This document shows, one piece after another, positions 1 to 64,000 of a stretch of DNA of 64,000 nucleotides. Source of the DNA: Pseudomonas phage vB_PaeM_GXNNA8. A model generated the notes under the pieces. It did not search any database, was not told where the DNA came from, and saw nothing but the letters and a program-made list of their open reading frames with translations. The position numbers and the translations under genes are program-made. The DNA lies in the sequence record PV400810.1; one strand, given 5' to 3'. The stretch's first letter is position 1. Every line of letters starts with the position of its first letter.

Positions 1-522
1 GTAAGCGTGGTTGATGTTTTGTCTACTTGTACACCATTCAAGGTTATCCAAAGCCCAATTCTGTTTGTTACCATCCTTGTGATTGACTTCCAGATCCTTG
101 GGATGATACCCCTGTTTAAGGAGTTCTTCCGGTACTGGAATGAATGTACAGGCGAGCGCTCTATGAAGTCCTACGGTGTTATTCTTGCCTTGTACGGCAA
201 TAAAGGCGTTGGTGTAACCGCCTGGGTGGAAACTGGTAGGAATCTCTCGGTATTCCTTTTCAGGGTTATTGCAGGAGAGGATCTTACCTTTATTGCTAAT
301 CAGGAGGTAATGGAGTTTGATTTCCTTAAGGGCATTCTCATCCTTGACTCGTTTGTCTTGCTTACGGTAGTAGAGGGGAATGAAAACTTCGTAAGTAGGA
401 TCTTCTCGAAGTTTCTTATCCAGAGCTGTTTTAAGGAGGGGGAGGTTGTACGGGAAGGGATGTTGTTGGTAGGTGCTCAGTTCCTCGGGGGTAAAGAGGT
501 CGGTAAGGGTGTTAATCGTCAT
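1..522 (-). CDS. HNH homing endonuclease (partial, C-terminus beyond window start)
   Basis: Minus-strand ATG at 522..520 with an AAGGAA RBS about 9 nt upstream. The frame stays open to position 1 and reads ...GYHPKDLEVNHKDGNKQNWALDNLEWCTSRQNINHAY, a classic HNH (His-Asn-His) nuclease motif. It is missing from the ORF track because it has no in-window stop. The plus-strand ORF 7..525 is its antisense artefact. Confidence 0.6.
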   Translation of the reverse strand, partial: MTINTLTDLFTPEELSTYQQHPFPYNLPLLKTALDKKLREDPTYEVFIPLYYRKQDKRVKDENALKEIKLHYLLISNKGKILSCNNPEKEYREIPTSFHPGGYTNAFIAVQGKNNTVGLHRALACTFIPVPEELLKQGYHPKDLEVNHKDGNKQNWALDNLEWCTSRQNINHAY

Positions 523-680
523 TAGAAAGGTTCCTTATGGAAAGGTAATAGGGTAATACCCTCTTTAAAGGGTCTATTAACGCGTATAAGCGTTAAACAG
601 AGGTAAGGTAACACTACCCTAGGGTTTTATTAAAAACCTCTTAGACTTGGAGGTGGCATTGAAATAAATAAATAAACGAC

Positions 681-714
681 TACTACCTCCCTTCCTTGCG
701 GAAGGGAGGTAGTA
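681..714 (-). terminator. intrinsic terminator hairpin
   Basis: Perfect 14-bp stem ACTACCTCCCTTCC/GGAAGGGAGGTAGT with loop TTGC. On the minus strand it is followed by GUCGUUUAUUUAUUUAUUU. Lies 13 nt after the stop of gene 727..1206. Confidence 0.6.
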
Positions 715-726
715 TACGCGTACTGT

Positions 727-1206
727 CTAGAGATGGTCATCGACTCCAGTTAGCAACATGACAACACGGTTATTTAGGTGTTTCCCTTGGAAGTTGAACT
801 GTTTACTGAGTTCAGGAAGAGTGAGGACATCATTCAACATCATGAAATCCAAGGGACTGTTAGCAGCTGTTATGGAGCTAATGGCTAAACACAGTTTATC
901 TCTGAGCCAATCCGAATAACCGGACACGTCGTAGAAGGGAGACTCGACATCTTCTCCATCCTGTCGGTCTAGCTCTTTCAGTACATCGAGCAGTAATTCA
1001 ATTGACTGTTCAATGTTCGTATCCGGATCATTTTTGTAGTATTCAGGATCGGCTATAGCGTCTTGGAGCGTTTCTACGGATGACGAATAGTCCTTTAAAG
1101 CGATCGTTAAGGCTTCTATCAGGATGAAATCCATGAGCGTATTGGAAACATCCGCATACAGCTCCGCTCGGGTATCAGGATCGAGGTTTATGATAACAGA
1201 CTTCAT
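727..1206 (-). CDS. hypothetical protein
   Basis: ORF-track entry 727..1266. The first ATG not overlapping the upstream gene is at 1206 (MKSVIINL...), with GAGG about 11 nt upstream. Confidence 0.4.
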   Translation of the reverse strand: MKSVIINLDPDTRAELYADVSNTLMDFILIEALTIALKDYSSSVETLQDAIADPEYYKNDPDTNIEQSIELLLDVLKELDRQDGEDVESPFYDVSGYSDWLRDKLCLAISSITAANSPLDFMMLNDVLTLPELSKQFNFQGKHLNNRVVMLLTGVDDHL

Positions 1207-1211
1207 ACACC

Positions 1212-1592
1212 CTACGCCTCGACCGTAATCAGTACTCCGGAGTCTGTTGAAGACACCAGATGCCACCGATGACCTTTATACGGCAACAGGGCTTTTAGGT
1301 CCTCCTGGTACACCACGTTCTCCTCATACTGCTTAAACGCTTCCATGACGTCCAGGACTTCGGTTTGGATGTACTGTTCAATGGTTTCAGGTTCCGTATA
1401 CTCCGGAGGCACCGTAATGAACTTACGGATAAATTCACCCGACATATCAAAGTTCACTTCATCCATGAAGCACCGAACCCGTTCGGTTACCAGAATCTTC
1501 AGGATGAATTTCTGACGCAGAGACTCCATTCCGGGGGTTCTGACGTTCTGGGACTTAACAGTACGGCTGTGAGGGTTGCAGGAATAGGTCAT
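1212..1592 (-). CDS. hypothetical protein
   Basis: 126-aa minus ORF packed tightly in the operon; ATGA overlap with the downstream gene. Confidence 0.4.
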   Translation of the reverse strand: MTYSCNPHSRTVKSQNVRTPGMESLRQKFILKILVTERVRCFMDEVNFDMSGEFIRKFITVPPEYTEPETIEQYIQTEVLDVMEAFKQYEENVVYQEDLKALLPYKGHRWHLVSSTDSGVLITVEA

Positions 1593-2014
1593 TTAGGGTC
1601 ACCATAGAGTTTTATGAGCCAATGGTTAGGTAGGTGTCGGATTACCCAGTAACGTTCAACAGAGAGCGTATTTGACACCTCTGCGAGCTTGTCCTTATTT
1701 AACTGGAAAAGGTGATCCAGAATACCGAGGGCTTCGTCCATGTAAAACTCGGTCATGGCGTGAGGATCCTTAACAAGGTTCCAATATTCCTGCTCGTGCA
1801 GTAGGGGGGACATTTTAACCTGTCCCTCTTCATCGAAAAGGATGTTTTCGGTTTCGGTTTCTAACCATTCTTCCAGAATATCATCTTCAACGAGTGAACC
1901 ATCCGCAAAGATGTGGTAAAGGGAATCCTCGACCAACTGAGTGGCTACCCAGCTGATCTGTCCGATGTTAGGGCATGAAATGATCAGCATGGGCTGACGT
2001 TTGAATAGCGGCAT
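1589..2014 (-). CDS. hypothetical protein
   Basis: ORF-track entry 1589..2107 begins at a TTG. The first ATG (2014, MPLFKRQ...) lies just downstream of the helicase stop. Confidence 0.35.
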   Translation of the reverse strand: MPLFKRQPMLIISCPNIGQISWVATQLVEDSLYHIFADGSLVEDDILEEWLETETENILFDEEGQVKMSPLLHEQEYWNLVKDPHAMTEFYMDEALGILDHLFQLNKDKLAEVSNTLSVERYWVIRHLPNHWLIKLYGDPK

Positions 2015-2054
2015 AGTCGCAGTACCCCGACATAAAGGGAAACCCCCTGGGACC

Positions 2055-3593
2055 TCAGTCCAGGGAGCATTCCGAATTGATACGTTTGAAGGTCTTCTGT
2101 TTCTCAAAGAACACCTGTTCCCGTTTGGCTAAGTATTCCACGTGCTTCGCTAAGTCCAAACACACCAGGAACACAAAGGCAGGGTCGATCTCATTATTGA
2201 ACTTACCCGACAACGCCCTGAGTCGTCCAATGATCTGCTTATTAGCCTGAGTCGACGCAACCGTGTGGGCGCAGATCACCGTTACCAACCCCCCGATATC
2301 CTTACCTGTCCCACAACTGTTCGGAGTCGTAATGATGATCTCGTGCTTTAAGTACTTGTCTTTCTTATCTTTCAGCTTGGAATCATCCCCAGTAAAAGTT
2401 TCGAAATCCCAACCGGGATATTCTTTCCTGAACAGTTCCAACATGGCATCGCACATATTGACCCTGGAGAAGAAGAACAAGCACTTCGTTCCCTCACGCC
2501 TCACATTGAGGTAATACTCCTTAAAGGCCTTATTAACCAGTTTAAAGTAGAATGCCAGGAGTACACCCGACTTTAAGATGCTCTTTTCAAACGTCTTATC
2601 GTTATACGCCCCAAACTGATCCGTCTTGAGATGGTAACGACGGGTGTTGAGGCGATACAGGTACGCCACTACATCGATGTAATGCTCGGGTTCTGCCTCC
2701 TTTAACCGTAGCCGCTTAGGGAACAAGTACTGGTACATCTTGTTCGTAAAGGGATCGTCTGCTTTCAAGGTGGCTGAGAGCAGGAAGAGTTTCTTGATAT
2801 TCCCAAACATTAAGGACAAGAAGATCTGATGAATCGCTTCATGCCCTTCATCAATGATCCTTAATCCCGGATTGATCCGTTTGATCAAATCATCCATATG
2901 TAACCCGTCTCGGGTCTCTTTCCCTTTACGGAGGAAGACCTCAATACGAGACATCGGAATAATAATGATCTTAGGATCAAACTTCCCGTCTTCTAAACAC
3001 TCATACAACGATTCCAGGGTATTCTCCCAGATTAAGAGATCCCCTGGAATGAGTTTAACGATCTTGTTGAGTTCCCGTATCCAGTTGATCTGGTAACGGG
3101 GTTGCATGGTGATTAACGTCCGTTTACCAATCTTCACCATGCTGTGGATGGCCATATATGTCTTCCCAAAGCCCGTGGAGGCGTTATTGACCTTCAGGTG
3201 GCCATCGCTCAGCATGTAGTCGATCCATTCACCTTGACCTTCCCTGAACTGATCAAACCCTGGATTGAATTCAAAGACAACATCCTTGCCTTCGATCTCC
3301 GGTTCATCCTGAATCTTCAGGCGGGATTCTTTATACCCCCTGTAGCCTGCAAATTCCACAAACTCTTTAAGGGTTTCAATGGGTAGCCGGTATTCACTTT
3401 TGTCATAATTCGACCGAGCAAAGACGTGTTGAACAAACCACGCCTGCTTCCGGGTACCCGGTATTGGCTTCTTAGCCATCTTGCAGAGATTCAGTTTACA
3501 AAACGGTAAGATTACCCGAACCGCGAATTCCTCATAGAACCCGTTGATTCTGAAGTAATGATTCGCTTTGCTGATAGTTGCTGTTGCTCGCAT
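2055..3593 (-). CDS. SF2 DEAD/DEAH-box helicase
   Basis: Motif I ASTGFGKT, motif II IIDEGHE (DExH), motif III LLSAT, motif VI QIIGRLRAL. The track start 3599 is TTG; the ATG at 3593 is preceded by AAGAGG. Confidence 0.75.
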   Translation of the reverse strand: MRATATISKANHYFRINGFYEEFAVRVILPFCKLNLCKMAKKPIPGTRKQAWFVQHVFARSNYDKSEYRLPIETLKEFVEFAGYRGYKESRLKIQDEPEIEGKDVVFEFNPGFDQFREGQGEWIDYMLSDGHLKVNNASTGFGKTYMAIHSMVKIGKRTLITMQPRYQINWIRELNKIVKLIPGDLLIWENTLESLYECLEDGKFDPKIIIIPMSRIEVFLRKGKETRDGLHMDDLIKRINPGLRIIDEGHEAIHQIFLSLMFGNIKKLFLLSATLKADDPFTNKMYQYLFPKRLRLKEAEPEHYIDVVAYLYRLNTRRYHLKTDQFGAYNDKTFEKSILKSGVLLAFYFKLVNKAFKEYYLNVRREGTKCLFFFSRVNMCDAMLELFRKEYPGWDFETFTGDDSKLKDKKDKYLKHEIIITTPNSCGTGKDIGGLVTVICAHTVASTQANKQIIGRLRALSGKFNNEIDPAFVFLVCLDLAKHVEYLAKREQVFFEKQKTFKRINSECSLD

Positions 3594-3600
3594 AATCAAC

Positions 3601-3636
3601 CTCTTAAGGGGGATTCCGAGGACCCCCTTAAGAGGT
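3601..3636 (-). terminator. hairpin between the RNAP beta-prime-C gene and the helicase start (terminator/attenuator)
   Basis: 12-bp stem CTCTTAAGGGGG...CCCCCTTAAGAG. Its 3' arm on the minus strand contains the helicase RBS AAGAGG. Confidence 0.4.
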
Positions 3637-3662
3637 CCACACTAACGAACGGGGTCACCCAC

Positions 3663-5675
3663 TCAACTCACCGCTAAGCTAAAGAAGCACTCCAGCGGAC
3701 TCCCCTGACGGTTTACCACACGGAATGTCTTAGGATCGCTCAGCACATTTTGCTGGTTCTCGTAGATCATTAGCATACCCGCCCCTCTGCCTTTGATACA
3801 CTCCTGGAAGTTCACGAAGTACTTAGGTCCATTACCATTCGCCAGGGAATAATCCCCGCGCATGGGATCCCGACACAACGTGGAATAGAGTAAGACCTCA
3901 GGATGGATGATGTTAATTCCTTTCGTTTCCTGGTTGATCAACCCCCAGTATTCCGCTAAGACTTCACCAAAGAGACGGGGTGTAACGATCTGCTGTCTCC
4001 AGGCGTTATTGCGTTTATTGAACGTGATGAAGTTCTCTACCCGAGCCCTGTGCATGTCCAAGTCTTCACGAACATACGGCAGTGTGAAGATAGGACTGAG
4101 CGTATTCCATTCACTCAAATCAACGGTAATATGTTTCTTACCTTCGTTCGCCCAACCTTTACTCAGGAGATAGTTCAGGAACTCCAACGAGAACCGGGCA
4201 TTCCTAGACGACACCGAGGTACAGGCCGCGTGCTGCTGGAGGGTCTTACCCCCCATCATGATGTCTTCGACTTCATAGCGGAATGTGACTTCAGAGAAGT
4301 ACGGGAGTTTATCCAGGCTCAAGTTGTCCAGAACATCCAAGGAACGGATATCCGAGAGGATGTTCACAATATCGGCTTTGAGCACCAATTCAGTGCCTGG
4401 TGCGCAGAGCTCCTTAGTCAGGAAAATATCGTCACCATTGGAATAGATAACGTTCTTATCCTTAGTCGCAGGAACGAACTTACGGGTCGTTGCATTCCTA
4501 ATGAAATGCTTGGTGGAGAGCATTCCCTGGCCGATGGGGTTACAGATCGAGGTGGTACACCACATCCCGACATCAGCCCCTTTCTTCATCATCACGTTAT
4601 ACGGGATAGAGCTCGCCATCATCCCGTAGCATACCCGGCAGGGTGAAGCACTATTGTAGTGATTACAGAAGGCCACACTACGAATATTAACCCACTCCCC
4701 TGGCTTAATTGACCACACCGTGGTTTGATCAATGAGTTCTAATTCTCCTGTATCGGTTACCCTGAATTTACCCAACAGTGCCATTGCCGCTTGCATATTG
4801 GGAATTCGGATCGGCACCGTAGTGGTCGTTCCACAGTCCGTGAAATGATCGATATCCGCTACCACAGCAGACAGGATATGCACCTTCCGGTGGAACCATT
4901 CCGATGATTTCAGGGCCTTGCCGTTATTGGTCAAGCTCTTACCCGCTGCATTCCGTTCACCCAGCATATCAGCCAGGTTGGTAATACCATGCGCATACGG
5001 AACCGTAATCGCATTCGGCATGATCGAGTTGTTCAGGTCAAAGACCTTACCCCGGATGATCGTCTTCTGATACGCCTGGTTAATGGCCACCCCGCCCGTA
5101 CGCGACAGCAGGGTGAGGGTGTTGTTGGCAATGGAATGAGCGGTCCGGACATAATCCGCAAACTCCCGCTCACCCTCATCAATTGAAATCTCCTTGCTCA
5201 GGACACGGTCCCGTATTCCAGAGATCCCTTCATCTTCCATGAACTCCGCTACGGATTCAGCGGTGGCTGAAATAACGTAACGTTCACTCATCACCACCAG
5301 CAGGTTATTTAGCTTATTCTGCCAGATATGAATAAGCCGTTTAATCCCGTCCACTTCCACCGGGTCAATAATCGTAGGAAGAATGACCTTTAAGAACTGG
5401 TTAATAGGCGTCGCGTTGGTTCCATCGTTATAGACGGTGTCTTCAGCCCCTTCCACCTTGTTACTGGGTACCATCTCCTTAATGGAATAGGGAACATCGT
5501 TATAATGCCGGTGGATGATCATTCCATGCCAGGTAATGATCAGAGCGTAGGTATCCGTTAGAGCGACTTGGTCCAGGTCATCCGTGACCTCCACCCACCG
5601 ACGGGTATTTAACCAACGGAGAACAGTTTCTTCTGGTAAATTAGCCCATTCACGGAGTTTGATCTTCATTACCAT
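3663..5675 (-). CDS. multisubunit RNA polymerase beta-prime-like, C-terminal module (non-virion RNAP set by synteny)
   Basis: 670 aa, GGAGAGGAA RBS, lying immediately downstream of the beta C-terminal module. Contains a Cys cluster (CNHYNSASPCRVCYG...C) consistent with the beta-prime C-terminal Zn site. The order matches the phiKZ gp73-gp74 arrangement. The function rests on synteny and weak motifs. Confidence 0.45.
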   Translation of the reverse strand: MVMKIKLREWANLPEETVLRWLNTRRWVEVTDDLDQVALTDTYALIITWHGMIIHRHYNDVPYSIKEMVPSNKVEGAEDTVYNDGTNATPINQFLKVILPTIIDPVEVDGIKRLIHIWQNKLNNLLVVMSERYVISATAESVAEFMEDEGISGIRDRVLSKEISIDEGEREFADYVRTAHSIANNTLTLLSRTGGVAINQAYQKTIIRGKVFDLNNSIMPNAITVPYAHGITNLADMLGERNAAGKSLTNNGKALKSSEWFHRKVHILSAVVADIDHFTDCGTTTTVPIRIPNMQAAMALLGKFRVTDTGELELIDQTTVWSIKPGEWVNIRSVAFCNHYNSASPCRVCYGMMASSIPYNVMMKKGADVGMWCTTSICNPIGQGMLSTKHFIRNATTRKFVPATKDKNVIYSNGDDIFLTKELCAPGTELVLKADIVNILSDIRSLDVLDNLSLDKLPYFSEVTFRYEVEDIMMGGKTLQQHAACTSVSSRNARFSLEFLNYLLSKGWANEGKKHITVDLSEWNTLSPIFTLPYVREDLDMHRARVENFITFNKRNNAWRQQIVTPRLFGEVLAEYWGLINQETKGINIIHPEVLLYSTLCRDPMRGDYSLANGNGPKYFVNFQECIKGRGAGMLMIYENQQNVLSDPKTFRVVNRQGSPLECFFSLAVS

Positions 5676-5714
5676 GAGTTACATTCCTCTCCATACCGTG
5701 AGTCTATCATGGGG

Positions 5715-8021
5715 TTAAGGTTCTTGAGTGGGTTTCTCGGATGACTGAAGCTGCTTCAAGGTCTCGTCATCTAACCCTGGGATTTCATCCATGTTAAAGG
5801 TTGGATATTCCCGACGATCACTGGGTAGTTCAGCTCGTAGTCGATAACCCGAATCCGACAACATTCCCACCGCCATTTTCAACGCCCGATTCCCCAAATA
5901 CTCCTCCGGTTTAATCAACCGAGGAATCTCAAACGGATCATCCGCACGAATAACCCGTTGGGAGGCTTTCTTCTGGTTTTCGGGGGAATACGCCAGAGCC
6001 AGTTGCTTGATCATTTCCTGCCCGCCCGCATGACTGACTTGCAACCGGCCTTCGGTTTCACCGGTATTCTTGTTATTACTGTCTTTCATGGGGGTGGCGT
6101 ATTTACTGCCTTCGTTCATCTTCGCTGGCATACCAAAGAGGTTAGCCTTCGGCATACTCTGCGCGCTCATGTCCGTACCAAACTTATCCAGGAGCATAAT
6201 GTCCTGACAGCTGATAAGGATAGGGTTCTCGGTTTCCACTCGTTCCCCCAGTGCGTTCACGATAATGGCTTTCTGCGGCTTATACGGGTATTGACGACGC
6301 AGGGCGTTGATCAGGTTCACGCCATACAACTTCGTGTTACTGACCACATGCACGGAAATCTTCCGGCGACAGACATCGTCGACGTGCTCACGTTTCTCCT
6401 CCTCCGTAACCAACGCGTGAGCAACCAATTCACTGAATTCAGGGAAACCGGTTTCATAGAACGTCATCAGCGCCTGGAAAGCACCTTCATAATCCCCTTG
6501 TAGCCGTAGATGTCTGACTTCCCGTTGAACGTTCATGTTCACATAGTTGATACTCAGTTCCATGAGCAACGAAAAGATCTGGCGACGGAACGCCGGGACG
6601 TTATCTTTAATGAATTCCGCACGAGTCCCGTCCGGATAGGTTGGGGCTTCGTCGTCTTCAATGACTCGTACACACACCCCTTTGTCACCGTTCAAACCCG
6701 CGTACTTGAATTTAACACGACCTTTAACCCGTTCCTTCAGTTCGATGGTCACGTTCCAATCTTTCAGCTTGTCCCACCGTTCCACTCGGGCCAATGGGTT
6801 AATACGACCCAACCCATTGCGGGTATAGTTACCATACGCGTTCCGAATGAACGTATCGAGGTCAAAGGTAATGGGGATGTCTTCCCCGCGGTTGGCAGCG
6901 ATCTTCCCTTCGTACCACCGGATCACATTGTTCCACATTTCATTCTGGCGTTTCTCATAGCGGTCCAGCATGGCATTGTGGTGTTGTTCGATGTAATCCG
7001 TACCCCGGTTATTGGACCGGTTCTTCATCCGATCCGACCGAACAGTGACTGACATCACAACCGCATCCACAGGTGCGTAGAACAACTTGTCGTACACCAG
7101 ATCTGGTTCTCGTAGGGACTTCTTGGTCAGGGAAACCAGCGCGTTCTCTTTGATGCGGCGACGGAAGCCCATGACGATCCCATCCTCACGGATGTTATCA
7201 CCCGACTCAGGGAGCGGTTGGGGGTTCTCGTCCGTTCCGTACAGCATCAGAGGAATCCATTCATCCTCATTCCATTCATAGCTGAACTCGTGCTTGAACA
7301 TACAGGCCGAACGTTCCGCATAGGAACGGGTGATAAGCACGCCATCCTCCTCAGTCCTTTGGTCCGAATAGGCGGCTACCAAGGTCGGCATTGCAAAACA
7401 CCATTCCCCGTTCTCACTGATACGAGGACTCTTAGCGAAGACAGTCCCTTTAGCGAACGTGGCACCTTTACGGAGCTTACGGAGTTTCTCTTTATCGTAT
7501 TTATATTCGAACCCAACGTAGTGGTTATGGGTGTTATACCGAGGTAGCTCCAGAAGGTCGTAGGCGTTCTGTTCGTCGTTCTTAAAGACCACGTAAATCG
7601 AATTCCAGTCATCCGTATCCTTACCCGGAACCAGACTCTGAACGAAGAAGATCTCTTCCACCAGCATATTCGCAGGGGCTTCGACCTTACGAGCCGTTCC
7701 ACCGTAATGTTCCTCAAATTCGTACCCGGTTACCATCATCCGTTCACCCGCTCCTTCGGTCGGCACGGATTTAGGGATCATGTTACCCGCCATATAGAGA
7801 CGACCCGCGGAGGCTTCGTGCGGGAAGAGAATCAGGTTACTGCTGACACCCACTAAAGCAGGATGGATTTGATTCTCCCCGCAGGGATACTTGTAACGGA
7901 CTTCCTGGAGGAATTGACCCGCTGCACTGTCAGGGGTAAGATCCGTATCCTCTGCACCCAGTGCGGCACGGATCTCACTACTTACACCTTTCAGGTCCTG
8001 ATTCAATTTTTCTTTACTCAT
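5715..8021 (-). CDS. multisubunit RNA polymerase beta-like, C-terminal module
   Basis: 768 aa. YMAGNMIPKSVPTEGAGERMMV aligns to the beta NMQRQAVP...GTGME region. KYAGLNGDKGVCV aligns to the beta GDK..RHGNKGV catalytic motif. GGQEMIKQLALAY aligns to the C-terminal GGQRFGEME motif. GGAG RBS. Confidence 0.7.
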   Translation of the reverse strand: MSKEKLNQDLKGVSSEIRAALGAEDTDLTPDSAAGQFLQEVRYKYPCGENQIHPALVGVSSNLILFPHEASAGRLYMAGNMIPKSVPTEGAGERMMVTGYEFEEHYGGTARKVEAPANMLVEEIFFVQSLVPGKDTDDWNSIYVVFKNDEQNAYDLLELPRYNTHNHYVGFEYKYDKEKLRKLRKGATFAKGTVFAKSPRISENGEWCFAMPTLVAAYSDQRTEEDGVLITRSYAERSACMFKHEFSYEWNEDEWIPLMLYGTDENPQPLPESGDNIREDGIVMGFRRRIKENALVSLTKKSLREPDLVYDKLFYAPVDAVVMSVTVRSDRMKNRSNNRGTDYIEQHHNAMLDRYEKRQNEMWNNVIRWYEGKIAANRGEDIPITFDLDTFIRNAYGNYTRNGLGRINPLARVERWDKLKDWNVTIELKERVKGRVKFKYAGLNGDKGVCVRVIEDDEAPTYPDGTRAEFIKDNVPAFRRQIFSLLMELSINYVNMNVQREVRHLRLQGDYEGAFQALMTFYETGFPEFSELVAHALVTEEEKREHVDDVCRRKISVHVVSNTKLYGVNLINALRRQYPYKPQKAIIVNALGERVETENPILISCQDIMLLDKFGTDMSAQSMPKANLFGMPAKMNEGSKYATPMKDSNNKNTGETEGRLQVSHAGGQEMIKQLALAYSPENQKKASQRVIRADDPFEIPRLIKPEEYLGNRALKMAVGMLSDSGYRLRAELPSDRREYPTFNMDEIPGLDDETLKQLQSSEKPTQEP

Positions 8022-8105
8022 AACGGCTCCATTACAGTCAACAGCAATCTTTTCAATAAAGACAGTCTTAACTCATTCCCGAAGATAATATAGGTTCAAA
8101 AATGG

Positions 8106-8456
8106 TTAGCTGCATCGATAAGGATCTTCTCCATGCCACTGTCTATTGTTAACTTCAGTGAAGGACGTGATTTCTTCTTTACTGAACGGTTCAAAGTCTT
8201 GGTGCGGTCCGAACGGGAAATACTCCTCCGTCAAACCCAGGAGATTCCAATCGTCTCTCACGCACAACTGTATGCCTATCGGTATGACTTCTATCGGTTC
8301 CTGAGGGTTCAAGGGGTTGAAAACCATATGCTGTGGGTCACCGCCTATCTGAATGGGATTGAAGATCCCTTTATGGATTGTGCGGGCATGCAAAGTTACA
8401 AGATAATTGACGAGGCCCATTTGACCCAGGCCGTTGCACGTAGTAATACGACCCAA
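8106..8456 (-). CDS. hypothetical protein
   Basis: 116-aa minus ORF. The plus-strand 8133..8462 ORF is the less protein-like antisense frame. Confidence 0.3.
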   Translation of the reverse strand: MGRITTCNGLGQMGLVNYLVTLHARTIHKGIFNPIQIGGDPQHMVFNPLNPQEPIEVIPIGIQLCVRDDWNLLGLTEEYFPFGPHQDFEPFSKEEITSFTEVNNRQWHGEDPYRCS

Positions 8457-8489
8457 GCGTAAAAATACTGGAATAAAATAGAGAAAACA

Positions 8490-8521
8490 CAGTACCTAGC
8501 GGGATATCCCGCTAGGTACTG
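8490..8521 (-). terminator. intrinsic terminator (32-bp perfect palindrome)
   Basis: CAGTACCTAGCGGGATATCCCGCTAGGTACTG, followed on the minus strand by UGUUUUCUCUAUUUUAUUCC. Downstream of gene 8538..9974. Confidence 0.6.
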
Positions 8522-8537
8522 GTAAGGTTATTGTTGC

Positions 8538-9974
8538 TTAGAAGATACCTGGGGCTCCCAGGTCAAACCCCATACCGGCGTCCGGGTATACACTCGGTGC
8601 GGCGGTAGGTGTGGGCATCGAAACACCCCCCATCATCTGCGGATTCACGATCATACCGTTCGGCAGTTGAACCATCCCGTTGGCCAGCATCGTTCCACCC
8701 ATCATACCACCCATCCCACCCAACATACCCATTTGCTGAAGCATCATGTTGGTTTCAGAGCGTTGCAGGAAGTTCCCTTTACGACTACAGATGTAGACGA
8801 CCGGGTTATTGGTGGTTTGGTTAACCGCATGGTGGAGGACACGCTGACCGACATAATCGATCTCAGTACGGACATACCGGTCACCCGCTTGCATCTGCGG
8901 AGGTGATACGTCATAGTCCCCGTTCATTCCGGCAACGTGCTGCTGTTGAGATTGATGTTGAGAAACACCCTGTTGGTTGGTACTGGTAACCGACAGCAGA
9001 CCACCCATGTCATTCCGACTCACTGCTTGATGCTGGACTTCATCATGGGTGTTGTGGCTGTTGTAATCCAGTACCGGGACTTGACGATAGATATCTGGCA
9101 GTTCTTCCAGGCGTTCCGTCCAGCTCAGATCAATCGGGTACAACCCGACTTTATCGAAATCAGATCGGAAGGTATTCTGGATCTTATTCAATTGATCCGC
9201 GATTTCCGCATAGCACCCCATGTAGGACACTAGACGAGACGCCACCGGGGAAGTCGATTCAAACTCATAGTCACTGGGACTGTTCACCGCCGGGAGGACG
9301 TTCTGGAAGATATGGGCGGCCAGACGAAGTGCTGCTCTGGAGACCGTGTGGTTATTGATTTCAATGGTCTGGTTATCCGATTGACCATCTGAACGTGCCA
9401 GACGACGAACGATTTCCGTATAGAACGGAAACTCCGGGCGGGTCTTGTAATAGATCCGTTGACCCGTGGTCTTGCTGGTACCGCCACCCTTAGATACCTT
9501 GAAGTGAATGAAACGGTTATCCAACCCATTCTCTTCCACTTCCACATGCATACGGCTGAACAACGCATTGAGTTCATCCCGTACCGCACGCTTGGCACCT
9601 TTAAGGGGTTCCAGCATGTCGTGGATACGTTGGTTCCAGGTACTCTTGGGCTTATGGCCGGCGACGGTGAACAACACCATCGGAATACGACGGAAGGTAT
9701 CCAGCAGTTTCATACAGGTCATCCGGCGGATGATCTTGAACACTTCCGTTTCTTTCGACACGATGTTTTCACAGGCCGGGTGGAAGAAGACCTTATCCAC
9801 GCAGTTCCCATCCAGGACTTCGCTCAGCGGCAGGTGGAGGGTCATCCCATCAATACGGAGTGGGAATTCTTCCCCATCGATCATAAAGACGAGTCGTCCC
9901 TGTTCCTTAACCTGCGCCCCCCACGACAAACACATCGCTTCGTACAGTTTGTTCAGTTCATTGGTTTCGTGCAT
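8538..9974 (-). CDS. hypothetical protein with Gln-rich and Gly/Met-rich C-terminal low-complexity tail
   Basis: 478 aa with an ATG start. The C-terminus reads NQQGVSQHQSQQQH...MMLQQMGMLGGMGGMMGGTMLANGM...QMMGG, a GGM-repeat tail like that of GroEL. Sits in the RNAP-module neighbourhood. Confidence 0.5.
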   Translation of the reverse strand: MHETNELNKLYEAMCLSWGAQVKEQGRLVFMIDGEEFPLRIDGMTLHLPLSEVLDGNCVDKVFFHPACENIVSKETEVFKIIRRMTCMKLLDTFRRIPMVLFTVAGHKPKSTWNQRIHDMLEPLKGAKRAVRDELNALFSRMHVEVEENGLDNRFIHFKVSKGGGTSKTTGQRIYYKTRPEFPFYTEIVRRLARSDGQSDNQTIEINNHTVSRAALRLAAHIFQNVLPAVNSPSDYEFESTSPVASRLVSYMGCYAEIADQLNKIQNTFRSDFDKVGLYPIDLSWTERLEELPDIYRQVPVLDYNSHNTHDEVQHQAVSRNDMGGLLSVTSTNQQGVSQHQSQQQHVAGMNGDYDVSPPQMQAGDRYVRTEIDYVGQRVLHHAVNQTTNNPVVYICSRKGNFLQRSETNMMLQQMGMLGGMGGMMGGTMLANGMVQLPNGMIVNPQMMGGVSMPTPTAAPSVYPDAGMGFDLGAPGIF

Positions 9975-9988
9975 GAGCGGTTATCCTC

Positions 9989-11425
9989 TTAGCTGAAGTA
10001 TTCACGAATACCAGTCAGGAAGTTCTTGGCTTCCAACAGGCCGTTTTCGTTACCAGCAATGCTGCTACTGGTATGATTAATGTAGTAGGTGGCGTTGGTG
10101 AAGGTTTTCTCGTTGTCTTCCCCATTGAACGCAATCGTAATAACGATCTCACCAAACATGTAACACTCCACCTCAATATTCATCAAGGTTCTCAAATGAA
10201 CATGAGGACCCGAGTATTTCGAGAAGAAGTGCTGAGCGATCAGACGCTTGAAGTCCTCCACCCGGTTTTCCACGAACATGTCATTGTCCAACATGGACAT
10301 GGCTTCACCGATGACGAAAGCGACACCCACACCATCATCCATGATCGTGCTATATTCCATGAGGTTATTGGTGGCGGAGAACCGTAGGCTGGAGAGACCG
10401 CACTGCAACATCAAGTGAACCGACATCATCGCCAGTTCCGTAGCAATCACCTCATGGTTACCCGCAGAGCCATATTCACTGCTGGTGAGCAAGGTGTTGT
10501 CTTCTGCAAAGGAACTGGGATTCAACAGGTTGAGGTTCATGACATCCAACAGGTTATCGAAGACCTGATAGATTTCCCCAATACTGAATCCCTGGAAACC
10601 ACCCAGCATGTACTGACCGGTGGATTGCATCATCGCCCGCATGAAAGGGTTTTCGAGCGGAGAAAGCTCTCCAATCGATTCCCCGATCAATCCATTAGAC
10701 AGTTCCACTTCCAACGAACTGCCATTGGAGGAGTGGAACCCTGCATTGGTCGCCAGTTTAAGCAACTCCCGGGAATAATGTGTGGGATTGAGGTTGAGGG
10801 TCTTCGACATCAAGGTGTTGTTCTTGAGGTCACTCCCCACCGTCCCGGCATACATCATCTCAGAACCGTCTTCTTCACTGGCGGCGAACCCCAAGGCTTC
10901 ATTCCCGACATCCAACGGACGTACGGCTTTCAGGTCTTTGTTCTGATCCACCGATCCCATGAGGAACTGGTGGGAACTGTCGATCATCCGCTTGGTCATC
11001 GGGAAGCCTTGACTGTCATGGGTGTTGGTCGTCAAGGTTGACCAAGTCCGTACCGGAACGAACATGGTGTCATCCGAGATACCTTGTTCCGACGCAGTGC
11101 CTCCAAAGAGATACCCCACCACACACATTTCCGAATGGAAGTTCGAATTGCTTTCAATAACGAACGTGAGTTGTCCAATTCCCCGCCGTACACCGAAGCC
11201 TTCTTCGACGGAGACGTAACCCTGAGGGCGCTGGGACAAGTTACCGCTGGAGGCAGCAATGCGGTTCAGAGTACCCGCGGTGACACCTCCATTGACCTGT
11301 TCCATGATGAGGTCATCCACCTCAGTGCTGTCCAGGTTGAGTTGGTTATGACGATGAACGTGATCGTGGTTGCTATTCCCCATACCAAAGATGGCTCGGG
11401 TCAATGTCACCAACATTTCGGACAT
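9989..11425 (-). CDS. hypothetical protein (possible divergent RNAP beta N-terminal module)
   Basis: 478 aa with a GAGGAAA RBS. PLENPFMRAMMQSTGQYMLGGFQGF weakly resembles the beta fork-loop region (NPL...ALGPGGL). Its position upstream of the beta C-terminal module matches the phiKZ gp71-73 arrangement. Low confidence on function. Confidence 0.4.
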   Translation of the reverse strand: MSEMLVTLTRAIFGMGNSNHDHVHRHNQLNLDSTEVDDLIMEQVNGGVTAGTLNRIAASSGNLSQRPQGYVSVEEGFGVRRGIGQLTFVIESNSNFHSEMCVVGYLFGGTASEQGISDDTMFVPVRTWSTLTTNTHDSQGFPMTKRMIDSSHQFLMGSVDQNKDLKAVRPLDVGNEALGFAASEEDGSEMMYAGTVGSDLKNNTLMSKTLNLNPTHYSRELLKLATNAGFHSSNGSSLEVELSNGLIGESIGELSPLENPFMRAMMQSTGQYMLGGFQGFSIGEIYQVFDNLLDVMNLNLLNPSSFAEDNTLLTSSEYGSAGNHEVIATELAMMSVHLMLQCGLSSLRFSATNNLMEYSTIMDDGVGVAFVIGEAMSMLDNDMFVENRVEDFKRLIAQHFFSKYSGPHVHLRTLMNIEVECYMFGEIVITIAFNGEDNEKTFTNATYYINHTSSSIAGNENGLLEAKNFLTGIREYFS

Positions 11426-11459
11426 GTTTGTTTCCTCTGTCTAGTTACGGATGATACTT

Positions 11460-13013
11460 TCAGGCACTGACTTGTCTAACTAACCGCATGAACTCATTCT
11501 TGATTTCCAAATCAATCTCCAGGTCGAACAACGCAGCGCGTTCTACCCGTTGATAGACTTCAGGATCATCCAATACCCCATATTCCAGGTTCGATTTCCA
11601 TTGCCCATTCCCAAAGGTTTCCAAGAACTCCGTTGCGACCTCCACGGCTTCATTAAAGGACCGTCCTTCGTCATTACGACTTTGGATGTCACAAATACTG
11701 ACCAGGAATTCTTTATCTTCAGTATTCAACCGCAAACCATCCGAAAGGGACCGCATGCCTCCGGGATTATTACTGGCCCCCAGTACCGACGGGAGGTAAT
11801 GGTACCCTTGTTCGCTCAGACGGACCTGAGCCAAGGCAATCGCTGCCCGCAGTTGATGTCCGTCACAACTCCAGAAGATCATAGGAGAGATCGCATCGAC
11901 GAACGTCAGCTGAAGCAACGTGATGACGTGATTATCCAACGTGATGTCCCAGTTCGGGGGCATGTTGTCGTAGACCTGTTCCACCAGCTGGGGATTCTGT
12001 ATACCCAGCCCCAGACACGGGATCTTGAACCGATCCACATGCCGTTCATTGTCATTCTCGTCAAACAACCCTAAACTGAAATACTCAGCGTCTACGGTTT
12101 CATTTGCCGCCTTGATCTCTTCGTTGATATGATACCGTTCCAACAGGGACCGCTTATCATCCTCACCTTCCCGACCATCCTTGGCTTTAAACCCTCCCCC
12201 AATCGATCCATGATGACGTACCGAAGCGTTAATGGCGGTGGCCAAGTGTTTCCCTTCTTCGGTCTCGGGGATCACTGCACAGCACAGCCGGGAGAAGAGG
12301 GTGTCATACAGCACCCGCTCCACGAAATACTCCACACTCCCAATACTGTCTGCTTGCTGGGGTATGCCCCGTTTACCAAAGGCAAAGTTCACATAGGTCT
12401 GAAGTTTCTTCCACCCATACAGGTTAACGATGTGGGCGTTATCTTTAATCAGACTCCCACACACCTGCTCACTGTACCCTGTTCCCATTGCCGCATCGAA
12501 GCGAGCAATTAACGAGAAGATGATCGGATAAACCGAACGGATCACAAAGGTCAGCTTAACCAACTCTTTATAGTCGTAATCCGTAATGGTCGTTTGTTCA
12601 GGGTAATCCCCTTTACTGGAGGCAACGCTCAGGTCAGGAGGAACGACCATGTGTTCGGAATATTGGATGAAACTACAGTACTTGGGAATATCAATGAGGT
12701 TTAGAATAGCATTGATAATCGGTTTAATTTCAGCGATTTCAACCCGGTAGTCCTTATACGTGGGACTTTCAGCAATCTGATACGCCTTTTCATACAACTT
12801 AAAGAGTTCAATCTTCTTATCCGTATCGAAGATATTTTCTACATACTCGTTGAAACAACTGAAGAGATTAGGATCACTCGCATCCTTTTCTTTAATCACC
12901 CGTTCAAGTTTGATTGTTGCATCACCGTTAAAGCGGAGGCTCTTCTCATTCAACGAAACAATGATGGCTTTAATCGTTTTCTTGGATTTCCGCTTAACTT
13001 CGATGTTAAACAT
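11460..13013 (-). CDS. hypothetical protein (possible RNAP-associated subunit by synteny)
   Basis: 517-aa ORF with GGAG 6 nt upstream of the ATG. Located between the SSB-like gene and the RNAP modules. Confidence 0.45.
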   Translation of the reverse strand: MFNIEVKRKSKKTIKAIIVSLNEKSLRFNGDATIKLERVIKEKDASDPNLFSCFNEYVENIFDTDKKIELFKLYEKAYQIAESPTYKDYRVEIAEIKPIINAILNLIDIPKYCSFIQYSEHMVVPPDLSVASSKGDYPEQTTITDYDYKELVKLTFVIRSVYPIIFSLIARFDAAMGTGYSEQVCGSLIKDNAHIVNLYGWKKLQTYVNFAFGKRGIPQQADSIGSVEYFVERVLYDTLFSRLCCAVIPETEEGKHLATAINASVRHHGSIGGGFKAKDGREGEDDKRSLLERYHINEEIKAANETVDAEYFSLGLFDENDNERHVDRFKIPCLGLGIQNPQLVEQVYDNMPPNWDITLDNHVITLLQLTFVDAISPMIFWSCDGHQLRAAIALAQVRLSEQGYHYLPSVLGASNNPGGMRSLSDGLRLNTEDKEFLVSICDIQSRNDEGRSFNEAVEVATEFLETFGNGQWKSNLEYGVLDDPEVYQRVERAALFDLEIDLEIKNEFMRLVRQVSA

Positions 13014-13091
13014 GGTTCACTCCAAACAGAATAGTCCAGGATTACGGGAAGATAATGTAGGTTTAAAATATTCTAACCAAACGAATAGACC

Positions 13092-13118
13092 GGGTAGGAG
13101 GGGTTGCCCCTCCTACCC
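13092..13118 (-). terminator. intrinsic terminator hairpin
   Basis: GGGTAGGAGGGG-TTG-CCCCTCCTACCC with a U-rich tract on the minus strand. Downstream of the SSB-like gene. Confidence 0.55.
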
Positions 13119-13130
13119 TTCTTGGTCTAA

Positions 13131-13829
13131 TTAGAATTCCACGTCATCGAAGTCATCGTGGGTGGTCGAACCGGAGTCATTGGAAGACTGTCGGTTGTTG
13201 TTTGCCCCACCGTCACGCGGTTTCGGAGGCTCCCAGGCTGCCTGCTCGATCTCATTCAGGAGATCCTGGTGGAAACGCACCCAGGCCCGAGCTACCCAAC
13301 GGGACATCAAGCCCTGGTCTTCAACGCGCTCCCCGGCTTCATTCTTGACGTATACCGTCGTGAAGTTGGAACCTCGGAAGACCAGCGGGACTTTGTAATC
13401 CCCTTTGGTATACCCCAGGTGGATCACGCCGTTCTTATCCCGGATGATGGTAAAGGTCGCCTGAACAATCGGGTTCTCCGATTGACGCGCGCTGCCACCC
13501 GAGAAGATCATCTGCTTCTTCGAAATCGGGATCTGACGGAACCCGAAGTTCGCATCATTCGAGGCCTCGATAATCGCTTCGAAGAGCGCGCCCCGATCCG
13601 AATAGTTCAGTTCGACTTCTTTGTGGTTACTGTTGGAACCTTTCTCAAAGATGCCGTCATTGATCTTGAAGACAATGGGAAACGCCCCACTGTTCTTGCA
13701 TTCGAACATCCCCTGCGCAGGGTACTTCGCTCCAGGCAAAGGTTCCAAGGTCGTTGGATGAGGCTGTTTCCAGTCATTCAGGAGGGTTTTCTTACGGGGG
13801 GTAAACTTGCGATGTTGATTGTCACTCAT
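13131..13829 (-). CDS. putative single-stranded DNA-binding protein (acidic C-terminal tip)
   Basis: 232 aa. A Gly/Asn/Ser-rich linker (GGANNNRQSSNDSGSTT) is followed by an acidic terminus HDDFDDVEF, reminiscent of the SSB ...DDDIPF tail. The N-terminal two-thirds is a beta-rich globular region. Confidence 0.35.
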   Translation of the reverse strand: MSDNQHRKFTPRKKTLLNDWKQPHPTTLEPLPGAKYPAQGMFECKNSGAFPIVFKINDGIFEKGSNSNHKEVELNYSDRGALFEAIIEASNDANFGFRQIPISKKQMIFSGGSARQSENPIVQATFTIIRDKNGVIHLGYTKGDYKVPLVFRGSNFTTVYVKNEAGERVEDQGLMSRWVARAWVRFHQDLLNEIEQAAWEPPKPRDGGANNNRQSSNDSGSTTHDDFDDVEF

Positions 13830-13898
13830 GAGAGGTTACCTTAAATTCGAAATTCCTAACCAATAAAGATAGAATCTTCAGTGAGAATAGATGGGTTA

Positions 13899-14696
13899 CT
13901 AACCATTCAGCATCAGTTGCAGACCAGCTCGGTCTACCCCTTGTGGCAGGTTGTTGATATGACTTCTGATTCGTCCCAGTGTTGTGGCGGATGTCCACTT
14001 ATTATCCAGCGCCAGTTTCTTCACCAGCTCCTTAATCCCTGTTGAGGACGACATGAAATTGGTTGAACGGTCACCAAAGATCTGGATAGTGAACCGGTTA
14101 AATGGCATGTAAAACAGATCCTCTCCTCCCGTCAGTTTGGTGTACCACTGGGTAAATGGTTTGGTTTTACCCGTATACGACTCCAACAGTATTAAACGTC
14201 CAACACTGTTCGATACCGCGAGGTCCACCACGTGGTGCGTCAATACAATACCCCGCCCTTTGAATTCGGGCATGCCGATGTCTGTCTTAGACAACAGTTT
14301 CTCGTATTTCGTATACAGCTTCTTTGCTGTCTCTTTCGAGAGGGTATCGTACCGGATTTGATTCTTCGTCGTAGGAAGTTTGAGATCCGCATGACGGAAA
14401 CGGGTCTTAAGACCCGTATAGGTGGGATAATACACCACCAGTTCAACCGGTTTACTTTTACGCGCCTCTTCCATCCATTTCGCCAGGATCTTCAGATCAC
14501 CGGTAACCGCCTCTACCAGTTGATCTGATGTCAGTTGATCCTTTTCCTCTTTGGTCTCATACGCGTCATACGCATTCCGTATTAGCGTCATAAGGTTCAG
14601 CAGGATGGTATCCGAATTACGTATTAGGGAAGCCGCATCACTCTCAAACGCCAACGATGTCCCTACGGACATTCCTAAAGCACCTGTACTTCTCAT
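13899..14696 (-). CDS. hypothetical protein
   Basis: 265-aa ORF with ATGA overlap to the upstream SbcD-like gene. Confidence 0.4.
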   Translation of the reverse strand: MRSTGALGMSVGTSLAFESDAASLIRNSDTILLNLMTLIRNAYDAYETKEEKDQLTSDQLVEAVTGDLKILAKWMEEARKSKPVELVVYYPTYTGLKTRFRHADLKLPTTKNQIRYDTLSKETAKKLYTKYEKLLSKTDIGMPEFKGRGIVLTHHVVDLAVSNSVGRLILLESYTGKTKPFTQWYTKLTGGEDLFYMPFNRFTIQIFGDRSTNFMSSSTGIKELVKKLALDNKWTSATTLGRIRSHINNLPQGVDRAGLQLMLNG

Positions 14697-15808
14697 AGGA
14701 ATTCCTCCAGGACTTTCAAGGCTTCTTCGTCAGAGATCCCTTCCTTCTCGAAGACCCCTTGACATTCAGGTAACAGGGCTGACGCCAAGTTCTTTTTCGT
14801 TAACTGAGGGTAATCGTACGTTTGGTTATTGAACAGATCGTCTTGAACATGCTGTTCTTTGGCTTTCGCATTCTCCGCTTTAAAGCCAAAGTAGGGGAAT
14901 TCTTTCTCAAAGATACGTATAACCGGTTTAACGATATCCGCTGCACCGCCCATGACCCGGATTTGACTGTGGTACGGGAGTTTCTTCCGACGGATGAACT
15001 GCTGAAGGTCCAAGACCAATTGTTCGGTCGTAATGTCTTCCTTGACTTTCAGGGTTAAATACGGGAGGGCGTTCTTATTTTCCTGGAAGGTTGAAGTGGC
15101 GGTTTCCTTCTCCAGGTCAAGCTCAACCAAATACCCCCCTTTCGGGTGTTCTTCCCCGTGGGCTGTACGGTCAAAGGAACCCGAACACCGCATCTTACCC
15201 ACTTCAGAGGGGACGTGAATATGACCCGACAGAATGAAGTACTTAACAATGGTTTCCCATCGGGCTAACTGGTGAGCCTTGTGTCGTACTTGCACCGGCA
15301 ATTGATGCTCCCACGCACCATGAAACACAATCAAGTCCACTTGCTTCAGTTTGTGCTCATTGAGCAACGCCACGGTCTTATCCCAAATCTCATCAGGTGT
15401 CAGGGTTCCCATGTTGTCAGGAACACAGAGAATACTGAGATTGTTGAATTGGGGGTAATACTGAATGGACAAAGCATCCACATACCGGAAATCCATTCCC
15501 TCGGGAGCCAGCGTCTCCAAGTGTTTAGGCTGACCCCTGTCGTGGGAGTGGGTTCCTTCCAGTACTAGAACGGCTGTATGAGCCTTGTCGCACGCGTTCA
15601 GGTAAACCTTGGCCCATTCCTTAAGTTTAATGAAATCAGGGTTAGGGGCCTCTACCATGCGTTCTGTGAGGTCCCCACCAAAGATCGACAGATCGATATT
15701 GTTCAGATCGTGATCTTTAAAGTAAAACGTCGACATATTCCCCAGTACATGAGTAGTGGGGGTTGTCTGGTGCAGCGTGTGGTGGTCGGAAGTCCAAAGA
15801 ATCCGCAT
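14693..15808 (-). CDS. SbcD/Mre11-like calcineurin-type metallophosphoesterase (DNA repair nuclease)
   Basis: Motifs ILWTSDHHTLH (DxH), GGDLTE (GDxxD), GTHSHD (GNHD/E), SGHIHVP (GHxH). The track start 15922 overlaps the upstream gene; the ATG at 15808 (MRILWTSDHH) follows a GAGGGG RBS. Confidence 0.65.
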   Translation of the reverse strand: MRILWTSDHHTLHQTTPTTHVLGNMSTFYFKDHDLNNIDLSIFGGDLTERMVEAPNPDFIKLKEWAKVYLNACDKAHTAVLVLEGTHSHDRGQPKHLETLAPEGMDFRYVDALSIQYYPQFNNLSILCVPDNMGTLTPDEIWDKTVALLNEHKLKQVDLIVFHGAWEHQLPVQVRHKAHQLARWETIVKYFILSGHIHVPSEVGKMRCSGSFDRTAHGEEHPKGGYLVELDLEKETATSTFQENKNALPYLTLKVKEDITTEQLVLDLQQFIRRKKLPYHSQIRVMGGAADIVKPVIRIFEKEFPYFGFKAENAKAKEQHVQDDLFNNQTYDYPQLTKKNLASALLPECQGVFEKEGISDEEALKVLEEFL

Positions 15809-15830
15809 GAATAGTCTACCCCTCACTACC

Positions 15831-16664
15831 TTAACACGCCAACGGATCGAAGTCGGGATCGTCCGGCGATTCGTTATCCGCCTGTTCACTCGGTGCGTCA
15901 GCCAGACGGTCTTCAATTTCATAATCTCCTAAACTCAGTTGGTTTAGGAATTTCAACTCATCCTGAGTCAAAGTCTCACCTTTGTGTTCTTTAAAGAACA
16001 GCGCCCGAGCACGAGTCAGGTCATCGGGATTGGTTTCAGTTCCTTTCCGGATAACATCCCGAATCCAGTAAACCTTGCGCTCCACTTCCGGAACGATCGA
16101 GAACTTCTCGAAGAAAGTCGGGGTAATCAAATCCGTCAGGGTCGTGGGTTTAGCTTCCAGACCTATTTTGCTATCCGCCAAGGCATTCGCAACCTTCAAG
16201 CTGGCGTTCAGGTTCTCTTTCTGGCGGTTGTCTTCACTGATATTGTAAATAGCCAGTGAGGCCATCCGGAGCTTGTACCGGTCATCCGCAGTCAGGGAGT
16301 TGGAAATAATCGGTGGAACCAAGAGGGTCGGTTCGTATTTACCGGTTTCAGCATCCCGGGCGACCACCAATACAGACCGGGTTCCGTTAAAGGTAAAGGA
16401 ACACCATTCCTGGAAGGGGAAGTAGTTCACTCCGGTGGAATTCCCCAGCGCAAAGGGAATCAACCATTTCTGAACGAATTCCTTCTCTTCAATCACATGA
16501 CTCACGTTAAAGGGGAGTTCTTCTCCCGGCTCACCCAGCAGGAGTTTACCATCCAGTTCGTGGACTTTCAAGTCCTTCAACCAACCAAGGTCATTCTCCA
16601 GGTGCATCTCTTGGATATGATCAGGAACTTTACCCCGGAAGTCTTCGTTGTGTTTGTCAGTCAT
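15831..16664 (-). CDS. hypothetical protein
   Basis: 277-aa ORF with an acidic C-terminus. Confidence 0.4.
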   Translation of the reverse strand: MTDKHNEDFRGKVPDHIQEMHLENDLGWLKDLKVHELDGKLLLGEPGEELPFNVSHVIEEKEFVQKWLIPFALGNSTGVNYFPFQEWCSFTFNGTRSVLVVARDAETGKYEPTLLVPPIISNSLTADDRYKLRMASLAIYNISEDNRQKENLNASLKVANALADSKIGLEAKPTTLTDLITPTFFEKFSIVPEVERKVYWIRDVIRKGTETNPDDLTRARALFFKEHKGETLTQDELKFLNQLSLGDYEIEDRLADAPSEQADNESPDDPDFDPLAC

Positions 16665-17068
16665 CGTTTAAGTCTCTCTAAGTCCAGAACTTTGTACAGT
16701 TCACCGGTGATCAGAATGGTTTGCGCCAAGTCATACTTCATATTGTCCACTACGACACGAGCGGTCAGTATGAGCCTGTAATTATTGACACTCCCAGTAA
16801 CATTTTGTCGACTTACACCCACCATGACTTCGTCGAACAATTCCTCCAGGTACGCCTTGAATTTGTCCTGGACTTGTTCCACCATTTGATCGGGGTATTG
16901 AGCGAAGTCTTTGAAGATCATGTAGAAACTAGGAACCCCTCCAATCAGTTTACCTTGGTTCTCTCGGCTGGTAAACCAATAGGTCACATGACGTGAAATA
17001 GCGGTATCAGGAGACTGAGTCTCCCACCCTAACTTACTGTCCATTGTCCCCACACAAAACCGCGCCAT
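16661..17068 (-). CDS. hypothetical protein
   Basis: 135-aa ORF. Confidence 0.4.
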   Translation of the reverse strand: MARFCVGTMDSKLGWETQSPDTAISRHVTYWFTSRENQGKLIGGVPSFYMIFKDFAQYPDQMVEQVQDKFKAYLEELFDEVMVGVSRQNVTGSVNNYRLILTARVVVDNMKYDLAQTILITGELYKVLDLERLKR

Positions 17069-17129
17069 ACCGTTAACTCCCTAAAGAAAGAAGGCTCTCT
17101 ATAGAAAGACAAAATAAAAGGTCATAATA

Positions 17130-17159
17130 AACCAAGCAGGGAATCACCCCTGCTTGGTT
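17130..17159 (-). terminator. intrinsic terminator hairpin
   Basis: AACCAAGCAGGG-AATCAC-CCCTGCTTGGTT (12-bp stem), followed on the minus strand by UUAUUAUGACCUUUUAUUUUGUCUUUCU. Confidence 0.6.
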
Positions 17160-17167
17160 TAGAGGCC

Positions 17168-17815
17168 TTACTCCTCGGTGGTTTCTTCTTCAGCGCTCTT
17201 CAGCTTATTCCCAGCAGGACTGGTGAGGTCGAACAGGGATTTAGCTCGATGGTGATCGATGGCCGCCCAGGTTTTCTGGACATCACACCGTTCCCTGAAG
17301 GAGATCTTACCGCCTAGGCTGTCGTGGTAATGGGTATGACGTAGATGCGGTTTATCGTCCACGGTAGTCAAATTCAGCAACCCATTCATACTGCGGCGAT
17401 AGAAGAGGTTCTCCTCCCCAACACCTGAACAGAACTTGCTGAACTCTCCCCCATACCCTTCGATTTCACCGTCCAGGTACAGCTGCATCATGGCGGGATT
17501 TGCCATGATGTAGTCCCGCATATATCCCTCAGCACCTTGGAGGGCTTCAATACTCCCCAGGTAGCCAATGGAATACCGACCGACGTACTCCCCGTCGTTC
17601 TTATTCAACAGCCGTTTACCCATTTCCCACGCACGGGAGTTTACGAAGCTGGTAAAACAATCCAGGGTCTTCTTGGCTTGCTGTCCCAACCAGCCTCCAG
17701 CGTTCTGTAGGAGCGCTGTGGAGTTGTTTACGTAGTCGGCGTACTTGGCTATGGACTCTTCGGTAAAACTGCCTGAGATCGCGTGACTGAAGGCATTAGC
17801 ACTTCGCATCGACAC
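17168..17815 (-). CDS. hypothetical protein
   Basis: 215-aa ORF followed by a strong hairpin terminator. Confidence 0.4.
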   Translation of the reverse strand: MSMRSANAFSHAISGSFTEESIAKYADYVNNSTALLQNAGGWLGQQAKKTLDCFTSFVNSRAWEMGKRLLNKNDGEYVGRYSIGYLGSIEALQGAEGYMRDYIMANPAMMQLYLDGEIEGYGGEFSKFCSGVGEENLFYRRSMNGLLNLTTVDDKPHLRHTHYHDSLGGKISFRERCDVQKTWAAIDHHRAKSLFDLTSPAGNKLKSAEEETTEE

Positions 17816-17824
17816 TTCACCTCC

Positions 17825-19456
17825 TTACTCAATCGGTTTCTGTAGCATGAGGGTATTGAAGTTCATCAGGTTGGTAGCGGTTTGTCCCGCATACTTGCTG
17901 ATCTTGAAGGGAACGTTGTTATCCAATACCTGATGATGACCTAATCCCCCGTAGGCTTTCGCTTTAGACTCCAAGTCAATCAAGAAGATGGCATACATGG
18001 AATCACCATCAAAATCAGCATTGTAAGGACCGACTGAAGTAATGGGGATCTTAATACTCTCATCTTCCAGATCCCGGTTCACCCGCAGGTAATTGGTGCG
18101 TCGACTGAGGTACTCAATCGAGGGGTTACGCCCCATTTGAACCAGGACTTTACGACTCTCCTCCGCACGCCGTAAGAACGCGTCGATTTCTGGAACGATC
18201 CGATAGGCCGCGTTATAGATCAACTTACGGGCACTCCGGGGGGTATGCCCTAACCGATAGAGGTGGTTCGTAATGGGTTGTTCCAGGATGGTAACGACCA
18301 TCTTCCACGGCATAATCACTTCGGAGTGATTAATAATACCCGTTTGAGAGGTAATCACCGACCGACCCGTTAATGGCACCGGACCCGCACACACATGCTT
18401 ACGGTTGATCCCGTGTTTATTAAACACGGCTTTGGGGTTATTGACACTCCTGAATTGATCAGCTAACGCCACCAAGTTCTTACCCACAATGTCTACATTG
18501 CGTTGCAAGTCCTTTTCAGTGAGTTGATAACAATTGCTGGACTTCATGGTATCCGCAATGGCGTTATAAAGCTTCGCTGTTTCAGGCTGATGCTCATAAC
18601 TCCGTACTTCTTTACCCACCCGTTCCAGCACCATGCAGTACCGACTGGGTACCTTCAAGTAATTACAGAACGCGATGTGTTTATACCGATGATACAGTTC
18701 CAGGATCTCAGCACCTTCCCCTCCCCGGTACTTCGACCAGCGCTCCCCTGGACCTACCAGGATGTATTCCATAATCCGATCACAGTGATCATAGAACGTG
18801 TTCAGGTCAACATGGTGGATCTCCAAGTCACTGAGCATCTGGTTAATGGCAATGAGGGTTCCATTCCGTTGCTTCTTAACCTTGGTTCGATACAGCGGAT
18901 CAATGAAGTAACGCGGTACGTTGATCTTGGGTGACGGGTTCCCTATGCTGATATTGTTAAAGAAGGTCGTAAAGAATCCGATGTTAACGAACTTCTTCAC
19001 CCCTTCGGGGCATTTGAGCCAGATCCGGGTGTCTTCCCCTTGATCCAAGAAGAGTTCTGCTTTACTCCCACACCGTGGACACACCCGTTCGGTACCCAGG
19101 AGGTAGTTACCCCGGAGTCCCTTGCCGTCCTTACACAAACACCGCGCAACGGTATCAAACGAATTACCCTCAAACTCCATCCGGGTTAAACGACTGAGGG
19201 CTTCTCGGTCTTCTTCCAGATTGAAATCGAAGTCATTCAGGTAGACTTGCTTAAGACGGCTGGTATCGTGTAGGTAGTCGTAGTCTTCAAAATCGGGATA
19301 GGCCGGCATCGAGAACCGAGGATCATCCTCCAAGGAAAAATCCAGCTTACTGGCGTAGCCGACAAAGTCCTTAAGGGGATCCAGCACTTCTTCACTGTAT
19401 TCCGTTAACCGTTTAATGGCCAACGAAAGACTCGGAGTCAGTTCAGGTAGTTCCAT
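17825..19456 (-). CDS. multisubunit RNA polymerase beta-prime-like, N-terminal module
   Basis: 543 aa. Zn ribbon CLCKDGKG...RVCPRCGS. GRNPSIEYLS aligns to the beta-prime NRQPTLHRLG motif. The catalytic NADFDGDSMYAIF matches the universal NADFDGD motif. Adjacent to the chimallin-like gene, as phiKZ gp54/gp55 are. Confidence 0.85.
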   Translation of the reverse strand: MELPELTPSLSLAIKRLTEYSEEVLDPLKDFVGYASKLDFSLEDDPRFSMPAYPDFEDYDYLHDTSRLKQVYLNDFDFNLEEDREALSRLTRMEFEGNSFDTVARCLCKDGKGLRGNYLLGTERVCPRCGSKAELFLDQGEDTRIWLKCPEGVKKFVNIGFFTTFFNNISIGNPSPKINVPRYFIDPLYRTKVKKQRNGTLIAINQMLSDLEIHHVDLNTFYDHCDRIMEYILVGPGERWSKYRGGEGAEILELYHRYKHIAFCNYLKVPSRYCMVLERVGKEVRSYEHQPETAKLYNAIADTMKSSNCYQLTEKDLQRNVDIVGKNLVALADQFRSVNNPKAVFNKHGINRKHVCAGPVPLTGRSVITSQTGIINHSEVIMPWKMVVTILEQPITNHLYRLGHTPRSARKLIYNAAYRIVPEIDAFLRRAEESRKVLVQMGRNPSIEYLSRRTNYLRVNRDLEDESIKIPITSVGPYNADFDGDSMYAIFLIDLESKAKAYGGLGHHQVLDNNVPFKISKYAGQTATNLMNFNTLMLQKPIE

Positions 19457-19490
19457 CGAATAAACTCCAAAAAGACAAAAGCGGAATAAA

Positions 19491-19518
19491 GGTTAGGGAG
19501 CCCGAAAGCCCCCTAACC
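19491..19518 (-). terminator. hairpin terminator between the chimallin-like and beta-prime-N genes
   Basis: GGTTAGGGAGCCCGAAAGCCCCCTAACC imperfect stem-loop, followed by UUUAUUCCGCUUUUGUCUUUUU on the minus strand. Confidence 0.4.
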
Positions 19519-19543
19519 TTCACTCTTTCAGCACACTCTCGTA

Positions 19544-21556
19544 TCAGCCGAACGCAAAACCGCCCAGGAAGGCGTTCATGAGGTTCGGGTTGGACAGGGA
19601 ACTACCGCCTGCAAAGGCAGTAGTAGCCAGACCTGCACCCGGCACATAAACAGCCTGATTCGGACGGAAGCTGGCCGCGGAGTTCGCTGCGTTCATGCTA
19701 CCCAGGCTTTCCATAGCTTGCGCCAGAGCTGCCATGAAGTTCGGATCCCAGACCGCTGCTTGCGAGTAGCTGTTGATGTGAACCGCACCGTTGAACAGCG
19801 ATTGGTTCAGCTCCAGGTTGAGCTTCTGGCAACGGGCTTTGGGGTCTTCGTTGGTCACACCGTACATGACCGCCAGGTAGTTCATCATCGCCTGAGCACC
19901 GTTCGCACCTTTGTAGTGACCCAGCAGCATTTCATCCACTTCCAAGGTATTCAGTTTCTTACCATTGGGTGCTTCAGCCAAGCCGTTGACCACCAGGATC
20001 GGGGTGCGGTGCAGAACCGGTTTTTCCGGAGTCCAACCGGTGCGCGCCGAACGGTTCTGCTCGATGATCTGAGAGAACTTGTTCTTGGTCATCGCATCGA
20101 TCACCGACACCACAATCCCCACTTCCTTAGAACGGTTTTGCTGGCTCAGCCGGCTGAGGAAGTTGTTGATCGCGGAATCCGGACCATTCAGGACGATGTT
20201 CGAACGGAAGATCGCGTGTTGCGAAACGTTCTGACGAATCCATTGGTTAACAACATCGATATCCGTGATGTTTTTGTCATTCAGTTTCAGACGGTTCGGC
20301 GGGTTCACACCACCCAGCAGACTGTCGATACGCGGTTCCAGTGCGCTCAGGTTACCCCGTTGACCCACGCTCACCTTACGCAGTGCTTCAGAGAAGACGT
20401 AGTCGGTGTTGGTGGTCATCAGCAGGTACAGCCCGAAGAAGAACGGGAACAGACCCTGGTTGAAGTTCATCATCTCGCCGGCGTACGCGGTTTCCATGGT
20501 GATCACCGGGTGCAGCGGACGGTAGCCGTGCGGGTAGACACCACCGGTCAGGTTCAGGAACTGATTGATCAGGTCATTGTGCTGAGCGGCACCGCGACTG
20601 GCAGCCAGGTTGGCTTGGTGAGCCTGCATGGTGATACCTGCGAGGCTGACGATAGCCGTAGCACGTGCGATCTCCTTGCTGTTGTTCTGGGAAGAGACAC
20701 CACCGCTGCGGTTGAGGTCAGTGATGGTAGCTGCCACCACTTCCATGTTCGCAGCGCTCAGGGTGAACGCCTTGGTAACACGTTCCTGGATGGCAGTAAC
20801 CCGCGCTTCCGCACAACCGTCTTTACCGAAGGGATGCTTCGGATCCGCGAACGGAGACGGGAGCGGAACGCCAGCACTGGCGATCTCGATGGTCGCACGG
20901 ACCAGAACACCGGTTTCCCACTGGTTGGTGAGGTAACCCGCCAGCTTGGCCGAACGGTCCTTGGGATCGCCGGCTTCCGGGTGGTTCAGCATCTCCAGGT
21001 CAACCACGACCATGTTGATGACTTCAACCCCTTTCGCGCCTTGCTGTTCCGCCACACGGGTGTAGTAAGACACCAGGTTCTTCATGACCGCTTCGTTGGC
21101 GTAGTTGGTCGGGGTCAGCGGTACCGAGATTTGCTGTTGGATACCGTTGAGGGTGTTGATACGGATCGACTCCGAGGAGATGGTCAGGTCCTTGTTGGAG
21201 AACAGGACACCCATTACCCAGAGCTTGTTATTGATGACTTTGTGCAGCACCAGGCCCGGGAGGATGCTGGAGATGCCGGCGGTCATTTCATCCACGTTCG
21301 GAACGATGTTGCGTTGAGCTTCCGGAGTGGTAGCCTCTGCAATACGGGTGAAACGTTCCTTGAGGATCTTGGCGACTTCGGAGACTTCCACCATATTGCG
21401 GTTGTCCGAAGTCATCGAGGTCAGGCTGAAGAGGCCCGACAGACCGGTGGTGTCTTGACGTACACTGGCGCTCAAACCGTTGTCGCCGGCTTCTTCATCG
21501 GTCCAGGAAGAGCCCGGAGTGGTGGATTCGGACGAACGACCTTTATTCACAGCCAT
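19544..21556 (-). CDS. chimallin-like phage-nucleus shell protein (ChmA) candidate; alternatively a major structural protein
   Basis: 670 aa with a GGAG RBS and strongly GC3-biased codon usage (generating the long antisense ORF 19718..21616), consistent with very high expression. Lies immediately upstream of the beta-prime N-terminal gene, mirroring phiKZ gp54-gp55 synteny. Extended N- and C-terminal tails. Confidence 0.5.
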   Translation of the reverse strand: MAVNKGRSSESTTPGSSWTDEEAGDNGLSASVRQDTTGLSGLFSLTSMTSDNRNMVEVSEVAKILKERFTRIAEATTPEAQRNIVPNVDEMTAGISSILPGLVLHKVINNKLWVMGVLFSNKDLTISSESIRINTLNGIQQQISVPLTPTNYANEAVMKNLVSYYTRVAEQQGAKGVEVINMVVVDLEMLNHPEAGDPKDRSAKLAGYLTNQWETGVLVRATIEIASAGVPLPSPFADPKHPFGKDGCAEARVTAIQERVTKAFTLSAANMEVVAATITDLNRSGGVSSQNNSKEIARATAIVSLAGITMQAHQANLAASRGAAQHNDLINQFLNLTGGVYPHGYRPLHPVITMETAYAGEMMNFNQGLFPFFFGLYLLMTTNTDYVFSEALRKVSVGQRGNLSALEPRIDSLLGGVNPPNRLKLNDKNITDIDVVNQWIRQNVSQHAIFRSNIVLNGPDSAINNFLSRLSQQNRSKEVGIVVSVIDAMTKNKFSQIIEQNRSARTGWTPEKPVLHRTPILVVNGLAEAPNGKKLNTLEVDEMLLGHYKGANGAQAMMNYLAVMYGVTNEDPKARCQKLNLELNQSLFNGAVHINSYSQAAVWDPNFMAALAQAMESLGSMNAANSAASFRPNQAVYVPGAGLATTAFAGGSSLSNPNLMNAFLGGFAFG

Positions 21557-21801
21557 GGGGTAAACTCCATCGTTTTCTTAAGAAAGGGTTTGCTTCGCTA
21601 TAGCGGAATCGCGTAGTGTTTGCCTACACACACAAATATCCTTGTGGCGATTCACACTGGTAATATGGGTTTGAAAAATTCTAGCACCTGGTGACATTCC
21701 GGCTTTTTAGGCTGAAATGCTATAGGTACTTGTTCAAACTCATACCATTTTCGAAATTGCACTCCAACGACTCCCGGACGAACCGGGAGACCGTGGTGTG
21801 C

Positions 21802-21810
21802 TATATAATA
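21802..21810 (+). promoter_or_regulatory. TATATAATA box upstream of the plus-strand gene at 21835
   Basis: AT-rich element 25 nt upstream of the ATG, within the divergent region between the chimallin-like gene and the plus-strand gene. A promoter role is speculative. Confidence 0.2.
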
Positions 21811-21834
21811 GTTCATCACTGGAAAAATACTCAC

Positions 21835-22935
21835 ATGCTAACCTTGTCATTCCCTAAACCGTCTAACACGGTTTATCCCCGGTTACGGTTCGGTGACTTG
21901 GGTAACCTGCAACGGCAAACAGCGTTTAACCGTAAAGCCTTTTTCCACTACGTCAGGGCACAGCCGTTCCATACCGAGAACGAACACGTCCTGGTAGGAT
22001 TACTTCAACAGTTAAGCATCAATAAGGATTGGGATCTCTCCTACGTGGTCAGTTATACGAGGTTCCGGGCGTATTCATTATGTACGTTGTTTAATATTAC
22101 CTCGTTGGGTCATGTGGGTAAAGCAATCACCAATGGGTTCTACCGGAATAGTGTCCGGGAACACTGGTGTCTGATCGAGAATACCAAGCAATACAGTGCT
22201 CCTATTGACTTTGTATCCATGTGTCCTGTAGTACCGCTATGTTCTACGGTTACAGAACGGAGTTATTCCCACCCCCTCAACCGGGATAAGACTGTTAACG
22301 GACAGATCAATGACCTGGCCATTATGGGGGTGGACCTGGTGGAGTTGGCTGTTGCGTGGTGGGCGTACCAACAAATGGACTACGAGCGGGATACGGGTAT
22401 ACGGGCATTTGTTGCTCAGATCCCTTTAGCCAACGCCCAGTTGATTCACAATCAACTTACGGTCATTAACACCCTCTACGACCACTTCGTTCACCAACAA
22501 CCACTTAAGAGTGTGATGAACTCGGACAAAGTGGTGTTTAATACGGTCAGTGAACAACGGCTAATGGACCTCTACCTGACTTTCCTGGGAGAGGCCTTAA
22601 CAGGACGTAGACTCTTTAACCTGGAACACCTCCTCGTTACCCTTGAGTCGATTTATAAACAACCCTACTTCAACTACGTTCCGGCGGGTAAGAACGCGTT
22701 GTTTACGCAAACCAGTTGGGTTTGGGAACCGGCTTTAATGAAGCTGTATTCCACCTACTTGAGTATCTGCAACCACGGGAATTACCCCGCGGCTGACATT
22801 AACAGTGTGGTGGAACGAAGTCATTTGAAACGGGTGAATAACTACCAACGTATCCCTGAATCGTACTTCAAAGGATGGTTCTTGGAACTGGCAGACGAGT
22901 TGAATACGCTAAACCGTATTAACCTCAAGAAATAG
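21835..22935 (+). CDS. hypothetical protein
   Basis: The track ORF 21691..22935 begins at a GTG. The first ATG is at 21835 (MLTLSF...), preceded by an AT-rich TATATAATA box at 21802-21810. A plus-strand island between minus-strand blocks. Confidence 0.4.
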   Translation: MLTLSFPKPSNTVYPRLRFGDLGNLQRQTAFNRKAFFHYVRAQPFHTENEHVLVGLLQQLSINKDWDLSYVVSYTRFRAYSLCTLFNITSLGHVGKAITNGFYRNSVREHWCLIENTKQYSAPIDFVSMCPVVPLCSTVTERSYSHPLNRDKTVNGQINDLAIMGVDLVELAVAWWAYQQMDYERDTGIRAFVAQIPLANAQLIHNQLTVINTLYDHFVHQQPLKSVMNSDKVVFNTVSEQRLMDLYLTFLGEALTGRRLFNLEHLLVTLESIYKQPYFNYVPAGKNALFTQTSWVWEPALMKLYSTYLSICNHGNYPAADINSVVERSHLKRVNNYQRIPESYFKGWFLELADELNTLNRINLKK

Positions 22936-23007
22936 TACGCTGCCATCTTGTGGGAGGTCAAGAAATTGACTTACCCAATAAGCTTATTGAAAAAGTTAAA
23001 TAAAAAC

Positions 23008-23046
23008 TACCGAGAGAGGCAGGCTTAGGGCCTCCTCTCTCGGTAT
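23008..23046. terminator. bidirectional hairpin between convergent genes
   Basis: TACCGAGAGAGGC...GCCTCCTCTCTCGGTA long stem with a 2-nt bulge. Lies between the stop of plus gene 21835..22935 and the stop of minus gene 23091..25193. Confidence 0.5.
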
Positions 23047-23090
23047 GTCAGTGTTATTGATTCGCCTCGTTTCTGAGCGTAAACCCACCC

Positions 23091-25193
23091 TCAATGTTCA
23101 TCAGAAACCAGCCTCGTTACCTTAGCATTTAAGATAAAGAGTCCTAACGCTTCTAGAATCGCATAAATGGATTTTAGGTTATGACTAACGATTCTGCGCT
23201 TGTCAATAAACGGGATAAACTCTTTAGGGATTCCACCCATTTGATCTATCTGATCGGTGGGGATATAGATGGAACTCAGCTTATCTCGTCCTTTAAGGTG
23301 ATTCGTCAACAGGGCTTTATAATTCGGGTCCTCGATGCTGTTAAAGAAGTCCTCCAGTTTCTTCTTACCGGTTAAGGTCAGGTTGATCTTGTAGGCCTTA
23401 TATGGCAATGGGGGGGTATCCCCATACTTAGGAGCCAATACCTGGTCCCAGAACAAATGGTTGATGTACCGTTCGTTACTCTCTGGGTCTGTATACGCCG
23501 ACGGGTCCTTAACCCCTTCAATCGCTAACCACGCCCAACCCCCTTCTTCCAGGTTGGCAAACAGTTGACGCTCGATGTCAGCCACTTCCCTCAAAATCTT
23601 AGGTGCATCCAGCTTCTCACGGGTGTACAATGCATCCAAGATTTTCCGCATGAGTTTCCCGGTGAACTCCCTCACCAATTCCGCAATCTTGACCCCTCGT
23701 AAGTGAACACCCTTCAAATCCAATTTCGGTTTCTTATTCAAGACCCCTTCCACCATGAGTTGCAACGCAAAGTAGTGTTTCGACATGGAGGTCGTGACAT
23801 ACGACGCATACAAGTACTCATTCTTCATGTTCAACCGACGCTCGTACTTCTTAGCCACATTCATGTTGCGACTGAGTTTAGCATGCTGGTCGATCGCAAT
23901 GTTGCGGATGAAGAAGGTTAGAACGCCATTGAACCTCAACGAAACCGTAGGGTCAGTCGAGAACTCCTGAATCAGTTGATCCACACTGTAAATACAGGCG
24001 TCTGTATCAGAGGTCATTACGTTTTCACGAACCAACTCTTTCACGCTGTAAATGTCGGTGGGAGGGATAGAAGATTTGAGGAACGCACTAATGAAGTTCC
24101 CCCAGCGTTTCTCAACCTCCAAGTGATAACCATTCAAGAAGTTGATTTGGGCTTTACTGGACTTTTCCCCAAGCTTGGTTAAACACAGGATGTAATAATC
24201 CCCATTCAAGGGTTTAGGATAATCCTCTTCCTTAACCCCTTCCGGAAACTCCGGGATATCGCACCATTCCTTAAAGAACCGTTTAATCAGATCTGGGTTG
24301 GTGGTATACAGCCCTCTCAAATCCTGGGTACAGAGGATAATGGTCAGTTCTAAGGGGGTGAGATCCCTCAAGAACTGTTCAATAGCCCTGAGTTTAACAG
24401 GGTTATCCCAGTAGTACGCGGTACACCGTCTCACCATGTCCATGACCTGGTCGACCGTGGCGTACGTCATCTCGTACTCATCAATCACCGTTTGGATTAA
24501 ATCACGGTCGGTGAACTGGAGCTGACTGACGAACAGTTCCATCGTCTTGTTGTAAGTTAACAACAAGCGGTTACCGGTAATTAACCGTTCATTGATCAGG
24601 TTAGCCGTACTGGTGAGGGCTCGGCAGGTGCTGGTGAGTGTCGTATGACCGGACTTATTGAACAAAGGGGTACCGGATGACGACATCCCGCCGGATTGAG
24701 AATTATTAAAGATCTTTAAGGCATTCTGAATTTCATGGAACGCCTTCTCCGCTTCCTCGTCCCCAACGTCTTTAGCGGCTTGTTTCTTACCTTTGTACAA
24801 CCGACGGAACTCAATAAACTCTTCGGTGCCCGCCGCGTTAACAGATTGTTCTTCCTCTGTATTGGTATACGCGACCAAGGATGGGGAGAGGTGCCAGTTG
24901 TTCTCTCGGACCGCGTTAAAGAACTCCCGGGTTCCCATTACCGTCGGGACACGGTCTCCGTACTTGTCTTTCTTAAAGACCCCGAACTTGGCTTCTTTGA
25001 ACCCATTCTCATTCGGTACGAAGACCTTCTCACAAATCTCTAGCAGGTTCTCATAGTCCCACCCATACACAATGGAGAGGTAACGAGCCGCTAAGTAGTG
25101 GTACGCTTTCAGGAAGTTACGATTACTTTCATACGTTTTATCTATAAAGGGTGACTGATAAGGTTCAGTCTCTTGAGTCGCTGGAACATTCAT
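23091..25193 (-). CDS. hypothetical protein (700 aa)
   Basis: Long minus ORF with an ATG start, an AGAGAGAAAG RBS and a terminator hairpin upstream. Confidence 0.5.
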   Translation of the reverse strand: MNVPATQETEPYQSPFIDKTYESNRNFLKAYHYLAARYLSIVYGWDYENLLEICEKVFVPNENGFKEAKFGVFKKDKYGDRVPTVMGTREFFNAVRENNWHLSPSLVAYTNTEEEQSVNAAGTEEFIEFRRLYKGKKQAAKDVGDEEAEKAFHEIQNALKIFNNSQSGGMSSSGTPLFNKSGHTTLTSTCRALTSTANLINERLITGNRLLLTYNKTMELFVSQLQFTDRDLIQTVIDEYEMTYATVDQVMDMVRRCTAYYWDNPVKLRAIEQFLRDLTPLELTIILCTQDLRGLYTTNPDLIKRFFKEWCDIPEFPEGVKEEDYPKPLNGDYYILCLTKLGEKSSKAQINFLNGYHLEVEKRWGNFISAFLKSSIPPTDIYSVKELVRENVMTSDTDACIYSVDQLIQEFSTDPTVSLRFNGVLTFFIRNIAIDQHAKLSRNMNVAKKYERRLNMKNEYLYASYVTTSMSKHYFALQLMVEGVLNKKPKLDLKGVHLRGVKIAELVREFTGKLMRKILDALYTREKLDAPKILREVADIERQLFANLEEGGWAWLAIEGVKDPSAYTDPESNERYINHLFWDQVLAPKYGDTPPLPYKAYKINLTLTGKKKLEDFFNSIEDPNYKALLTNHLKGRDKLSSIYIPTDQIDQMGGIPKEFIPFIDKRRIVSHNLKSIYAILEALGLFILNAKVTRLVSDEH

Positions 25194-25253
25194 ACGACTT
25201 TCTCTCTGTTCAAAACGTCTATTAAAAAAGACACGGGACGAAAAAATAAAGGT

Positions 25254-25291
25254 TCTACCACATCCCCTGTTTAAATAGAGGATGTGGTAGT
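25254..25291 (-). terminator. intrinsic terminator hairpin
   Basis: CTACCACATCC...GGATGTGGTAG 11-bp stem, followed by a U-rich tract on the minus strand. Confidence 0.45.
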
Positions 25292-25294
25292 GAA

Positions 25295-25717
25295 TTAATT
25301 CTTGGTCGTGGTGGTGTCATGCACGGTATAACTCGCACCCAGGTTACGCAGCATGTTGGCAATAGGCCCCGCCATGGATTCCTGGTAATTGGTGATCGTG
25401 TAGGTGCGAATACGCCCTTCGATAGTCTTAAAGGTCGCATCGTTCACCCAGGGGACGCCAATGACCTCAAATTGCCCATTGGTGAGCTGTACCGCGAAGT
25501 ACGGGTATTTGGAAGGATCGTCTACCCCACCCACTTTATTCTGGAAGTATTGAAACAGGTTACTGTGTTTTACATTGATCTGAGGATCCATGGCCTTAGC
25601 CGCTTGGTACGTCATAGAGGCTGAGATGACCAACACCCCCACCCGTTCATCCCCAAGGATGCCATTACGTACCAATTGGAAATCCACAATGTCATTGAGT
25701 CTGGGAGTAACTGCCAT
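25295..25717 (-). CDS. hypothetical protein
   Basis: 140-aa ORF followed by a hairpin terminator. Confidence 0.4.
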   Translation of the reverse strand: MAVTPRLNDIVDFQLVRNGILGDERVGVLVISASMTYQAAKAMDPQINVKHSNLFQYFQNKVGGVDDPSKYPYFAVQLTNGQFEVIGVPWVNDATFKTIEGRIRTYTITNYQESMAGPIANMLRNLGASYTVHDTTTTKN

Positions 25718-25718
25718 A

Positions 25719-26099
25719 TTAACCTCGTATAAGCACTTCTATTTTGATCAGGGGTAACACCACGACTCTACCCTGAAGGTGAACCACCGCACACGGCCGT
25801 GAGCTCACCTGGAAGGTGTGGACAATGTCTTCCCCTTGATCGGAAAACAACACTTCGGTCAGTTGGGGATCCTCGTCTTCACTCTCAATCTCCAGGGAAG
25901 ACCCCCATTCACCGTTCCTATTGAATGGTTGGAGGGTGGTTTCCAAGCGCTTTAAATGACGAGCAAGTAAGGCGTGGGTGAGGTACAAGTCAATGACATT
26001 CGATGGTGTATCCACCAGCAGGCCGTCAGTCTTCAACGAACGGTCTAATACGTATTCAGCTATCCGCTCATAATCAACTCGGAGGAAACGCTTTTTCAT
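25719..26099 (-). CDS. hypothetical protein
   Basis: 126-aa ORF. Confidence 0.35.
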   Translation of the reverse strand: MKKRFLRVDYERIAEYVLDRSLKTDGLLVDTPSNVIDLYLTHALLARHLKRLETTLQPFNRNGEWGSSLEIESEDEDPQLTEVLFSDQGEDIVHTFQVSSRPCAVVHLQGRVVVLPLIKIEVLIRG

Positions 26100-26397
26100 C
26101 TTGACCGATCTCTGGGTAACCGAAAATAAAGGTGGCCATGTGGTTGTGGACCCTCACTTCCAGTAACCGAAGTAAAGGATGGTTCAACTTGAGTTGTTGG
26201 AACAGGCTCTTATCGTGAAAGAAACGTGTGGTGAGTGCCTGGTTCTCTTTTTCAATCGGATGCGTAAAGCCTGCTGACAGCGGGAATGGAATGTTCTCTT
26301 GGATCTGTAAGGCGTTCAACAACGCTTTATACGCCCCCAGGAATTCCTTATGATCGGTCAACGGGGGTATAGGTACTGAGTGGGACAAGGTTTTCAT
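26074..26397 (-). CDS. hypothetical protein
   Basis: 107-aa ORF in the small-gene cluster. Confidence 0.3.
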   Translation of the reverse strand: MKTLSHSVPIPPLTDHKEFLGAYKALLNALQIQENIPFPLSAGFTHPIEKENQALTTRFFHDKSLFQQLKLNHPLLRLLEVRVHNHMATFIFGYPEIGQDEKAFPPS

Positions 26398-26707
26398 CTT
26401 CTATCTCCAAGATAATGGTGAGGGGGAGAACTTTCCAGCTAACCAATCGCCCAGCCAGTGCTAACTCACGAATTTGCTGACTAATCGCCAGTAATGGCTG
26501 TTGAAGAGTGTTCCACAGGGTTTGAGCGGTCAGTTCATCCAATTCCAATTCATTGAAAATCAACTCTCGGGTCATTCCCTCGTTATGATCATTCATTCGC
26601 CAGATATGTACCAGGGTCGCTATCACCGAATAGGTCTGCTCAGGCTTTAAGCCAGCGTTCGTAAAACAACGGTTCACCAACGCGAGGGGAATGGTTTTCG
26701 TAATCAT
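26348..26707 (-). CDS. hypothetical protein
   Basis: 119-aa ORF. Confidence 0.3.
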   Translation of the reverse strand: MITKTIPLALVNRCFTNAGLKPEQTYSVIATLVHIWRMNDHNEGMTRELIFNELELDELTAQTLWNTLQQPLLAISQQIRELALAGRLVSWKVLPLTIILEIEDENLVPLSTYTPVDRS

Positions 26708-27135
26708 AATAAATCCCTCTTATCGATCCCAACTAAGAGATTGCCATTCGGCAGCACCCGGTACACCACCGGGTGACTAAACGCGGTATAGGGGCTGGGG
26801 AGGGTTATTAAACGGCTTAAATGAGCTACTGCATCAGTCACCAACTCATTTCGATCGTCTGGTAACAGGTACTTGTCCGCTTGCCTACGGGGAAAGACGT
26901 TAGGAGACTCTTCCAACTCAAAGCCGCGATTAAAGACTAAACACTCATCAATGGCTTTCTGTAGGACCCCTAAGGCTACTTCGTCGCAATGTTCAGTAAC
27001 CGATTTTCCGGTAATCTTCCCGGTAACTAGGTATCCAACCTGACTCCTGATTTCCTTTAACAACCACTGGACGTCGATCTGGTAGTACCGGAACTCTCCT
27101 TGGGGTTTTGCTAGATCGTAGTGAAATGATTTCAT
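26704..27135 (-). CDS. hypothetical protein
   Basis: Track ORF 26704..27225. The start was moved to the last in-frame ATG (27135), which still overlaps the upstream ORF by about 140 nt. Confidence 0.3.
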   Translation of the reverse strand: MKSFHYDLAKPQGEFRYYQIDVQWLLKEIRSQVGYLVTGKITGKSVTEHCDEVALGVLQKAIDECLVFNRGFELEESPNVFPRRQADKYLLPDDRNELVTDAVAHLSRLITLPSPYTAFSHPVVYRVLPNGNLLVGIDKRDLL

Positions 27136-27610
27136 TGAGCATCTCGACTTCTGGATGGTCACTAATAACGTCATTGAGACGAACCGGTTCTGTTGCATTC
27201 GAAGACAATGCTTGGAGGGTTTCATCCAAATCCATTACAATACGGGCTTTATGATACCCACTCCCGACCTGCTTGAATTCCACCTTCGCCTTCAAACGAC
27301 TGTCCCACCCCAGCTTACGCGCGGTGTGTTTAATGACCTTTACGAGATCCAGAACGATACGGTCGGTATTCAGTATCCCTACGTTAAACTCATAATGCTC
27401 CAACAGGTCATCCAGGATCCCGTCACACAAAGAAGGATTATTGAAGATACTCAAGGCCGTTTCAATCAAGTCCTTAATAATGGTCTCTCGTTCTACCCGA
27501 GACAATTCAGATGGCATGAGGATACCATTCGTCATCTCCTTCACATTGAACAGTAACATGGGACGAGATCTCCTTAATAAACAAATGTAATCAATAACCG
27601 TTGGGAGCAC
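26993..27610 (-). CDS. hypothetical protein
   Basis: 205-aa ORF. Its 3' end overlaps the next gene in another frame. Confidence 0.3.
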   Translation of the reverse strand: MLPTVIDYICLLRRSRPMLLFNVKEMTNGILMPSELSRVERETIIKDLIETALSIFNNPSLCDGILDDLLEHYEFNVGILNTDRIVLDLVKVIKHTARKLGWDSRLKAKVEFKQVGSGYHKARIVMDLDETLQALSSNATEPVRLNDVISDHPEVEMLNEIISLRSSKTPRRVPVLPDRRPVVVKGNQESGWIPSYREDYRKIGY

Positions 27611-27867
27611 TTCCCAATCCCACGAATACGAACCTGTGCATCACTCGGTACACCGATCGTGAATTTCGTGATGTCCTCCTCCAGAGACGGAATAAAGACC
27701 GCAGCTCGACGATTCAGACTGCGTTCGTTCAGGTTGTGGTACCCTAACGCCTGTAAACAGTGTACCACGTCAAACCGGTCTATTTTCCTTAACACGACGT
27801 TTTTACCTGAACCGGTAGGTCGGTATAGGTAACCCCTTGATAAATCAACAGAGAAGCTTATAGCCAC
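27574..27867 (-). CDS. hypothetical protein
   Basis: 97-aa ORF. Confidence 0.3.
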   Translation of the reverse strand: MAISFSVDLSRGYLYRPTGSGKNVVLRKIDRFDVVHCLQALGYHNLNERSLNRRAAVFIPSLEEDITKFTIGVPSDAQVRIRGIGKCSQRLLITFVY

Positions 27868-27959
27868 CTTCTAGCCCCTATATTTAATTAAGCCTGTATA
27901 ATAATGTCCATTTCAGTAAAAACCCATTATAAAAAATACCCCAAAGCGTAATAAAGGCT

Positions 27960-27987
27960 AAGGTAGGGAGCTCGCGCTCCCTACCTT
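27960..27987 (-). terminator. intrinsic terminator after phuZ
   Basis: AAGGTAGGGAGC-TCGC-GCTCCCTACCTT, followed on the minus strand by AGCCUUUAUUACGCUUUGGGGUAUUUUUUAUAAUGGGUUUUU. Confidence 0.55.
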
Positions 27988-28005
27988 AGCGATTCACTGT
28001 CTGTC

Positions 28006-28968
28006 TTACAGCATGAAGCCCAGATCGTTCGATCCTTCCGAAATGTCCTTCTGTTGAGAGAAGTCAACGGCAGCTTGAGCTTGAACCGTTTCCAACCCTT
28101 CGATCTCTTTCTCCAGTTCTTCCAGGGCTTCACCGTGATCGAGGGTCACGTGCAGCTCTTTGATGTCCTCCGGACGATCACTGTTGGGGGAGAAGATACC
28201 CGTCGTCCGGTAAACCGATCCCATAAACCGAGGAACCACGTCATCGTTGTTCGGGTACAGGCTGGCGACCGAGACCGGTACCTTACCGGTATAGTCCGCT
28301 GCACCATCCTGGTCGTAGAAATGAATACGACTCAACGCCGGCCTGGTTTTACCCCCCGCCGAGTAATTGAAGAAGCGTTTAATGTCTTCCTCATCGATTT
28401 CCGTATTACCGGGATCAAAGAGGAGACTCAGGAGATTCAGTGAATCAATCGCCTGAAGGTTGACTTCCTTACGGGTCAGGTTCGGCGTATTGAGGAACTC
28501 CATGTAGCACACCGGACGGTTCAGCTGATTGGGTTGGCACTGGTTAGCAAAGGAACGGAGGGCATTGACTGCGTTTTCTTTATCCACCAGGGAGGTGTGT
28601 TCCGAGATCAGGCAGAGAATGACGTTCTTACCCGACTCGACCAGCAGGCGCAACGCAATCATCGCCATAACACGCCCAGTACCACCAGCGGTACTGGCTA
28701 CGATGATGTTGTGAACACCGGGACGGTGTTTCTTCAGGTTAGCGGCTACGAAGGGGAGGAGTTTATCGTAGTGCTTGGTGGAATCCTTACCACTCCCGTT
28801 CACCCCTTCGAGTTGCTCAATGGGGAACGCCGCCGTGAAGTTCTTATCACTGGTATCGAAGCCTACCATCCCCGCATCACTGTTCACACGCGTACGGGAA
28901 TATTCTTTCAAACCCGCACCAATGTTGATACCCGCACCGCCCATGAGGTAGTATTGAATCTGAGACAT
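28006..28968 (-). CDS. phuZ: PhuZ-like phage tubulin
   Basis: The N-terminal MSQIQYYLMGGAGINIGAGL is a tubulin/FtsZ G-box. IIVASTAGGTGRV matches the tubulin [SAG]GGTG signature. The acidic C-terminal tail ...SEGSNDLGFML is present, and the length of about 320 aa is PhuZ-like. The track start 29067 is TTG; the ATG at 28968 is preceded by AAAGAGAG. Confidence 0.7.
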   Translation of the reverse strand: MSQIQYYLMGGAGINIGAGLKEYSRTRVNSDAGMVGFDTSDKNFTAAFPIEQLEGVNGSGKDSTKHYDKLLPFVAANLKKHRPGVHNIIVASTAGGTGRVMAMIALRLLVESGKNVILCLISEHTSLVDKENAVNALRSFANQCQPNQLNRPVCYMEFLNTPNLTRKEVNLQAIDSLNLLSLLFDPGNTEIDEEDIKRFFNYSAGGKTRPALSRIHFYDQDGAADYTGKVPVSVASLYPNNDDVVPRFMGSVYRTTGIFSPNSDRPEDIKELHVTLDHGEALEELEKEIEGLETVQAQAAVDFSQQKDISEGSNDLGFML

Positions 28969-29065
28969 ATCGAATCGCTCTCTTTGGTTTACAGGGAAGT
29001 CATTAAAAAGGACTATTCTCCAATAGCCTGCTAATAATTTAGGTTTCAAATTATCTAGCGTAATC

Positions 29066-29121
29066 AAAAAAAAAAGACTAACGGGTGGGTAACCGCCGAT
29101 ATAACCATAACACCACCCGTT
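29066..29121 (-). terminator. hairpin plus U10 tract (terminator of the HslV-like gene transcript / 3' end of structured element)
   Basis: AACGGGTGG...CCACCCGTT 9-bp stem with a 24-nt loop, followed on the minus strand by AGUCUUUUUUUUUU. Confidence 0.45.
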
Positions 29122-29476
29122 AGCGCATCCAAGAGGATCAATAACGTTGTACCCTTACAGTGACCTAGAGAACCATGGCGTGGAAACAGGTCACTTTAAC
29201 GGTATAAGATATTCCCTCCTGGGTAAATAAAAAACAAAAGAAGTAAGACCTCCAGCTCTACATCATAGTGACATAGAGCTGGAGGGGCGGAGCGTTTTGT
29301 AGGCAACCCTCTCAAGCCTGACAGAATAGGCTTGGGCAGTTGAGGGGTGGTGGGTGTCTAACACTCCTAACCTTCCCACCAGGACCGGCGATGGAGTGAA
29401 TGCAGGTCATCGGCATAAAATACCTGCACACTGTGGTTTCCATCGCCTACATTCTGAGTGTCTTACCCCCTAGGGA

Positions 29477-30025
29477 TTATTTTTCTGCCTTATCAGCGAC
29501 CGGTTCAGGGCGCTTACTGGGGGTTGCTGGAATAGAAGGGAGTTCCCAGGTCTCAATACGACCACCGGAATAGACATCCAGCTTACAGGCCGCTTTAACT
29601 GCATCCACCGCGCTTTTACCAACCGCCATCACCGCACTGGCGTAAACGCTCCCTGATCCAATCGCAAACGGGGGTTGTACGCCCGACACCGTGAAAGCCA
29701 TACTCCCGTCTCGTTGTTTATATGCTGAAACCATCCAAACATTACCCTGTTCACCCACACAGAGCAGATTCGAATCCCCAACGAGGTGGTCGGGTGCTTT
29801 GGTCTTAAAGGTAACACCCTCACTCAACAGTTCTTTAAAGGCCAACAGATCCGTCAGACTCCCCGACAAACCAAAACAGATAATACGGTCACCGTTGACA
29901 CTCCAGTACTCTTCTTCCCCCGGTTCGTGGATTTTACGTTGCTCTCCGAGGTTGATCATATCGGCCCCGTTGACCACACGGGTATCCGCTGCCATTACAC
30001 CGTCACGATAAGCAATCGTTGTCAT
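29477..30025 (-). CDS. HslV/ClpQ-family Ntn-hydrolase peptidase
   Basis: From the ATG at 30025, [20 protein letters not shown] aligns to HslV [20 protein letters not shown] (Thr2 nucleophile). [21 protein letters not shown] aligns to HslV [34 protein letters not shown] aligns to GSGGPYAQAAARA. AGGAAG RBS; the track start 30055 is TTG. Confidence 0.7.
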   Translation of the reverse strand: [182 protein letters not shown]

Positions 30026-30224
30026 TACACACTCTTCCTCTTCTGGGTTTAACAAAACATATCAATACGAATAACCGTATTCTTTCATTACCCAATGATA
30101 ATGTAGAACTGAAATCCATTAACCTTAATTGCAATATTGCAGTATAAACCCTATACGCCGGCTTCCCTGTTCGGGAATGCCGGTCGGGGTAATTAACTTT
30201 GAAAGGGGTACTTCTTTAAGAGTA

Positions 30225-30350
30225 AATGAAATTTAGGGAATATTTAAAAGGTATTTTTCCCATTTTCATTTCCTCTTCATTTTTCCTTTTTTAAATAAAA
30301 AAGTAATTTCCTATAATAATAATAAATAGTAAAGTTAAATTTTATTGCCT
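30225..30350. other. about 125-nt AT-rich tract (about 80% AT) inside a 620-nt ORF-free divergent intergenic region
   Basis: The local composition contrasts with the roughly 48% GC of the rest of the window. Contains TATAATAATAATAAATAG and runs of T/A. Followed by the hairpin ATAAGCCCC-TCCG-GGGGCTTAT at 30352..30372. Confidence 0.4.
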
Positions 30351-30625
30351 TATAAGCCCCTCCGGGGCTTATATAAAGAGCAAAAGCTATTACGGAGTAA
30401 TAGGTTTTTCCTTCGGATTTTCTCTTTTCTCTTCTCTGGACTCTACCTTCGGTAGGGCCTCCTCCCCCAAGATTCTTTACTCCTTCACTCCACTCGCCGT
30501 AGGCTCATGTCGCTCAGTCCTAAAGAATCTTACCCCCTCCTCCAAAATGAGAATTGAGTAAGTGGAACATATAATGGAAACCGAATAATGAATTACTGGA
30601 AGATGTTATGATTCCCTAATCCTAG

Positions 30626-30651
30626 TTAACGGGTTTATATAAACCCGTTAA
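30626..30651. promoter_or_regulatory. 26-bp perfect palindrome (candidate operator/protein binding site) 25 nt upstream of the gene starting at 30677
   Basis: TTAACGGGTTTATATAAACCCGTTAA is a perfect dyad with a TATATA centre. Confidence 0.35.
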
Positions 30652-30676
30652 GGTTTGTCAGACGAGGTCACCTTAA

Positions 30677-31525
30677 ATGAATCCAGTAGACCATGCGATC
30701 AATCGTGTCGTAAGTGGCAGTGATATCGATGAGTACTTGTTGAAGCTCGCTTTTGAAACCCCCAATGCGAACTATGCGGGGAATTGGTATAACCTGGTTA
30801 ACCAGACAACCGTGGAACAGGGTATACGGGAGAAAGTGATTCACCGTATTGTTCTACCGGAATGTAACGTAGGGGGTGGGAAGACGGAGTTGTTGGATCT
30901 GGGAGGATCCATGATCCGTGATCGGGGGAATGGGTGTGTAGAGGTGAACGTACCGGAAGCGACGACTCGGGGTGCTAAGATCATCAGTGTGACAGAAGTC
31001 TACCTGGGGAGTATGAGTTCCGCAGTTGGTCAGTTAGGGGCCGGGGTGAATGAGAACACGATGTGTGGGTCCGGAGTACTGAATGACATGATGGATGGCT
31101 TACTGGGGGGATTGAGTTCTAACCGCAGTATGCCAGTCACGTTCACCAATGTCCATATGACCGGTAATAACTGCTTTGTGATCTTTGGGTTGAATGCGGG
31201 AACGTATTCCATGAGTGCTAAAGTAATCTTGGAATACGATGAAGGGATGAGCAGTATTCACCCTCGTCATTACCGGCAGTTCGCAGAGCTCGTTGAATTG
31301 GCCGTTAAGGCGTATATTTACAAAACCTGTAGGCGACCTACCCAAGAGGCGGTTTATCGCTCAGGCGTTCCCCTAGACGCCATACGGGACGATATACAGG
31401 CCTACAGTGACGCGTGGACCCAATACAAAGAGTATTTCAAGAACACCTGGATCAACTGCATGACGTGGTCGGATAAACAAGCCCGTATTGAAGCAATACG
31501 GATGGCAACACCACGTCGGAATTAA
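30677..31525 (+). CDS. hypothetical protein
   Basis: 282-aa ORF with an ATG start. A 26-bp perfect palindrome lies just upstream. Confidence 0.45.
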   Translation: MNPVDHAINRVVSGSDIDEYLLKLAFETPNANYAGNWYNLVNQTTVEQGIREKVIHRIVLPECNVGGGKTELLDLGGSMIRDRGNGCVEVNVPEATTRGAKIISVTEVYLGSMSSAVGQLGAGVNENTMCGSGVLNDMMDGLLGGLSSNRSMPVTFTNVHMTGNNCFVIFGLNAGTYSMSAKVILEYDEGMSSIHPRHYRQFAELVELAVKAYIYKTCRRPTQEAVYRSGVPLDAIRDDIQAYSDAWTQYKEYFKNTWINCMTWSDKQARIEAIRMATPRRN

Positions 31526-31541
31526 CCAAGAGGGGTTTTCA

Positions 31542-32903
31542 ATGTTAGTATTAGACGGAACGGAAGACCTCGTAGGGGGCCAGGGTGTTTTTAGTCTCTT
31601 TGAAGAGGCAAAGACTCCTGATAGTGACCTCTTAGGCGTGGAAGGGAATGAAGCCTTACTGTCAGGGGTGGAATTCCAGAGTAACCATGCCATTCTGGAG
31701 ATCTTTACTAAACTGGCGACGTACTTGGAGATTACCCCTCGGTGGGCGAGTGATCTTCAGAAGTACGTGTATGCGTTCATTACCCGCCGTATGGGTGTGG
31801 TGGACCACATGGAGTTCTTTGGGAGCCCGTACCTAGGGTTGCAGAAGATCACCTTTACTACCGCAGACCGTAACCAATGGTTCAATGACATCATTGACCT
31901 GGATGAAGAGGAACTCAAAGAGAACCTCCACAACGCGGCAGCCATTAAGAAAGAGTGGGCGGTCGTAGGGGATGCGTTCAATATGACCATTCCTTACTTG
32001 CTGTACCGGATCCATCATTCGAAATTACCGGAGAAAGTCAAACATCAAGCCATGAAAGACGTGGTGTGCATGTACCACTACAAATGCCTCACCTCGATCA
32101 TTCACAACGACTATCCCTTTACCGCCCGTAAAGAGGTGGTCCTGGAGACCTATAACCGGTTGAGCTTGAAGTATGACATTAAACGGTATGGAAGCTGGAG
32201 GGCGTTGATTGAGGCTCGGGCGGAGTTTATCCTGAACCCTAAGACCGGTATCCACTACGAAGCCTTTACCCAGATGAACGATGATAAGAAAATCGTTTAC
32301 ATGGTAGGAGATATTCAGAACAGGCTTAGAAGGGCGATTAACGACATTAACAAAGTCTTCCACGATGTCAAGAACAAGACCAACATCGTTAAACTGGAGA
32401 ACTCTAAGGTTAACCTCGGAGATGAACTGACCATTAAGTCGGTAGCGAAAGACGTGAATCAACACGTTCAGTACCTGGATCGTATCCTGACAGAGGAAAC
32501 CTCGTTCTACAAGGAAGAGTTAATGAACTATGCAGCCAGTGTACTGGAGGATGTTCGGATGAACATGCTGACGTATACCCTGCAAGAGTTCCCTAAGCGG
32601 TACAACAACCCCAAAACCCCTGAGTACAAACAGTTTGCTGAAACGGTCGTATTGCACCTGTTTGATTACCTGCACGCCAACAACATCAAACGCAGTAAAG
32701 TCTACAACGTGTTGATCAAGATGCGCGGTGCTTACGGGGCGAGTCGGAGTCGGAATGACATGGTTAAGACGATTCGGGAATTAGGTGATCAGATTGTGAT
32801 TGCCATTACCGGACGTAAAACCCCTCAGTGGGTATTAACCACTCGTACTGCGTTGTGCTTGTTCATTGTACTGCGCGTACTGTCCAAGGATTATTTCGAA
32901 TAA
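31542..32903 (+). CDS. hypothetical protein
   Basis: The track ORF starts at 31488. The ATG at 31542 (MLVLDGTEDL) follows an AAGAGGGG RBS and avoids overlap with the upstream gene. Confidence 0.45.
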   Translation: MLVLDGTEDLVGGQGVFSLFEEAKTPDSDLLGVEGNEALLSGVEFQSNHAILEIFTKLATYLEITPRWASDLQKYVYAFITRRMGVVDHMEFFGSPYLGLQKITFTTADRNQWFNDIIDLDEEELKENLHNAAAIKKEWAVVGDAFNMTIPYLLYRIHHSKLPEKVKHQAMKDVVCMYHYKCLTSIIHNDYPFTARKEVVLETYNRLSLKYDIKRYGSWRALIEARAEFILNPKTGIHYEAFTQMNDDKKIVYMVGDIQNRLRRAINDINKVFHDVKNKTNIVKLENSKVNLGDELTIKSVAKDVNQHVQYLDRILTEETSFYKEELMNYAASVLEDVRMNMLTYTLQEFPKRYNNPKTPEYKQFAETVVLHLFDYLHANNIKRSKVYNVLIKMRGAYGASRSRNDMVKTIRELGDQIVIAITGRKTPQWVLTTRTALCLFIVLRVLSKDYFE

Positions 32904-32950
32904 CCAGTTACAAGGAATTTATTCATGCAGACCGCATAGGAGCGGACAGT

Positions 32951-33247
32951 ATGCACGCACTCCCCTTGACCCAAAAGCTTCTCTGTTCGTGCCATACCCA
33001 CACCATGGTTAGTGTGATGGTGGAAAGTGGTTCAGCGTCACTCCGGGTGTTCATGATCTTCCCTTGGATCCCTACGCCACCCGGTGAACCCTCCAGGCCG
33101 CCGATGTTCGACGAGAACTCGCCGAATTACCGTTGGTATCTGGATCAAACCGCCGCCTCTGAAGCCTTCACCCTGTTGGCCAACGGCAAGCCGGCTAAAG
33201 GCCACACCCTGCAAGAACTGGAACATGCACTGCTTGCTGTAGCGTAA
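32951..33247 (+). CDS. hypothetical protein
   Basis: The track ORF starts at 32828. The ATG at 32951 follows an AGGAG RBS. 98 aa. Confidence 0.3.
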   Translation: MHALPLTQKLLCSCHTHTMVSVMVESGSASLRVFMIFPWIPTPPGEPSRPPMFDENSPNYRWYLDQTAASEAFTLLANGKPAKGHTLQELEHALLAVA

Positions 33248-33301
33248 CCCTTGTAACTAAGTGGGTTATACCGCCCTTTCTGAAGCAGAAATAACCCGAT
33301 A

Positions 33302-33332
33302 CCTCCTGGAGCCCCACAAGGGCTCCAGGAGG
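33302..33332. terminator. bidirectional terminator between the convergent plus island and the terminase gene
   Basis: CCTCCTGGAGCCC-CACAA-GGGCTCCAGGAGG, a 13-bp GC-rich stem. Confidence 0.6.
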
Positions 33333-33340
33333 GTCAGGTC

Positions 33341-36300
33341 TTATGCTGTTCTGCGTTGTTGCAGTAGGCGTTTGTTGCGTTCCACTTTAGCGTTCTCCAA
33401 CAGCACGTCAATGGTCATCATGCGATTCTGTTCCGGAGGCAACATCTTGGCTAACTTCCGAATCTCCACCTCTAGACGAAGTGCTAAGATATTGTCCTGG
33501 GTGCTCATCAGTTCTTCAGTTAGGCTGTGAACCTTACTCCGGACTTTATCGATGAGTTGAACCACGTACGGCTCATACTCGGTTCGTCCTTGGTTCTGGG
33601 CAGAGTTCAGTAAGTTGCGGGTGTCCGTTAGGGCAATCCCCGGAGGGATCCCGTACAAGGACTTGTTCTCCCCGAGCTTAATGAACCAGTAGCTCAGTAG
33701 CCACGCAATGACCAAGTCATCGTGCTGCTTCGCATCGTGGTCGATTCGATCCCCCTTGAGTTTCAGGTTGATCAATTCATCCGCGAGCTTCGCATAACAG
33801 AGGCCGTACCCGGTATTCCCAACCGCCTCTTGGATGAGGCCGTACAGGACGTCCCGACTGGTCTTGGTCGTTACGAACCCGAAGTATTGTTTATACTTCA
33901 GGTAGAACGCTTTATTCCGGTAAGCAAATTTGGTGTTCTGGACTTCCTCAAACTCCTTAGCGTTATTGACGGTGTCTTGGTAGATTTGGTTAAAGACCCG
34001 TTTAAAGGGGTCCATGCCCTTAGCCGGCAGCATAATCAACAGACTGTCGATCATGTGATGCGCGTAGTTACGCTCAATGATCAAGGTGCTGTTCTGAATC
34101 ACGTCCAGCAAATCCACAACAATGGCTGTGACATCATCCAAGAAGGTTAAGGGATATCGTCCCACCCCAATGACCTTACCCGTCTTCATACTGCGAATCA
34201 CAATGGTGCAGGCATCCTTGTTAATGGCTGAGGACGTATCCACACCAATCAGGAAATGGTCATTGTACTCCTTCTTTGCCATCTCCAACAATTCCTGTTG
34301 GGTCACAAAGAAGTCCACGTACAGGTTACAGTCCCGATATTCCTTACTCCACACCACGTCCCGCTTCATGTTGTTAATGGCTTCCCGGGTCACATCGTCA
34401 AACAACCGATTCTCCCCATCTTCCACCCACATGAGCAATAAGTCGATCTTGGCTTTCGCCAAACTCAATCCTAGCAGGTCAATGGTTTCCCGCACCCAGG
34501 CTTTGTCCTTACCCAGTTGAAGGTAATTGTACACCATGGAGACTGACGGAGAGGTTGTCTTCGTAGGGGAAGCCCTGAGTAACATCTGCCTCAAGTGACT
34601 CTCACTGAAGCAATCAAAGAACTTCTCCCGCCACTCCGTTGCACTCATGAGTTTATTGAACATAAACTCCCCGCTGGGATGGAGCGTGGTATTGGGGGTC
34701 GTAATGTGCGTAATCCCATACGGCAACCCCTGCTCTCTGCACAACGCCATTTCCGTTAGCGAGGACGGGGAACACCCGTCAATGATGGTGTCGATGAACC
34801 GAATATACCCGGACTCATCGTAGTTGGTAGTCCCTACCCGTAACCCCCGACCGAGATCCCCTGCTGCATCCTGACTGATCTGAGGAACGTTAATGTACAG
34901 CGTATTAACGTTATCTTCCCCAAAGGCCTTGTAGGTCAGACTGGTACCAGCATCCTTGTCCTTGTAGGTCGAGTTAATCAAATACGAGGGAATTGAACTC
35001 CGAATCTGTTTAATAGCCGCAATGAACTGAGCTCGGTTATCCGACTTCAAGGTAATCAAGTGGCTGGTATACCCCCGCCCCATGATGTACGTTAACCAGA
35101 AGTCAATCACCTGAACCGATACCGTGTTGTGGGTCACAATGAAGTCATCGGTCAAATACAACTGTTCACTGTTATCGACTTCAATACAGGTACAATCGTC
35201 ATCCCCTACGAAAGTCACCCGCTCGATCAGCAACCGATTATCAAAGACGACATTCTCTTCCCTGAACTTGAACGGAGGTACCTCTTCCGGTAGGGTAATC
35301 TCTACTCCGTTCTTGGTGACTTTACCGGTTCCACCTAGACTACGGGCTAAATACGCCAGTTGACCTCCTAGGACGCGATTTAAGGCTATAAAGACCTTAC
35401 CCCTACCAACCTTACCCCTAACGTCTAAAAACGCCTGTAAGAGGTCTCTCCGGGCGTTTAAAGGGGCTTCTAGGTATTGATCCGGTAAACCGTGTTCCCT
35501 GTTGAATAAATAAGGTTGGTTATCAGTCCGTTCTAAGCAACTGTTAGCCACTCCCTGAATAACTGTTACCCCCCGAGGGAGATGATCAACTACGTACTGT
35601 TTAACCGCATCCGTACGCGTGGGGATAATAACCTTACCGTCTTGATCTTGTCCGCAATAGATCAACCCGAGAACGTACGGGTCAATAGGTAGGTCCTGTT
35701 CACTCCCGGGTACCGGAGCCGGTAACGGCAATTGAAGTTTAACCTTCTTCTTCAACAGGTTAATGACATCAACGGTCGAATAGTCATTCCAGAGTGCACG
35801 TCCATTGAGGCAGTTGGAATAATCCTTCAAGGTCCACAGATGTTCAGTCCCTACGTCTGTAGCTCGTCCGTCACTGGTAATGACGCGATACAACCGGCGT
35901 TTACCCTGGGGATGAATACCAATCACCTGACACGGCTTCCCGGAACGGTCCAGGACTTGATCCCCCACCCGTAGGTGTTCGATCCGTTTCCAAGTATCCT
36001 GAGGGGTAATAGTCTTCAGGGTATCCTTAGGTACAATACGGACCTTAGCACTGTTACGCTGCTGCTTACCCTGTTGCCGCGGCATGATCATGTAGGTGGT
36101 AATGTGATTCAAATACGACCAAATAAAGCTGATATTCCCCCGGTTCGCTAAGAAGGGCTGATTCGGCTTTAACCGACAGACTTCCCGTAGGAAGTACCAA
36201 AAGTTACTCCGACACTCCTCCAGGACCCACACCTGTTGCTCAGGAGTGAGGTTAGGATCAAAGGGATCCACTCCTTTCAACAGGGGATTGTTCAATTGGA

Positions 36301-36607
36301 GAATAAAGTAAAAGTTATTGATTCCCTGTTGCCTGAACACTTCGGTGGTTCTGAGGAAACTGGTATTCCGGGTCTCCCGATCATAACCCGCTTGGTAGTT
36401 GAAAAAGTCCTTGAGAAAACGAACAGTCTTAATACCGCTTAAGCTGTCTTCATTGAAGTGAGCTAAAAGGGTTTCATCGTCTGTTCGAGCCTCCCAATCA
36501 ATACGGAGGCGTTTATCATCGATCAGTTCTTTGGGTAGGTTGTTACATCTCAGGTACTTAACCAACCATTTAGCATAGGAAAGGGATGTGTTCTGTTCGT
36601 CTGTCAT
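33341..36607 (-). CDS. terminase large subunit (intein-containing precursor)
   Basis: 1088-aa precursor. The P-loop MPRQQGK...(intein)...TVSVQVIDFWL aligns, after excising residues 182-494, to T4 gp17 SRQLGKTTVVAIFLAHFV. Walker B-like VGTTNYDESGYI. RNaseH-like nuclease motifs IGVDTSSAINKDACTIVI and HDDLVIAWLLSYW. Confidence 0.7.
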   Translation of the reverse strand: MTDEQNTSLSYAKWLVKYLRCNNLPKELIDDKRLRIDWEARTDDETLLAHFNEDSLSGIKTVRFLKDFFNYQAGYDRETRNTSFLRTTEVFRQQGINNFYFILQLNNPLLKGVDPFDPNLTPEQQVWVLEECRSNFWYFLREVCRLKPNQPFLANRGNISFIWSYLNHITTYMIMPRQQGKQQRNSAKVRIVPKDTLKTITPQDTWKRIEHLRVGDQVLDRSGKPCQVIGIHPQGKRRLYRVITSDGRATDVGTEHLWTLKDYSNCLNGRALWNDYSTVDVINLLKKKVKLQLPLPAPVPGSEQDLPIDPYVLGLIYCGQDQDGKVIIPTRTDAVKQYVVDHLPRGVTVIQGVANSCLERTDNQPYLFNREHGLPDQYLEAPLNARRDLLQAFLDVRGKVGRGKVFIALNRVLGGQLAYLARSLGGTGKVTKNGVEITLPEEVPPFKFREENVVFDNRLLIERVTFVGDDDCTCIEVDNSEQLYLTDDFIVTHNTVSVQVIDFWLTYIMGRGYTSHLITLKSDNRAQFIAAIKQIRSSIPSYLINSTYKDKDAGTSLTYKAFGEDNVNTLYINVPQISQDAAGDLGRGLRVGTTNYDESGYIRFIDTIIDGCSPSSLTEMALCREQGLPYGITHITTPNTTLHPSGEFMFNKLMSATEWREKFFDCFSESHLRQMLLRASPTKTTSPSVSMVYNYLQLGKDKAWVRETIDLLGLSLAKAKIDLLLMWVEDGENRLFDDVTREAINNMKRDVVWSKEYRDCNLYVDFFVTQQELLEMAKKEYNDHFLIGVDTSSAINKDACTIVIRSMKTGKVIGVGRYPLTFLDDVTAIVVDLLDVIQNSTLIIERNYAHHMIDSLLIMLPAKGMDPFKRVFNQIYQDTVNNAKEFEEVQNTKFAYRNKAFYLKYKQYFGFVTTKTSRDVLYGLIQEAVGNTGYGLCYAKLADELINLKLKGDRIDHDAKQHDDLVIAWLLSYWFIKLGENKSLYGIPPGIALTDTRNLLNSAQNQGRTEYEPYVVQLIDKVRSKVHSLTEELMSTQDNILALRLEVEIRKLAKMLPPEQNRMMTIDVLLENAKVERNKRLLQQRRTA
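35126..36064 (-). mobile_element. intein with LAGLIDADG-type homing endonuclease domain inserted in the terminase P-loop
   Basis: Hint block B ITSDGRATDVGTEHLW. LAGLIDADG-like LGLIYCGQDQDGKV and LQAFLDVRGKV. Blocks F/G CIEVDNSEQLYLTDDFIVTHN followed by +1 Thr. About 313 aa. The N-terminal junction is non-canonical and uncertain. Confidence 0.7.
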
Positions 36608-36640
36608 ACATCAACTCCACGAAAACCCTATAACAATCAA

Positions 36641-36667
36641 GTAACCCTGGGCGTTGCCCAGGGTTAC
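36641..36667 (-). terminator. intrinsic terminator upstream of the terminase start
   Basis: GTAACCCTGGGC-GTT-GCCCAGGGTTAC perfect 12-bp stem, followed by UUGAUUGUUAUAGGGUUUUCG on the minus strand. Confidence 0.55.
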
Positions 36668-36692
36668 TCTTTAACTATAGGATCAACCGCCG

Positions 36693-36878
36693 TTAACCTT
36701 CGGGTTCCAACCGAGTCCGTTCGTGAATGATGACGTGCTTAGCGCCGAACACCACCACTTCCGTCTTCTCACCGTTCTGAAGAATAACCTCTTGCGAGAT
36801 ATCTTCAGGCGTCTGGACCCGAACCACTACTTCCTTATCTTCGGTACAATGAGCGGTTACGTTAACCGTACTGGTCAT
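36693..36878 (-). CDS. hypothetical small protein
   Basis: 61-aa ORF between the structural block and the terminase, followed by a perfect 12-bp hairpin terminator. Confidence 0.3.
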   Translation of the reverse strand: MTSTVNVTAHCTEDKEVVVRVQTPEDISQEVILQNGEKTEVVVFGAKHVIIHERTRLEPEG

Positions 36879-36890
36879 TTTGTTTCCTCC

Positions 36891-38615
36891 TTAAGGAAAT
36901 TCAACCGTTACACCGGTAACGGCCAGTTGCTTCTCATCACCAGACGTTTGGCGTTCTACCCAACGAAGGAACCAGGTCTTGCCCTTCTGAAGTTCAATGT
37001 TGATGGTGTTGTTCTTATTCCAATCCGAGATCGGATACCGCCAGGAACGCCCGTCTTCATGAACCAGGTAGAAATGAGTGGGTAAAGGAGCTTTCTCTTC
37101 ATCGAACCGATTGAAGCTAGGTTCGACCCCCCAATACAACGCTTTCAGCCAATCCGTTTGATTACCGTACCCGTTGGCCACATTGACCGTGGTAGCGACT
37201 CCGGAGTTCTTAGCGACAATGAACTTCGCTTCGTACGACGGTTTATTCTGCGAGAAGGACACGTCAAAGCGTTTACCCGGCCCATTGATGTCTTTATACA
37301 ACACAATGGTGGTGTACTGCCGGAAGATCACACTCTCGTACTGACTCGATACATCCCTCAAGTTCAAGTTAAAGATCAAAGATTGAGCAACCCCGTAGGC
37401 GGAAGGCCGCCAGACTTCACTCTTCTCATTGAACTTCACTTGAGCGGTCACATCAATGGCTGTTTTCCGATCCAGATCCAACAGCCAATGTTGGAGTCGA
37501 TACCCCGAAATACTCGGATCCCATTGCGGGAAGGTGTAGATCTTCGGCGAGTAAGCGCCTTTAACAGGACCGGCTTCTACCGAATAGGTTCGACTGATAT
37601 GATCAGGACTCCCGGGTTTGGCAATGTAATGCTGTTCATTCGCTGCCAGTTTAAGGGTCAGAACGATCTCACCCTCTTGACCCGGCCAGGTGGGACGCCA
37701 TTCATTCAACCCATACAGGTTGAACCGTTCGCCGTTCACCGGCATGGGCGCACTGGTGCTGCCGTCTGAGTAATGAATCACCGCCCTGAACTCAATAGCC
37801 GTTACCAATACGTTCACCGGAATGATAATCTTCTCCGTATTGAGCGTGTTGGTAAACCACGGTGTGAGCAGTTCAATCTCCGTGACATACTTGGTACCAA
37901 TCTGGTGATCCCGCATGTACGCACAGTGCTGGACCATTACAGGTTGAACCGGGGGAATGAAGTTACCCCCCTCGTCATAGAACACCAACGTACAACGTGT
38001 ACCGTCTTTCAGGGCTTCCTCGTTCTCCGTGACACTGAAAGGACCCGTGGTCATAATCTCCAGGTTCGTACGATCTACGATCTCAGCCAACTTGGTAGGT
38101 ACCTTGTTGCTGATCATATTCGCCGACTTGTCGTACTGAGCACTGATGATCCGACCGTTATCACTGGCGTCGTTACCGAGGTAGAGTTTAGCGTACGCTG
38201 CACCGGGTCGCATGATGGTGCTGTCAACGCGCGCCACGTTAGGCCGTTGACTGTAGTCCACACTCAGCAAGGCTTCACCCAGCAGAGGACCCCCTCGTAG
38301 ACCGAAGATCCAGTCTTGTTCAGTCGTAGTACCGTCCTCACTGGTCCGAGGTTCCCACGGGACCAAGGTAGACTTCAAGGTCTTCCCCTGATAATCCACA
38401 TGAATCACCTCCAGGAACTGTTTATTAGGTACATCAATCACCAATTCCCGTTCCCGGGGGACTACGTACTTAACAATGTCCTCCGGCGGATGCTTGTCCG
38501 GATCATAGATGTCAGGCAGGTAATGGATCCTGTACCGTTGGCCGTCATTCTCAGGAGCCAAATCAGTACCCGCCACCGCTCGCTCAGCACTCGTGCTGGG
38601 TTTGTTGTCAAACAT
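36891..38615 (-). CDS. hypothetical protein (putative virion/structural, by position)
   Basis: 574-aa ORF packed tightly with the 870-aa and 292-aa genes between the terminase and the tail sheath. Confidence 0.45.
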   Translation of the reverse strand: MFDNKPSTSAERAVAGTDLAPENDGQRYRIHYLPDIYDPDKHPPEDIVKYVVPRERELVIDVPNKQFLEVIHVDYQGKTLKSTLVPWEPRTSEDGTTTEQDWIFGLRGGPLLGEALLSVDYSQRPNVARVDSTIMRPGAAYAKLYLGNDASDNGRIISAQYDKSANMISNKVPTKLAEIVDRTNLEIMTTGPFSVTENEEALKDGTRCTLVFYDEGGNFIPPVQPVMVQHCAYMRDHQIGTKYVTEIELLTPWFTNTLNTEKIIIPVNVLVTAIEFRAVIHYSDGSTSAPMPVNGERFNLYGLNEWRPTWPGQEGEIVLTLKLAANEQHYIAKPGSPDHISRTYSVEAGPVKGAYSPKIYTFPQWDPSISGYRLQHWLLDLDRKTAIDVTAQVKFNEKSEVWRPSAYGVAQSLIFNLNLRDVSSQYESVIFRQYTTIVLYKDINGPGKRFDVSFSQNKPSYEAKFIVAKNSGVATTVNVANGYGNQTDWLKALYWGVEPSFNRFDEEKAPLPTHFYLVHEDGRSWRYPISDWNKNNTINIELQKGKTWFLRWVERQTSGDEKQLAVTGVTVEFP

Positions 38616-38626
38616 GAATATCCCCT

Positions 38627-41239
38627 TTAGTCACTGTTACTTACTTCAAAGTGGCCTTCAATGACACAGACAGACTTCAAGTAAAGGTCGTTCACTTGCT
38701 TAATGAAGACAAACTGGTTGGGTGTTACCGAGAGCAGTTCATCATTCGCGTAGGGCATAATGGCAAAATAGCGGAGGTCGTATTCCCGAATCACCGGGTC
38801 ATACTTTAACCACCACTTGTACGGACTGACCTGTTCCTCAATGAACTGAGGACTGTACGTCTCTTCACCGTCTACTCGATTAGGAACCACCAACAACCGG
38901 TTCTTAATCGCATTCACCACCACATTCAGGAAGGGGCTGAACAACCGGTACTTATCCTGAAGGGTCGGTATCACCGGATCCACCAACGGCTTAGGACAGT
39001 ATTCCGTTAAGTAATCACTCACCCGTTGATCAATCTCCCGACTCTCTTTATACCCTGGGAAGTTGTCATAGGGGACGACATACTTAATGGGTTGGAAGAC
39101 ATGTTTGACCATGTACGGTAACCCATTGAGGTGATTCCAGAGGTTATCTGGAGAAGACAGCTCGGCCGTAGGCACATCGTCCGTTACCACCAAACGACCT
39201 CCAATGACGGTACGCGTTACCCGGTCTTCCCTCAGGTTATACCGTTTAAACCGTCCGATCACCCCACCGTCCACAAACCCGAGTTCGGTTTCTACCTTAG
39301 GACGTTCCTTATCCTCCCACAGGTCATGGCAACGCACCACAAACTGTTGAGCACCCGGTCGAATGAACTGTTTATTGATGATGTAGCAGTACCCGTTGTC
39401 AAAGATCCAATCGACATTATCAATCAATGGATGACCGTTCATCCAAATATCGATTTGAGCAGGAATCAAAGGGACTGCCAATCCACCCGGTTCATAGATG
39501 TGGGTAATGGCAAAGCTCAAGCTGTGATCAATGTGATCCAGTTCAAACCCATAAGCCAAGGTCCGGGTATTGAAGACCACTACCCCACGTTGGTTAACGG
39601 GATCCAATCCTTTCCAGACTAAGACTTCATTAACCACCTCGTAGATCTTCTTATCCCCAGTGACATCCGTTAACGCACCGGTGATTTCCCCTCGATCCAC
39701 ATTGAAATGACTGGTATACACCCTGAACCCATCAAAGGGGTCTAAGGGCAGATCGGTATTGGTTACCACATAGTCCAACGTTCGTCCGTATTGACCACAG
39801 GTGAACTCAACGAGTTGACACTTCGGATTCCGAGGTGCGTAGTACCGAATATTGTTGACATTGTGGTATTCCAACAGGCACCCGTTCTCATCATGTTCCC
39901 AAGCGGTACAACTGACTCGGTAACTGATGGGGATCTCAACCCCTCGACCACCCGCCTCGTATACCGCTTTAAGGGGAGTTTCACTGAGGACCCGAGTCGC
40001 CGCATTGTACCCCACTGCTTTACGAGCGCCCTCTACGGTCAGCGCTTTCATTTGACTCCGGGTAAAACTCATCACCACCCCAGCTTCCAGATTAGGAGCG
40101 GTCCACTCCGGTACCGTTGCTCGATCACCTGTCATGGCTTTAAGGATGTTTTCATCAGTCATCCGGTAGAGGTAACGGATCCGTTGATTATCATGTGGCC
40201 AAGGATATTCCCAATCCGTTTTACGAACCAATACCAGGATACGAATATCCTTCACCTCACTGAGGTCCTTGTGGTAATTACTCGCGGCTTGGATCTGGTC
40301 ATCCGCGATGGCAACATCCACATGAGTCAACTGACGAATCGTACTCACCGCATTCCGATGGAAATACAGACCTGTCGACCCTTTACCCAACAGGTAGTAA
40401 TCGTTGTCATCAAAATACCGAAGGGTAAAGTCCCCTGGGCGTTTAGGAGGATGCAGGATCAGTTTCCGTTTCTTATCCAAGGTGGAATAGAAGTCTTGCA
40501 GGGTGTTGTACGCGTACAGCTCCGTACGGATCACAGTGGGGTCATGGAAGAACTCCACTACATCCCCTAGGACCAAATTAGGAATCGACCCTGGATTACC
40601 ATGCCAATAGACCCCATTCACTGTTACCCCGGTAAACCCAGGCTTGGCTTTACAGGCTAAGTAGCGGTTATTAAAGACCGCCAGTTCAGCCTGACTCTCG
40701 TACACCATGGTCTCATAGACGTACGGGTTACTGGCAGCATTCGCAGTTTGTTCATTCTTCGCCACGTCACTGGAAGCGGTGTAGCATCGAAAGAACATTT
40801 CCTGACCCGTTGGCATGGGGTAGGTGTTATACTTCTCCAGGGCGATAAACGTGAGCTTATCGTACGTCATCATGACCCAAGCTTTATTCCGGCTGTACTG
40901 GTACCCTTTGGTGTTGTAGATATCCAGCTGAACACCCCGGCGTTTACACAGCTCGGCCAGGTTCATCCACCGGTCTAAGGGATTCCGTTTCAGTAAGTTG
41001 GTATGGAAGTTCCAATACCCTGCATCTAACCCCCCTACAGAAAAGACGTAATAGAACGTATCCCGCTTAGGCAAACTCCGCCATTTGCCCATAAAGGAGA
41101 AGTTGTCCACATCTCCGTAGTAGTCACTGAGCCGTACTGTACGCACCTGGTACTGGTTATTCTCTTCCGGGTTACCCCACAGGTGGTCTGTCGCGTAGGC
41201 CAGCAATGGGTTATCCGTATCAAACCCTTTCATGGTCAT
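38627..41239 (-). CDS. hypothetical protein (putative virion/structural, by position)
   Basis: 870-aa ORF with an ATG start, 6 nt after the upstream gene. Confidence 0.45.
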   Translation of the reverse strand: MTMKGFDTDNPLLAYATDHLWGNPEENNQYQVRTVRLSDYYGDVDNFSFMGKWRSLPKRDTFYYVFSVGGLDAGYWNFHTNLLKRNPLDRWMNLAELCKRRGVQLDIYNTKGYQYSRNKAWVMMTYDKLTFIALEKYNTYPMPTGQEMFFRCYTASSDVAKNEQTANAASNPYVYETMVYESQAELAVFNNRYLACKAKPGFTGVTVNGVYWHGNPGSIPNLVLGDVVEFFHDPTVIRTELYAYNTLQDFYSTLDKKRKLILHPPKRPGDFTLRYFDDNDYYLLGKGSTGLYFHRNAVSTIRQLTHVDVAIADDQIQAASNYHKDLSEVKDIRILVLVRKTDWEYPWPHDNQRIRYLYRMTDENILKAMTGDRATVPEWTAPNLEAGVVMSFTRSQMKALTVEGARKAVGYNAATRVLSETPLKAVYEAGGRGVEIPISYRVSCTAWEHDENGCLLEYHNVNNIRYYAPRNPKCQLVEFTCGQYGRTLDYVVTNTDLPLDPFDGFRVYTSHFNVDRGEITGALTDVTGDKKIYEVVNEVLVWKGLDPVNQRGVVVFNTRTLAYGFELDHIDHSLSFAITHIYEPGGLAVPLIPAQIDIWMNGHPLIDNVDWIFDNGYCYIINKQFIRPGAQQFVVRCHDLWEDKERPKVETELGFVDGGVIGRFKRYNLREDRVTRTVIGGRLVVTDDVPTAELSSPDNLWNHLNGLPYMVKHVFQPIKYVVPYDNFPGYKESREIDQRVSDYLTEYCPKPLVDPVIPTLQDKYRLFSPFLNVVVNAIKNRLLVVPNRVDGEETYSPQFIEEQVSPYKWWLKYDPVIREYDLRYFAIMPYANDELLSVTPNQFVFIKQVNDLYLKSVCVIEGHFEVSNSD

Positions 41240-41244
41240 AACTG

Positions 41245-42123
41245 TTACCCGTTGAGATCATACGTGTAATCGATGTTCTTAAGGAAGGTATCCAGGATCC
41301 CTTTGTTGTATTTAGGATCCAATGCCATTCCCAGCGGTGTTTTATTCAGCGCCCTGAAACGTGCTGCACCATAGACAAAGGCCGTCAACAAGCAAGGTGC
41401 TTCAGACGCAGCTTCAAAGACCTGTTTCCCCAGCCCCGTAAAGGCCAATCCACCCACCACAGCAATGAAGTCCTTAAGACCCATCCCTTTGAGTTTATAC
41501 AACACAGGATTCTTACGAATCTCACTGAGGAGGTCTTCCAGCTTACTCAGATGAGGGAGATCGGCAATGACCCCCAATACAAAGTCTTTTTCCATCCCGT
41601 ACACATTACGCAGGACATTCTCAACTACAAAGACCAGGTCATTGTTCGGGTTCTCTTGAAGACAAACCACATAATACCCAATCAACACCTTCAGGGTCGA
41701 AGACTCTACGATATCCAAACCACCCCGCATCGTTAACCGTTGGGTTAGCGCGTCACTAAAGGCTTTGGTTACCATATTGCGACTCAGCTTAACCGGACCG
41801 AAGTTCAACTCAGCAACATCCTGTTGTAGAAACGCCGCCAGTCGCATAATAGTCAGGTCATTCTGGTTCGTGACTCGGTTCTGTTTATCCCGGTACGGAC
41901 GTTCGTCATACACCGTAATGGTTTGGCGGGTATGGGTCTGTAAAGTAATCGGAAAAGCAATGGTCGAAAACGGAACGTTGGTGGCGTGCGTAATAACGTA
42001 GACCTTGTCTTTCTTAGTGGGAGACAGATTGTTAGTCAGATGAAGGGTTTTGATGACTTCGTCTACGTGGTGAGACGCCCGGATCACTTTACCGACCGTG
42101 GTGTCATAGGCATTGATCAGCAT
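41245..42123 (-). CDS. hypothetical protein
   Basis: 292-aa ORF, first gene of a minus-strand operon divergent from the sheath gene. Confidence 0.45.
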   Translation of the reverse strand: MLINAYDTTVGKVIRASHHVDEVIKTLHLTNNLSPTKKDKVYVITHATNVPFSTIAFPITLQTHTRQTITVYDERPYRDKQNRVTNQNDLTIMRLAAFLQQDVAELNFGPVKLSRNMVTKAFSDALTQRLTMRGGLDIVESSTLKVLIGYYVVCLQENPNNDLVFVVENVLRNVYGMEKDFVLGVIADLPHLSKLEDLLSEIRKNPVLYKLKGMGLKDFIAVVGGLAFTGLGKQVFEAASEAPCLLTAFVYGAARFRALNKTPLGMALDPKYNKGILDTFLKNIDYTYDLNG

Positions 42124-42232
42124 GGTAGATATTCCTTAAAATAACATGTTATGTGACAGTGCCTTATTACACTGTACGGCCCTGAAAATGGGTTCATACG
42201 ATTGCTTCAAACTTTTCCCCCACGAGGTTGCC

Positions 42233-44401
42233 ATGACTGTTTTCAACAGAATCGTCCCTGGAAAGGTGGACATTAGTGGGATTCGGGACAACTCTATTCC
42301 AGAATATGACACGTCCCCGCCAACCACCCCGCTCCACCTTCCTGTTATCCACGGTATCTTCCCCAAAGGAAAACTGGCGTCTAAAGCAGGCACCCAATGG
42401 GTAGCCCCCCAAGACGTCAAAAAGATCTTTGGTGACATTTTCGACGAGAAGTCGCCCTACTACAGCCCAACGTCGGTCCTGATCCAGGCCCTCGCCCTGG
42501 GTCGCCAGAACACCATTGGTATTCGCCGCCTCTCGGTCAACGAAGTGGTTTCGAAAGCCTCGCTCTCTGCGTTTGTTCAGAAAGTGGAAGTTCAAGCCTA
42601 CGAGCGGGATGCCAACGGCCGTTGGAAGTATAACGAAAACGGCGAGCGTATTCCGATCCCGGGTAAAACCTACCCGAACGGTCTGAACATCGAAATCAAA
42701 ATCGATGATGCCGCAGCGGGTAAAGAACCCGGCGCGCTCGAAGTCCGCACCATCGCCGCCAGTGGTGATACCCCTGAAACCCTGGTACTCCCCCTGTTCG
42801 AAGGGGTGGCTGGTGTCGGTGACGAATACAACAAGTCGGGCCTTAACCTGGGTGTCCGTGCGGACGCGCTGAATTGGCGTTCCATTTCCGAATTCGTTCG
42901 GTCCACGGGGACTTTCCCTTACGACCTCCGTCAGTTCACCGATGGAGTCGATGGGACTCGTGTGTATTCGAAAACCACCCTCCAACAGGAAAGTGCCAAG
43001 TTCACCCTGTTCCCGGTGTCCCTCAACGGCGTTCAGTACAGCCTGCAAACGGGTTTCGGCTCCTTTACTGGTCGTAACAAGAACGCCCCGGGTAACCCGG
43101 TTCCGGCTCCGTTCAACGACCTGGTCGTTTACCAGGACAACATCGACACCCTGTGTCAGATGATGTATGTGGTGGAACAGCCGGAAAATGATACCCTGGT
43201 AGAAGTCGGTGTTCCCGGTGAGTACTACAAGCAGATGAACCCGTTCACCTGCACCAACCACAACGGCGCGCCTTACTACGCCATCACCACCTCGGGTGTT
43301 ATCAAGTGGGACCTGAGCGGCGCTATTAAATCCTCGGGCGGTATTTCGCCGTTCCTGGATAAGGACGGTAAGGTACCTGATTACGTTACCAAGCCGACAG
43401 TCAACGATCCCTTTGGTCTGCTGACTAACACCGAGCGTCCTCTCACTCACCTTCAGGCGTGGGAAATCACCAACAAACTGATGGTGGCGGATCTGACCAG
43501 TTACGTGAATGGTGTGGAAATGAAAGACACCACTCGTAACCGTCAATCGATCTTCTGGGATATTGGTTATTCCCAAGAAGTAAAAGATATCGCCGAGCAG
43601 TTCCTGGGTGCCCGTAAGGACATTCTGGTTGTAGCAGACGCCTGTGTCTGGAGACCGGGTGAGAAGAACAGTCTCGAAGAGATCTATTCTCGGGCTGCAA
43701 TGATCACCAATCGACTGCGCATGACGGTCGAGTCTGAGAAGTGGGGTACCCCAGCCTGCCGTGCAGCTGTGAACCTCATCGAAGCGAAAGTCACCGATGA
43801 ACCGACCGGCTGGTACTTCTCGGGTAACATCGACCTGGCCTATGCCTTTGCACTATGGGCAGGTAACATCGACGGTCTGATCGTCACTCCAAACGCACCG
43901 GATCATGCGGATAACCGTAAACTCCGTCTGATGCACTCCCCCAACATCGTCTTCGAAGAAGATGAAGTGGCGGCTGAGAACTTCAGCAACGGCCATATCT
44001 CCCTGAAGCCTTGGGACTGGAACGTTCAAACGTACCGTCCGGGTCTCCCCACCATTCACCCGAACCCCGACTCGGTCCTCAAGGACCTGGCTAACCCGTT
44101 CCTGTGCGTGGCGATGGAGAAGATCTCCGCGGATCAATGGCGCATCGTTTGTGGTGACCGTACCATCACCGCAGATAACTACGCCTCCATCATGAAAGAC
44201 GAGATCGAGAGCGCGTGCCGTAACGCGGTAGGGGGTGAAGTCTCCAACATCGTCGCAGAAACGTTCTACGAAACTGGAACGCTCGGATCCCGTGCGAAAC
44301 TGCGTGTGATTCTCCACGCTTGGTTTAACAAAGCCAAGTACATGATGGAATTCGATCTCTACGCTTACAACCAACAGGATCTGGCCACTACTGCGGCCTG
44401 A
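42233..44401 (+). CDS. tail sheath protein (candidate)
   Basis: About 720-aa plus-strand gene with strong GC3 codon bias (antisense artefact ORF 42194..43576). It is immediately followed by an about 300-aa gene, the conserved myovirus sheath-then-tube order (phiKZ gp29/gp30 sizes). The track start 42146 is an alternative; 42233 is MTVFNRIV. Confidence 0.5.
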   Translation: MTVFNRIVPGKVDISGIRDNSIPEYDTSPPTTPLHLPVIHGIFPKGKLASKAGTQWVAPQDVKKIFGDIFDEKSPYYSPTSVLIQALALGRQNTIGIRRLSVNEVVSKASLSAFVQKVEVQAYERDANGRWKYNENGERIPIPGKTYPNGLNIEIKIDDAAAGKEPGALEVRTIAASGDTPETLVLPLFEGVAGVGDEYNKSGLNLGVRADALNWRSISEFVRSTGTFPYDLRQFTDGVDGTRVYSKTTLQQESAKFTLFPVSLNGVQYSLQTGFGSFTGRNKNAPGNPVPAPFNDLVVYQDNIDTLCQMMYVVEQPENDTLVEVGVPGEYYKQMNPFTCTNHNGAPYYAITTSGVIKWDLSGAIKSSGGISPFLDKDGKVPDYVTKPTVNDPFGLLTNTERPLTHLQAWEITNKLMVADLTSYVNGVEMKDTTRNRQSIFWDIGYSQEVKDIAEQFLGARKDILVVADACVWRPGEKNSLEEIYSRAAMITNRLRMTVESEKWGTPACRAAVNLIEAKVTDEPTGWYFSGNIDLAYAFALWAGNIDGLIVTPNAPDHADNRKLRLMHSPNIVFEEDEVAAENFSNGHISLKPWDWNVQTYRPGLPTIHPNPDSVLKDLANPFLCVAMEKISADQWRIVCGDRTITADNYASIMKDEIESACRNAVGGEVSNIVAETFYETGTLGSRAKLRVILHAWFNKAKYMMEFDLYAYNQQDLATTAA

Positions 44402-44411
44402 GGAATGAAAG

Positions 44412-45320
44412 ATGGCTAACGAAACGAACTTCCCTCATCGGTCCAGTACGACCCTACTCCCGAAGTCCGATCCCTTCGTACGGGCTCTGGACCTGCAAAA
44501 CCGTCCGGTTATTAACGCCCAATTCGGGGGTATGTACGGTTGGGCTGGTAACGTCTTCGAGTATGTCAGCGCACAACCTCACGTCAGTCAACTGGGGTGG
44601 TGTATTGTCCTCTCGACTCCTGCTGCCTTCTCCCGACTGCCGGGTGGCACTGCGTTGCATTCGCTGTGTAAGGCGTGGTTTGAAAACCGTTCTCAGTCGT
44701 TCGAAGGTCTCCGTGACATGACTGAGGTTCAGTTTGCTCAAATGGAATGGACGGGTCACGTACTCTCCATTCCGTCGGGCGCTACCCGTTCAATGGGTCA
44801 AGTCACGCATACTGGTTACGATTGCATCGGTGAAGTGTTCACCAAGATGTTCAAGGTCTGGCAACAATGGCTGGTCATGGATTCGGAAGTCCTGAACGCC
44901 AAGATTGTCATCCTGGATAATCCGGGTGACATGCTGATCGATGAAGTATCGGTCTCGTGCATCTACTTCGAACCCACCCACACCATGAAGGACATTGCTC
45001 ACGCTGCCTTGGTGGTTGGTATGATGCCCCGTACCTCTGTTCCGATTGAAATCAAGCGTAACAAGAGCGAAGAAGGCGCAATCCGTCAGATCACCATGGA
45101 GTTCACCGGTTTGGTGGAATTCGACACCCTGGCTGTGAAACAGATTGCTCGTCAGATGTTGAAACTCCTTCCGCTGTACAACCCGGATGCCATTGCTGCC
45201 CCTCCGGGCTTCAAACAGCGTTCTGCGGCTGTCACCTCGTCGCCGTCCGGTACCATCGAACGGATGATCGATCAGAAAGCCCAAGTGGACGGCGCTGCCG
45301 GTCAGTTGTACATGGGTTAA
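44412..45320 (+). CDS. tail tube protein (candidate)
   Basis: 302 aa with an AGGAA RBS and the same high-expression codon bias, directly downstream of the sheath candidate. Followed by a bidirectional hairpin terminator. Confidence 0.45.
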   Translation: MANETNFPHRSSTTLLPKSDPFVRALDLQNRPVINAQFGGMYGWAGNVFEYVSAQPHVSQLGWCIVLSTPAAFSRLPGGTALHSLCKAWFENRSQSFEGLRDMTEVQFAQMEWTGHVLSIPSGATRSMGQVTHTGYDCIGEVFTKMFKVWQQWLVMDSEVLNAKIVILDNPGDMLIDEVSVSCIYFEPTHTMKDIAHAALVVGMMPRTSVPIEIKRNKSEEGAIRQITMEFTGLVEFDTLAVKQIARQMLKLLPLYNPDAIAAPPGFKQRSAAVTSSPSGTIERMIDQKAQVDGAAGQLYMG

Positions 45321-45341
45321 ACAAAAAAGGTGTACTGCATA

Positions 45342-45371
45342 CCCTCCCTACCCTTTGCGGGGTAGGGAGGG
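45342..45371. terminator. bidirectional terminator after the tail tube gene
   Basis: CCCTCCCTACCC-TTTGCG-GGGTAGGGAGGG, flanked by GTACTG direct repeats. A-run upstream on the plus strand (U-run for the minus strand). Confidence 0.5.
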
Positions 45372-45386
45372 TACTGTATGGGTTCA

Positions 45387-45791
45387 TTACGCTTGGCAGA
45401 AGATATTCCCATCTACGCACGAAACCTCATTGTTCTTGCGAATCATGACTTCTCTGAAGACAACAAAATCCTTCGAATGAGACGCATTGTGTTCCCCAAA
45501 GGGTTCGTGGTGCATGATGTAATGGTCCATCTGCTCTTCCGTAAAGTGTTCAGGAAAGGTCACTTCCCATCCATCATAACGGCGTTTGAAGATCGGGTCT
45601 GTGCAGTCCGGAGAATGCAGGATCCGTATCTTCCCTGCGTATACTCCTAACGAGAAGCTAAAAATACGACCGTTCTCTATTCGCTTAATGGAGTAACGCA
45701 TACCCTTAGCTTCTAGATAGCGCTGAACAACTAGCAGCACGATTACAGCATATGTGGTCAGAAGCACCGCATTTGCGATAACGTTGTACAT
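45387..45791 (-). CDS. hypothetical membrane protein
   Basis: 134 aa. The N-terminal hydrophobic helix NAVLLTTYAVIVLLVV is predicted to be a TM anchor. Confidence 0.4.
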   Translation of the reverse strand: MYNVIANAVLLTTYAVIVLLVVQRYLEAKGMRYSIKRIENGRIFSFSLGVYAGKIRILHSPDCTDPIFKRRYDGWEVTFPEHFTEEQMDHYIMHHEPFGEHNASHSKDFVVFREVMIRKNNEVSCVDGNIFCQA

Positions 45792-45803
45792 AGGTTTATC
45801 CTC

Positions 45804-46484
45804 TCATCGAACGTTAAGTTCGTCCACGAATGGACCGATTTTCTTCTTGAAGTTGGATATTTCTAAAGCGAAAATGTCCTTAGTTGAAGTGGTGAACCCA
45901 TCCCATAGATTACCTTTAGGACCATATTCCTCCAAAAAGGCCTTATTCAATTTCTTAGAACAAGGGGGTAATCCAGTGAGTACAGCAAACTCGTCGTACA
46001 GCTTTTGATACTTCTGATTGACGACATCCGTTAAGCGCTTAGTGGTGTGAATGACCAGCTCAACGAAGGTGTAGGAAGACATTCGAATAGTATCTGCCCT
46101 GATAGGCCGACAGGATTGTGAAATGAAACGTTCGTCCTCAGGTGTAAAGATCCCGTCCGCATAATACCGAAGAAACATCCACCCTACTCCTGGAGAGACT
46201 TCATAGGGATGACGTTTCGTAATAGGACGACCCGTCTCAAGTAACAGGATAATAGTGTAGATAAGCAAAACATCATGTTCTGTTAGATTATCCTGGTGGT
46301 CTATTAGACGCTTAGCGACGTTAAGGGAATCCAGCAAGTAGTAGTGGTCATACCCATCCTGATGATTATGCTTCAAGTGGTTAAAGACCTTGTGTACTAA
46401 ATCCGTGGGAATTCTACCGCCTAGGATAAGTTTGATGTCAGACAGTAATTTGATTTCTCCAAGGGTTTTCGCATCGGCTTCCAT
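45804..46484 (-). CDS. hypothetical protein
   Basis: The track ORF starts at 46544. The ATG at 46484 (MEADAKTLG) follows AAGGGAT. HxxH/DH-rich segment (LKHNHQDGYDHYY) with uncertain family assignment. Confidence 0.35.
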   Translation of the reverse strand: MEADAKTLGEIKLLSDIKLILGGRIPTDLVHKVFNHLKHNHQDGYDHYYLLDSLNVAKRLIDHQDNLTEHDVLLIYTIILLLETGRPITKRHPYEVSPGVGWMFLRYYADGIFTPEDERFISQSCRPIRADTIRMSSYTFVELVIHTTKRLTDVVNQKYQKLYDEFAVLTGLPPCSKKLNKAFLEEYGPKGNLWDGFTTSTKDIFALEISNFKKKIGPFVDELNVR

Positions 46485-46557
46485 TGGTGGTATCCCTTCT
46501 AGAAAAAAAAAATAAAGATTGGAACAGGGGGAGCAAACGCTCACTCCCCCAACAGGT

Positions 46558-47013
46558 TCAATCTACAACCGTCATGTTGACAAAGGCACCTTCTTTTTCG
46601 AACTGCTCACGAAGGCTTCCTGTCACACAATGTTCGTAGGCTGTTTCTGTTCCGCTGTTCATAACTTGGATATAACCGCTTTTAGCCTTACCGTTATCAT
46701 CCACCCCGAGGGTATAGAACCAGTTACCCGTCGGGTTGGTTATGAAGACTTCACGGGTAGCGAGATTGGTCTCACGGTGGTAGGAGAACTGTTTACCCAT
46801 GTCATTCCCAGGCTTGGTAAAACTGACTTGGACTTTTTCCGGGTACCCGATGGTCAGGGTCCACAGGTCACCTTGAGGAATCTGGGTCAGCTTGACCTCA
46901 GCACCGTCCTTCAAGGTGCAGTTGAACATGATTTCTTCATTACCCGCCGCATTGGCCAGTTGCAAGAACAGGAAAGTGAAGACGGTTGAAATAGACAGGA
47001 AAAACGTTTTCAT
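46558..47013 (-). CDS. secreted/periplasmic protein (signal peptide)
   Basis: N-terminal MKTFFLSISTVFTFLFLQLANA|AG is a typical Sec signal with an AXA cleavage site. 151 aa. Confidence 0.5.
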   Translation of the reverse strand: MKTFFLSISTVFTFLFLQLANAAGNEEIMFNCTLKDGAEVKLTQIPQGDLWTLTIGYPEKVQVSFTKPGNDMGKQFSYHRETNLATREVFITNPTGNWFYTLGVDDNGKAKSGYIQVMNSGTETAYEHCVTGSLREQFEKEGAFVNMTVVD

Positions 47014-47075
47014 GGAGTATCCTCATGTGTGCGAAAGTACATCCTTGTGGATGTTGGGTTTCATTCGTTTAGGTG

Positions 47076-47597
47076 TTAAGCAGACTCCCCCCAACCAAAG
47101 AACCCTGATAGTGCTTTAGACGGGGGTATTCCCTTTGGGGTTTTTATGATCTTCTCTTCCTTGTTCTTATCCTGCGTGCTCCGGTTCACCTGTTGAATCA
47201 AGCGACGGAGACTGATACCGATGTTCTCTTCGATATCATAATCCGTAATCGCCAGACTAAATTGGGCGATTGAGAGCCGACTTCCTCCCAACATAAAGTC
47301 TAAGGCAGGGTTAGCGTTATACGCCAAGGCAAACTTGGATCCGGTCTTGTCACGACCGTTATGTTCGAAGATCACCACAGTACCGCAGTCCGTACCGATC
47401 AAAATAAGACGACGACCTGTTTTAGGATCCAGTGCTTTAAAGACCTTACCCACTGGGAGTTGAAGTCTTACAGCACCCTCGTACATATTCCCTGAGCTCC
47501 TCCATTCGGGATCAAAAGCCATTGAGTTATCTATGCGGGCTATCACGTTTTCGAAACGTTTAGCCAACTCAAGACTTTCGTCTAGTATCGCCAGCAT
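47076..47597 (-). CDS. hypothetical protein
   Basis: 173-aa ORF. Confidence 0.4.
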   Translation of the reverse strand: MLAILDESLELAKRFENVIARIDNSMAFDPEWRSSGNMYEGAVRLQLPVGKVFKALDPKTGRRLILIGTDCGTVVIFEHNGRDKTGSKFALAYNANPALDFMLGGSRLSIAQFSLAITDYDIEENIGISLRRLIQQVNRSTQDKNKEEKIIKTPKGIPPSKALSGFFGWGESA

Positions 47598-47692
47598 AGA
47601 GCATATCCTCCTTTAATTGACTAAGGAAACCAATGCCTTATTCACCCTAGTGATATAGACCTCAAAGAACATGCAAGTTAAAATACGACAAC

Positions 47693-47724
47693 CTACTGCC
47701 TAGCCCATTACGGCTAGGCAGTAG
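47693..47724 (-). terminator. intrinsic terminator after tmk
   Basis: CTACTGCCTAGCC-CATTAC-GGCTAGGCAGTAG 13-bp stem, 10 nt after the tmk stop, followed by GGUUGUCGUAUUUUAACUU. Confidence 0.55.
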
Positions 47725-47733
47725 TGACGTGTT

Positions 47734-48387
47734 CTAATATTTATTACACAGGCGTTCCAGATAGGTGGTCATTTGATTGAACACCTCGTCTTCACTCACG
47801 GTGGCGTCAATGAGCGCACAGTCACGGCCTGTTTGCCCCATGCGTCGATACGCTGTACGGGCCTTTTCATAGAATTCAACCGTTTGAGAATCCAGACGGT
47901 TCATACCACCCCGTTGATGGACCCGGTCCAACACCACCTCAACCGGTGCATCCAGAATGAACGTAAAGTGAGGCCAGAAGTCTTGGGTCAGTAAGCGGTG
48001 TAACTCCAGGATTTTCCCTACCCCCAATCCCCGGGCTTCCCCTTGGTACGCTATGGTCGTATGCACATACCGATCACAGAGTACAAACTTCCCGGCTTGC
48101 AAGCTGGGTTTAACCAAGGTTTCAAGGTGTTGTACCCGAGCCGCATTGAACAACAGGAGTTCCGTCATTTGGCAAGGGCCTTCTTCACCCTCATCCAGCG
48201 ACAGGAGCAATTCCCTGATACGGTTACAGTACGGAGTCCCACCTGGTTCTCGGGTCTTAACCACATCCACACCACGTTCTACTAACCAGTTCGCTATGCG
48301 ATTAACAACAGTGGTCTTACCCGTTCCATCCAACCCCTCCACCACACAAAACATTCCGGAGTAGAGACTAGCGAAATTCATAGTCAT
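47734..48387 (-). CDS. tmk: thymidylate kinase
   Basis: P-loop VEGLDGTGKTT, followed by ...REPGGT, with a DRY-like LCDRY motif. The length of 217 aa is typical of dTMP kinase. Confidence 0.85.
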   Translation of the reverse strand: MTMNFASLYSGMFCVVEGLDGTGKTTVVNRIANWLVERGVDVVKTREPGGTPYCNRIRELLLSLDEGEEGPCQMTELLLFNAARVQHLETLVKPSLQAGKFVLCDRYVHTTIAYQGEARGLGVGKILELHRLLTQDFWPHFTFILDAPVEVVLDRVHQRGGMNRLDSQTVEFYEKARTAYRRMGQTGRDCALIDATVSEDEVFNQMTTYLERLCNKY

Positions 48388-48563
48388 TTCCCGATTTTTA
48401 TTTCAAAGTTGAATCGCTTGGGTTTCTCATACGTCTTGAGGATACCTGCGTCCCCTTCAGGTCTGCTGGGGTCGTACGGACGGCGTTCTTCAGGAATATG
48501 ATCGTAAACCTTACCGAGGGATTCCAGCAGTTTACGGTCGATTTTAACATCGTTGTTAGCCAT
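48384..48563 (-). CDS. hypothetical small protein (59 aa)
   Basis: Not in the ORF track (<60 aa). ATG 48563 with GGAG 8 nt upstream. The TGA stop overlaps the tmk ATG (ATGA), suggesting translational coupling. Confidence 0.35.
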   Translation of the reverse strand: MANNDVKIDRKLLESLGKVYDHIPEERRPYDPSRPEGDAGILKTYEKPKRFNFEIKIGK

Positions 48564-48586
48564 AACGAATACTCCAGTGTTGTAGG

Positions 48587-49504
48587 CTACTCTCTACTCC
48601 GTAAGATATCATTAATCACACCCAAATAAACCCCCTTAACTTCTTCATAGTCATTCATCCAGTAACCGGATTTCCTCCTGATGATACCCTGGGTGATCTC
48701 ATGCAGTGTTCCACCAAGATCATCTTCTATCTCTAGGTCTTTAGGGGTGGGCAACCCTACCAATAACCTCATCGCAGGGGTGGAGTCTTTCAAACGAAAG
48801 ACAAAGCGTTGAGTCGGTAGAGGAATACCTGCCCTTTCCCACTCTACCTCCTTCTCCTTAGAGACCGTAAGGACCACTTCATCGTTCTCTTTTAGAGTAT
48901 ACCAATGTGAAATGAGATTGGGGAGTACTAGCTCTTTCAATTCCCCGGGAAGATCGTTGTAAAGGATTCGCTTAGGGACATCCCACAATGGGGCTATAAA
49001 TGGCCGACAACCTATGTCCGTGCCCGCCAATTTACCGAGTGTGGCGGGAAGATTCAACAGTACCTGGTAATCTGATTCACTCCATTCATTGATGTTTAAC
49101 GTGTGTTCTGAGGTGTCTTCCTGTATGAACCCTATCCACGTACTGGGGAATAGGTGAATGTTACTCCGAGACGCCTGCATCATCCCCAATACCACATTCA
49201 GGGATTGATTAGCAATATGAACGAATGGACTCTGTCTGTTGCTATCAATGGTGTAAATGGAAGGAACGGCCATACTCGTGTCCATCATCACGAAGGTCTT
49301 TCCAATGGACCCTGGGTAGTCATCCGTGTGATCTCTGAAATAGTCTTCCACTTTAGCGAGTGCCATTAATTCCACCAAGGTCACGCATGCACTACCCGTG
49401 GCATTCACCAAGCAAGGATTCACTGTATGGCCTGCTTTCATGGCTTTATGATACATCGCCACAGATTCCACCCCACCACTCCAAGCCAAATTAATAACAG
49501 CCAT
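48587..49504 (-). CDS. PP-loop superfamily ATP pyrophosphatase (QueC/TilS/PAPS-reductase-like)
   Basis: The N-terminal VINLAWSGGVESVAM carries the SGGxDS-type PP-loop. 305 aa. The precise family cannot be assigned by eye. Confidence 0.5.
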   Translation of the reverse strand: MAVINLAWSGGVESVAMYHKAMKAGHTVNPCLVNATGSACVTLVELMALAKVEDYFRDHTDDYPGSIGKTFVMMDTSMAVPSIYTIDSNRQSPFVHIANQSLNVVLGMMQASRSNIHLFPSTWIGFIQEDTSEHTLNINEWSESDYQVLLNLPATLGKLAGTDIGCRPFIAPLWDVPKRILYNDLPGELKELVLPNLISHWYTLKENDEVVLTVSKEKEVEWERAGIPLPTQRFVFRLKDSTPAMRLLVGLPTPKDLEIEDDLGGTLHEITQGIIRRKSGYWMNDYEEVKGVYLGVINDILRSRE

Positions 49505-49531
49505 TCTCTTTCCTCCAAATAAATAAAGAAA

Positions 49532-49560
49532 CCAGTAGGTAGGGGTATCCCCTACCTACT
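49532..49560 (-). terminator. intrinsic terminator hairpin
   Basis: CAGTAGGTAGGGG-TAT-CCCCTACCTACTG perfect 13-bp stem, followed by GUUUCUUUAUUUAUUUGGAG on the minus strand. Confidence 0.55.
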
Positions 49561-49570
49561 GATCGTCTGG

Positions 49571-49906
49571 TTATTGCGGTTGATAGTGAGCAATGATCTC
49601 TTTAAGTACCGCAGTGAGATCTTCCTCGTGGAAGGCGATCCGTTCTCGCGTGGACAGACTGATAATCCCCAAAGAGACATATTCACCCGTAGGGGTCAGT
49701 TTAGCCACCGGTGTTTCCCGGGATGGGAAATGGTAGAACCAAACCCCATTCGGACTGATAACGGCGGTCAACCCGTTACGACCTTCGGTCTGGTATACCG
49801 TGGGCGTTTGATCCTTCCCCTGTTCTTTAAGAACCTCCAACAGTTGGAAGAACGTGTCCAAAAGCGTCTTACTGGTTGCTTTGGTACAGAACGAATCCCC
49901 TCTCAC
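49571..49906 (-). CDS. hypothetical protein
   Basis: 111-aa ORF with a hairpin terminator downstream. Confidence 0.4.
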   Translation of the reverse strand: MRGDSFCTKATSKTLLDTFFQLLEVLKEQGKDQTPTVYQTEGRNGLTAVISPNGVWFYHFPSRETPVAKLTPTGEYVSLGIISLSTRERIAFHEEDLTAVLKEIIAHYQPQ

Positions 49907-50721
49907 TGACCCTGCCCCTTGATGATATCCACAATCTGGTCAATCCGGTTGATGATCAAACCTGACCAAGGTTCGAACCCAACGAGTTCACCGTCATCCG
50001 ATTTGATGGGGGCATCTTTGTTGGTATGCTGAGCGATCAACTCTTTGACCGTAAACCACCCCATATCCTTGTTGTTCACTTCGTTGGACATATCGAACGT
50101 GGTGTTGTGTTCCACCACCGGAACCAGACAGATAACACCGACGTGAATATTCCCAACGTACCCGGGCTCACCCTTATCCATTACGAACCCAATAGGAAAC
50201 GCCTTCTGAGTAACTTCTTCGGTGATATCACCCCGGTTAAATGAGTAGAAGGAGACCTCCTCCAGGAATTCACGACGGAGATTAGCCTCCACGGTATGAG
50301 CCCAATCGATCACCGAAGTTTCCCCGTAGAACTTATCAGCTTCCAGGTAGTGGGAAATGTCTTCCTTCTCGATATGACCCCCGGGGGCCAGGGACAAGCA
50401 GCTACTCAGGCGTTGATCCCCAGCTTTCTTGGTACGTTGATACACTGCGAACTCGATATTCCCATCGGTACTGATACGGTACGGGAGACCGTAGGCAATC
50501 CCTTGACGGAAGAGTTCATGCTGGTTGTTCAGGGAACGAACAGAACCCATGACCGCACTATCCAGTTCGTTCAGGATCTTGATGGTGGCTTCTTGCCCCA
50601 AGATCGTGGCCTCGTTAACAGGCACCAAGGCTTCAACACTGGGAGAATGAACCCCGTAGGTGAATTCACCGTACTTCTTGAATTCGTGCGACTCTTTAAC
50701 CACTTGTTTAGGGACGATCAT
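49903..50721 (-). CDS. hypothetical protein (weak Nudix-like REx2EE signature)
   Basis: 272 aa. ANLRREFLEEVSF partially fits the Nudix box REUxEExGU, but the upstream Gx5Ex7 part is imperfect. Confidence 0.35.
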   Translation of the reverse strand: MIVPKQVVKESHEFKKYGEFTYGVHSPSVEALVPVNEATILGQEATIKILNELDSAVMGSVRSLNNQHELFRQGIAYGLPYRISTDGNIEFAVYQRTKKAGDQRLSSCLSLAPGGHIEKEDISHYLEADKFYGETSVIDWAHTVEANLRREFLEEVSFYSFNRGDITEEVTQKAFPIGFVMDKGEPGYVGNIHVGVICLVPVVEHNTTFDMSNEVNNKDMGWFTVKELIAQHTNKDAPIKSDDGELVGFEPWSGLIINRIDQIVDIIKGQGQ

Positions 50722-50733
50722 GGAATAAACCTC

Positions 50734-51039
50734 TTAGTTGACAGTGGAAGTGGGGGGTGTTGCGGCTTTGAGTTTCTCTGAGATCTGTTCAAAGATCAGC
50801 GAGAGAGCTTTTTCAGTGTCCTTACGGCTAAACGGACTCCCTTCAATATTCACGGTGATATCACCGTCACTGGGGATTTCGATCGTGGCATACACCACAC
50901 CCTCCTTCCCCTGTTCAATGACAATGAAGGTTTCGAGATGCCCCATCATAACCCTCAAGGGTTTATATTCAAACGTCCGAATCACCGAAGGTTCAGCTTC
51001 CAGCGCCATCTCGAACGTGATGATGTTATCACTTAGCAT
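50734..51039 (-). CDS. hypothetical protein
   Basis: 101-aa ORF. Confidence 0.35.
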   Translation of the reverse strand: MLSDNIITFEMALEAEPSVIRTFEYKPLRVMMGHLETFIVIEQGKEGVVYATIEIPSDGDITVNIEGSPFSRKDTEKALSLIFEQISEKLKAATPPTSTVN

Positions 51040-51041
51040 AT

Positions 51042-51713
51042 CTACCCCTCATGGTCTTGAAATCGGTTAGGCTGAATCATTAGGCGCGAGAGACCCTTCT
51101 TACCCAGCATGAACCATTGGATCTGTAACCCTATCCCTACAAGGTCCTCTTCCGTCAGGATGTCATCCATTACTTCGTACTTGAGGACCTGGTTTCCAGA
51201 ATGGATGCTCCCAATGAGGGCATCACTGTCCCCATTCACTACCGCGGCATACCAATCCGTATCGTTCAGGGTTTCAAAATACTCGTTTTTCGCACTGTAG
51301 TAACGGATAAGGTAACCCGTTTCACCCCGGATGGTCAGTCGAATCGTCCGAGACTCCGCCTCCCAGAAGGTCCCTTCCGCATCCGGTTCCGTAACGACGA
51401 TGTGACTCAGATGCTTTAACCCCCCTACCTCGATCAGTCCAGTGGGTTTAACCTTATTGATCTGATCTTTCAATTGGGTATGGATATCGGCCAACAACTC
51501 GGCATCTACGAGATCCACTCGGTAACTGGAGAATGAGAACCCAGTTGGACTATCTTCAATCCGAGCAATCGTCCCTTCTGCATTCCAGAGGGTAACCTCC
51601 CAGCCTTCACCCTTACGGGTATAATCAAACCGGAAATACAGGTTGTTCTTGATAGCAATAGGGATACCGCGTTGATTGTCCTCCCAATTGATGGCTTTAA
51701 ATAAACGTTTCAT
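51042..51713 (-). CDS. hypothetical protein
   Basis: 223-aa ORF. Confidence 0.4.
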   Translation of the reverse strand: MKRLFKAINWEDNQRGIPIAIKNNLYFRFDYTRKGEGWEVTLWNAEGTIARIEDSPTGFSFSSYRVDLVDAELLADIHTQLKDQINKVKPTGLIEVGGLKHLSHIVVTEPDAEGTFWEAESRTIRLTIRGETGYLIRYYSAKNEYFETLNDTDWYAAVVNGDSDALIGSIHSGNQVLKYEVMDDILTEEDLVGIGLQIQWFMLGKKGLSRLMIQPNRFQDHEG

Positions 51714-51765
51714 CGCGAACAGTCCTTGGAATAGGGAAGGGGTAGTTGCCTACCCCTAGGTAAGA

Positions 51766-52140
51766 TTACTCTTGCGGAGGAATGAGGGTGGTACGGTTGT
51801 CGCAGTGTTCCTTGATGAACGACCGGTGGATGGCATAGGTGACCATAACCAAGAACTTCTCGAGATACTCGATGAGGTTCTTTTCGTCAACGCTGGATTT
51901 CGGTATCGAAAAGGTGATACCTTCGGAACGGGCGCGGTAATGCACCAGCAGTTCATCATCACGCTCGACGACGATGTCAGCAACCAACGCGCCCGGCCGC
52001 GCTTTCAGCTTGACCTCGCCGATGTAGAACTCGACGATCGACGCGTTCATCTGGAAGGTAAGGGTTTGGAGCCCGAACATCATCGCTTCGATACGCTGCT
52101 CCATTGGAGTCTCAGCCAAACTCTCTTGGGTGTATTGCAT
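51766..52140 (-). CDS. hypothetical protein
   Basis: 124-aa ORF. Confidence 0.35.
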   Translation of the reverse strand: MQYTQESLAETPMEQRIEAMMFGLQTLTFQMNASIVEFYIGEVKLKARPGALVADIVVERDDELLVHYRARSEGITFSIPKSSVDEKNLIEYLEKFLVMVTYAIHRSFIKEHCDNRTTLIPPQE

Positions 52141-52385
52141 TACTTAAGCTCCTTACAGTTGATGGTCAAGGTAACAAGACCTTTGGTGATGGATTTGCGG
52201 GCTTTGAGGTATTCCTTGCCTTGCGAGAAGATGTTGTTCTGCAAGCCGTGATGTTCAACAACCTGGCGCATGGCGGCCGAGCATTGAGTTGAATCATCCA
52301 ACAAGGTGGATGTTGTAGCAACGTTGTCGTTGTTACCCATGCTGAGGATGTTTATGGTGACCAACAGCAGTGCTTTCGCGCTCAT
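52140..52385 (-). CDS. small secreted protein (signal peptide)
   Basis: 81 aa. MSAKALLLVTINILSMG is a hydrophobic signal-like N-terminus. Overlapping start/stop with its neighbours. Confidence 0.35.
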   Translation of the reverse strand: MSAKALLLVTINILSMGNNDNVATTSTLLDDSTQCSAAMRQVVEHHGLQNNIFSQGKEYLKARKSITKGLVTLTINCKELK

Positions 52386-53173
52386 GGTAGTAACCTGTGT
52401 GCTCTGAGCGAGGGGTGCTCTTCCAGCATCCTTTCTCGCATGGGGTCAATGAAATCATGAAGAACCTCAATCAACCGACCACGGCTGAGGTCGGCAGTCC
52501 CGAAAGGTTCCTTGCGCAGCTTGCCGTGAGGGTTGGTACCAAACAACGCCAACGGCTTGCTCTCTTCGGTCTGCGGGGTAACCACATGTTCACGTAAAGC
52601 GAACTCCCAACTGTCGTCCGTCCAATGCACTGCGAGGGTGTAAGGGGGGCTCTCAAAGTCCCACTTGACGCTAACCCTACCTGGCAGAATCAGTGGACTG
52701 AGGATGTCCTTGATACGCTTGGCGACGATCAGCAACTCTTCCTCGAACAATACCTCGCCAGAGAGACCTGTTTCGAAGTCGATGGTCGGCGCAAGATTCA
52801 CCCGTGCAGGTGCGTTCTCAACTGCAATTTTGTAAGCGCCGAGGAGACGAATAGCGTCGGTCGAGTTGAACAGCTGCTCGTTGCGCAGGTTAATGTCCAA
52901 GCCCAGTCGGCCTTCATCGTCCGGTTCACTCACACCGATGGAGGCGATGTAGGTACTGCCGCATGCCGTGATCTTGTAAACCTCCATCGATTTACCACGG
53001 TTGATAGTATTATCGAGAATGAACCCCGATTGACGTTGCGGGGTTGCTTCGGTGGCCAGGTGTACTTCGCCGCGCAAGTAGACCGGTGGGGTCTTACGCG
53101 GATCGTTGGTGTTGGCTAGGACCAGCCATTCTTTCAGGAAAGAAGCGAGGGTGTGCAGGTCAGTAGTTTTCAT
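52382..53173 (-). CDS. hypothetical protein
   Basis: 263-aa ORF. Confidence 0.4.
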   Translation of the reverse strand: MKTTDLHTLASFLKEWLVLANTNDPRKTPPVYLRGEVHLATEATPQRQSGFILDNTINRGKSMEVYKITACGSTYIASIGVSEPDDEGRLGLDINLRNEQLFNSTDAIRLLGAYKIAVENAPARVNLAPTIDFETGLSGEVLFEEELLIVAKRIKDILSPLILPGRVSVKWDFESPPYTLAVHWTDDSWEFALREHVVTPQTEESKPLALFGTNPHGKLRKEPFGTADLSRGRLIEVLHDFIDPMRERMLEEHPSLRAHRLLP

Positions 53174-53294
53174 TTATACATGGGGTCCTTTCAACGTGGT
53201 AGATGAGGATAAAGAATGCGTAAGCCTGCTGTAATACTACCAATGATGTACTGGCCTTCAACCCCCGCACTCCTTAAATCAAAAAATAGTCCCT

Positions 53295-53329
53295 ATAAAG
53301 CTAGTGGTCCTAACGGCCACTAGCTTTAT
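53295..53329 (-). terminator. intrinsic terminator hairpin
   Basis: ATAAAGCTAGTGG...CCACTAGCTTTAT 13-bp stem, followed on the minus strand by AGGGACUAUUUUUUGAUUU. Confidence 0.5.
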
Positions 53330-53340
53330 TGAAGGAATGC

Positions 53341-53781
53341 TTACTCGAACAGCTTGGCGGCCTGTTCCTGGCTGGCCGTACGTTGGGTTTCCAACCAAAC
53401 GGCTTGTTCTTCGGTATGCGTGTAATCGACTGCGGTGGTGCTTTGCCCCCACAGATAATCTTCACCCACTTTCTGTTTCAGGTGATGCTGGGAATTGATG
53501 TTCAACCCCCCGAGGTTCAGGGTACCGTCGACGGTGGTCAGTTCCTTGTTGTTTTCGAATTGACTCCGGGCGATCTGGGAGGTGGCTGTTTCAACCTGCG
53601 CGCTGATATCGTTGAAGAAATTGACATGCTGGAGAATGCTGTCTTGGGTAACACCCTTAGGCAGTTCCACCTTCTCCGAATCGAACGTGATGTGGTTGGT
53701 GGCCTTATTGTAGTCGTGCGCGTCTACCAGACCTTTAACGCCCTTTTCCATCCATTCGCCGTATTCTTTATTGATCGACAT
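53341..53781 (-). CDS. hypothetical protein
   Basis: 146-aa ORF with a terminator hairpin downstream. Confidence 0.4.
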   Translation of the reverse strand: MSINKEYGEWMEKGVKGLVDAHDYNKATNHITFDSEKVELPKGVTQDSILQHVNFFNDISAQVETATSQIARSQFENNKELTTVDGTLNLGGLNINSQHHLKQKVGEDYLWGQSTTAVDYTHTEEQAVWLETQRTASQEQAAKLFE

Positions 53782-53920
53782 AACAACCTCTTACTGTCCA
53801 AAAGTGGTGGTGTGACGACACCAAGACAAAGCAAGGGAAGTGGTGTACTGCCCTCGTCAGGTAGGTCCTGATGTCGCTCACCCAAGTAATATAGACCTGA
53901 AATCTTTTGGGCGAAACCCC

Positions 53921-54589
53921 TTACTGCTTGCAGGGTTGGTGCAGGAAGTTCTCCAACACATCCAACGGGGTTTGTTGGAAATCAACCGATCCGCTCTCGA
54001 AGTAAGTTTCTGCTTCCTTCAGCAGGTTCTCAAAGAACTCATCTGTAAACCCATTGTTACCGATCAACTCACTCAGGCTACTGGTGAGGTCAGGGTAGTC
54101 CTCTTCCGGGACACCCGGTTCATCCACACGGTACCCCAGGTAGTTAATCAGGATACGGGCACGATCCCGGGGTTTGTCTTCATCGGTCAGGATATACTCC
54201 ACCAGGGTTTTATCAACTCCCAATACACGGGTGGCAACCAATTCGAACAACTGTTCGGAACTGTTCACTTCCATGGTACAAATCTTGTCCACAGTGGCTT
54301 TGGTCAGGACATGTTCATGGGTCAGAGTATGTTTGGACCACATGCCCGGCAGTACCCCCACGGTGTTCATATACAACTTAGCCAGCTTCGCCACATAGAT
54401 CCGGACCGCATCGGTTTTCTGAGTGGAAGTAAACACGCCTTTGATGAAATGGATGTCTGTATCAGCATTCTTGGAACGTTCCCATTCCTTCTGGGCGGTT
54501 TCCCACAATACCTGGAGAACATTAAACCCTCCCTTCACCTCACGCAGATGAAGAACCAGGGTTTGGAAATTAAGCTTTTCAATCAACAT
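53921..54589 (-). CDS. hypothetical protein
   Basis: 222-aa ORF. Confidence 0.4.
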   Translation of the reverse strand: MLIEKLNFQTLVLHLREVKGGFNVLQVLWETAQKEWERSKNADTDIHFIKGVFTSTQKTDAVRIYVAKLAKLYMNTVGVLPGMWSKHTLTHEHVLTKATVDKICTMEVNSSEQLFELVATRVLGVDKTLVEYILTDEDKPRDRARILINYLGYRVDEPGVPEEDYPDLTSSLSELIGNNGFTDEFFENLLKEAETYFESGSVDFQQTPLDVLENFLHQPCKQ

Positions 54590-54707
54590 AAGGAAATTCC
54601 TTCTGGTTTAGATAGATAGCCGCAACGGACTATAAGAATAAACAAACAGCTAAAATTAATAACCTAGCCTTGGGGTCTACCCCAAGGCTAGGTGTGCTGG
54701 CTCAGGC

Positions 54708-55571
54708 TTACCGGAACACATCCAACGAACTGGACACAATCAACCGTGCGGGTTTGGATTGAGCAGGCGTTCGTCTACGGAGATCATCCAGCATTTCCTG
54801 TACTCGAACAAAGCTTTCTGTACCCGCATAACGTTCCGCCACTTCAGGTGAACGCATCTTCTGATCACAGATGAAGAAGAGCTCTTCCATGGTCGTGGTG
54901 AACTCCATTTCCCCACCCTCAGCGGAATAGTCGTCCAGAAGGCTCTCCAAGCCCGCTGTGAGGTGTTTACAGGCACGGAGTATACCCTGCTCTATGACAG
55001 CGTCATACGTGCTCCAGTAGTCCACCTCGCGCGTTTTATCGCCAAAGTTCTGAGGCTTGGTTACCGTACGGATACTAAACGCCGTATTAATATCCGGATT
55101 ATCCAGACTTTCTTGCAGCAGTTGTTTATGGTGTGGGTTCTTCGCCCACGGAATCACTTCAATGTCGTTGTAAACCGGATCATTCGGTCCACCCGTAAAG
55201 ATCCAATGAACTTTACGAATATGACCACAGACATTATCAAAATCAATGGTCCGAAGACGGTTAATCCATTCGAAGAGATCCGTGATCTGCTTGCGAACCA
55301 CTTCCCCATTGACCAAGATCTTGTAATACTGGGGTGGATGACCGATTTCACAATACATCTGACCTTCGTTCACCCGACGGTCAAAATCACTGCCTGGACG
55401 GGCACACTCACGAATGTAGTCATTCACACGATAGGTAATACCGGAACGGTTAGGGATATTGAACCCCCCCGCATTGATCCGGTAGTACCCCGAACTGTCC
55501 ATGGGTTTGAGAATACCCCGTTTACCACTGTTCGCCAGCAGGGTATTCTCAAAGGTTAAAGTATTACTCAT
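54708..55571 (-). CDS. hypothetical protein
   Basis: 287-aa ORF. Confidence 0.45.
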   Translation of the reverse strand: MSNTLTFENTLLANSGKRGILKPMDSSGYYRINAGGFNIPNRSGITYRVNDYIRECARPGSDFDRRVNEGQMYCEIGHPPQYYKILVNGEVVRKQITDLFEWINRLRTIDFDNVCGHIRKVHWIFTGGPNDPVYNDIEVIPWAKNPHHKQLLQESLDNPDINTAFSIRTVTKPQNFGDKTREVDYWSTYDAVIEQGILRACKHLTAGLESLLDDYSAEGGEMEFTTTMEELFFICDQKMRSPEVAERYAGTESFVRVQEMLDDLRRRTPAQSKPARLIVSSSLDVFR

Positions 55572-56292
55572 CTGGGACCCCTTTAACGATCATTTCCAGA
55601 TCGGTTACTTTGGTGTCTTGCTTGATAATAGCAGCCACCGTGTTGTCTTGGAGGAAACCTCCGGTGAGTTTCAAGTAGGTGCCGTCAATCAGCATCGAGC
55701 TGTTATTCAACCCTACCCATACCGGAGGGCGACCGTCTAGCATGGCTTGACTGTTACGATACGGATTATCCAGGTTATCCGGATCCCGCATCATAACAGA
55801 ATTAAAGATCCGCATGTGTTGCGGCGTATCACCGACTTCACTGCCTGATTGTATCTTGGCGTTATCAAACAAGGAAGTGACATCATTGTCTGATAAGTAC
55901 CAAGGAATCTTCGCGTAGAGGTCAAACTCAGTGAAATAGAAGTAGGGCTTATTGGGGTCTTGGATATACCGAAGGTTCTCAATAAGGGTATCCCCTTCTT
56001 CAAACTCCAGGATAAGGTACTGAACACCATCAATACCCGTCTCCCGAACGTTCATAGGGGCCATTGTGACATCCGTCAACGCCACCCAAGGGGAGTAACA
56101 CTCCCCCGGAATGACAACACCCGCCACTAACGTAGTGGTCACTTTATCCCCAATAAACGCTAACCCATGTTCAGTAAAACGTTTGGGAATATGAACTTCC
56201 AAAGGACGATTCGCAGTGACACTGTGATCGTCGTGGAGGGTGTACGCCTTACGGATCTTACTTCGGTCTCGTACGAGAGAAGTAACGTCCAT
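55564..56292 (-). CDS. hypothetical protein
   Basis: 242-aa ORF. Confidence 0.45.
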   Translation of the reverse strand: MDVTSLVRDRSKIRKAYTLHDDHSVTANRPLEVHIPKRFTEHGLAFIGDKVTTTLVAGVVIPGECYSPWVALTDVTMAPMNVRETGIDGVQYLILEFEEGDTLIENLRYIQDPNKPYFYFTEFDLYAKIPWYLSDNDVTSLFDNAKIQSGSEVGDTPQHMRIFNSVMMRDPDNLDNPYRNSQAMLDGRPPVWVGLNNSSMLIDGTYLKLTGGFLQDNTVAAIIKQDTKVTDLEMIVKGVPDE

Positions 56293-56295
56293 TCA

Positions 56296-57846
56296 TTAAA
56301 CTCCCAGCAGTTCACCTACCAGCAGTTCGATCAACGCCCCATGGAGGCGTTCACGCTTGCTGTTGAGGTTGTCTTCCTCACCGAGCTTAACAAAGGTCAG
56401 TTCAATGATCTCCGCAGCCAGTTCACACCCCAACAACTTCAAGAAGTTAGGGACGAGTTTGGTTTGGAAGATGACCTCTTTCGCCCGTTGAGCCTCAATC
56501 TCCATGCTCACAGGTTCAACGCCACTGCTCTTGCGGACATCATTCTCGTAGAGGGTGTAGAGAACGTCCAGGTCACCGCTCAGGTTCTCTTCAATGAGGG
56601 TACGGACCGAAGACCCTTCTGCATCCAAATGCTCATACAACGCCGCCCGAGCTTCTTCCCGTTCATTCAGGAACTGAACAATAGCCCCAACACTGTTGTT
56701 AATGAAATGTTTACGGGCATCTTGGTTCAGTGGACGGTGAATACCCTCGAAGTAGTCAGCCGTCAAGTTTTTAACCAGGTCAGGGTTATTGATGAGGTCC
56801 AGGAAGCCATTCGGACGACCAGTGAGACGCCCATAGATCGAGGCGATCACACAGTCGTTCAAACTCCCCCCATTACCCGTTACCGTCTTGAGGACCTCAT
56901 CGCTGTAATACACGACGACATTACCACTCAATCCCTTAACGGTAACGTCCAGGGCATCAACCGGTTTAAAGTCCACCAACTTAGAGGCTTCAGCCTCGTA
57001 GATGGCCGCTTTACGGTTACGGTAGAGTTGAACCGTGTTCTTCAACGCAATGAGGTAATGGGTCATCCCATTCCACAACAGGTTGATATACGCCCGGTAA
57101 TCCTCCAGCGACCCCTTAACCAGGAACGCCGGGTCTTCCTGACTGTACATCTTCGTCAAGATCACGTAGGTCTTCAGCAGCAGGTTAAGACGTACCGATT
57201 TCACACGCGTAAAGTCAAAGGTCGCCTCACCCTTGTAGTGGAAAAGGGATTTGAGATCGGCCAGCATCGTAATCGCGTAGAACGCGTACACGATATCTTC
57301 GAGTTTGGAATCCAGGATGGCATTAATCTCTGGGTGAGACGTGGCCACATAATCCCGGATCTCCTGTTCCGTTGCGAATTCAAACTCCAACCGTTTCAGA
57401 ACATCCAGACCCACACTATCAAACGATAGTGCCTTGTTCTTGACTTCAGTGGGATAAATAGCCGAGTCAAAGAACGGATCCGAGACATTGATGTACGTGA
57501 TATTGAAATGACGCAACGACGCCCAGTTCAGATCACTTCGGCTGTACAACAGACCCACTTTCTCCTGGACGGCGTCCGCCATCGGGACGCCGTAGGACTT
57601 CACCATCTCGAACGCACCGCGGATGGTCTCAGCGGCTTTGTCACTCCCCGCCTCAATCGCTGCCGAATGCTCCGTGATCTCGGAAGTCACTTCAACCACC
57701 TTATCCCGGAAGTCCTCCTCGTACGGGAACGCCCCATAACTCAGGGTATTCAACCCCTGAAGGATCGGGGTGGATGGGACTACAGTGCCTTCAGGGAGCG
57801 CGACGGCGATGTTCTCTGCCAACGCCAGGCTGTCCTTACTGATCAT
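56296..57846 (-). CDS. hypothetical protein (516 aa)
   Basis: Minus ORF with natural composition. The overlapping plus ORF 56167..57429 is R/V/Q-rich antisense artefact. Confidence 0.5.
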   Translation of the reverse strand: MISKDSLALAENIAVALPEGTVVPSTPILQGLNTLSYGAFPYEEDFRDKVVEVTSEITEHSAAIEAGSDKAAETIRGAFEMVKSYGVPMADAVQEKVGLLYSRSDLNWASLRHFNITYINVSDPFFDSAIYPTEVKNKALSFDSVGLDVLKRLEFEFATEQEIRDYVATSHPEINAILDSKLEDIVYAFYAITMLADLKSLFHYKGEATFDFTRVKSVRLNLLLKTYVILTKMYSQEDPAFLVKGSLEDYRAYINLLWNGMTHYLIALKNTVQLYRNRKAAIYEAEASKLVDFKPVDALDVTVKGLSGNVVVYYSDEVLKTVTGNGGSLNDCVIASIYGRLTGRPNGFLDLINNPDLVKNLTADYFEGIHRPLNQDARKHFINNSVGAIVQFLNEREEARAALYEHLDAEGSSVRTLIEENLSGDLDVLYTLYENDVRKSSGVEPVSMEIEAQRAKEVIFQTKLVPNFLKLLGCELAAEIIELTFVKLGEEDNLNSKRERLHGALIELLVGELLGV

Positions 57847-58019
57847 TGGTTCGCTCCTTGTTTAACAACACGCTTCGTGAGGGCCTTGCTGATCTTCTCA
57901 GCCTGAATACTGGGATCCAGCGGCGCAATGTACTCCAGTCCTACCTTACGGATCGTCTGTTTAACGAACTCCGCGGTATTCGCCAGTGCAATGACATTGT
58001 TGATTAGTTCTGCTTTCAC
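57843..58019 (-). CDS. hypothetical small protein (58 aa, GTG start)
   Basis: Not in the ORF track. GTG at 58019 follows AGGAGAG 8 nt upstream. The TGA stop overlaps the ATG of the 516-aa gene (ATGA). Confidence 0.3.
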   Translation of the reverse strand: MKAELINNVIALANTAEFVKQTIRKVGLEYIAPLDPSIQAEKISKALTKRVVKQGANQ

Positions 58020-58050
58020 AGGGAAACTCTCCTACGGAAAAGAAGGTGAA

Positions 58051-58929
58051 TCAATACGAAATAACGTGACGATTTTCAGGCAACAGACCTTTGTAATACG
58101 TGGTGTACAATGTAGAAGAAATTTCACCCAGGGTGATCTTACCATCCTTATCTACATCGAACCCCTTGTTCTGGAGATACGCTTTACTCCCCTGAAGGAA
58201 GAGGACTTCATCCGCCTTCTTACCTACTGAGGCCGGATGGAAGATCGTCAGATAGAAATCTTCCAACTGGGTATACCGCTTACCCCGTTTCATCCACATT
58301 TCGAAGTACTTGAAGACCAGATCCAATTGAGTCAACTGATCCATGGATCGAATCACACTCAACGGAACATTCAAATCATTGGCGGCTGGACTCATGAATT
58401 GAATCAACCCGTACGCTTCAGAACCTGCCGCATTCTTAATAGATGGACTGAATGTCTGACCGGTCTCAAAAGCCATACAGGACATCAGCCAATGAGGCGC
58501 TCGGTGATTCGGTACATGAACACCGCACCAATCCTTCACTTTCGCCGTAAAGGCAGGACTGACTTTACCGCTCCACGCAATGTCGTAGGTCGGCGTGCGG
58601 TAACGCTCCTTGTACACCTCGAATGCCTTATCCAAGCCACTCAAGGTCCCATTCCCCCAAATACCATCCACAGTCAGGGAATAGAGACCCAAGAAGGCCA
58701 GATTACGCTGGAGCGCTGTAATGACGTTATAACCACTGGCATCCGAGGTGGTGGGGAGACCGATACCTCCGGTATTCTTACCCACCACCTCGGCATACCC
58801 CCGGAGCAGGGTTTCAGTGGAGGAGGAAGTTCCCTTCCCCCACACACCGTCAATCTGCCCGGTATAAAGACCCAGTTCCTTGACCAATGCTTGCAGGTCT
58901 CGGTAACCGTTCTTCGTCCGGAAGTTCAT
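58051..58929 (-). CDS. endolysin: two peptidoglycan-binding repeats plus C-terminal lytic transglycosylase (phiKZ gp144-like)
   Basis: Two PG_binding-like repeats (LQALVKELGLYTGQIDGVWGKGT and LQRNLAFLGLYSLTVDGIWGNGT). The catalytic region CMAFETGQTF...AYGLIQFMSPAANDL...DFYLTIFHPASVGK aligns to phiKZ gp144 ESAF...TGWFQFLTGTW...DLYLAHFFGPGAAR. Confidence 0.75.
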   Translation of the reverse strand: MNFRTKNGYRDLQALVKELGLYTGQIDGVWGKGTSSSTETLLRGYAEVVGKNTGGIGLPTTSDASGYNVITALQRNLAFLGLYSLTVDGIWGNGTLSGLDKAFEVYKERYRTPTYDIAWSGKVSPAFTAKVKDWCGVHVPNHRAPHWLMSCMAFETGQTFSPSIKNAAGSEAYGLIQFMSPAANDLNVPLSVIRSMDQLTQLDLVFKYFEMWMKRGKRYTQLEDFYLTIFHPASVGKKADEVLFLQGSKAYLQNKGFDVDKDGKITLGEISSTLYTTYYKGLLPENRHVISY

Positions 58930-58931
58930 CG

Positions 58932-61900
58932 TTATTTACCTCTGTAGAGTTTAATGGCTTGGCGAGTGATCTGGAAACCATACTCATTAGCAACCAGCTT
59001 GTTCCTCAAACTGAGTACCATTCGGTTAAACATCCCTTTAAAGCTCGACTTCACATCAATTACAATCCCACTGGCAGTCTTAAGCGGTCTTTCCATGATA
59101 CGACCCACAGTGGCTTTCATCTGGTTCCCAATGACATACTTATCCGCATTGGTACTCGGGTCTAACGACTCGATGTAGAACGTAATGAATGCCTTACCTG
59201 GACCTAACATGGGACGATTAAGATTGAACATCGTGGAAATGGCATTGTTCTCGACACCGGTTCCTTCCACCAACCCTTTCCGTTTCGTTTCCTTATCCTT
59301 CTGAACAATGAACGAACGGAACGAGTCAGACATCTTGTCTAAGGGAGAGTTGTACCGAACATCGATGTGTACGATCTTTCCATGATGCTTCGAACGGATC
59401 TGTTTGATACCGAGTTTGTTGATGTCTGCTTCGAGCTCAGGAAGCTCCTCGCCCTCCACCAAGTGAGGCTCTTCGATATCACATAAAATCGTGTCCTGTT
59501 CGACGTAATCTCCTACCTTAACCCGCATCACCAGGTTGTTTGACACGTCCTCGGCAAACCGACTGGGTTTAATGAATGGGGTACGTGCTTCCATGGCCAA
59601 TTCTTTCGAAATTGCAATAGAGTCCTCGTACACATCCTGGTCTTCCACCATAACGATCTGGCACATCTTACCCATCTTAACCCCGACCTGCCCTGGGCAG
59701 AAGGGGTCTCGACCGAACCAGTTTTCATCCCAGCCGATGACATCTCCCTTACGGAAGGTATCTCCGACCTTCAGATCCGTGGTACGGTTATGAGGATGGT
59801 ATTCCCCACTGGCTTCTCCAATCACCAACCCCAAGGGGTACGAGTCCGTTGTTCCATCCTTGTATTCGACGAGTAAGCGATCGTTCTCCACTTTAGTGAC
59901 CTTACCATCTTCAGCGGCTACTTTGCTGTAAAGATCGGAGGTCCGGTGGGCCAGTACGTTCTCGTAACCCGTTCTCAGGGTAACGATCTCGTAGTTCTTA
60001 GCCATCACTGCTTGAGAGGCCTGAGTCGATGTGAATACTGCTCGCTTCACATCGTCATGCGTTCCACCGTACATCAGGTTCATGGTAACCGAACCGTCAC
60101 CGGTAGGGGTACGTTTGTTCTTGGGATCAACATTGCCTCGGAAATCAGCGATACCCGGATCAGAGGTGGTGTAGGTCACATACCCCACTTTACCACTGTC
60201 CTTGTTGGCTTCACTGATGACCCCTTTGTAACTCTCCAGCTGAGTCCGTGCGCGTTTGACCATGGTGATTTCACTACGACCACCTGTTCCACCAAACGTC
60301 ACTTCCTCTTGGTCCTTCACTTGGTGAACCGGATTCACTTCTTCCACCAAGTTCGTAGACCGGTCAGTACCAATGGCAATAATAACCGCATCCGGGTTAA
60401 AGTCCAGTTTGTGTTTACGCCCTTTCCCTTTATTCCGGTATTGACGAATGGACTTTACAAATTCCGTGTAGAGATGACCTGCGAAGCGTTCATACCCTAC
60501 AATGCGCTGCTCTTCAATCTCCACCTCGTGCCGACTGTAATCCGTTTCCAATGCCTTAGCTGCATCAATCAGCAAGTAATGGAAGTCTTCAGACAGCTTC
60601 ATCTCTTTCAAAAGGTCTTTCGTAATGGGATCAATAAAGAGATCGAAGAGGTTCTTCATTTCCTGGAACTGAGATGGACGAACCCGAGGGTCTCCCATCA
60701 ACGCACTCCAGATACTGTTATTATTCAAATCACTCCGACTGAAGTTACTGATGTTGTTCAACTTCGGCATTCCACCAAAGATCAACGTGGTGAGCTTCTC
60801 CCGACGGTTAAAGATCAAGTATTCGTCATTGAACTGAATCGCGTATTCATCCTCCGTCAATTTAGGGCGAGTCCCTACGGGTACCGAACGCGTCGTGGCT
60901 TTAATCACCCGCAACAGTTCATCAATACCGAAGTAGAAGCACAGGACCACTCCCAACGGAAACGAATACCCGCTGATGTTAATCACCACGTGTTCCAAAG
61001 GCGCTTTACGAACATCAATACCGAGCAAGTCTTCAACAGTACCGAGTTCCTCTTCCCCTTTGTACAGGTTACCGTAATCATCAATGATCAAAGGTAATCC
61101 GTCCTTTACCCCAATCAAGAACCGATCAGGGCGGGTATAGGCTTTGAACTCAGGGTGGAGTTCCAGGAGATCCTTCAACCGGAAGTCCAATACCAACCCG
61201 TCGACAGTAATGTACTTGTACTGACGGGCCAGAATGCTGTAAATCCGAGGGGCTTTAAGGGAGCGATCCCAAGTACTGCCTTTAGTGACCGTATACCCTT
61301 TCCGTTTACTCTGGAGGGAGATTTGCTTCACCATGAACGTAGAGAGGTTATCCACCATCTTCGGACTACGACTCACCATGAGCTTACGGTCATAATAGCT
61401 CGACAGCACCACTTCCCGGGGACTGATCTTCCGGAAGGGTTTCTCCCGACGTTGCAGTTGCATGTGTTGCTTAACACCATCAATGACGTAGGTGCCGTCT
61501 TTCAGCACCGTAGGCAGCCGAGTATGTACAGTGACCTGATCACCATTGACTTCGTGCAACTGAATGCTGTGGACCTCGTAACTGCCTTCTACGCTGACGA
61601 CCTTCTCACGCCGGTAGTCGTTCATCGCAAAGCCAGCGTTCTGAAGACCCAACACCATTCGACCAATATCCCGGTGTAAAAACTTCTGAGGATATTCGAT
61701 CTTGAGGGATTTGGCACGACTCCGCAACATGCTCTCATCCAGTACGGGGAGAAACTCACCTTCAATCTCTCCACCCAGGTCTTTAACCTCTTCGGGTTTA
61801 ATCTGAATGAACTCTTCGAACGTTTGACCGTTCTCCATTTCAATGTGTTGATAACGGGTCGCTTTACGCATGAAGAAATCATGTTCAGCTACCGTCAGCG

Positions 61901-63251
61901 TACCTTCCTTAGCCCGCTCCTCTAACGCCCGCTTTACACCACTCTCAGGCGTCTTAAACACATTCTTGTTGGTATTGATCTCGGTTTGGACTTTCTCCAC
62001 CTCCAGCAGTTCATCATCTACCGGCGATGTCCACTCTTCAAGATTTGAATCAGCACCTCGTTCTCCCGCTGTGTCTTGCTCTTCGTCATGTGCCTCGCCA
62101 GGTCCTTCACTTCGGCTGAAAACATCAAGGATAGAACCAGCAGGACGATCAGCACGGGGAACCGTGCCCGAGCCAGTATGGTCTCGGGTTTCTGGAAGAT
62201 TGGATGTTTCTTCTTCTTCTTCTCGTGACGTTCCCGCAGCCACTTGGTCAACGGTACCTTTCTCTCCGGCAATTGGGATGACATTTTTCGTTTCCTCTTT
62301 AATGAGTACATTCTCAGGAACGCCTCCACGAGAAAGATTCATCAAAGCCAAATAGAAACGTTTAACCGCATTATGGCGGGTCAATGTCTTCAGACTTTCA
62401 AACTCTTTCCGAGCAGAGGGGTAGGTTTTCTCGTCTTTAGGATTTGTCTCATCTAACCAACCCTTCAACAGCCCCAGTTGTACTACAATGACTTTACTTT
62501 GAGACGTAAAGAGGATATGCAAATCCTTATACGCCTGGTCAGTGAGTTTACCGAACAAACTGAACGAATACTGGCCAAACAGGAACCCCAGTAGGTCCAA
62601 CAGCCAATAGCAGTTCTCAGCCTTCGTACTCTCCAGCATATTGCGCATCAGGACAGGATGGCCGTCCTTAAACCCATCAATAAACCGCCCGTAGTCTTTC
62701 TCAAGCTCAACCAGGGACGGTAGGTTCAACGGCAGGTCAATCCGCATATACTGCCGACGCACCCCTTTCTCGGCTTCTGCATTGATGTTCTCAATGAGCA
62801 GGTGCATCATGTTGTAGTATTTTTCATAATTCACGAAAATACTCGGACGGTAAACGAACCCCTGAGGAATCATCCCGTAGTTCTTAACGACTAGGACGTT
62901 CTCTTTGTTGTACACCGTGCTGATCTCACGCACCCAGCTGTACATGTAGTGACTCGCCCGGTACGCCTTAACCGCCTTAGGGTAGTCATAGGCGACTGTA
63001 CGCCCATGCCCCATCACCGGCTTATACCCGTCCCTTACAAACTCAATAAAGACCTCTTTAGGGAAGTTACTGATAAACGCTTCACTACTACCCGGTCCCT
63101 TTTCATTAACCGTCTTCGGTACGAAGTGCAGTAAACTCCCCTTAGGAAGGATCACTTCACCAATACCCAGGACTTTAGGGTTTACAACGTCTTGTTTCTT
63201 ACGCAGCACAAAGTGCTTAAAGAACTCGGAATACGTAATTGGATTGCTCAT
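58932..63251 (-). CDS. multisubunit RNA polymerase beta-like subunit, N-terminal-to-central module (second RNAP set, likely virion RNAP)
   Basis: 1439 aa. TFGGTGGRSEITMV...SYKGVISEANKDSGKVGYV aligns to the beta fork-loop GPGGLTRE...HYGRVCPIETPEGPNIGLI. GGTHDDVKRAVFTS aligns to GTGMERAVAVDS. LKVGDTFRKGDVIG...YEDSIAISKE aligns to VKVGDVVEKGDIL...NGYNFEDSILVSE. It lacks the GDK..NGDKG region, which is present in the separate 768-aa module. Contains an acidic low-complexity insert (residues about 330-400). Confidence 0.65.
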   Translation of the reverse strand: MSNPITYSEFFKHFVLRKKQDVVNPKVLGIGEVILPKGSLLHFVPKTVNEKGPGSSEAFISNFPKEVFIEFVRDGYKPVMGHGRTVAYDYPKAVKAYRASHYMYSWVREISTVYNKENVLVVKNYGMIPQGFVYRPSIFVNYEKYYNMMHLLIENINAEAEKGVRRQYMRIDLPLNLPSLVELEKDYGRFIDGFKDGHPVLMRNMLESTKAENCYWLLDLLGFLFGQYSFSLFGKLTDQAYKDLHILFTSQSKVIVVQLGLLKGWLDETNPKDEKTYPSARKEFESLKTLTRHNAVKRFYLALMNLSRGGVPENVLIKEETKNVIPIAGEKGTVDQVAAGTSREEEEETSNLPETRDHTGSGTVPRADRPAGSILDVFSRSEGPGEAHDEEQDTAGERGADSNLEEWTSPVDDELLEVEKVQTEINTNKNVFKTPESGVKRALEERAKEGTLTVAEHDFFMRKATRYQHIEMENGQTFEEFIQIKPEEVKDLGGEIEGEFLPVLDESMLRSRAKSLKIEYPQKFLHRDIGRMVLGLQNAGFAMNDYRREKVVSVEGSYEVHSIQLHEVNGDQVTVHTRLPTVLKDGTYVIDGVKQHMQLQRREKPFRKISPREVVLSSYYDRKLMVSRSPKMVDNLSTFMVKQISLQSKRKGYTVTKGSTWDRSLKAPRIYSILARQYKYITVDGLVLDFRLKDLLELHPEFKAYTRPDRFLIGVKDGLPLIIDDYGNLYKGEEELGTVEDLLGIDVRKAPLEHVVINISGYSFPLGVVLCFYFGIDELLRVIKATTRSVPVGTRPKLTEDEYAIQFNDEYLIFNRREKLTTLIFGGMPKLNNISNFSRSDLNNNSIWSALMGDPRVRPSQFQEMKNLFDLFIDPITKDLLKEMKLSEDFHYLLIDAAKALETDYSRHEVEIEEQRIVGYERFAGHLYTEFVKSIRQYRNKGKGRKHKLDFNPDAVIIAIGTDRSTNLVEEVNPVHQVKDQEEVTFGGTGGRSEITMVKRARTQLESYKGVISEANKDSGKVGYVTYTTSDPGIADFRGNVDPKNKRTPTGDGSVTMNLMYGGTHDDVKRAVFTSTQASQAVMAKNYEIVTLRTGYENVLAHRTSDLYSKVAAEDGKVTKVENDRLLVEYKDGTTDSYPLGLVIGEASGEYHPHNRTTDLKVGDTFRKGDVIGWDENWFGRDPFCPGQVGVKMGKMCQIVMVEDQDVYEDSIAISKELAMEARTPFIKPSRFAEDVSNNLVMRVKVGDYVEQDTILCDIEEPHLVEGEELPELEADINKLGIKQIRSKHHGKIVHIDVRYNSPLDKMSDSFRSFIVQKDKETKRKGLVEGTGVENNAISTMFNLNRPMLGPGKAFITFYIESLDPSTNADKYVIGNQMKATVGRIMERPLKTASGIVIDVKSSFKGMFNRMVLSLRNKLVANEYGFQITRQAIKLYRGK

Positions 63252-63255
63252 ACCT

Positions 63256-63900
63256 CAATATCCTCTAAGCCGCTCGTCGCTGCTTTAAACATAAAGAGAA
63301 TCGGTTCATTGATCGGATCATACAAAAACCGACCTGTACCACTGATGTAATACTCCCGTTTCCCAAAGAGTTCGTAGGCCTGTTGTTTGCTGTCTTCCGC
63401 TACAACAGAATGGCTCGACAATTGGTCGCCCGCATTGGTCAGTCCATGCTAGGACCCGGCACGCTCAGGTGCCTGCCTGTCTATTAAACAGGGCCAGACT
63501 ATATCTTGACCGTAGGGAATAGGTTTATTCCCCCTTAGGTCTCCTCCACTTCCACCCCCTTCCTTGGTAGGTGTACAGGGTCATAACTCCCTTAGTCGTT
63601 GAACTTTACGCGTGGGGTCTAACACCCGGTAGCGTCTTAGCGGCTGATTGTCCCTTGTTTACGACCCTTAGCGTTATTGGTTAGCGTAGGTCAGGTCTGC
63701 TGTTCTTTCTACCTTTCGGTCGCATTCACGCTTACTGTTTCCAGTTACGTTGTAGCCAACAGACTTTTGTGAACTCCCAGCAATTCAGAGGAATACGGTC
63801 TAGGACTTTCGTGCCTAGCCGGACTAAGTGATGGATATAAACTCGTTAACGTGTGAGTTTCTTGAAACGATAACGGGAATGGAGCAACTTACCTTCTCGT
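63256..63900 (-). ncRNA. group I intron-like ribozyme (candidate self-splicing intron; boundaries approximate)
   Basis: 750 nt with no ORF of 60 aa or more on either strand. On the minus strand the R element UUCAACGACUAAGGG lies at about 63603..63590 and the S element AAGAUAUAGUC at 63506..63496, an 11/11 match to the group I P7 3' consensus. R/S pair GACUA:UAGUC in the correct order. A hairpin with loop AACC (P8-like) sits just before S, and a CCUGU...ACAGG (P9-like) hairpin just after. A GAAA-tetraloop hairpin lies upstream. Confidence 0.5.
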
Positions 63901-64000
63901 GCGCAAACGATAACGGTACGGGGATTGGCTCCGGTGATTCGGGTAACTGCATCAACGCCATACACAATCGACGTCTCCTGGGTTACCGAATCAAACATTT

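Follow-up and report, generated by a model that had tools for sequence, protein, structure and literature searches.

The minus strand of Pseudomonas phage vB_PaeM_GXNNA8 (PV400810.1) from 64000 to 63431 is, at a probability that we put at roughly 0.92, the 3' third of a mobile group I intron of subgroup IA, about 1.77 kb long, that splits the homologue of phage EL gp184 between the codons for DHD and GDQ. Coordinates here and below are those of the window, by which we mean the whole 64,000-nt stretch of DNA that was analysed. Splicing is predicted to join exon 1 of gp184 to 63430..63248, yielding a protein colinear with its uninterrupted homologues. The initial annotation had proposed a group I-like ribozyme on this strand, within a compact element of some 0.4-0.75 kb placed just upstream of a 1439-aa RNA polymerase beta-like gene. 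The ribozyme is borne out by covariance-model search; its setting is not, as the intron interrupts the preceding gene, gp184, whose last 60 codons occupy 63430..63248, and at about 1.77 kb it has its 5' splice site some 1.2 kb past the window edge.

The interrupted virion RNA polymerase gene

From 64000 to 62000 the minus strand shares 98-99% identity with Pseudomonas phage EL and with six other Elvirus genomes, and we place GXNNA8 among the EL-like (Elvirus) jumbo phages. The EL genes run in the order gp184 (481 aa), the HNH endonuclease gp185 (423 aa), an unannotated gap of 595 nt and gp186, with gp184 and gp186 both annotated as 'RNA polymerase beta subunit'. EL gp184 has the C-terminus ...EALLDSDHD, followed by UAG, and the 3' end of exon 1 reads ...GACCAUGAU/UAG in EL-type sequence (a slash marks a splice or insertion point throughout) and is predicted to lie beyond window position 64000. 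The rest of the gene is found at 63430..63248 (minus strand), where translation, tblastn and full-length alignment identify an exon 2 of 60 codons plus stop (GDQLSSHSVV...SGLEDIEV); the frame from 63430 to the stop codon at 63250..63248 reads GDQLSSHSVVAEDSKQQAYELFGKREYYISGTGRFLYDPINEPILFMFKAATSGLEDIEV. This stop and the start codon of the 1439-aa gene share an ATGA, and exon 2 has neither a start codon nor a ribosome-binding site of its own. Joining the exons (joined sequence LLDSDHDGDQLSSH) gives DSDHD/GDQLSSH and restores the catalytic metal-binding DxDGD motif, whose counterpart in the largest RNA polymerase subunit of E. coli is NADFDGDQM. The predicted junction in the spliced RNA is GACCAUGAU/GGCGACCAA, and the predicted tryptic peptide that spans it in the spliced subunit is EALLDSDHDGDQLSSHSVVAEDSK. 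The description of 63256..64000 as ORF-free holds to the extent that no ORF of 60 aa or more was called there; the stretch nonetheless codes for exon 2 (60 aa) and for 51 codons of the HNH endonuclease.

Comparison with other jumbo phages indicates what the uninterrupted gene looks like. The 103-aa peptide that spans the junction is encoded as one uninterrupted piece in at least 54 jumbo-phage records found by tblastn, and is split, into residues 1-43 and 44-103, in EL-type phages only. It is contiguous in Erwinia phages RisingSun and Joad, at 66-67% identity, and also in Vibrio, Klebsiella, Aeromonas, Aphrodite1 and other jumbo phages. Aligned over their full lengths, the joined protein (541 aa) and RisingSun gp229 (538 aa) are 59% identical, with an ungapped junction, and the exon 2 protein is 100% conserved among seven isolates.

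Database entries for homologues of the joined protein carry the name 'virion-associated RNA polymerase beta' subunit'. Virion RNA polymerase subunits of jumbo phages are highly divergent. No Pfam family was matched by either polymerase subunit at E <= 0.01, and the joined protein had no PDB sequence match at E <= 1. The DxDGD motif lies near the C-terminal end, the subunit stopping 60 aa after it, and an end of this length is consistent with the reported split of the beta'-like subunit after the double-psi beta-barrel domain (PMC7598289). It is on the DxDGD motif, the annotation of homologues and this literature that we assign gp184 as the probable beta'-like N-terminal subunit. The virion RNA polymerase is essential in this phage group (PMC11620839).

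The 1439-aa gene downstream (58932..63251, minus strand) encodes a beta-like virion RNA polymerase subunit homologous to EL gp186 plus gp187 and to phiKZ gp178. It is uninterrupted by the gp184 intron, and its MSNPITY start is in the same place in an intron-less relative (RisingSun gp230). This gene also contains, at 60050..60051 (minus strand), the unoccupied insertion site of a second group I intron (GAC GAU/GUG, ...THDD/VKR). That second intron is ORF-less and is present in all seven database Elvirus genomes, and absent at 60050..60051 in the window.

The ribozyme core and its predicted fold

The Rfam covariance model for group I introns, RF00028 (Intron_gpI), matches 63849..63477 on the minus strand at 46.7 bits over its full length (model positions 1-253 of 253), with E = 1.5e-10 in a 1-kb search and E = 9.8e-9 against the whole 64-kb window, and under these E-value thresholds it is the sole Rfam RNA family detected in the window. 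Run on all 64 kb with default settings, that is, at the gathering threshold, Rfam reported no matches because 46.7 bits lies 3.3 below the curated gathering score of 50; the match is visible under E-value thresholds only, not at the Rfam gathering cut-off. The EL reference allele of the ribozyme, which differs from that of the window by 16 substitutions, reaches 51.1 bits, above that threshold.

The conserved core motifs, all on the minus strand, fall within this match. The S element AAGATATAGTC has a single occurrence in the window, at 63507..63497, so that the exact motif first reported is indeed present and unique, though one base away from the position then given (63506..63496). Written as AAGAUAUAGUC, it comprises J8/7 and the 3' strand of P7, UAGUC (63501..63497). 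The R element, GTTCAACGACTAAGGG at 63604..63589, is likewise unique in the window and comprises J6/7 and the 5' strand of P7, GACUA (63597..63593). The R-like sequence TTCAACGACTAAGGG, which had been placed at about 63603..63590, has its single occurrence in the window at 63603..63589, and GTTCAACGACTA is also unique there; in 128 kb, the number of matches expected by chance is about 0.03 and 0.01. The two P7 strands stand 96 nt apart in the right order, as originally proposed, and both elements are invariant in six introns. Given the E-values of the Intron_gpI match, the motif pattern is therefore far beyond chance.

We built a secondary structure by hand and scored it on six aligned post-ORF cores, namely those of the window, EL, Klebsiella phage phiKp_32, Raoultella phage VB_ZK_P1, Shewanella phage FishSpeaker and Photobacterium phage PDCC-1. 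The structure contains P2, P3, P4, P5 with an extension, P6/P6a/P6b, a P7 pseudoknot, P7.1, P7.2, P8, P9, P9.1 and P9.2. From P2 to P9.2, standard pairs fill 84.6% of cells across the six introns, against 31-49% after sliding of the 3' partners, and 42 of the 93 pairs change on both sides; not one of 500 shuffles matched the observed pairing or covariation score. P7, being invariant across the six introns, is uninformative on covariation. An unsupervised RNAalifold consensus placed P2 and P7 to P9.2 correctly, mispaired P3 and P4 and introduced spurious long-range pairs, and the hand-built structure was used instead.

Three hairpins singled out in the initial annotation find their places in this fold. 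The upstream GAAA-tetraloop hairpin is P2 (63818..63800), with 100% of cells paired and both-side changes in four of seven pairs; the hairpin directly before S is P8 (63540..63509), placed by the Rfam alignment and the hand structure alike; and the CCUGU-N7-ACAGG hairpin after S is P9 (63492..63476), followed by P9.1 (63473..63458) and P9.2 (63456..63441), so that the hand structure runs to 63441. P9, P9.1 and P9.2 have 77-93% of cells paired and three to four both-side-changed pairs each. The P3, P4 and P6 pairings around the R and S elements could also be built, within a core that covaries across the six introns. The 5' strand of P3, UUCCUCUG (63793..63786), pairs with UGGAGGAG at 63548..63541 in the Rfam alignment, with 85% of cells paired. 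The P4-P5-P6 domain of the hand structure (63781..63603) carries P6/P6a/P6b and a large extension of P5 that bears three GAAA-capped hairpins, and covariation in P5 is exemplified by GUUC/GGAC, GCUC/GGGC and GACC/GGUC. Between P7 and the 3' strand of P3 the hand structure has two further hairpins (63591..63553): P7.1 (63591..63578), the weaker at 64% paired, and P7.2 (63573..63553), 95.8% paired with two pairs changed on both sides. P7.1 and P7.2 in this position are a hallmark of subgroup IA, the usual phage type, and it is on their modelled placement that we assign the intron to this subgroup. All 16 differences between the window and EL lie in loops or preserve pairing; the difference at 63481, in P9, for instance, converts U-A to U.G pairing.

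The same region could be read as a leader or regulatory RNA, structured but unspliced, that belongs to the 1439-aa gene and adjoins a free-standing HNH gene. Free-standing HNH genes are common in these phages, with one at the other window edge, and structured RNA does lie directly upstream of a large gene. Such an RNA would however have to match the group I model over its full length, and the reading leaves aside both the frame restored across 1.77 kb, which exactly rebuilds a universally conserved motif, and the presence of an ORF-less intron at the identical site in phiKp_32; we regard it as very improbable. No sigma-70-type promoter-like or intrinsic-terminator-like site was found in 63100..64000, a result of little weight because jumbo phages of this group use their own promoters.

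Splice sites and the intron-borne endonuclease

The group I intron that we favour is about 1772 nt long as a whole (EL reference L001 4799..6570), and its final 570 nt lie inside the window (63431..64000, minus strand), as delimited by the Rfam match, by mapping to EL and by the junction in intron-less homologues. The first 1.2 kb or so extends past window position 64000. It contains the 5' splice site, the 5' strand of P1 and most of the HNH ORF, all of which were read from seven genomes with 98-99% identity to the window; the P1 5' strand is that of the EL reference (L001 4796-4824).

In EL-type sequence the 5' strand of P1 reads UAGAUAGUGAUGCAUGAUAUAAACUC, and it is predicted for GXNNA8 beyond 64000. 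Its partner, the 3' strand of an extended P1, was located with RNAduplex at 63844..63819. GAGUUUAUAUC (63844..63834), which starts one base past the HNH stop codon, pairs with intron nt 16-26 (GAUAUAAACUC); CAUCACU (63833..63827) pairs with intron nt 6-12 (AGUGAUG); UAGUC (63826..63822) pairs with exon GAU and intron UA; and GG (63820..63819) pairs with exon CC. With the 5' strand of the EL reference, the exon-terminal U lies opposite G63824 in the splice-site U.G wobble, GUC at 63824..63822 forming U.G, A-U and G-C. At -25.5 kcal/mol this duplex is more stable than any other that the 5' splice-site segment can form within the whole 1.77-kb intron, the next best reaching -18.3, and 2 of 1000 shuffles attain the same energy. 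The extended P1 amounts to 18 bp of long-range pairing that closes a loop of about 1.33 kb holding the HNH ORF, with a short exon side in which an internal loop separates 3 bp from 2 bp, and equivalent long-range splice-site duplexes occur in the introns of the Raoultella phage, PDCC-1 and phiKZ. The local P1 of the Rfam alignment (63845..63819 folded on itself) contains six non-canonical pairs and was rejected for the long-range P1. A hand search of the first 100 nt of the intron found no GUCAUGG-like guide sequence; the partner lies 3' of the ORF.

At the opposite end, G63431 is the predicted omega-G, the terminal base of the intron, in the 3' splice site ...AAUGCG/GGCGAC. The junction ...CAU GAU/intron/GGC GAC is the only one that yields DHD/GDQ as in the intron-less homologues. 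Group I splicing requires a 5' exon ending in U and an intron ending in G, and both residues can be located here, the former as GAU/ in the EL reference and the latter at 63431. By inspection, no convincing P10 complement to GGCGAC was found beside the guide sequence; P10 is dispensable in many introns.

The minus-strand ORF at the window edge (MFDSVTQ...KKLTR) is the C-terminus of the 423-aa EL gp185: its last 51 codons and UAA stop (63848..63846) occupy 64000..63846, and the translation matches the end of gp185. The full EL gp185 contains a Pfam HNH_3 domain (E = 4.7e-11, residues 161-207) and is encoded between the two strands of the extended P1, that is, in a peripheral loop of the intron; its Shine-Dalgarno sequence AAGGAG is sequestered, in the predicted structure, in a 9-bp hairpin within the P1 loop. 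We therefore cannot agree that the intron is free of a homing endonuclease ORF, as had been stated, because the end of gp185 lies inside it, and the edge ORF is predicted to be the end of an intron-borne HNH homing endonuclease rather than a 5' exon or the host gene's own C-terminus.

These findings also bear on a compact, ORF-less intron of about 0.4-0.75 kb, with the MFDSV edge ORF as 5' exon and the 1439-aa gene, or its frame, as 3' exon. A distance of 747 nt separates the MFDSV ORF from the MSNPITY start, so that the two share a frame, which is arithmetically as first noted and has no bearing on the intron, and the Rfam match begins directly past the stop codon of the edge ORF. The edge ORF nevertheless ends a 423-aa HNH_3 endonuclease with a start codon and a Shine-Dalgarno sequence of its own, the start of the MSNPITY gene is unchanged in the intron-less RisingSun gp230, and the exon that is restored lies in another frame and joins gp184. 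We consider this arrangement hardly credible at all.

For the 1.77-kb intron in gp184 we infer self-splicing by the two-step, guanosine-initiated mechanism, with the 5' site set by the U.G wobble. According to this model, a late operon transcript would span exon 1, the gp185-bearing intron, exon 2 and the beta gene, and the extended P1 would deliver the GAU/U splice site to the core. An exogenous guanosine bound in P7 would attack 3' of the wobble-paired U, and the freed exon would then attack after G63431 to give ligated exons encoding a 541-aa subunit with an intact DxDGD motif. Ribosomes on unspliced RNA would halt at a UAG that consists of intron bases 1-3, and in the HNH mRNA the Shine-Dalgarno sequence would be hidden in the 9-bp hairpin. 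By analogy with I-HmuI and PhiPA3 gp210, gp185 would nick or cut intron-less alleles near the DxDGD codons and so drive homing, and it may also interfere with co-infecting relatives, as PhiPA3 gp210 does.

Alternatively the element could be a decayed relic, a ribozyme that no longer splices, with the polymerase subunit made as separate pieces or its gene a pseudogene. A score under the Rfam gathering score, a P10 that could not be built, and the PDCC-1 record, which shows that the same intron exists in aberrant versions, could all be taken in this sense, as could the long-read transcriptome of phiKZ, in which spliced reads for the predicted introns were absent under the conditions used (PMC10914365). 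Against decay, an exon 2 that has no start codon or ribosome-binding site would have to be translated by itself, and in the unspliced state the three catalytic aspartates would be split between two chains of a polymerase that is essential in the phage group (PMC11620839). Moreover, all core helices are intact, with window-to-EL differences confined to loops or preserving pairing, and the exon 2 protein is 100% conserved across seven isolates. A relic is accordingly an unlikely reading, to which we give a few chances in a hundred.

Related introns and known systems

The order beta'-N, HNH ORF, Intron_gpI match and beta recurs in phiKZ (gp180/gp179/gp178; 92.2 bits), FishSpeaker (53.9 bits), PDCC-1 (38.7 bits) and the Raoultella phage (34.5 bits). 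Three insertion sites lie within 12 nt in the DxDGD codons, at 6-nt steps: D/xDGD in phiKZ and Vibrio phage 2 TSL-2019, DxD/GD in EL and phiKp_32, and DGD/Q in the Raoultella phage and FishSpeaker. It is conceivable, though we think it rather doubtful, that the DxDGD codons of the chimallivirus virion RNA polymerase beta' gene are a contested homing hot-spot, occupied by introns with exchangeable HNH, P1 and P2 modules. If this were true, each intron would both spread and destroy the targets of its neighbours' endonucleases; EL gp185 would serve as a weapon of interference against other Pseudomonas jumbo phages in a shared infection; the phiKZ intron, inserted 6 nt away, would provide immunity; and the PDCC-1 intron, whose record may represent a chimera or two tandem introns collapsed into one, would as a chimera be the footprint of an intron collision.

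Classical phage introns of subgroup IA2 that carry endonuclease ORFs include those of T4 td, nrdB and sunY and the DNA polymerase intron of SPO1 and SP82, which encodes the nicking HNH enzyme I-HmuI. They share with the EL intron a group I core with P7.1 and P7.2, self-splicing in the classical introns and predicted to be so in EL, a stop codon just past the 5' splice site, an endonuclease ORF in a peripheral loop and insertion at active-site codons of an essential enzyme. In the classical introns, however, the ORF lies in P6, P8 or P9, whereas in EL it lies in the P1 loop, and their hosts are genes of DNA and nucleotide metabolism, whereas the EL host is the gene for a subunit of a multisubunit RNA polymerase.

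Closest in position is the phiKp_32 intron, which has the identical insertion point (GAU/GGC GAC), a core of a family alignable from P2 to P9.2, and a similar plan of P1, with 5 bp at the splice site, a bulge and a 7-bp extension. Unlike the EL intron it is ORF-less and 380 nt long, with a P1 loop of 3 nt in place of the 1.33-kb HNH-bearing loop. For the phiKp_32 P1, RNAfold prefers an alternative exon pairing, GGGGAC/GUCCC.

All public EL-type genomes carry the catalytic subunit as a truncated CDS that stops at ...DSDHD, with the 60-codon exon 2 missing or 'hypothetical' and the intron unmarked. The main value of the present assignment is thus one of annotation, as modelling, proteomics and knock-outs of the EL virion RNA polymerase need the spliced 541-aa product. 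The abstract of the 2005 EL genome paper is said to describe H-N-H and LAGLIDADG endonucleases associated with group I intron and intein sequences. A 2026 review refers to that genome paper (Hertveldt 2005) in connection with jumbo-phage introns.

The element is a member of a published class, and an equivalent intron in the same gene of phiKZ (gp179/gp180), the type phage of the group, has already been described; it is therefore ordinary for the group. In phiKZ, gp72 and gp179 are regarded as intron-encoded homing endonucleases in RNA polymerase operons (PMC12676376; PMC11512511, citing Mesyanzhinov 2002 and Ceyssens 2014). The phiKZ gp180/gp179 element resembles that of EL in its host gene, in the order of tail fiber (minus strand), beta'-N, HNH, ribozyme and beta, in having its Intron_gpI match of 92.2 bits directly 3' of the HNH ORF, and in a duplex that joins the 5' splice site to the post-ORF segment. 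It differs in its insertion point, which is 6 nt upstream (GAD/FDGD, against DHD/GDQ in EL-type phages), in its endonuclease, with gp179 and EL gp185 being 26% identical over 67% of their length, and in a ribozyme core that belongs to a different sequence subfamily.

The experimentally characterised model for the probable action of gp185, covering nicking, homing and interference with co-infecting relatives, is the PhiPA3 intron endonuclease gp210, which nicks the phiKZ virion RNA polymerase gene and mediates competition between the phages (Birkholz et al. 2024, Science; PMC11620839). In both cases a group I intron with an HNH gene sits at catalytic or conserved aspartate codons of a jumbo-phage virion RNA polymerase gene. 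The PhiPA3 intron, unlike that of EL, is in the beta gene (gp211/209), the homologue of the 1439-aa ORF of the window, at a site that holds an ORF-less intron in EL-type phages and is empty in the window. EL-type phages thus provide one more homing-endonuclease intron exactly on the active-site codons of a jumbo-phage RNA polymerase, an arrangement through which, as recently shown with PhiPA3 and phiKZ, phages that co-infect a cell compete with each other (PMC11620839), and they extend this established principle without altering it.

A possibly chimeric intron in Photobacterium phage PDCC-1

The intron locus of Photobacterium phage PDCC-1 (L008 2329..4046) is 100% identical to that of Vibrio phage 2 TSL-2019 (L014) over approximately 1.36 kb, in a block that spans the intron 5' end, the HNH ORF, the P1 3' strand and P2. 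Identity between the two phages is about 90% in the exons and only about 60% in the ribozyme core past P2. Splicing in 2 TSL-2019 falls at GGD|YDGDQLN, and in PDCC-1 this 5' splice site is joined to a core and a 3' splice site that belong to the DGD|QLN type of intron. Because its 5' and 3' splice sites are mixed in this way, the PDCC-1 record is without 12 nt, the codons for YDGD in the catalytic motif. The locus is either a chimeric intron, which may be lethal, or the collapsed assembly of two tandem introns.

Relatives of the intron and annotation of the host gene

Klebsiella phage phiKp_32 has a second intron of the window intron's sequence family in another gene (L010 1102..2840, record positions 28759..30497). 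There a 365-nt gap comes after an HNH/NUMOD1 ORF, and the P2-P3 region in this gap shares 86% identity with window positions 63826..63760. A 91% identical stretch lies at 20169..20233 of Vibrio phage VP4B. In public EL-type annotations the beta'-like gene itself is labelled 'beta subunit', and its exon 2 is either absent or given as a fragment named 'hypothetical protein' (L001 6571..6753, in the EL reference, and L002 6636..6737).

The initial annotation placed a partial HNH gene at the opposite edge of the window. Compared with EL, positions 1..634 are an insertion that lies between gp043 and gp044 and is found elsewhere only in phage IR-QUMS-PaBa1, and the Pfam HNH_3 domain of the matching CDS in that phage (L013 3711..4688) is consistent with this assignment. 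What is inserted here is probably an HNH endonuclease gene of the free-standing kind that some Elvirus isolates carry and others lack.

An empty intron site in the beta-like RNAP gene

In all seven Elvirus genomes of the phage collection, the beta-like RNAP gene is interrupted by a group I intron of about 412 nt that has no ORF. In EL this intron (L001 9954..10365; Rfam, 40.5 bits) splits gp186 from gp187 after ...GGTHDD|VKRAVF. The window holds the uninterrupted allele, a single intron-free ORF of 1439 aa with the empty site at 60050..60051 on the minus strand; the first two codons past it are GTG AAG, as against GTC AAA in EL, and the differences are synonymous. The published intron of PhiPA3 gp210 occupies the same type of site as the Elvirus ORF-less intron, after two conserved Asp residues.
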